64,000 nt of DNA from Heptranchias perlo (Eukaryota). Both the position numbers and the translations under genes were made by a program. The number at the start of each line of letters is the position of its first letter. Position 1 is the first letter of the stretch. This document shows, piece by piece, positions 1 through 64,000 of this stretch. Below the pieces are notes generated by a model. The model saw nothing but the letters and a program-made list of their open reading frames with translations, was not told where the DNA came from and searched no databases. The stretch lies in NCBI RefSeq assembly GCF_035084215.1, contig NC_090357.1, positions 4,898,001 to 4,962,000 of the forward strand, read 5' to 3'.

Positions 1-11590: not shown

Positions 11591-12675
11591 CAATCTGCCC
11601 TTTTCCCACTCTCTACATCGTGCACGCTTTCCAGCAGGGGTCACTGATCGAGGAGCAGTTACCCTGTCTCGCTCGCTCTCTTCTCTTTCACCCCACCCCC
11701 CCCCACCCCCCCCCCCCAACCCCCTTCTCATGGGCTCTGAGGCCAGAAGGAGCACCCCAGCCACCATAGACTTGAGACTTTGAGTTTCAATAGCAAGAGC
11801 TGTTTCGTGAGCAGAGGTGAGAGTCGTGAGCAGAGGCAATACCAAGACGTGAGTCATGAGCAGACAGTAGAGTCAGGAGGGCTTACTGTTTTGTAAAAAC
11901 TCCCCTGTGAAGGCAGGAAGAGATGATGCTTTCAGTGAGAGAGATTTAAGAACTGCTTCCTGTCTGCAGTAAGCACAGACTAAACAAAAGGCTCGCATTT
12001 AAGAGATGTGGAAATTTGAGACCTTACTGGATCAAGTCCCATTTACCTGGAGTAAACAGTGACTTGGAATAACAAACACAGCACAGTGGGTGTGATTGTT
12101 GGAGTTTGGCAGTGGGAGGAGTTGGGATGGGGACACATGGACAAAGAGCAACTAAAATGGGAGGGGTGGGGGGAGGGACCGACATGTTGATATGGAACCA
12201 ACATGGGGTACGATGGAACGATGGGGACCCCACATTTCGCTCTCTTCCTGATCTCAGATCTCAGCTAGGACTGACTTCCTCGTGTGGAGAGAGGGACAAT
12301 TGGAGAGAAAGAGACTCGTTTTGTAAGCAAACATCTACTTGGCACGTATCAATGTCCAGTGAATCATTTTTGGTTGTCTTGGTTGTGTGTGTGTAATTGT
12401 TAGTGCTTTGAATAGTGCCATGGGATCTTGCACCACCTCCAATGGGCAGATGGGGCCTGGGTTTAATACGGCGACAGGAAGGGAAGGGAGGGGAAGAGAG
12501 ATCTGTCTGCTGTATCCTCGTGGGTTACGCCTGCGAATACGGATTTTTTTTCTCATTACAACAAACCATTTGTTTCTAGGGCAGAGGGTTTGCGAAGATG
12601 CTTCTTTCTGTCTCCGTTTTTAAATTCATTCTCGGGATGTGAGCTTCGCTGGCAATGCCGGCATTTATTGCCCAT

Positions 12676-13737
12676 CCCTAACCACTCGCTGCGTAAAAAA
12701 GTTTTTCCTCATGTCGCCTTTGGTTCTTTTGCCAATCACCTTAAACCTGTGTGCTCAGGTTCGTGACCCTTCTGCCAGTGGGAACAGATTTTCTTTATTT
12801 ACTTTGCCTACACCCTTCATGATTTTGAACACCTATCAATTTTTTTTATATTGGTTTATGGGATGTGGGCGTCGCTGGCGAGGCCGGCATTTATTGCCCA
12901 TCCCTAATTGCCCTTGAGAAGGTGGTGGTGAGCTGCCTTCTTGAACCGCTGCAGTCCGTGTGGTGACGGTTCTCCCACAGTGCTGTTAGGTAGGGAGTGC
13001 CAGGATTTTGACCCAGCGACGATGAAGGAACGGCGATATATTTCCAAGTCGGGATGGTGTGTGACTTGGAGGGGAACGTGCAGGTGGTGTTGTTCCCATG
13101 TGCCTGCTGCCCTTGTCCTTCTAGGTGGTAGAGGTCGCGGGTTTGGGAGGTGCTGTCGAAGAAGCCTTGGCGAGTTGAAATCTCCTCTTGAGCTTCTCTG
13201 CTCTGAGGAGAACAATCCCAGCTTCTCCAGTCTATCCAAGTAACTGAGGTCCCTCATCCCTGGATCCATTCTAGTAAATATTTTCTGCACCCTCTCTAAG
13301 GCCTTCACATCCTTTCTAAAGTGCAGTGCCCAGAATTGGACACAATACTTCAATTGTGGCTGAACCAGTGTTTTATAAAGGTTCAACATAACATCCTTTT
13401 GTACTCTATGCCTCTATTTATAAAGCCCAGGATCCTGTATGCTTTCTTAACCACTTTCTCTACCTGTCCTGCCACCTTCAATGACCTCTGTACATATCCC
13501 CCCAGATCTCTCTGTTCCCACACCCCCTTTAGAGTTGTACCCTTTAGTTTATATTGCCTCCCTTCATTCTTCCTACCAAAATGTATCAGCTCACCATTCT
13601 CAGCGTTAAATTTCATCTGCCACGTGTCCGCCCATTCCACCAGCCTGTCTATGTCCTCTTGAAGTCTATCACTATGCTCCTCACTGTTCACTACACTTCC
13701 AAGTTTTGTGTCATCTGCAAATTTGGAAATTGTGCCC
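12676..13737 (-). mobile_element. CR1 fragment split by a second LINE family (12840-13176)
   Basis: LYKTLVQPQLKYCVQFW and LQEDIDRLVEWADTWQM motifs; insert matches the 24870-25312 family (GLQRFKKAAHHHLL). Confidence 0.85.
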
Positions 13738-15013
13738 GGTACCCACTGAGGAGTGAGGAGGCCACTGTGGTGTAATCGGGGACTCTGGCTTAGATGCAGT
13801 AATGTCAGAGATAATCCTGATCTCCTGGAGTTTTCTTTCTTTTTTTTTTCCCTTTATGGAGTTGGGGAAGAATTTTGCAGAATTCTTCCTGAAATTAGCC
13901 ATAGGTTTTTTTTTTCTCCCTCTTTCTCCTCATTCCCACCCTCCCCCATGACCCCAGGAGTTAGCGTTACTGGTAATTGGGGAGGGTGGGACTCGAGGTT
14001 GCACTATTTAGTGGACGGGGTATGTGTGGACGGACCTTTCTCCACTTTCAATTCATATGTTCATAAGCTGGTCACCAGCCAATGAAGATCAGTTGTTATA
14101 AAACAGAAGATGGGAAACCAGAGGAGGAACAAACAATAGTAGCTGTGGGCAAGGCTACATTTATTGCCCGTCTGTAATTGTCCTGACGACTGAATGGCTT
14201 GCTATGCCAATTAAGAAAGCATTGCAAGTCAACAACATAGTGTAAGATTGGAATAACGTGCAGGCCAGACCAAGTAGGGAGGGCAAGTTCCTTTTGGCTG
14301 GAGGACATTGGCGATCTAGTTGGGTTTTTACAACAATCCAACAGTTTTGATGGTCACTTTTTTGGTGCCCACAAATTACCAGGTTTATTGATTTTGTTAT
14401 GGGTTGAACTCATGACCTCTGGGCTCTTAGTCCCATACCATAACCACTGTTAAATAAGTGTGAAGCTAAGGACTTCAGCTGCAGGCCTAACCCAGCCAAC
14501 GGAGGAACCATCACAGTAGGTGACTGGTACCAAAAAGAGTCTTGACTTGAAACTCTTTGGGTGCGAACCACCGTTACTGCTTCAGCTGCACGTGGAGGTG
14601 AACACTTTGTGCGGAGTTCTAATACTCCCAAAGGACTCATGGCGAGCCCTGAATTTATGTTGACCCACTGAACCACGTGGTGAGCTTCAATTCCTACCCT
14701 GGGTGCTAGGTTACTGATCTCAGCTGGCACAGTACCCCTGGACTAGGGAGGGGAATAATCACCCGTGAAACTGTGGCCCAACATGAGCCCATTGTAGTAG
14801 TTCTACCAACGCCCTGACTTGAGATTAACTAACGGCACAGGCCTGAGATCAAAACCAGGACCTTCCTGGTCTGAGATGATCTGCTCTACGCGGCGGTGCA
14901 TTTACACATTCAGCCACTCCAGGGAGTTGTTGAGTCAGATTTTGTTGTACTTATTTATTAGAGTCCTTGACACAGGAAGGTATCTGACTATCTCCCCTTG
15001 AATATCTTTTCAG

Positions 15014-15098
15014 CCACGACAGAGCGTGACGTCAAAGGAGGAGACGGATGAGTTTTCTGGCCTTAATCCCTCAGGTCCAACTATTCCAGCAGATCCAG
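15014..15098 (+). CDS. TMPRSS4: TMPRSS4-like, putative exon 2 (cytoplasmic N-terminus PRQSVTSKEETDEFSGLNPSGPTIPADP)
   Basis: ttttcag| acceptor, CAG|gttaaa donor; open, phase 0 to 1, joins exon 18403 in frame (G+AA=Glu). No domain homology, so tentative. Confidence 0.5.
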
Positions 15099-16599
15099 GT
15101 TAAAAACTAACTTATAACATGTTTTAAAGTTTCCAAGTCATGTCATGTGCCAATGGGGGTTTGTTTAGAAGATGTTTCTCTTGAATTCCTTATTGGATTT
15201 ATTAGTGACTAGCTTATATTTATGACCCCTAGTTTTGGACTACCCCACAAGTGGAAACATCATCCCTACATCTACCTTATCAAACCCTTTCATAATTTTA
15301 AAGACCTCTATCAGGTCACCCCTTAGCCTTCTCTTTTCTAGAGAAAAGAGCCCCAGCCTGTTCAGTGTTTGATTCCCTTTAGTAATCAGGGAGCCTTTGT
15401 ACAGAACTCTCTGAGTGGTTTAGAGTCTGTGATAGAGGATATTGTACATGAGCTGTGGCAGTCTTGGAGTTTATGGGCCGAATGGCCTTTTCTCGTTTCA
15501 GCCTTTTCATTTTTATTTCTGAGCAAGTAGATAAAAAAAATTAGTTTTCGCTAGTCATTGCAAAATTATAAATTGGATTGTGTTTACAGCTACATGAATG
15601 GAAAGTCTTGTATGGTTCTATACATTTAAGAAAAGTCTGTTGTTGGCGGAGTCGAGACCAACATAAGAGTGGCACTTTAAGAAAGCTCTTGGATAGTTGC
15701 ATATTGTCTGCTACATCTGATATTTACAGGCTTTTGTTAAATACCCGATCAAAGAGAACTGGATGGAGCCTGTCCTGAACAGGAGGAATAGGGAACACAG
15801 GAACAGGAGTAGGCCATTCAGCCCCTCGATCCTGTTCCGTCATTCAATTAGATTATTTATTAATTTGAGTAATTCGACAGAAATTCCAGGGAAATGAGAA
15901 GGAATGAATTCCTCCATTAATCTCAGTGCTTGAGACGGCTGCCTAGAATCTAGGACAAATCCTTCATTGCTGGCGCTCTGTGTTTGGAAGTGTACTGCTG
16001 GCTCTGTGAATATTCGCCAGCCTCACATGAATTCTTTGGCTTCCCAGCAAGGCAGTTTGGGGTGGGGGGGTGGGGGAGGTAATTTTCTGAGATCAAGTTG
16101 CCACTGGCAGCATAACCTCCGAAAATTGGCCTTTCCATTCTGTCCTTGCACTCGCGGGTCGTGTCTGGAGAGAGCATTTTGAGCTGTTTAATCCCAGGGC
16201 AAAGATTGAGCAATGTTAAGGTTCACAAGTGGACTTTCTCCTAGTGTAATGTACCAATGTACTGGATACTCCCAGTAACAATGGGAAAAGTTCTCCACCG
16301 GCTTTCAATGGTCTCTCTTCCTTGTGAAGCTGCTCTCCCAACCCTTCAATGTTCGTTCTGGGGGAGCAGTTTTGTTGGAATTCCCGAACAGAAAGGGCAT
16401 TTTCATCAACTCCCGAATGATCCTATTCGCTCAGAATTTGATCATTCCTGTCCATCCTTCCCCTTCCAGCTCCATCCTGTTTCTCATGACTTGTTAATCT
16501 AACTATTTTTATCGAAGGTGTTTCTCACCCTGTACTTTACTTCAGTTGTTTTGTATATTATTTGGACCATCGCTAGCGCAGTTCATTGTGGTATCTACA

Positions 16600-17043
16600 G
16601 AAAGAAAGAACTTGCATTTATATAGCGCCTTTCATGACCTCAGGACGTCCCAAAGCACTTCACAGCCAATGAAGTACTTTTGAAGTGTAGTCACTGTTGT
16701 AATGTAGGAAACGCGGCAGCCAATTTGGGCACAGCAAGATCCCACAAACAGTAATGTGATAATGATCAGATAATCTGCTTTGGTGATGTTGGTTGAGGGA
16801 TAAATATTGGCCAGGACACTGGGGGAGAACTCTACTGCTCTTCTATGAAATTGTGCCGTGGGATCTTTTACGTCCACCTGAGAGGTGGACGTAAAAGATC
16901 TGTTTAACCTCTCATCCGAAAGACGGCACCTCCAAAAGTGTGGCAGCCCCTCAGTACTGCACTGGAGCGTCAGCCTGATTCCTGGTGTGGGACTTGAACC
17001 CACAACCTTCAGAGGCTAGAGTGCGATCACTGAGCCATGGCTG
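16600..17043 (-). mobile_element. Deu-domain tRNA-derived SINE (SacSINE1/AmnSINE1-like)
   Basis: tRNA-like head (tggctcagt...ggttcaagtccc), core gatgaga..ttaaac..gtggacgtaaaagatcccacggcac, tail aggcgctatataaatgcaagt. Other copies: 17575-17945(+), 21010-21310(+), 33445-33800(-), 43190-43430(+), 51625-52075(-), 61650-61805(+), 62046-62465(+). Confidence 0.8.
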
Positions 17044-17574
17044 ATATTACAGATTATAAATCTTGGCATGCACCTATGTAAATTACTCATTTAGGACTCT
17101 TGCAAATGTTTTTTTCCTGGAACAATCTATTTTTAGAAAATGAAAAACAATGATTAGACTGTCAGACTCGGGGCTGAACTGAAATTTTATAAATGGAATG
17201 ACACATATCAAAGCCTGGGGACATTGTTAGCAGGTCTTGAAACGCAGAGATAAACAGACATGTTCTCTTGCTGTTTGTTAAAGGAATGATTTCACCATTA
17301 GTGTCTCTACCCATTTATTTTTTTTCTGAAAAGCAAGACAATCTTTCTCTGAAAGATGGCTCCAGTCCCACAGATACCATTCCAATACTTTGTGCTGTTT
17401 TCATGTTTGATTTGCTCTGGTTATTTTCTCCCACATTCCCTAATTGTACCTCGACTCGTCATGTAGCGTGACTGAGTGAAATGTGAGGTGATCTGATCCC
17501 CAGCTGCCATCAACAGGACTCTGCAACCTGGAGATGATTTGAGTGTGTCTGCAGGGCACATGTCCATCTTAAGG

Positions 17575-17945
17575 TGTCAGGCATGGCTCAGTGGGTAGCA
17601 CCCTCATCTGAGCCAGAAAGTAGTGTGTTCAAGTCCCATTCCAGCACAGAGGGAGGGCGGAAATGTTGTAAGTGCCGTCTTCCAGATGAGATGTGAAACC
17701 CAGGCCCCGTCTGCCCTCTCTGGTGGGTGTAAAAGGTCCCATGGCACTATTTCAAAGGAGGGCGGAGATTCCCCCCCCCCCCCCCACCCCCTAATGTCCT
17801 GCCCAATATTTACCCCTCAACCAACATCGTTAAAACGCGGATTATCTGGTCATTATCCCATTGCTGTTTGTGGGATCTTGCTGTGCGCAAATTGACTGCT
17901 GCGTTGCCTACATTACAACAGTGACTACACTTCTAAAGTACTCCA
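17575..17945 (+). mobile_element. Deu-domain SINE copy
   Basis: Same head and core as 16600-17043. Confidence 0.8.
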
Positions 17946-18253
17946 TCGTTCTTTATTCTTTCCTCTGAACTATCTTCCTGGAAACAAGGGCCATTCACCC
18001 TCCCGTTTATGGAGGAACCTTAGGGAATTTGTAAACCCCCCCCCACCCCCTCGCTTCCCCCACCCCCCCCCCCCCGCCCTCTCCCTGGGAGGGGGGAGGA
18101 TATCATGTGGCTCTGCCCCTTTGAAGCCTTTTTATTTTCTCTAAACCAACCCCCCCTCGAAGGCTTTGTTTCCACAAACACTTGACGCGTTCACTCCTAA
18201 AGGTCTTTCTTGAGATGTGCCCGAGTAACGGAGTCCAGTTTCCAGCTCAAAGC

Positions 18254-18303
18254 CCCAATCCCAATCCCAATCCCAATCCCAATCCCAATCCCAATCCCAA
18301 TCC
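18254..18303. repeat. (CCAATC)n microsatellite
   Basis: About 8 tandem copies ~100 bp upstream of the TM exon. Confidence 0.95.
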
Positions 18304-18402
18304 TTTCCCCCTTTAGAGCCGGCGGGTTTTGGGATAGCTCGACGGCAAGGGGAAAAAAAACTGAACCCCACCCCCACATAAATAATATTTTCAATTCTCC
18401 AG

Positions 18403-18513
18403 AAATCGGTACCAGAATTCCAACCATAGGCAAAATGAAGAAACAGAAGACCATTATAGTCGTGCTGACGGTCCTTATAATTATGGGCATTCTTGCAGTC
18501 GCTATTTATTTTG
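18403..18513 (+). CDS. TMPRSS4: TMPRSS4-like exon 3: signal-anchor TM (EIGTRIPTIGKMKKQKTIIVVLTVLIIMGILAVAIYF)
   Basis: ttctccag| acceptor, G|gtaagt donor, phase 1-1; basic cluster followed by ~20 hydrophobic residues (type II topology). Confidence 0.85.
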
Positions 18514-18885
18514 GTAAGTTGTTTTTCTTGCTTTTTTAACAAGAAAGCGATTGTAAATTGTTCCTCCTGTCTGTGTCCTTCATTTTCTCCCTTCCTCTCC
18601 TTCAAATGCTGGCTCCTGGTCCCGTAGCTCCTCCTCCATTGTTCATGAGCGAGTCCGGGCAGCAAACGTCCACAGGATAACTGGCTGTGTGGGGCATTGC
18701 TCTAGAGCCTGTTCCAATCCCCACCCTGCGCCCACCTGCACAGAGAGGTGCATCTTCCAGCAAGGATTGCAGGATAGTGATCAGGATTGGTGATCCTGGT
18801 GGATTTTTTAAAAAAAAATGTATTCCCCCCCCCCCATCCCCCATCCCAGGGGGTGCTCAGGTCAATTGGAGTGGCCCCTTTCACT

Positions 18886-19292
18886 GGAACATAGGAACAG
18901 GAGGAGGCCATTCAGCCCCTCGAGCCTGTTCCGCCATTCAGTTAGATCATGGCTGATCTGTACCTCAACTCCATCTACCCGTCTTGGTTCCGTAACCCTT
19001 AATACCCTTGACTAACAAAAATCTATCAATCGCAGTTTTGAAATTTTCAATTGACCCCCAGCCTCAACAGCTTTATGGGGGAGAGAGTTCCAGATTTCCA
19101 CAACTCTTTGTGTGAAGAAGTGCTTCCTGACATCACCCCTGAACGGCCTGGCTCTAATTTTAAGGTTATGCCCCCTTGTTCTGGACTCCCCCCACCAGAG
19201 GAAATAGTTTCTCTCTATCCACCCTATCAAATCCTTTAATCATCTTAAACACCTCAATTAGATACCCCTTAATCTTCTGTACTCAATGGAAT
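18886..19292 (-). mobile_element. CR1 3' fragment
   Basis: RTRGHNLKIRARPFR..RKHFFTQRVVEIWNSLP. Confidence 0.9.
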
Positions 19293-19556
19293 ATAGGGGC
19301 TCACTAAATTGAGTCTTGAAATCAGTATAGACGGTGGGGTTTCCTGTTTTGTAAACTGAGACAGGAGTCGTGGAAAACCCCTTTATTGGGGGGGGGGCGG
19401 GGGGGGTCGCAGTTTATGTAAAAGCTCCCGGTGAAGGTGTGCGGAGACAATGCTTTTAGTTCGAGAGGTTTAGGAATTATATCCTGTTGGTCTGGAACAA
19501 GCAAATACAATACAGAAGGGTCTCACCTTATGAGATGTGGGAACTTCTTAAATATC

Positions 19557-20110
19557 ACTGGTTAGGCCTCAGCTGGTGCATTGTGTCCAATTCTGGGCAC
19601 CACACTTTAGGAAGGATGTCGAGGCCTCGGAGAGGAGATATACTGGAATGAAAACCAGGGATGAGGGACTTCAGTTATGTGAAGAGACTGGAGGAGCCTG
19701 GGTTCTTCTCCTTAGAACAGAAAAGGATAAGTGGGGGTTAATAGAGGTGTTCAAAATTGTGAGGGGTTTTGATTAGACTAAATAAGGAGAAACTGTTTCC
19801 AGTGGCAGGAGGGTCGGTAACCAGAGGACGCAGTTTTAAGGTAATTGGCAAAAGACCAAGAGGGGAGATGAGGAGAATTTTTTTTACGCAGCGAGTTGTG
19901 ATGATCTGGAATGCGCTGCCTGAAAGGGCGGTGGAAGCAGATTCAACAATAATTTTCAAAAGGGAATTGGATAAATACCTGAGAAGGAGAAATTTGCAGT
20001 TCTATGGGGAAAGAGCAGGGGGGAGTGGGATTAATTGGATAGCTCTTTCAAAGAGCCGGCACAGGCGCAATGGGCCGAATGGCCTCCTTCTGTGCTGTAA
20101 GATTCTATGA
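19557..20110 (+). mobile_element. CR1 3' fragment
   Basis: CVQFWAPHFRKDV, FFTQRVVMIWNALP. Confidence 0.9.
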
Positions 20111-20594
20111 ACCAGAGACCAGCAGGAAATTCTCCCAGGTCCAGGTAAAACAGCCGCTCCCTTCACCGCTGTCCACATGCACACTTGGTCCAGCAGGAGT
20201 CACTGGACAGCGATCGGGGGCAGGAATCCTGGCTGACTTTATTCCCCACTCCTCTGAGTCTGGAGACAGAGTTGATTTGTTGCATTCCTGTTGTCTCCTT
20301 GTCCGAGATCAGCTAAGTTGGTGCATTATAGGTTTGAACCTGGGATACTTCCCGGTCTGGGACTCGTCTACGAAGTCTCCCAGGGTTGATTGTCCTATTG
20401 ATGCTCACGGTGTTGGGATCACGACGAGGAATCATTGCTTAAGTTATTGGATCTTTATTTTCATTGATGTGAAACGTCGCCTTAGTCCACAATATTAGAT
20501 GTGATGACCAGGGACCATGATCAACACTGGGGTAGCCATGAGCCAGCTGAGGCTTTAACTGAGGGTCTAACCAGTGTCATCCTCTCCCTTGCAG

Positions 20595-20747
20595 TGAAGG
20601 TCGCCATCGACACCTACTATTACTTCTGTCCCAAATCTTTTAAGTTCATTCGTCTCGAATCGCAATGCAATGGAATCGCAGACTGCTCCGATGGTGAAGA
20701 TGAGGTCGACTGTGTGCTGAACATCACATTCCAAGGGCAATTTCCAG
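20595..20747 (+). CDS. TMPRSS4: TMPRSS4-like exon 4: LDL-receptor class A domain (VKVAIDTYYYFCPKSFKFIRLESQCNGIADCSDGEDEVDCVLNITFQGQFP)
   Basis: cccttgcag| and G|gtaaag; CxGxxDCxDGEDExxC signature; 4-Cys LDLRa preceded by YYF as in TMPRSS4. Confidence 0.93.
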
Positions 20748-20836
20748 GTAAAGAAAAGAATCACTTTGTGTATGTTTTGTTTCGAGACTGCCCTATTGGA
20801 TGAACGATAGCGACCAGCTCCTCTGTTCTCTTCCAG

Positions 20837-20966
20837 TGCGGATATATGGGCTCAACTCCATTTTACAAGTGAAAGATTCAGCAACCCAGAAGTGGAAAAG
20901 TGTGTGTTATGACAACTGGAAATCTAACCTTGCACAAGTAACGTGCAACCAGCTGGGCTACTCGAG
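20837..20966 (+). CDS. TMPRSS4: TMPRSS4-like exon 5: SRCR domain N-part (VRIYGLNSILQVKDSATQKWKSVCYDNWKSNLAQVTCNQLGYS)
   Basis: ttcttccag| and AG|gtactg; phase 1 to 2; VR..S.LQV..W..C.D.W...C.QLGY pattern; 89-bp upstream intron. Confidence 0.93.
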
Positions 20967-21957
20967 GTACTGAAAGGAATCTTCAAATCTGCTTTCCTCC
21001 TAATGTCTATCGGATGAGACGTCTGCCCTCTCAGGTGGATGTAACAGATCCCATGGCACTATTTCAAAGAAGAGCAGGGGGAGTTCTCCCCGATGTCCTG
21101 GGCCAATATTTATTCCTCAACCAATATCACTAAAACAGATTATCTGGTCATTATCACGTTGCTGTTTGTGGGATCTTGCTGTGCGCAAATTGGCTGCCAT
21201 GTTTCCCTACATTACAACAGTGACTACATTTCCACAAGTACTTAATTGGTTGTAAAGCACAATGGGACACCCTGAGGTTGTGAAAGCTGCGATATAAATA
21301 CAATTCATTCTTTCTTTCTCTCTTTCTTTTCCTTGCTGTTTGGAGACCTGTCACTGATTTACTCCAGCTTGTGGCCCAGCCCGATGATGTAACTAAGGCT
21401 AAAGAAAGCTTTGCGATTATACAATACTTTGTTACGGAGCATCTCAAAGTGCTTCACTCACAATTAATTACCTCGAAGAGCAATGCCTGTTATGTAGGCA
21501 AACGCAGTGGACGTATTTTGCGAAGCGAGATCCCGCAACACCAGGGGGATGAACGAGTAATTGATGGATTTTTGGTGGTGCTTAAGGCATAAATGTTGTC
21601 CAGGACAATTGGCTTGGGATCATTAACATCCACTTAAACAGGCAGACCGAGTCTCAGTCAAAGGATTTACTGTTTAAAAATGAGCTGGTTAAATATCTCT
21701 GTTTGCAAATGAAACAAAGCTAGGAGTTAACGGAACAAGCAGATCAAACACAGAAAGACCTGGGTAGAATGGTGAGTTGGGCTGGCGAGTGACAGATGTT
21801 GTTTAATGTGGACAGATACAAAGTCATGATATAAAGTAAACGGTGTTACTGTACGGGACACGACGCAGGAGAGGGATCTGGGAGACTGGTGGATAGATCG
21901 ATGAAGCCATTGGCACAATGTCCAGCAGCAGTAAAGAGAACAAGTAGGATCGTGGAA

Positions 21958-22260
21958 TAAAACCAGAAAATGCTGGAAACACTCAGCAGGTCAGGCAGTG
22001 TCTGTAGAGAGAGAAACCGAGTTACCGTTTCAGACCTGGAAGATATTAGAGATTTAACAGTTTTTAAGCAAATGCAGTCGGGAAAAGAGGGGGATGGGGA
22101 AGAACAAAAGTGGAAGGTTTGTGATAGGGTGCAGGGCATAAGGGATGATGGTGCAAGGCCAAAGGAGGTGATAATGGGACAAGTATCGAAAACAAAATGG
22201 GTCCAGAGGCGGTGTAAATGGCTACAGCAGAATAGGAAGAGGGAGAGGGAAACATGGAAA
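21958..22260. mobile_element. Degraded repeat, probably a second Penelope-like family
   Basis: aaaatgctggaaacactcagcaggtcaggcagtgtctgtagagagagaaaccgagttaccgtttcag resembles a common shark repeat end; related relic at ~3765-3845. Family call from recall only. Confidence 0.45.
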
Positions 22261-22911
22261 ATCTGGCAAAGTGGAGAGGGTTGCCATGGTTCAGGAATGT
22301 GGCGGGGAAAGTTGGGTAGACCCCAGGGGTATGGACCACCTTACCAGCCGTGCACCGATAGGGGATCCCCACTCCAAGAACCTGCCCACACCTCCTCCGC
22401 TCCCAGTGGCTCTGGTGCAACCGTCCTCCACCTTGGGTTGGACACTAGAGGGATCGAGCACAAATCACAGGGGGTGATTGAGTTTGTACAGAGCGCTGGT
22501 CCGGCCCCACCTGGAGCACTGGGTGTGATTCTGGGCACCGTATTATGAGAAAGACACACCGGGCATTGGAGAGGGGGCAGCGAAGGACAACTAAACTGGG
22601 AGCTGGGATTCGACAGCTGAGTTAGGAGGAGGGGCAGAAGAAGCTGGGGAGCAAAGAGACGGAAATTGGTCCAAGTATCAAACGCTGATCTACAAAGTCT
22701 CTGCATTTGGTGCCCAGCATTGAACAGAATGTTGTACTGTTGTCGAGTTTGTAGCATCAGAATTGCAGCAATGGTCATGTTGGTAAATCACATCAAGTTG
22801 GATCCTGGATTGGACAAATGCGACGGGTAGTGTCTGTGGCTAGTCCAGCAGCGACTATGATGTATTGGCCGGGTTTGGAAGAGTTTTTTAACCAGTGTTG
22901 TTGCTCTGCAG

Positions 22912-23019
22912 GGACCCTAAAAGTGCCCCCGTGGAAATGAATTTGTGGCCCGTGCACAGCATAGTCGACTTCAACAAAGTCACAAACCCTGCTTCCATCC
23001 AGAGTGCTTTAACAGAAGG
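22912..23019 (+). CDS. TMPRSS4: TMPRSS4-like exon 6: SRCR middle (RDPKSAPVEMNLWPVHSIVDFNKVTNPASIQSALTEG)
   Basis: gctctgcag| and GG|gtgagt; phase 2-2, open, bridges exons 5 and 7 in frame. Confidence 0.85.
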
Positions 23020-23629
23020 GTGAGTATTTACTGGAGCCTGTAACCCAATAATGTTCAGCACAGGTGTCAACGAGCTGGGTTATCGATCCTTGCTCACGGG
23101 CTTCCTTCGTATCTTCTGATGGCAAGGCAAGAAGTGTAGAGTTTGGCACTGGATTTTGGAGTGGAAGAGGTTTTTTTTTGGAAGGGGTTCGGGTCCCAAA
23201 TTTAGATTCTGATTTCCGAACGGCTTTTTCCTGAACATATTTCAGAGATGAACAAATCTGGATTTGGGAATGGAGCCCTAGTGGAGGGGTTTGAGACAGC
23301 GTCCTTAACTGAGTTCACCTCACAGCCCAGCTGACTCCAGTAGCAACCTATTTGCCATTCAGATACTGGCAGGGTCCTGCAGAGATGTTCTGGTGGGTTG
23401 AGGAATTCCACGGTGGAAATGGGGGGTAGATTTTCTCCTTAATCTGAGGAAGCCCTTTACAGAATCCACCTGATTCTTGCATAGATCTTGCAGAACCCGG
23501 ATTGCTCTTGCATAGAGCCGGCCTGGACTTGATGGGCTGAATGGCTTCCTTCCATGCTGTAACCTTTCTATGATTCTCATTTCTTTGAAATCAACGGAAG
23601 GAAAACCGGATGGGATTTATAACGAGTGG

Positions 23630-24222
23630 GCAAAACAAAAATCTATCGCATGGTTTTACCGGAGCCTTGAGAACCACTCGAATTGCTTCTTTGATTTTTT
23701 TTTTGGTGAAGTTTTCCAGGAATCAACATCAGGGAAACTGATGTTGATTCCTGGAAACAAATAGCACTGAGAAAACAAATATTTTCCTAGCACTGAGAAA
23801 ACAAATATTTTCCCATTCCGGAGGTGCCCAGTGTTGGGACAAGGCGCTCCCGGGTAAACAACCACACAACCAGCTGCAGAACAAGACTCCTTCACCGCGG
23901 AGAGGTTCAGGGAGGGAATTCCAGAGCTTAGGGCCTAGGCAGCCGAAGGCGCAGCCGCCAACGGTGGAGCGATGAAAATTGGAGAGGCGCAGAGGAACGC
24001 AGAGATCTTGGAGGGTTATAGGGCTGGGGGAACTGTCCAAAAACAGCTCCAGAGATTAAATAACCTGTGATCTAAAGTCGGTAGCAAAACAAAAATCTAT
24101 CGCATGGTTTTACCGGAGCCTTGAGAACCACTCGAATTGCTTCTTTGATTTTTTTTTTTTGGTGAAGTTTTCCAGGAATCAACATCAGGGAAACTGATGT
24201 TGATTCCTGGAAACAAATAGCA
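23630..24222. repeat. ~137-bp direct repeat pair (23630-23766, 24084-24222), each with a perfect 20-bp-stem hairpin
   Basis: Copies identical except T-run length; stem tttccaggaatcaacatcag / ctgatgttgattcctggaaa, loop ggaaa. Confidence 0.92.
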
Positions 24223-24400
24223 AAGATTTCGGAATTAACTGTCGGTCCCTGAATTAATGGCAGCATTTAATTATCACTCCCTTGTCCGGCATCGAGTCAA
24301 CATTCCATCTCTGGGAGAGAAAAACAACAAAATAAAGTTAAATCTTGAGTGAAAAATAAACCAGCCACTGAGCCAATGTTTCCTTTTGTTTTCTGTTCAG

Positions 24401-24441
24401 GTCCTGCTCTTCCGGGAAGATTGTGTCCCTTGTCTGTGCAC
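24401..24441 (+). CDS. TMPRSS4: TMPRSS4-like exon 7: SRCR end (SCSSGKIVSLVCA)
   Basis: ttctgttcag| and C|gtgagt; 41 bp; C.SG..VSL.C motif typical of the hepsin/TMPRSS subfamily. Confidence 0.92.
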
Positions 24442-36842: not shown

Positions 36843-38497
36843 CTCCCCCCGCCCCCCTCCCCGACTCTCCTTTCCCTCACCGCTCCCTCCTTTCCCTCCT
36901 CTCTGCTCCCTCCTTTCCCCCCCCTCTCCGCTCCCTCCTCTTCCCCCCCCTCTCCGCTCCCTCCTCTTCCCCCCCTCTCCGCTCCCTCCTCTTCCCCCCC
37001 TCTCCGCTCCCTCCTCTTCCCCCCCTCTCCGCTCCCTCCTCTTCCCCCCCTCTCCGCTCCCTCCTCTTCCCCCCCCCTCTCTGCTCCCTCCTTTTCCCCC
37101 CCTCTCCGCTCCCTCCTTTTCCCCCCCCTCTCCGCTCCCTCCTTTCCCCCCCCTCTCCGCTCCCTCCTCTTCCCCCCCCTCTCCGCTCCCTCCTTTTCCC
37201 CCCCCTCTCCGCTCCCTCCTCTTCCCCCCCTCTCCGCTCCCTCCTTTTCCCCCCCCTCTCCGCTCCCTCCTCTTCCCCCCCCTCTCCGCTCCCTCCTTTT
37301 CCCCCCCCTCTCCGCTCCCTCCTCTTCCCCCCCCTCTCCGCTCCCTCCTTTCCCCCCCCTCTCCGCTCCCTCCTTTTCCCCCCCCTCTCCGCTCCCTCCT
37401 TTTCCCCCCCCTCTTCGCTCCCTCCTTTTCCCCCCCTCTCCGCTCCCTCCTTTTCCCCCCCTCTCCGCTCCCTCCTTTTCCCCCCCTCTCCGCTCCCTCC
37501 TTTTCCCCCCCTCTCCGCTCCCTCCTCTTCCCCCCCTCTCCGCTCCCTCCTCTTCCCCCCCCCTCTCTGCTCCCTCCTTTTCCCCCCCTCTCCGCTCCCT
37601 CCTTTTCCCCCCCCTCTCCGCTCCCTCCTTTTCCCCCCCCTCTCCGCTCCCTCCTCTTCCCCCCCCTCTCCGCTCCCTCCTTTTCCCCCCCCTCTCCGCT
37701 CCCTCCTCTTCCCCCCCTCTCCGCTCCCTCCTTTTCCCCCCCTCTCCGCTCCCTCCTTTTCCCCCCCTCTCCGCTCCCTCCTTTTCCCCCCCTCTCCGCT
37801 CCCTCCTTTTCCCCCCCTCTCCGCTCCCTCCTTTTCCCCCCCTCTCCGCTCCCTCCTTTTCCCCCCCTCTCCGCTCCCTCCTTTCCCCCCCCCCTCTCCG
37901 CTCCCTCCTTTCCCCCCCCCTCTCCGCTCCCTCCTTTTCCCCCCCTCTCCGCTCCCTCCTTTCCCCCCCCCTCTCCGCTCCCTCCTTTCCCCCCCCCTCT
38001 CCGCTCCCTCCTTTTCCCCCCCCTCTCCGCTCCCTCCTTTTCCCCCCCCTCTCCGCTCCCTCCTTTTCCCCCCCCTCTCCGCTCCCTCCTTTTCCCCCCC
38101 TCTCCGCTCCCTCCTTTTCCCCCCCTCTCCGCTCCCTCCTTTTCCCCCCCCTCTCCGCTCCCTCCTTTTCCCCCCCTCTCCGCTCCCTCCTTTTCCCCCC
38201 CTCTCCGCTCCCTCCTTTCCCCCCCCCTCTCCGCTCCCTCCTTTTCCCCCCCTCTCCGCTCCCTCCTTTCCCCCCCCCTCTCCGCTCCCTCCTTTTCCCC
38301 CCCCTCTCCGCTCCCTCCTTTTCCCCCCCCTCTCCGCTCCCTCCTTTTCCCCCCCCTCTCCGCTCCCTCCTTTTCCCCCCCCTCTCCGCTCCCTCCTTTT
38401 CCCCCCCCTCTCCGCTCCCTCCTTTTCCCCCCCCTCTCCGCTCCCTCCTTTTCCCCCCCCTCTCCGCTCCCTCCTTTTCCCCCCCCTCTCCGCTCTC
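36843..38497. repeat. Polypyrimidine minisatellite, ~25-27-bp unit CTCTCCGCTCCCTCCTTTTCCCCCC(C)
   Basis: Direct reading; source of the 560-640 aa artefact ORFs. Confidence 0.96.
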
Positions 38498-39769
38498 CAA
38501 TCTCAGTGCTGGCCTGAGATTTCACATAGTGCTTTCCTGCCACCCAGTGGCTGTAATCAAGTGCTGAAAAAGTGCAAACGCTTCAGAGGGAAATGCTCAA
38601 CAGAAATGCAGTTGAAAGAAGACCAAAGGGATTAGCAAACTAACGTTACAAGAACAGAGAGAGACAGACGGACAACAGTGAGGACATTGCAGCTCGGATT
38701 ATTGGCTTTTAGCCCCTCCACCCCAAATCTTTCAGATGTTACTGGATATTTGAAGGACTCCTGGTATTTAGAAGCAGAGGCGGAGACTGGCAGCTGTGCC
38801 AATGCTGAGCAATCAAAACAAGGGATTCTTGGAAACCTTCCCAAAAGGTCAAACAACTGCTGTCATAGCAACAGGGAAACATCCACTTGGAAACTTGTCA
38901 ATAAACATAAAGTCTAAAATATCGGATACCCGGGAATGAGTTACAAGCTGGAATCTAATCGAGGGGGTCGGGTGTTTTTTGTTAAATTTTTATTTATGAT
39001 ACCGGTTACCCGGGAATGAATTTACAGGGGTTTGACTGTATACGTCGTACACACACGAGTATTGGGAGGTGAAAAGATGAACGGGGAGCAGACGCTCAAT
39101 GGAACGACACAGATATCTGGGAGTTCTAATTGATGGGCTGGGCCGTTTCCACGGAGACGCTCCCGTTCCGCCGCGTAGCTTCACCCGGGACTGCGGGCGG
39201 AAATCCTGTTTCGCGTAAACGGTCTTCCCGTCGCACTCCTGCTTCAGCGACGCCGTCCGTCCGCGGGCTCACGGCCTGGCCTGAACGCTCCGACTGCCAG
39301 AGCAGTTTGGTAAAATCATGAGAAAGGCCAATAGAAAGTTTTTGGGGGGGGGGTTGGTTTTTATAAAGAGGGGCACGGCCGTAAAGAAGTGGGGTTAAAT
39401 CCGGCAAATGGTTGGATCACGGTTACTGTGCTGTGAGTAGATTGGGAGCCCCATCGTAGAAAGGACATTAAAGCCATAGGGAGCGTTCAGAGTCGATTCA
39501 CCAGGATGATGCCGAGGATTGAAAACTGGAGTTATGAGGAGAGATGAACCGTGGGTTTCAAGGGCCTATAGGCCTTTTCCTGCCACTAAAAGTTCTGTTC
39601 TTACTTGGATGGGGGTTGGCTCTCTGTTTATCGCCCTCATTCCTCTGTGAAGCTACTTGGGATATTTTTCTCATTTAAGATGTTATATAACTTGCGAGGT
39701 GTTGATGATTTGTCTATGTATTTGTTGGGGGAGGCGGGGTTTATATTTGGGATGTGAATATTTCTATAT

Positions 39770-40435
39770 TACATAGAATTTACAGCACTGGAAACAGGCC
39801 ATTCGGCCCAACTGCTCTGTGCTGGTGTTTATGCTCCACACGAGTCTCCTCCCACCCTATTTCATCTCACCCTATCAGCATATCCTTCTATTCCTTTCTC
39901 CCTCATGTATTTATCCAGCTTCTCCTTAAATGTATCGATGCTATTCGCCTCAACTACTCCTTGTGGGAGCGAGTTCCACATTCTCACCACTCTCTGGGTA
40001 AAGAAGTTTCTCCCGAATTCCTTTATTGGATTTTATATTTATGGCCCCTGGTTTTGGATTCCACCATAAACTGAAACATTTTCTCTACGTCTACCCAATC
40101 AAACCCCTTCAGAATTTGAAAGCCCTCTATCAGGTCACCCCCAGCCTTCTCTTCTCTACAGAGAAGAGTCCCAGCCTGTTCAGTCTTTCCTGATCATTAT
40201 AACCTATCAGTTTTGGTATCAACCTTGTGAATCTTTTTTGCACCTTCTCCACTGCCTCCTTATCCTTTTTTTGTAATATGGAGACCAGAGCTGTGCACAG
40301 TACTCCAAGTGTGGTCTAACCAAGTTCGATACAAGTTTAACATAACTTCTCTGCTTTTCAATTCTATCCCTCTACAAATGAACCCCAGTGCTTGGTTTGT
40401 ATTTTTTTTCTGGCCTTGTAATAAAAGTGTTGCTA
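39770..40435 (-). mobile_element. CR1 3' fragment
   Basis: Reverse complement of the family at 63025-63620. Confidence 0.85.
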
Positions 40436-42650
40436 CTTTTATTAATGTATTTTTTTTTACATTTTAAAAAAAACTTACAGCATTGAGGACGAGGGGTTTG
40501 GGGAAAAGCCTGGGCCTAGTTTCCTGGATTTCTGGAAGACGATTACTCCATGCACTTTATTGAAGATTGATAAAGGACTCAAAATGATTTGATTTGATTT
40601 GAACTGCTGGCCTGTCCTGCCTTTGGTGTGCAGCCTGGACTATGAGTACAATAATCCCAGACACCAGCTGCCTCACCGACCCTCTGCGATGGAGCTCATA
40701 CGCCAGATACGGGCAAACCCCCAAATACCCGTTTGTTGTTTTTATTATTATGCGAACTGCATCAAGGTGAAGATTGGAAACAATCTCACAATACTGCTCT
40801 GTAGCGTCAATATTGAAAGACTGTCCAATCCAATGGAAGAATGGGCGGGGTTTCCTGACTTGTTTTCCAGGGAATGACTGCCACGGATGCTAGTTTCACC
40901 CCCCAAGTGGGTCAAATCTCCCATTTCTAAGTCAGGAAGTGCCCGCCACACAAAAAAAAAAATCTTAATTTTTAGATCGGCAATCAAGTAACTAGATTTT
41001 TTTTTATATATGTCTTGATTGGCTACTTTAGATTTGAATTTCCAATGCGATGACAAGATTAGTGCACACAGGGTATGTAACAGAGTGGCCAATCAGTAAT
41101 CCCCATTGTGAGGGTGCAGGCATAGAGGTGACCCCCACCCTCTTGAATCTTGTAGCAAACCCCAACTTTTAAATCCATTACCAGAAGAAAAATAACTTTT
41201 GTGTGTGTCTGATTTTAAAAAAAAAAAAATATATATATATACACTTGAGGCGAGGGATATTAGTTCTCAGAAATGAAACCTATTCCCATTTCAGGCATCT
41301 GGTGTCGACATTGAGATCTCCCAGACCAGATGCGTCACCAGGTAAAGCTCGTTCACCGCTCCTCCATTAAGCCACTACATTCCAGATCAGCACAGGGTTG
41401 GGACAAGAGTGGAACACTCTTCACACTGCCCAACCTGAAGATTAACCCTACATCACTCTCCATATCCTACACCAGCCATTACTTGTGTCTATTCTAAGTG
41501 AGGGGGGCGGGGGTTGATGTACTGTAGTTTTGGCCTTGGCTGTAATCTTAGAAACAAGGCCGAGACTGCCCAAAATCATCTCACGTAGGAAGGTGAGTGG
41601 GTTTGGATTTCAGCCCAGGTTCTAGAGGTGAGTGCCAGTGTAGAAAAGGGCCTTGTGTATTTCGACTGACAACGGTAGTGAGCATAAACCTGGTGTGTTC
41701 AAAGGCTCAGGGTACAGTCTAACTGTTTTATTATCGGTGTGCAAATTTTTTTGCCTCTGTACGATATGTATTGTATGTAATTTTATGGATTTTTGAATGT
41801 GTTCCATTCAGTAAAGCGCAGGGAGCATTTTATAAAGGAACCATGTATCTTTAATAGTTACTTGAATCGGGGTCAATCCTTCCCTACGACGGTCGTGAAG
41901 CTGAGGCAGGAGTCGGAATTTTTTTTTACTACACGCTAAACAAGGATGGAAAATGCATGTTGACCGTGCGGCCTCTTGGCTTGGTGTGTGAGGGCACTGC
42001 CTGGTGTGGTACTGACCCCATGCTCACCAGGCAGGTCCCGGCTTCCATTCCCAGCCTGTGCTGAGTCAGCTGGCACAGTGAGGGGGGTGGGGGGGTGGTG
42101 ACAAAGACGGGGGGACCAAGTAGGAGGGGGCTTCAATTGGCCTCAGTGACCCCTTGGGGCCAGAGAAAGGGGAAAATCAGCCAGGGTTCCCGTTCCTGCT
42201 CACTATCCATTGAATCCTGGTGGAAAGTGCATATGTGGAGATTGAGCAAGGCCTAGATTGAGCTGTGATGACCCTCCCCCTTCCCTTATCTCTCCCCAGT
42301 TAAATATCCTGACGACACTCACTGTCTAGCCTCATCCATGAGGAATAGCCAGTTGGGGGGTAGGAGGGGCTGCCCATGAAGCCGTTTCTACCCTCCCCCC
42401 CCACATTGAGAGTTGGTCCCTTCCATTGGGGCAGAAGAGGAGTCGATATATTTATATTTTTATATACAACTCCCGAATTTTTCAATGAGTCTAACTGGTG
42501 GCCAGAGGTGACTGACTCCCATGAGAAGGCACGAGGCTGATTATTGTCTCTACTTGAGCTTGTCCATCTCTATTTGTACCAAAACTAAGTTACTGCAAGG
42601 ACAAGGGTTTAAGGCCGCCATGATTCTTTTCTTCTTCCCTCTGTCCCCAG

Positions 42651-42656
42651 GACTAA
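42651..42656 (+). CDS. TMPRSS4: TMPRSS4-like putative last coding exon (GAC TAA; protein ends ...HVMND*)
   Basis: Very strong acceptor ttcttttcttcttccctctgtccccag|, phase 0, AATAAA ~120 nt downstream. Alternative acceptors exist at 40481 and 41295. Confidence 0.55.
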   Translation, partial: D

Positions 42657-42771
42657 CAAGATGGCCGCCCTCAGGTGACTGAAGTTTTAACCTTGAATGC
42701 TTGCGCCAAATTGTGTGTCAAAGTTTTACTGTTTTTGATATCTTTGTACCTGAATTTTCAGATTAGTTTTA

Positions 42772-42777
42772 AATAAA
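42772..42777 (+). terminator. Polyadenylation signal AATAAA for the TMPRSS4-like gene
   Basis: AT-rich short 3' UTR, then AATAAA, followed by GT-rich tgtgtcagtg. Confidence 0.55.
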
Positions 42778-45700
42778 TTGATTATTTTCAGACCTGTGTC
42801 AGTGACGTGTCTGCAGTGTTCGTAAGGTGGAGTTGCCAGCCCCACGGTCTAAACTCACTTCTGTGCGGTTGGGGGGAGAAGGGGGGCGCAGGGCGGGGCA
42901 GGGAAGGGGGAACTGTTGGGGACAGCCCTAAACTTGAGAGGGGGAAGGAATGGGCCAGAACTCCCCTCCAGCTCCTGAATCCCTACAGAATTGCTCAAAG
43001 GGAAAGAGCGGGGGAGTGGGACTAATTGGATAGCTCTTTTAAGGAGCTGGCACAGGCACAACGGGCCAAATGGCCTCCTGTGCTGTATCATTCTATGATT
43101 CTAAATTAGCCATATTGGGGGAAACTGAGCCATTACAGACTGCAGTTTGGTTTTGGGAGTCTTGCAACTCAACACATTATTTTTTTCTTGGTGTCGGCCT
43201 TGGCTCAGTTGGTAGCACACTCACCTCTGAGTCATGAAGGTCATGGGTTCAAGTCCCACTCCAGAGACTTGAGCAGAAAATCTAGGCTGACCCTTGAATG
43301 CGGTACTGAGGAAGTGCTGTATTGTCAGAGTTTGTGTGTATGAGATGTTAAACAGAGGCCCTGTCTGCCCTCTTGAGCGGACGTAAAAGATCCCATGGCA
43401 CTATTTCGAAGAAAAGCAGGGGAGTTCTTGCTCTGAATGTTTCTGTACCACAGCAGGCAGTGAGTCTACTTGTTGATTTTATCATTAGAGCAAAGGACAT
43501 TATTCAAATCAATGGGAACACTCTGTTTCCACCCCACGATGATCTAAATACAACAGGAAATGGAAACATTCTCATTACTGACCAAAGAGAATGAGACAGA
43601 AGCACATACAACAGGTTAGATTGAAATGTTTATATTTGATTTGTGAGGGATTTTGTTTTCAGTATAAAATAGATCTATTACCAGCATACAAAAATTAAAT
43701 ACAAGCTGTAATGTCAGTCCTTTATACATTGGCAACACATGCATAGTTTGTATTTGGCATCTAAATCAAACAAGGCAACACAAACTGCACTGTAAGAGAG
43801 TTCGTGAGACGCAACACCTGCCCGGCTACTGTCACCATCTCTAACTAGTCCCTCCTGCAGTGCGACAATCACCAGAGTGAGAGGGACAATATAATCTCTA
43901 ATCCAGAATGTGCAAAAGAGAATGGAAGGGAGATATTGGGGAGGAAGGGGGTGTGTGTTAATTGTAGTTTGTGACCCCATCTGATGGTCTGGTGATTTCA
44001 GATTGTGCTTTGACCAGCAAAGGTGGCTCATCAAATTCAGGAACAGTGGCCTCTCTGTTTCCACCTGCATTCGCGGCTTAGAGGCCAATGCAAAAGCTAA
44101 AGTTATTTGATCCGTAATTCCCTGACTAAAGGGAATCAATCACCAATTCCCCTTTTAAACAGTGAGGGAGATCTTTTTGCTTTGGTTTGACCTTTTGGGC
44201 TGCCCATCTGACAGGTGGTTTCGGGATGGACTACAAGCTGCTGTCTGATTGGAGCTTGAGTCCTAGCCCCTCCCACATGGCTGACTGACAGCTCTAAAGG
44301 GGGGGGGGGGAGGGAAAAAAAACCCTCGCTCCCAGACTCAATCACAGGGAAAACTCTTGTGTCTTCCCCCCCCAAGTAATCGTAGGAATAATTTTAAATA
44401 ACGGGGTCACAAAGCTTTAAAACACAAAAATAGACAACCCTCCGTGTTGTAATCAGTGGGCCCCACTCTTACATCTAGTGCAAATCTTTGGATTTCAGCA
44501 ATAAAAAACTGCCCCCAAAACCAGCAGAAAAAATACAACATTTTACACGATGAACTCCAGCCTCCCCTCTCTCCAGCCGATGGGAGGAATGTTACATTCC
44601 CCCAAAATTGCTAAAACCGCCACTCTTTTCATCTTAAAAAGTGTAAGCTTTGAAGCTGTGTGTGGAGACCACCAGGCTGGTTGAAAGGACCACGATGGAG
44701 AGATGCCAACGCTCCCTCTTGTAGTCCACCTTGTACCGTACAGTGCAACACCCCTGTCGCACACTTGCACGCCTGGGCCAATAATATAGACAGTCTGCTG
44801 TCTAATTCTTTTAGGGAGTCTCGAGTTGACTTGACTCGAGCAGTTGGTATCTCCCGGGGTTGGTCTTCGGACACACAACTGTGGGCGGCTTATACACAAC
44901 AGGGTCCGAGAGGACATTATTGTCTCTGATGGTGAGAACCTTCAGGCAGGTAGCTGGTCGCAGGGTCTGTGGATAGTGCATAAACTCTTGGCATTTTGTT
45001 TTCATGCCCAAACTCTTTGGCGAGTTGTGACTCAACATCCAACCAAGGTAGTATTTTACGAACTACAGTAAGGTAACTGGCACGACAGCATCACCGTGAC
45101 AGTCAGCTCAACGTAGTCACATCAGTGCAAATTCTAATAACAGTTTGGTTACATTCAGTAACGTCAGGGAGCATCTTAAACTTCACACAACTGCCCCACA
45201 AGTGTTGGTGACAAATACCTCCCCCCAATTACTGAAGGAAAGATTTCACTTCCAGGTTAAGGGCATCATTTGAATCGTTGCCCCTCCCCCCATCTTCAGT
45301 GATTGGTTAGCTTCTGTGCTCATTACCATGAGAGGTGACCCTGGTGACGTGAACCCCACTTTCTCCTTGAACCTGAGGTCACTCCAGCATTCCCAGGTGA
45401 AACGCAGAGTTGAGACCCTCCTCAAGAACAAACTCAGCATCAGGGCTTGAGCCTCCAAATCTCAGCAGCACCACGCGCTCTGCCAGCCATCCTTGCGGGT
45501 TCTCTGCCTTGAGCTTTCTCAAGCTGCCTTGGTTAAGGGCCAGCTGCGTGCTCTGAGATTCTATGAACTGGGAACTGGTGCATCTCACTAGGTGGGGTTT
45601 AGTGACAGCAATTTCCTCTCCTCCTCATCATCCAGCCTGTTCTAACCCAGGCTCCCAAATTGAGATGACCACGTATTACAATGGCACTGGGCAACACCCA

Positions 45701-46839
45701 ACAGATGGAGGGGACTTCATCTGGGATAGGTTCAAACTTGGGACCCACAAGTGGAAGGGCAAAGACTAATTAACAATACTGTTCAGTTCCTCTCTGATCC
45801 CCACAAAGTAATTAGGCTGCATATTAAAGATAACAAGGACGTATCTTAATCTAAAGACACAACACACTGACGTTGGGTGTTGCGATTTTCCGTTTATTGA
45901 TATAGTTTAGATTTTTGACTCAACGTGACACAAACCCCCCTCCCCCCACTATTCTACCTGGACAGCACTCTCCCCTCTCCCTGACCCTCTTCTCCCCAGC
46001 TAACCCACAGGACAGTGGTGAGTATTTTCGAGATGCTCCCTGTCACACCAGTGTGACGATTAACAAGGCTGATCAAAATCAGATGCAACTTTAGGCCAAA
46101 ATTGGCAGTTTTGGAGTGGGTTCGACAACTTCAATCCCTCCAAGAGCTGATAATCAGATGAGCTCGTTGAGTTCCAGCCCGATTTATAAGTGGAATGGAC
46201 AACTCCCGGTCTCTACATCACCTCTCCCCATCAGCAATGGGAGAGCAATACAGCTCAAGGGAAAAGGTTTCACCAATGGAGGTTATTCCATGAGGGAACG
46301 CACGTTCGTGATGAGGGAAGTGATTCCCCTGCAAGTGGGTTACTTCCTGTCTTCACCAAAATGGCCAGGCCCAAGCAAGGTCACTGTCCAGGTGAAAGGT
46401 CAGCACTTAGGCCTGTCAATGGCAGGATCCAAACACAGGTCCCTGTCAGAAAGTTGACCCTCTGCACTTGCGCTAGAGGAGGGAGGGAGGACGGTGGGGG
46501 GAAGGGAGGGAGGAGGGTGGGGGGAAGGGAGGGAGGAGGGTGGGGGGAAGGGAGGGAGGAGGGTAGGGGGAAGGGGGGGAGGGAATCACCAGAAAAAAGT
46601 GCAAATGTACAAAAAGGCTTTTACAATCCAATGGTGTGATATTTGAACAACACATTCAAGAAGTGACTGCAATATCAAAGATTTTTTAGTAAAGCCTTTG
46701 TTTTGGCAGAATGTTTGAGCTGAGGAATATGTTTGGAATTTGATTATTAATTATGACAAGGACCACATTCAGAGAGACTCCGATAATGACCAGCCTCACC
46801 ATTAGGTAACGATATACTAAGAGACACTGATAGTTATGA

Positions 46840-46970
46840 TGCCGATTGCCTAACGGATACCCGTTGTCACGACGCTGTGGCTTCTTTGCCTCGGAAGTGC
46901 TTTTGGTACGTAGGTGATGACGTCATCACTCTACTAGCGCAGTAATCCAATGAGACTCCGCCGCCCATTC
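46840..46970. promoter_or_regulatory. Promoter/enhancer-like motif cluster: ETS CGGAAGTG (46892), palindromic CRE (46914-46929), CCAAT (46947), GC box (46961)
   Basis: Motifs read directly, locally CpG-enriched; function is inferred. Confidence 0.4.
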
Positions 46971-47690
46971 ATTCATAGAAAGCAAACAGCAGGTTGAATT
47001 TCAATTGGATGGAACCAATTCCAAGGGGCACTGCCTTTGGGGGAAAGTGTTTCCTGGACTCATCGTGAAGGGTTGTTTATCGAGGGTGTTGTTACATCAC
47101 TCGCTTGTGGTGGACGTGTTGCGTGGAAGTCCCCACTCCCCTCCAATAGAAAAGGTTTGTCGGGTGTTTCATTGAGGACGATAGTCCTTTTTAACATCTG
47201 GTAGACGGGTAGGAGTGTCTACATACAGCACGGATCGGAGACAGCGACTGTAACAGTAGCCTGTCCGTGGGTAACAGCACCAATCTAATGGAACTATGGC
47301 TGGGAGGCAGTGGTGGAGCTTGGTTTGGCTGACCGTGGAGGGGGGGGAAGGGGTCGAACTCCAGGATTGGCCGACTCGGCTGGAAGGGAGAATGAGCTGG
47401 GTATTGGGGAATGAGCCTGGAGCAGCACAGACTCACCGGCCGAACTTGGAGCCCAAAGACGGGCGACAGAGGTTCCTGGGAGCGAAATGGAGGCAGTCGT
47501 CCAAAGCCATATTGGCTGCCCTCAAAATGATTGGGGGGGGGGGGGGGGGGGGGGAGGTGAGTTCATGGCCCCTCACTGGCTCCGTCACTATTTGTATGAC
47601 CCCAACAGCTCAGCCGATTCAGCAATTAATCAGTAGTAAGATAATTGATGAGTTGATTTATCATTAGGCCAGTGTAGGCATCATGCAGTG

Positions 47691-47834
47691 TTGTGTGCAC
47701 ACAAAGTGCACAGTCCAATATTGTGTACACAATCACACTCACAAAGTGCACAGTCCAATATTGTGTACACAATCACACTCACAAAGTGCACAGTGCATTA
47801 TTGTGTACACATTCACACTCACAAAGTGCACAGT
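47691..47834. repeat. 40-bp tandem repeat (acaaagtgcacagtccaatattgtgtacacaatcacactc), ~3.5 copies
   Basis: Units start at 47701, 47741, 47781, 47821. Confidence 0.92.
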
Positions 47835-49859
47835 GACAGCTCACGTTGCTGTGACAGCAAAAACGAACTCGCTGGCAGTTTCTAGTCAGTATTTATCAGT
47901 TGGCCAACTGAAACACACACTGAACCCTGGGCTTCACCGATCAGGAGAAGAGGAATCAACTCACACTGCACAAGACCCGCATTCAACCAGCGAGAGGTGC
48001 TGCCTTCCACGACCGATCCGAGCAGGGTCTGTATGTTTGTAATATGTGATAAGACCTTCAATCACAAAAAAAAAGGAGCTAGGTGACAGCCTGAGAGAAG
48101 GTGGGAGATGAATGGGAAGTGGATCTCATTCACGGCTTTAATACGAAGCAAGCACTGGTTGGACTATTTTTGTGAATGGGAACTAAACCCAAAATTCTCA
48201 CTGTCACAGAACTGAAAGTCACTTCCCGACTGTAATGTTTTTTGTTTGTTTATAATGGAAGGATCCAAGTGGAAATAGAAAATGGTACATCCCATCATAG
48301 TTTCACAACCTTGCTGCTAACAGGAAGAGAGTCAACTGAAGATAGGTTGTTGCTAGTGGCAGCACTCCCTGTAGTAGAGTGAATATCCTCTTTCACAATT
48401 TCATTCACAATTCTTGTTAGAAAGTTGATTTAACTCGCTCCGGTACAGGAAGTGTTTGGTTGCCATCAACACCCTGTGCACAGCGACATCACCGCATCCT
48501 AAGGCAAAAGTGGGAAAAGGTCTTGTCCTGAAAATTCCCCAGTGAATTTACAAATCATTCCCAACACCTTTCATCTGAATAATAAAAACTCAAAAATGAC
48601 AATCGGAATCTTATGTGATCTTTCAGGTCCTCAACCGATCGAGTTTCAGGTAACTTGCCCCTTAATTAAACGCTGCCTTTGAATCTCATAGCAAAAAGCA
48701 AAGAGCCAGTAACATTATATTAGGGTAGCATCCCGAGTAGCATCATCTGTTGGTTAATACCCACTGGACATGCAGAGCAATCGGGAGTGTGCAAAATCTC
48801 CCAGAGTTTCATATCGTTTTAGAATATACTTGTGTCATTTATGCACTTTTGAATAATTTGCAACAGTAAAGCAGTAGTGAACTTATTTTTCTAGTCTCTC
48901 TCTCAAAGAGTGCGCAGTGGGCAAAAAAACGATGATTCACTCACATTCTCATTCTGTACACCTCAGTATTAGTACTCTGTAAACCACAGGTGTTCTGCGC
49001 TCATAGTTGGGAAGCTGATTCTGAAGAGCAAGGCACTCCTGCCTTTAACGGATTTTTTGCGTGTAGCTTCTGATTTGAGTTCCAACAGTTGGACAAATGT
49101 TTACCCGTAGAGACAGGCTCTGCCTCCAGTGCTAATCACACTACTACCAGGGTAATGGTAAATGGCAGATTTTGCAGGATTTGTGTCGTCAGTTTGTGGC
49201 CTAACAATGGACCCAGGGCCAAGGGGATGAATCAGACAGGAGGATAATGAGGAGGAGGAATATTCCCCCCTCTATGTGTGAGTGTGTTTTCCCCTTTGTA
49301 TTAAATAGTATTTACAGCACAGAAACAGGCCATTCGGCCCAACAGATCTATGCTGGTGTTTATGCTCCACACGAGCCTCCTCCCACCCTACTTCATCTCA
49401 CCCTATCAGCATATCCTTCTATTCCTTTCTCCCTCATGTATTTATCTAGCTTCTAAATACCTCGTTAACTGGTTAAACGATGCTCACATCCCAAGAACCA
49501 TATAATCTTGCAGTACAGAGGTAGGCCATTCGGCCCAACGTGCCTGTGCCAGCCCTTTGAAAGAGCTACGAATAAAAAAATCAGGGAAAGTCACCAGAAA
49601 AACTCTAAGAAACCAGATACAAGGAACAAAGAGGACGGTGAACCTTATGTAACCGATCTGGTGTGAGGGAGCAGTCATCTCATTCCAGTATATCGGAAGA
49701 AAAATTGATTTTATTTTTTGAGATAGCCAATTGAATTAAAGGTGGGCCCCATTATATTGAGAAGTGAATCAATGTTAATTGACACTTTTTTAGGATGGAT
49801 GGAGCAGGGTCTATGGTATCTATTACAAGAGAAGAACTGGAATAATTTTGACACTTAAA

Positions 49860-50540
49860 GTGCACAGGTACAAAAAGTATCAAAAAGGCTAATGGAATGT
49901 TGGCCTTTATCTCAAGGGGGTTGGAATACAAAAGTTAGGAAATGATGTTTTATTTGTACAGAGCCTTGGTCAGACCCCATCTGGAGTATTGCGTTCAGTT
50001 CTGGGCACTGCATCACAGGAAGGATATACTGGCCTTGGAGGGGGTGCAGCGCAGATTCGCCAGAATGATACCGGGGCGAAAAGGGTTAAATTACGATGAC
50101 TGGTTGCATAAACTTAAGTTTGTATTCCGTTGAGTTTAGAAGGTTGAGGAGCGATCTACCCAAGGTGTTTAAAATGATAAAAGGATTTGATAAGGTGGAT
50201 ACAGAGAAACTGTTTCCTCTGGTGTGGGGGGGGAGAGTCCAGAACAAGGGGGCACGATCTTAAAATTAGAGCTCGGCCGTTCCGAAGCAAAATCAGGAAG
50301 CACTTTTTCACACAAAGGGGAGTGGGAATATGGAACTCTCTGCCCCAAAAGGCTGGGGACGCTGGGGGTCAACTGAAATTTTCAAGACTGAGATCGATGG
50401 ATTTTTGTTGGGTAAGGGTATCAAGGGACACGGAGCAAAGGCGGGAAAATGGAGTTGAGATACAGATCAGCCATGATCTAACTGAATGGCAGAACAGGCT
50501 CAAAGGGCTGAATGGCCTCCTCCTGTTCCCATGTTCCTAT
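49860..50540 (+). mobile_element. CR1 3' fragment
   Basis: LYRALVRPHLEYCVQFW; RKHFFTQRGVGIWNSLP. Confidence 0.9.
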
Positions 50541-51263
50541 GATGATGATGTAGCTTTGTGCCAAGTGTACTGGCCGAGGTCAGACTGGCAGCTATGTCAA
50601 CACACCTGCGCTCCTCAACATGTGCACCCAGCAACTACACTACAGGGTAAACTCTGCAAGGCTCTGCTCCCAGTTACTTAATAATTACTGGAGAATCAGG
50701 AACATGGTGAGTGAGGAACACTGGCCTCTGCGCCTGATTCTCCAATCCACACTCCTGCTGAGCTATGCTCCAAACCGGGAGTGCACCCTTCCAAAATCAT
50801 AGAATCACGCAATACAGAAGGAGGCCGTTCGGCCCGTCGTGTCTGTGCCAAAAGGAAGGAGTTCAGAAGAACAGTAACACACCGGGTAAAAGGCAACATG
50901 TGATACAAGTCTGGTGCTACAATCAGCTAGTGTCAATCTCTGTATGAATAGCACGTGCAAGCAGCAAGGCAGGTGAGTTGCATGCCCTAGCATCTGAGAA
51001 CGGGATAAGCTAGTACTGGGGATCGGAGGGGGGGGGGAGGGAGAAGTAGACAGTACGTGTGAGCAGGGCAGTACACCCATTTCTGTGGTGTCTCAAAACG
51101 GACGCACTTATGGCCCAAATTCCCCCCCCCACCCCCGCAAACTCCACTGCCCCATCCTGTCGCAGGTGTAGCAGGGTTACCTTATACTTTGTGTGTACTT
51201 GCTAGTATTTTTTATAGGCACGTCACATGTCTTTAAGCACTCATGCTAAAATCTGTGCAATCT

Positions 51264-51351
51264 TCACGCCTTTGGTGGGCTTTTGATGTCGGCTTTGGAA
51301 CTGTAATGTCCGCGTTCAGTGTGGGCACAGGAGTTCACCAGGCACTCCTTC
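51264..51351 (-). CDS. SCN4B: SCN4B exon 5, cytoplasmic tail and stop (KKECLVNSCAHTERGHYSSKADIKSPPKA*)
   Basis: gtctctctag| acceptor, phase 2; KECLV.S..TE.G...SKA...PP.K matches the beta-4 C-terminus. Confidence 0.93.
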
Positions 51352-51471
51352 CTAGAGAGACCACAGCAAGCACCATGAATAGAACCACCTACCCACTGGC
51401 TTCGCACAGTTAACACTTTCCTTATGGGGATACAAACAAGCAAACACGTCACCAATCGGTTAAAACACGTC

Positions 51472-51612
51472 GGTCCCGAATTTCCTCGCAGCCGCTCCCG
51501 CTGCGATGCCGTTGCTTCACCAGAATGGGGGGGGGGGGGGGGTTTCCGCCAATTTCCTTACGGTGAAATAACGGCAGTGCAGAGGGAGCGGCTCAGAGGA
51601 AATTCTGGATCC
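51472..51612. mobile_element. Palindromic MITE (~140 bp)
   Basis: ggtcccgaatttcctcgcagccgctcccgctgcgatgccgttgcttcacc pairs imperfectly with ggtgaaataacggcagtgcagagggagcggctcagaggaaattctggatcc. Confidence 0.65.
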
Positions 51613-53224
51613 ATTTTCAAGATAAGAAAAGAAAAAAGGACTTGCATTTATACAGCGTCTCTCATGACCTCAGGACGTCTCAAAGCACCTTACAACTAAT
51701 TATGTACTTTTTGAAGTGTAGTCGCTGTTGTAATGTAGGAAACGCTGCAGCCAATTTGCGCACAGCAAGATCCCACAAACAGCAATGAGATAATGACCAG
51801 GAAATTTGTTTTTTATTGATGTTGGTTGAGGGATAAATATTGGCCAGGGCACCGGGGACAACCATCCTGCTCTTTTTTGAAATAGTGGCCATGGGATCTT
51901 TTATGTCCACCTGAGAGGGCAGACGAGGCCTCGGTTTAACATCTCATTCGAAAGATGGCACCTCCGACATTGCAGCGCTCCCTCAGTACTGCACTGGGAG
52001 TGTCAGCCTGGGTTATGGGGCTCGAGTCTCTGGAGTGGGACTTGAGAGTGCTATCCACTGAGCCATGGCTGACACAGCAGAGAGGGGCACATGTGGAGAC
52101 AAACTAATAAAAAGGGGATAAATTAGCGGGTGGGGGGGAGCCATAGCTGAAGTATTGGCAGGGGATCGAAGTCCAGATTTGGATGAATTGGCCCAACATG
52201 CCCGCACCCTCCAATATCACGTTGCCGTTCGTGTTAGATGCAAAACGGCAACGCGATCGATCAGGAATTTAACAGTTAAGCGAGTAAATTATTTGCAGTC
52301 AGTTTTAGCCGAGTCCTGAGGCACAAAATTGGCCGACCTAAAAATGGTTGGGGAAAGGGTGAAAAAGGTCGCACCAGAATGTGGAAATGGAAAATCGGAG
52401 AGTGATTCAATAGTGTACGATCTCGAAGGTCGAGAAATGTAACAGTCATATTATTGCATGCAAAGTGCCGGCTAGAAATCAGAAAAAAGAACTCTGTTGA
52501 CAAAACCATGAGTGAAGATTACAGATAAATCCCTGAAGCTATGCTCCGAGCATTGGAGAGAAACATGGTTTTAATAACGCTACCTGATTAGGAAAGGGTT
52601 TTATACCTCGATTCTAAAATCATTCAAGCTCTAGACATCAACAAGAAGTGTACAATTACTCCTTGTCACTCTGTTATATGATCTGAACAGGGCTACCCGT
52701 TGCTAAACGTGGACTGTAATTCTCAAATCTCAACACTAAGCTGAGTTCTGTCACGTTAAGTTGAGATCTGTCCTACTGCAAAGCTAAAACCTCAGATATT
52801 GACTGCAGTGATTGCATAAAGAATCATATTATTCTTACTTGCATAGATTTAGCAAAGTAAAGTATCTGCCAGTAAACAATGTGTATTGTATCTTGACCAG
52901 TCCTTGATATCTCTGAGGTGCCCAAAATACTTAATGCTATCTCAGCCATTGTTAAACTGCATTCCTGCTAATGACTGAACTATGGTTGAATCTTTTTAAT
53001 TGAGTTGGTTTATATAGAATAACTCAGAGCCATGATGATAAAACTATAAGCACAAACTATCCGAGTGAGGGATGCAAGGTATATCGGAGAATGTTACAGT
53101 TAATCAGCTTGTTCATATTCCCATAATGCAAAATGCTAACTGGAAACTTTCTCTTTAAAATGGTTTGTAAATAAGGGTGTTTGATGATAATGTTCTGCAT
53201 ATTCACATCTTACCAAGTACTTAC

Positions 53225-53354
53225 TTCTTTTTTCCAACTTGCTTAACTAAAAACATTACAAGTTTTTTAATAATAAATAATAGAATGAGGATTCCGATCA
53301 CCCCTCCGACTATGGAAAGGATGAGATATGTCAGCGTGTTGTCCACTTGTAAGA
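53225..53354 (-). CDS. SCN4B: SCN4B exon 4: TM and open-channel-block segment (FLQVDNTLTYLILSIVGGVIGILILLFIIKKLVMFLVKQVGKK)
   Basis: tgtgttgcag| and AA|gtaagt; VDNT.T..IL..VGGVIG.LIL...IKKL..F matches mammalian beta-4. Confidence 0.95.
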
Positions 53355-53487
53355 CTGCAACACAAAAGGAAAGTTTTACAAATGAGTACGGCATTAGTTC
53401 AAATAATCAGATGGATGCATACTGAAGAAACTAAGGAAAAGTGGGATAACAGAGGGGACAAACGGAGGAACCATGGGATGTAGAGAC

Positions 53488-53926
53488 ACACGGGGGATAT
53501 AGGGACACACAGGGGGATATAGGGACACACAGGGGGATATAGGGAAACAAAGGGGGAAATAGAGGCACACAGGGGGATATAGGGACACACAGGGGGATAT
53601 AGGGAAACAAAGGGGGAAATAGAGGCACACAGGGGGATATAGGGACACACAGGGGGATATAGGGACATACAGGGGGATATAGGGAATCAAAGGGGGAAAT
53701 AGAGGCACACAGGGGGATATAGGGACACACAGGGGGATATAGGGAAACAAAGGGGGAAATAGAGGCACACAGGGGGATATAGGGACACACAGGGGGATAT
53801 AGGGAAACAAAGGGGGAAATAGAGGCACACAGGGGGATATAGGGACACACAGGGGGATATAGGGAAACAAAGGGGGAAATAGAGGCACACAGGGGGATAT
53901 AGGGACACACAGGGGGATATAGGGAC
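53488..53926. repeat. 20-bp purine-rich minisatellite (agggggatatagggacacac) with 60-bp higher-order unit
   Basis: Blocks agggggatat alternate with agggacacac / agggaaacaa / agaggcacac in a 60-bp period. Confidence 0.93.
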
Positions 53927-54004
53927 AATCTAGGGAACAGTGGGACCTAGAGACACACAGGAAAACAGTGGGATACAGAGGCACAATGGGGAACAGCAGG
54001 GTAC

Positions 54005-56016
54005 ACATAAGAACTAGGAGCAGGAGTCGGCCATATGGCCCCTCAAGCCTGCTCCGCCATTCCATAAGATCATGGCTGATCATCGATCGCGACTCTACTT
54101 TCCCGCCTGATCCCCATATCCCTTGATTCCCTTAGAGTCCAAAATTCTATCGCTCTCAGCCTTAAATATACTCAACAACTAAGCATCCACAGCCCCCTGG
54201 AGTAAAGAATTCCAAAGATTCACAACCCTCTGAGTGAAGAAATTCCTCCTCATCTCAGTCTTAAATGGCCGACCGCTTATCCTGAGACTATGCCCCCTAG
54301 TCCTAGACTCTCCAGCCAGGGGAAACAACCTCTCAGCATCTACCCTGTCAAGCCCCCTCAGATTCTTATATGTTTCAATGACACCTCTCATTCTTCTAAA
54401 CTCCAGAGGGTATAGGCCCATTCTACTCAACCTCTCCTCATAGGACAACCCTCTCATCCCAGGAATCAATCTTGTGAACCTTCATTGCACCGCCTCTAAG
54501 GCAAGTATATCCTTCCTTAGATAAGGAGACCAAAACTGTACACAGCACTCCAGGTGAGGTCTCACCAATGCCCTATACAATTGTAGCAAGACTTCCTTAC
54601 TCTTGTACTCCAACCCCCTTGCAATAAAGGCCAACATGCTATTTGCCTTCCTAATTGCTTGCTGTTCCTGCATGTTAACTTGCTGTGTTTCATGGATAAG
54701 GAGACCCAAATCCTTCTGGACACCAACATTTAATAGTTTCTCACCATTTTAAAAATATTCTGTTTTTCTATTCTTCCTACCAAAGTGAATAACCTCACAT
54801 TTCCCCACATTATACTCCATCTGCCACCTTCTTGCCCACTCACTTAACCTGTCTATATCCCTTTGCAGATTCTTTGTGTCCTCCTCACAGTTTACTTTCC
54901 CACCTAACTTTCTATCATCAGCAAACCTGGATACATTACACTTGGTCCCTTCATCTAAGTCATTAATATAGATTGTAAATAGCTGAGGCCCAAGCACTGA
55001 TTCTTGCGGCACCCCATTACTTACAGCCTGCCAACCTGAAAATGACCCGTTTATCCTTACTGTCTGTTTTCTGTGCGTTAACCAATCCTCTATCCATGCT
55101 AATATATTACCCCCAACCCCATGAGCCCTTATCTTGTGTAACAACCTTTTCTGTGGCACCTTATCAAATGCCTTTTGAAAATCCAAATATACTACGTCCA
55201 CTGGTTCCCCTTTATCTACCCTACTAGTTACATCCTCAAAAAATTCTAATAGATTTATCAAACACAATTTCCCTTTCATAAAACCATGTTGACTCTGCCT
55301 AATCATATTATGATTTTCTAAGTGCCCTGTTACCACTTCTTTAATAATGGATTCCTGATGACTGATGTCAGGCTAACTGACCTGTAGTTCCCTGTTTTCT
55401 CTCTCCTTCCTTTCATGAATAGTGGGATTACATTTGCTACCTTCCAATCTGCTGGGACCGTTCTAGAATCTAGGGAATTTTGAAAGATCACAACCAATGC
55501 ATCCACTATTTCTGCAGCCACCTCTTTTAGAACCCTCGGATGTAGCCATCAGTCCAGGGGATTTATCGGCTTTTAGTCCTATTAGTTTCTCCAGTACTTT
55601 TCCTCTACTTATATTAATTACTACAAGTTCCTCACTCCCATTAGACCCTTGGTTCCCCACTATTTCTGGTATTTTTTTGTGTCTTCTACTGTGAAGACAG
55701 ATACAAAGTATTTGTTTAATGTCTCTGCCATTTCCTGATTCCCCATTATACTTTCTCCTGTCTCAGCCTCTAAGGGACCAATGTTTACTTTTGCTACTCT
55801 CTTCCTTTTTACATACTTGTAGAAGCTCTTACAATCTGTTTTTATATTACTTGCTAGTTTACTTTCACATTCTATTTTCTCCCTTTTTATCAATTTTTTG
55901 GTCGTCCTTTGCTGGTTTCTAAAACCCTCCCAATCCTCAGGCTTAATACTCTTCTTGGCAATATTATAGTCCTCTTCTTTTAATCTATTACTATCCAACT
56001 TCTTTAGTTAGCCACG
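54005..56016 (-). mobile_element. CR1 LINE, ~2 kb, degraded RT
   Basis: QHGFMKGK.CL.NLLEFFE, DVVYLDFQKAFDKVP, GVPQ.SVLGP, FADD; several frameshifts. Confidence 0.95.
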
Positions 56017-57406
56017 GGTGAATCACATAGAGACACAAAGGGGAAGAGTGTAATAGTGGGATATAGAGTCACACAGAGGAACAGTGGGATATATAGAATA
56101 TGCAATGGCAAACAGTGCTTCAAAAGTAACTTTGATCTGACCCCCACCCCCCAACTCTCCCCTCGAAATTTGTGATGTTTTAACATTCAATCAAACCTTG
56201 TTGATAAATTAATGTTTTATAGATTATTTTTTGCATTGTTTTAACCCAGTTGAGCACTAAACCCTGTTTGGTTATGTTTTCATTTGTGTCTGTAAACTGC
56301 TTATACAGAGATAGAAGTACACTAGATAGTGTGGACACATAAGGCAGAATTGGATAGATATAGTTGGGCATGGACGATTGAGGGGATGTTAGATTTTGGG
56401 ACGGTTCGGATGGAGTGCACGGTCTCTTCCAGTCCTGGACTTTCCTGTGTTCACATACCATTACAGGCGAGCTAGAAGTACACGTGTACGGTATTTCACG
56501 CATGATGCACCGAAGTACACATTTGCATGGTGTAAAGTGTGTACATATCACTCCTAGACTACATGCTATCACAGCAGATGTTCTGGCCACTACACCAGGG
56601 GACGCACGTTAAAAAGTTAGGAGCTAAAGGGAAGTCGGGTGAAACCTCAGTCCCTAAAGGTTGATTGAGTCGGTGAATAAGTTCTCAGGAAAGGTCATTG
56701 AAGGGGTTAGAATATGAGGAGCAATTTCACAGGGTTGCCAGTACATTGCCTCACTCGGATCGTGTGCGGGCTGTAGATAAGGCAATAAAATTATATCCAT
56801 GATTCTCCAACCTGTGCTCCAACCAGGATTTCCACCAGGATCGGAGACCCTGTGGTTTGTTTCTGTAGAAAGAATGGATTGAGGGGGAATTTACAGCAGT
56901 GAATTGGGCCATTCAGCCCAACTGCAGCCACCTCTTTTAGAACCCTAGGATGTAGGCCATGTGGTCCAGGGTATTTATCGGCCGTGTTTATGCCAGTGTT
57001 TATGCTCCATACGAGCCTCCTCCCACCCCTCTTCAGCATATCTTTCTATTCCTTTCCCCCTCATGTACTTATCTAGCTTCCCCTTAAATGCATCTGTGCT
57101 ATTTGCCTCAACTACTCTCACCACTCTCTGGGTAAAGAAGTTTCTCCTGAATTCCCTATTGGGTTTATTGGTGACTGTCTTATATTTATGGCCCCCTCAG
57201 TTTTGGTCTCCCCCAACAAGTGGAAACATCTTCTCTGTGTCAAACCCTATTGAACCCTGTTTGAGGTAGGGAGTGTTGAGCAAGTGAGTAGGTGGCACTT
57301 GAAAATCTGTCAAATGTGGGTTCTGATGGCCTTCACTGGTCAGAATTTGTTTTTAATGCATAATTCTTGCATTGTAAATGATCTCAAGGAATATTAGGAC
57401 ACTTAC

Positions 57407-57623
57407 ATTCACTGAGAACAATGAGCCTTATAGTCGAATTCACCTCTTGGTTCTTTTCTTGAGGGTTTTTGAAAAAGCAAGTATAGAATCCTGTATCCTC
57501 AAAATCGACATTCGCCAGCAAAAGGGAGATATTCTTTAATTTCACTTGCCCGATAAGTTCCACTCTACTGTCCTTTTCTTTAATGACATTGGGCGTCTTC
57601 CCTTTCAGTCTGATCCGAATAAT
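57407..57623 (-). CDS. SCN4B: SCN4B exon 3: Ig V domain C-half (IIRIRLKGKTPNVIKEKDSRVELIGQVKLKNISLLLANVDFEDTGFYTCFFKNPQEKNQEVNSTIRLIVLSE)
   Basis: ttttgtgcacag| and T|gtaagt; NIS..L..V.F.DTG.YTC..KNP.E motif; phase 0 to 1 links exons 2 and 4; absent from the ORF track. Confidence 0.94.
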
Positions 57624-58463
57624 CTGTGCACAAAAGAATCACAGTTGGAAAACTTTATTTTTAACAAAAGCTTTTTTTCTCTCGCCCTCCATTCCCCCCA
57701 AACCCCTGCCAGCCCTCTCTCCTTCTCTGCTCAAGGCTTTGGCCTCTGTTTCCTGGCTGATATCTGCCCCTCGCCATTTTTGACTCGCTCGTGAGAGAAT
57801 GGTCACCTCATCCAGCGACGCTCAGGAGGCTATTTGACTGTGGAGGCCGGCAGAGCTGAGCTTGATTCTCTCCACACCCAACGTCCACCTTAATGCACAG
57901 GGGGAGCAAGGGAGGACTAAAAGGTAAGGCGAGTGCTTCAAAGTGATTTTTAGGCAAAAAGAAATTAGAAGAGATAGATTTGATTTAAAAATAAAAGCAA
58001 AACTAGAGTTAAATGATAAAAATATGGAGAGAGAACCAAACGGAAAATAGCAGATGGAAGGAAAATGTTCAACATTTACTAAGTTTAAAATTGTGTTAAA
58101 TTTTTATCTTAGTAGAGTTAATATTCCATTAATAATGCTATTGCTAATTTATGAGTAAATTTATTACTGTAATATTAGTGTTTGTTTCAGCTGGCAGTGC
58201 ATCAGTCAGCCCAGCAAGACCAGTGGAAAAGAAAATTTGGTGGAGTGTAAAATGGGCTGCCCATTGGCTACATTCGAGACCCCCATTCAGTCCTATTCCT
58301 AATCATCTCCCAAATTGGCACCTGCGCTTTCCATAGTTTGTTTATTTTATTGAGGAACCAGGTGAAATGGACCAGGGTCATAGATCTGGGCACACTGCCT
58401 AGACTGAAAAGAATGGAAGGAATCTTACAACACCAGGTTATAGTCCAACAGCTTTATTTGAAA

Positions 58464-58500
58464 TCACAAGCTTTCGGAGGCTTTCTCCTTCGTCAGGTGA
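58464..58500 (-). ncRNA. Minimal hammerhead ribozyme motif (copy C, minus; sense to SCN4B pre-mRNA)
   Basis: tcac-CTGACGA-A-GGAG aaagc CTCC-GAA-AGCT-T-gtga. Confidence 0.65.
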
Positions 58501-58520
58501 GTGGCACCTGACCTGACCAC

Positions 58521-58557
58521 TCACCTGACGAAGGAGGAAGCCTCCGAAAGCTTGTGA
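58521..58557 (+). ncRNA. Minimal hammerhead ribozyme motif (copy C, plus)
   Basis: tcac-CTGACGA-A-GGAG gaagc CTCC-GAA-AGCT-T-gtga: stem I UCAC/GUGA, stem II GGAG/CUCC, palindromic AGCU as helix III. Confidence 0.65.
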
Positions 58558-59036
58558 TTTTAAATAAAGCTGTTGGACTATAATCTGGTGTGGTAAGACT
58601 CCTTACACTTGTCCACCCCAGTCCATCACCGGCATCTCCACACCATGAAAAGAATGGGAGAGTGAAGATGATGTAAATCAGGAGTCGTGGCTCTGGGCAA
58701 CACCAAGCATTGGATTGAAAGGAAAGGGAATACTGAAGAAATGTAAGGAGTTCAACAGAATAGGTTAGAGCGGAAGATCTTGATTTCAACCCAAGCGAGG
58801 AGGTGTAGAGGAGGGGGAGATGAAGGATTCCAAAGGGCAGTCTTGCAAAGGTGAGACCCGTGACGTGGAGGCTGGTTCACGGAATGGGCCCCCATCGGTG
58901 CTACAGCCCATGCCGGGAGCACCCCCTCCCCCCAAAAAATACCCGATAAAGTTCAAGGTGGGAGGTGCATGTCCCGATTCGATGGAGGAGGGTGGGGGAT
59001 GGGGGAGGCCCCAACGAGTGCAGTCACAATGCTCAC

Positions 59037-59215
59037 TGTCTGTAGCTCATCCGTTTTGTTTTTCTGGAATGTCCACTTGAACTCAGAATTTTTGTAGTCC
59101 ATGCAGCTGTGGAAAGTACAAGGGAGCAGGACATCGGTGCCATTCAGTACGTTGATTGTTGGCAATTTTCCAATGTTAACTTCAAGCCCTACATTAACGT
59201 GAAATAGAACGAAAC
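59037..59215 (-). CDS. SCN4B: SCN4B exon 2: signal-peptide end and Ig V N-half (FVLFHVNVGLEVNIGKLPTINVLNGTDVLLPCTFHSCMDYKNSEFKWTFQKNKTDELQT)
   Basis: ttttttggcag| and ACA|gtgagc; LEV..GK..I...NGT..LLPCTF.SC matches beta-4. Confidence 0.95.
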
Positions 59216-59399
59216 CTGCCAAAAAAGACAGTCGAGTTAAAATCAAAACATCCCAACCTTTTGTTAACAGTTCTGATTTCTCTCTCTCTCTCTCCACCCC
59301 CCCACCCCCCCCCCCACACACCTTTAATGTTCTCCGTGAGGGGGTCTGACTCTCGCTGGGGTTCAGATCCGCAGCTGCCAGGAGCCCCTCTGGAGCCTC

Positions 59400-59885
59400 A
59401 TGGTGCAGAGGAGATTTACTAGAATGGAACCAGGGATGAGAGACTTCAGTTACATGGAGAGGCTGGAGAAACTGGGGTTGTTCTCCTTGGAGCAGAGAAG
59501 GATAAGAGGAGATTTGATAGAAGTGTTCAAAATCACAAAGGGTTTTGATAAGAGAAATAAGGAGAAGCCGTTTCCAGTGGCAGAAGGGTTGGTAACCAGA
59601 GGACACAGATTTAAGATAATTGGTAGAAGAACCAACATGAGGAAAAAGATTTTTACGCAGCGGGTTTTTACAATCTGGAATGCGCTGCCTGAATGGGCGG
59701 TGGGAGCAAATTCAATAGTAACTTTCAAAAGGGAATTGGATAAATACTTGAAGGGGAAAAATTTGCAGGGCTATGGGGAAAGAGCTGGAGAATGGGACTA
59801 ATCGGATAGCGCTTTCAAAGAGCCGGCACAGGCACGATGGGCCAAATGGCCTCCTTTTGTGCTGTATCATTCTATAATTCTATGT
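59400..59885 (+). mobile_element. CR1 3' fragment
   Basis: ORF 59400-59801 with RRIRGDLIEVFKI. Confidence 0.92.
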
Positions 59886-60061
59886 GCAAGCCCAATGAGT
59901 GTTAGGGACATTTACCATGGGCGCGTTCCAGCCGAGCTCAATGCCTGTTCTCTCCTGAGAGCCACACATGTGCACATTGTACAAGAGGCCTCTGTTTGGG
60001 CTGTTTGACCCAATACCATAACTGGGCAGCGCATTTAACACAAGCTATTAGGACAATGAAT

Positions 60062-60642
60062 CTGAACCCTCATCCATTCCTTTATTAGCTCACAGGGTCG
60101 ACTATTCCAATGCTCTCCTGGCCAGCCTTCCACCTTCCTCTCTCCGTAAACTTAAGCTCATCCAAAGCTTTGTTGCCTGTATCCTAACTCGCACCAAGTC
60201 CCTTTCAGCCATCACCCCTGTGCTCGCTGACCTACATTGGACTCCAGTCCAGCAATGCCTCGATTTTAAAATTCTCATCCTTGTGTTGAAATCCCTCCAT
60301 GGCCTCGCCCCCGCCCTACCTCTGTAACCTCCACCAGCCCTACAACCCTCCGCGATCTCCGCGCTCCTCCAATTCTGGCCTCTTCCACGATTTTAATCGC
60401 TCCACCATTGGTGGCCGTGCCTTCAGCTGCCTAGGCCCTAAGCTCTGGAATTCCCTCCCTAAACCTCTCCGCCTCTCCCTCCTCCTTTAAGTCGCTCCTT
60501 AAAACTTACCTCTTTGGCCAAGCTTTTGGTCACCGTTCCCAATATCTCTTTATGTGGCTCGGTGTCAAATTTTGTCTGATAATCGATCCTGGAACATTTT
60601 TACTACATTAAAGGCGCTAGTTAAAGGCAAGATGTTGTTATT
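60062..60642 (+). mobile_element. L2-type LINE 3' fragment
   Basis: GGRAFSCLGPKLWNSLP; homologous to 6771-7315 and 10192-10570. Confidence 0.82.
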
Positions 60643-61017
60643 GATGGAGCATCTCACCCAAAGTGTTAACCTGTGTTCTCTCGTTTTGGAAGCTGACAAA
60701 CCTGCTATGTATTTCGAGCACTTTTCTTTTTTTATTAAATTGACTAGTTCTCCTGGTCTTCCCTTTCTACCCTCAAATGAGTTTGGTACAGGTTCACCAG
60801 CATATGTGTGTGGAGCAGGTTACTGCATTGTGTTTATGTACATGGCGAGGTTATTGTAAATGTTGTGTGTATGAGACGGTGGAGGGGTGAAGGAAGTGCT
60901 GTGGGATATGCTGAGTCCCTCAGTGTATTTTCTCGCACTGTCAATTAGCAGTACCTGCTGGTTTTGGGAGAACTTTAGAAAGTGCAGGAAGATTCAGCTG
61001 ATTACATGGCATAGATT

Positions 61018-61226
61018 TGGGATGATGGGGAAGGATCTGGGACGATGGGGAAGGATCTGGGATGATGGGCAAGGATCTGGGATGATGGGCAAGGATCTGG
61101 GATGATGGGCAAGGATCTGGGATGATGGGGAAGGATCTGGGATGATGGGGAAGGATCTGGGATGATGGGGAAGGATCTGGGATGATGGGGAAGGATCTGG
61201 GCCGATGGGCAAGGATCTGGGATGAT
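61018..61226. repeat. 20-bp minisatellite gatgatggggaaggatctgg, ~10 copies
   Basis: Direct reading. Confidence 0.95.
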
Positions 61227-62045
61227 GCACTATTAAACAACGGGTTTAGTTTGTATCGACCGTGAAAATACAGCAACTTCATGGGCCAGATTTTGCGGTA
61301 ATTTTGAGGGTAATGGCGCTCGCCGTTATTTATGCATAAACGGTACAGCAACTTCAGGCGAGGGGCAGATGCGCGGTTAAATGCCAATATCCAAACGTTG
61401 CTGTCCGAGTTGCACCGCTCTGCCGTTAGCTTTGCGAAAATGGCATTTCGATTCAGGTGACCCTTCTACATGTGTGATCCTCGACAGTGAGGTGTCAGCA
61501 GGGTTTGTAGAATCCACCCCAAGCCTGTCCGCCTCTGATGTCCACACACGCATCCATTATAGCAGGTGGCACCTGATAGCGATCAGCAGCAGGAGCCCTG
61601 GCTAATTCTTTCCACCTCCTAAACCTAGAACTATCGAAGCCAATGATAGTGCCCTGGCTCGGTGGGTAGCCATCTTGCCTCTGAGTCAGAAGGTTTTGGG
61701 TGCAAGCCCCACTCCAGAGAACAAAACCTAGGCTGACACTCCAGTGCAGTACTGAGGGAATGCTGCATTGTTGGAGGCGCCATCTTTCGGATGAGACATT
61801 AAATGTCCTGGGGAAAGCTCTGTATAAATACTCCTTGATCCCCAAAGAGAATCAAGTAAAACTGTAGAATGTTCATCCATTTCTTTCCTCACCTTTCACC
61901 TCCTCCAACAGTGCTTTTAAAACTCAAATTTGACGTCACCCTGTCACTACTTCCTGACTTGCTTCACTGAGTATCTTTTCCTTTTCAACCATTGGTGATG
62001 TCCTGAATTACAGGCCTTGGCATCCTCAATGAGGTTTCTCATTAG

Positions 62046-62465
62046 GTGTCAGCTGTGGCTCAGTAGGTTGCTCTCTTACCTCTGATGTTTATGAAGGTTG
62101 TGGGTTCAAGCCCCACTCCAGCGACTTAAACACAAAATCTAGGCTGATGCTCCCAGGGGAGTACTGCACTGACAGATGAGACATCAAACTGAGGCCCCAC
62201 CTACCCTCTTAACTGAAGTAAAAGATCCCAAGGCACTATTTTGAAAAAGAGCAGTGGGTGTTCTCCCCAGTGTCCCTCAACCAACATCACTAAAGAACAG
62301 ATGATCTGGTCATTTATTTCATTTGTGGGATCTTGCTGTGCGCAAATTGGCCGCTGCGTTTCCTACATTACAACAGTGACTACACTTCAAAAGTACTTAA
62401 TTGGCTGTAAATCGCTTTGGGATGTCCTGAGGTTGTGAAAGGTGCTATAGAAATGCAAGTCTTTC
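62046..62465 (+). mobile_element. Deu-domain SINE, near full length
   Basis: gtggctcagt head through aaggtgctatagaaatgcaagt tail. Confidence 0.8.
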
Positions 62466-63024
62466 ATTGTTTCTTTCTTTCAGTAATGTAAAAACACCAA
62501 TATTCAACCCATGACAATGCACAGAAAACATTCCCCCCCTCCCCCCCACACCTTCCTTAGTCCCAGCCGCAGAGGAATTGCCCTATCACGTTACTCTAGC
62601 TTCAGGTCTGAATTGGATGAGATCCAGCAGTATCTGCGCTGATAGATAGGAATTTTCCCTTTGCAGCTGAAAATTTTAGGAAGCACAGAATGAAAGAGTC
62701 TCCCCTCATCCTGTCGCTGCACCAACCCCAGACACTAATCACAAAATTACAATAAAACCTTTTAGCTGAAACTAACTACTCCTGCGGTCAGGCTCTGTTC
62801 ACAGACAGGAACGTGGCTTTCTCTTCTACCTGGCTTCCTAAGCCTGCACTGTCTCTGCAGTGCCTCACCACCTTACTCCCGTCTCCAGTCACATGCTCCT
62901 TTCAGAGAACCTACAGATGCCTGCTTAATATGCCATGAAACACTCTTAAAGGGACACTGTCAAGGTCAGGCTCAGCGGGTAGGTGAGTCGTGTGAGGTGA
63001 TATTAACCTCACACGGAGCACCAG

Positions 63025-63620
63025 AGAAGTTATATTAAACTTGTATAGAACCTGGGTTAGACCACACTTGGAATACTGTGCACAGTTCTGGTCTCCATAT
63101 TATAAAACGGATATAGAGGCACTGGAGAAGGTGCAAAAAAGATTCACAAGGATGATACCAGAACTGAGAGGATATACTTATCAGGAAAGACTAAACGGGC
63201 TGGGGCTCGTTTCTCTAGAAAAGTGAAGGCTGACGGGTGACCTAATAGAGGTCTTTAAAATAATGAAAGGGTTTGATAGGGTAGACGTGGAGAAAATGTT
63301 TCCATTTGTGGGGAGTCCAAAATTAGTGGTCATAAATATAAAATAGTTAGAATAAATCCAATAGGGAATTCAGGAGAAACTTCTTTACCCAAAGATTGGT
63401 AAGAATGTGGAACTCACTACCGCAAGGAGTAGTTGAGGGAAATAGCACAGATACATTTAAGGGGAAGCTAGATAAGTACATGAGGGAGAAAGGAATAGAA
63501 GGATATGCTGATAGGGTGAGATGGAGTAGGGAGGGAGGAGGCTTGTGTGGAGCATAAACGTCGGCATAGACCAGTTGGGCCGAATGGCCTGTTTCTGTGC
63601 TGTAGACCCAATGTAACTCA
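63025..63620 (+). mobile_element. CR1 3' fragment
   Basis: VRPHLEYCAQFWSPYY..VQKRFTRMIP. Confidence 0.9.
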
Positions 63621-63664
63621 ATATAAAATGCCAGGTGCAATGCTTGCCTGCTCTATGCTGTTCC

Positions 63665-64000
63665 CCTCATTATTTTGAATACCTCTATTAGGTCTCCCCT
63701 TAACCTTCTCTGCTCTAAGAAGAACAATCCCAGCTTCTCCAACCTCTCCACATAACTGAAGTCCCTCATCCCTGGTATCATCCTGGTAAACCTCCTCTGC
63801 ACCCTCTCCAAGGCCTTGACATCCTTCCTAAAGTGCGGTGCCCAGAATTGGACACAATACTCCAGCTGAGGCCTAACCGGTGATTTGTAAAGGTTTAGCA
63901 TGACTTCCTTGTTTTTGTATTCAATGCCACTATTTACAAAGCCAAGTATCGCATACGCTTTCCTAACTGCTTTATCAACTTGCCCTGCCACCTTCAAAGA
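63665..64000 (-). mobile_element. CR1 fragment running off the window end
   Basis: ORF 63653-63997 with VRPQLEYCVQFWAP..RRLRGDLIEVFKIM. Confidence 0.92.

Follow-up and report, generated by a model that had tools for sequence, protein, structure and literature searches.

A two-hammerhead fold-back in an SCN4B intron is probably a truncated, head-to-head insertion of a Penelope-like element

The 229-nt insert in the SCN4B intron is probably, at about 70%, a truncated head-to-head insertion of a Penelope-like element (PLE) in which the leader of the element's own mRNA was copied twice. Judged by every feature tested in its sequence, it belongs with the insertion products of endonuclease-positive PLEs. 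The insert was analysed within the window, that is, the whole 64,000-nt stretch of DNA, and it is flanked by the perfect 12-bp TSD (TGAAAAGAATGG) that an earlier note had described. Its parts are given below; family coordinates are relative to hammerhead C3, with 58525 on the plus arm set to 0.

58405..58416, plus strand: left copy of the TSD; its last letters also match the inverted element end, a short microhomology
58417..58504, minus strand: inverted pLTR-leader copy without tail, sense to SCN4B pre-mRNA
58458-58453, minus strand: mirror copy of the AATAAA
58464..58500, minus strand: minimal type I hammerhead motif of the left arm, with C3 at 58496 and the predicted cut at 58468/58467
58505..58516, no strand: junction spacer of reiterated arm-start letters, with a single occurrence in the genome
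58517..58607, plus strand: direct pLTR-leader copy, beginning at an Inr-like site
58521..58557, plus strand: minimal type I hammerhead motif of the right arm, with the predicted cut at 58553/58554
58563-58568, plus strand: AATAAA of the pLTR
58608..58645, plus strand: PLE tail of 38 nt, whose end is the ORF start-codon position in autonomous copies
58646..58657, plus strand: right copy of the TSD

The inverted arms (58414-58504 and 58517-58607) are 91 nt long, 93% complementary and 12 nt apart, in keeping with the arms of ~88 bp first proposed. The inverted arm spans family positions about -8 to +79, and the 38-nt tail is attached to the right arm only. The direct arm has no TATA box and starts ~29 nt below the TATA of full-length copies. 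The RNA of the insert folds at -161.9 kcal/mol (z = -20.4), with equal stability in 0/200 shuffles. The AATAAA noticed shortly after the core was located on both strands; it is kept in 356/372 family arms and is likely the element's poly(A) signal. The two focal arms differ at 2/8 diagnostic and 3/63 other sites, which does not settle how the second arm of this copy arose.

The stub arm corresponds to the pLTR/5′ leader of an abundant PLE with intact copies encoding RT and GIY-YIG, so that the Penelope origin and the autonomous partner suggested in the earlier note were both recovered from the genome. The intact autonomous ORF is 891 aa long and its AUG sits at the 3′ end of the stub tail; the stub is therefore the element's 5′ leader, twice. 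Both arms match this pLTR/leader, the direct arm ending at the AUG and the inverted arm ~35-40 nt earlier. The 891-aa ORF matched RVT_1 (E 2.9e-10) and, at its C terminus, GIY-YIG (PF01541, E 3.3e-4; 21.3 bits, just below the 22.6 cut-off), and the CCHH motif of GIY-YIG is visible as two Cys lying between the two motifs, followed later by two His. RT and EN are joined by a CX4CX2C linker (protein P0003), and the parent is called a Neptune-type PLE on the basis of this linker and of the vertebrate distribution of the Neptune clade. The linker criterion, CX2-5CxxC for the Neptune and Nematis clades, comes from PMC8557442. A search of the PDB returned no close relative of the 891-aa protein.

Partial tandems of the form pLTR-ORF-pLTR, with the hammerhead in the pLTR, were found at L196, L203 and other loci. 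In the protein search, 65 of 33,614 candidates were scored, and many open frames of 850-920 codons were present. A pattern extending upstream of the core gave 221 matches, many of them inverted pairs 0.7-3.8 kb apart, and the interiors of such pairs encode RT (RVT_1 in 4/9 frames, no Pfam match in 5/9). At G000:C42:10570501-10577842, two family matches lie within open frames of unusual length (1669 and 2677 codons), which may consist of tandem copies joined in frame.

The copy number called for by the earlier note was obtained from genome-wide counts and not scaled from the window's three copies. The 3.25-Gb vertebrate genome holds at least 11,955 exact matches of a 32-nt tail word and at least 2,756 places where two exact cores stand head to head within 30 nt, which are short double-core fold-backs. 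The focal junction has a single match in the genome at up to 2 mismatches. Among the first 50 of the 2,756 listed fold-backs, 45 junctions were distinct; those that recur are simple microhomology joins. The commonest is shared by 4 copies whose stem-II variants differ, and another simple one occurs in both orientations to the tail. The spacers of the best 30 genome matches differ, one of these matches lacks the core, and copy length is continuous from about 80 nt up to full length. Since junctions differ among copies and the focal one is unique, the fold-back appears to be made anew at each insertion. These results argue against the earlier proposal of a non-autonomous fold-back family: the inversion is likely rebuilt every time, and a fixed, non-autonomous fold-back family is largely refuted by the sequences.

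A sample unselected for junction was taken from contig C1: 93 copies with an exact tail, in consecutive order, from 90 loci (L105 was dropped as a duplicate of L104). Leaving aside those at a locus edge, 91 tail-anchored copies remained, of which 64 had an inverted arm, adjacent in 57. The 3′ ends of the inverted arms lie at +77 to +98 (48/64 at +82 to +89), and the tails end at about +118 to +126. TSDs of 10-14 bp were found in 60/91 copies and none was found in 21; in tail-anchored copies the mode is 12-14 bp and the tail is about 35-40 nt. Two complete hammerheads in short arms, as in the focal copy, occurred in only 10/91, which speaks against the suggestion that the fold-back is built to yield a ribozyme from either strand or works as a switch.

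The 5′ ends of 157 arms were placed on the family coordinates: 31 lie beyond -300, 12 in -300..-101, 3 in -100..-41, 9 in -40..-17, 56 in -16..+5, 10 in +6..+26, 1 in +27..+31, 27 in +32..+60 and 8 beyond. The predicted ribozyme cut, at 28/29, falls in the +27..+31 interval, which holds a single arm end. A TATA-like word stands at -36 to -44 in 92/114 long arms, its position depending on subfamily (-36 in A, -38/-39 in B/C, -46 in D), and as read from the sequence such words lie ~28-29 nt above an Inr-like word, called with the Inr consensus. In subfamily A, 15/38 short arms end at -6..-8 and 6/38 run beyond -12; in subfamily D, 14/57 end at -16/-17 and 1 beyond; part of the sample behind these A and D counts was limited to spacers of <=30 nt. 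In a separate D sample of 30 arms with unlimited spacer, 22 were short and 16 of these 22 ended at -15..-19. Arm ends that track the TATA argue against random truncation and against later collapse of long palindromes.

Because the arm ends are concentrated immediately 5′ of the ribozyme and move with the TATA position, the template appears to have begun at the promoter start and to have carried an uncut hammerhead. It was thus likely the leader RNA in uncut form, with copying begun at two sites. This agrees with in vitro data on the anole element, whose RT mainly uses uncleaved RNA, begins copying at two internal positions that bound the tail and extends both strands (PMC11167929). Many of the ends at +32..+60 reflect symmetric joining at the near-palindrome of +41..+48, and some templates, given these 27/157 ends, may have been ribozyme-cut, trimmed RNA. 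An extra G at the arm start, a candidate for a cap-derived base, was seen in 35/96 arms and in 9/18 at YA starts. Literature searches, with subscription papers and repeat databases outside their scope, returned neither a start-site pile-up of arm ends nor evidence of two cDNAs for such elements.

We propose the following course of events. Transcription would begin at the Inr ~29 nt below the TATA box and just upstream of the hammerhead, a placement inferred from motif position and copy ends. The RT-endonuclease would cut the target and copy the short uncut 5′ leader RNA twice, reverse transcription starting within the RNA at the two sites that bound the tail, one for each nicked target strand. 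Each cDNA would extend to, or toward, the 5′ end of the RNA, the two cDNA ends would be joined via microhomology or short reiterated pieces, and gap filling would yield the 12-bp duplication. The short class would arise when copying starts in the leader instead of the 3′ pLTR.

The comparison of arms within copies bears on this proposal and on its strongest competitor, in which the inverted arm is made by self-priming: one cDNA snaps back, or an antisense template primes itself, and the tail results from endonuclease resolution. We consider this unlikely. Self-priming has been proposed for rotifer Penelopes in PMC3846280, with an endonuclease-resolved tail in PMC8557442, and it would account for palindromic junctions. 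Arm pairs agree at all diagnostic sites in 61/75 copies, with 27/568 differences within pairs versus 44% between copies; rare letters are common to both arms in 13/65 cases versus 61/4708 (1.3%) between copies; arm lengths correlate (rho 0.58); and several long copies are near-symmetric palindromes. Correlated lengths, shared subfamily and rare letters and symmetric palindromes also fit the snap-back of one cDNA. However, a snap-back arm cannot outreach its template at the 5′ end, yet the inverted arm is more than 10 nt longer than the direct arm in 21/57 copies, the excess sometimes being hundreds of bases (it is shorter in 12/57). Moreover, the arms of 3/75 copies differ at 3-4 diagnostic sites; in L134, L106 and L089 the two arms carry letters of different subfamilies, which suggests two RNA templates in one insertion. 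The longer inverted arms and the two-subfamily copies favour two joined cDNAs over the snap-back of one. A template of antisense polarity, moreover, would not end where the sense-strand TATA/Inr lies. Later asymmetric deletion could blur the arm-length objection, and gene conversion together with later deletion could blur both arm signals.

Slightly less plausible than self-priming is that the stubs are a ribozyme-bearing retroposon with a 130-nt one-arm RNA form and a fold-back DNA form, which the autonomous protein re-mobilises by double priming; each insertion would then have two outward start sites, and the tail-bearing arm would be transcribed without the hairpin. Doubtful to a somewhat greater degree is that the short arm propagates itself as a SINE-like ribozyme element, transcribed outward from the centre and mobilised in trans, with the inversion rebuilt in each round. 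Most copies are short, with both arms within -40 in 44/57 two-armed copies, and outward transcripts would carry both RT start sites and no hairpin, so that daughters would resemble the observed copies. An internal, TATA-less promoter is documented for the D. virilis Penelope (PMC2377424), and therefore a stub might still be transcribed. On the other hand, the TATA position is conserved across subfamilies and absent in stubs, 9/10 loop-II haplotypes with at least 4 arms also occur in long arms, and subfamily D, seemingly short-only, has ORF-linked copies. Under the double-copying of the leader that we prefer, a stub with neither TATA box nor ORF is probably dead on arrival.

The hammerheads were then compared with the minimal type I definition of PMC4209133. 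As claimed earlier, each strand carries such a motif, and the membership features of PLE minimal hammerheads are all present: the CUGANGA/GAAA core, the extra base after A9, G10.1-C11.1 and the palindromic 15.2-16.2. The plus motif reads TCAC (58521-24), CTGACGA (58525-31), an extra A, GGAG(G)..(C)CTCC, GAA, AGCT, T (58553) and GTGA (58554-57), and by this layout the cut foreseen 3′ of GCUU, at 58553/58554, is correctly placed. Stem II of the plus arm has a fifth base pair. Searches with hammerhead models, as had been advised, gave a divided result. Rfam returned no hammerhead family for the insert up to E = 10, with sub-threshold miRNA-hairpin matches only, as would be expected of a motif without helix III. 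A pairing descriptor matched both arms, with 199 matches in 713 kb of loci, which were selected for this element; three block-shuffled versions gave 0. When an older variant, with another base at the cleavage site, was searched for, the 5 matches all belonged to the focal family.

Covariation of stems I and II, also looked for at the earlier note's suggestion, is present between families. The 29 variants selected, drawn from two families, had 95% of cells paired and two-sided changes in 8/9 pairs, a count reached by 63/500 shuffles; their covariation score of 0.58 compares with 0.21 after shuffling and no more than 0.13 after sliding. Most of the two-sided changes were contributed by the second hammerhead family, and variation within the focal family was limited to loop II, the fifth stem-II pair (unpaired in 8/29 variants) and G-U swaps. 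This second minimal-hammerhead repeat family is unrelated, with different stems and an ACGU palindrome, and was located at the following sites.

L083:978-1016, L090:1011-1049, L092:2778-2816, L143:1352-1390, L154:469-507 and L186:2840-2878: hammerheads of the second family

Folding predictions agree with the idea that the long hairpin could mask the core. In the whole insert the stem probabilities of both hammerheads are 0.0 on either strand, and forming them would cost ~61 kcal/mol. The isolated plus arm is predicted to form the hammerhead stems at 0.12-0.16 and the isolated minus arm at <0.03.

The flanking exons of the host gene and the other family copies in the window are placed as follows.

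57407..57623 (about), minus strand: SCN4B downstream exon, best match sodium channel beta-4
59037..59215 (about), minus strand: SCN4B upstream exon, best match sodium channel beta-4
9975-10169, minus strand: further fold-back stub of the same family, with a different stem-II variant and junction
27332-27531, minus strand: further fold-back stub of the same family, with a different stem-II variant and junction

The upstream and downstream exons match sodium channel beta-4 at E 2e-12 and 3e-11. As these minus-strand exons flank the insert, it is intronic in SCN4B, as had been reported, and its left, tail-less arm is in the sense orientation. No partner copy of the element was found within the located SCN4B exons. 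The SCN4B-sense strand gains a consensus-like 5′ splice donor, at 58523/58522 within 58526-58517 of the minus strand, and the AATAAA, both within the hairpin; the donor-like word is not retained in all subfamilies and is therefore probably incidental. In the SCN4B pre-mRNA, the ~90-bp hairpin would hold the sense hammerhead unfolded, and an effect on the host gene is unlikely. Four contig-level sequencing runs over 57200-59400 all contained family sequence (4/4); in the same four contig-only runs there was no insert-spanning piece, empty site, SCN4B splice joint, start or end in this interval.

It is very improbable that the insert is a fixed, non-autonomous fold-back element that acts on SCN4B RNA through its two hammerheads, as a functional bidirectional or self-silencing unit. 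Both cores are intact in the focal copy, and one is sense to SCN4B and followed by AATAAA. Against such a unit stand the unique junction, the scarcity of copies with two full cores noted above, and the predicted unfolding of the cores in the whole hairpin. In addition, minimal hammerheads are inactive as monomers and weakly active as dimers according to PMC4209133, and the anole PAc hammerhead requires the element's own protein for activity (PMC11167929). The other two window stubs are >25 kb from the focal copy, and one of them lies among exons of a plus-strand protease gene. We rejected a MITE or fold-back DNA transposon, which has TIRs at both ends, a fixed TSD length and a uniform interior, in view of the one-sided tail, TSDs of 7-15 bp and private junctions, and a non-LTR retrozyme, the insert being a single head-to-head unit with a TSD and no head-to-tail tandem.

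Several other features of the window were observed. Exons encoding LDL-receptor class A, SRCR and trypsin domains at about 20486-36633 (plus strand) mark a TMPRSS-type protease gene facing SCN4B. The stub at 27332-27531 adjoins LINE-like repeats, and a TSD was not found for it. At 26120-28620 and 23630-24222 lie a cluster of ~63-67-nt tandem repeats and an inverted pair of nearly identical 139-nt sequences that contain small palindromes. A stop-free frame of 943 codons at 894-3722 (minus strand), outside the repeat mask and with no Pfam match, may represent a large exon or else an element that escaped recognition. About 2 kb at 36630-38632 is open in all six frames, of which the two scanned against Pfam matched nothing, and is probably a stop-free tandem repeat.

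The focal locus itself is ordinary, one of thousands of stubs, and probably inert or neutral. The stub population bears on the origin of the head-to-head inverted ends of Penelope-like elements. The copies suggest that sense, uncut leader RNA was copied from two sites. This reading is consistent with the in vitro results on the anole element and speaks against self-priming on an antisense template, and the intact 891-aa copies make it testable. The family also leaves thousands of long hairpins scattered across introns, and these may give rise to dsRNA. Literature searches, with subscription papers, Repbase/Dfam entries and supplements outside their scope, returned no paper on such stubs in a comparable genome.

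Elements of this class are known to insert as a head-to-head inverted copy with a tail. The canonical EN+ PLE unit (PMC3846280, PMC8557442) consists of a pLTR, an adjacent inverted 5′-truncated copy, a 30-40-bp tail and a TSD. With Pen2a_Av (PMC3846280) and the scheme of PMC8557442, the focal family shares the head-to-head inverted pLTR, the tail at one end, the variable TSD, the TATA plus Inr in the pLTR and solo pLTR products. It differs from them in that the unit is reduced to two leader copies of ~90-130 nt at thousands of loci and in that 5′ ends follow the TATA/Inr by subfamily, which is not stated in the available text on either.

The core, the extra nucleotide between 9 and 10.1, G10.1-C11.1 and a palindrome replacing helix III are shared with the metazoan PLE hammerheads of PMC4209133, which also records opposite-strand hammerhead pairs 100-700 bp apart in Schistosoma. 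The focal pair differs from those hammerheads in being 29 nt apart (C3 to C3), in lying in one hairpin and in having U at the cleavage site. Non-LTR retrozymes (bioRxiv 10.64898/2026.07.22.740005) are likewise ORF-less and pLTR-related with a type I hammerhead, but they are head-to-tail tandem repeats, whereas the focal copy is a single head-to-head insertion with a TSD and a tail. PAc (Poseidon) of Anolis carolinensis (PMC11167929) resembles the focal family in its pLTR hammerhead, its two tail-bounding ends and the apparent use of uncleaved RNA as template. PAc belongs to the Poseidon clade without the Cys linker, its ORF begins at stem II, and its RT start sites lie 111-118 nt inside that frame; in contrast, the focal tail ends at the AUG and the focal stub is entirely 5′ leader.
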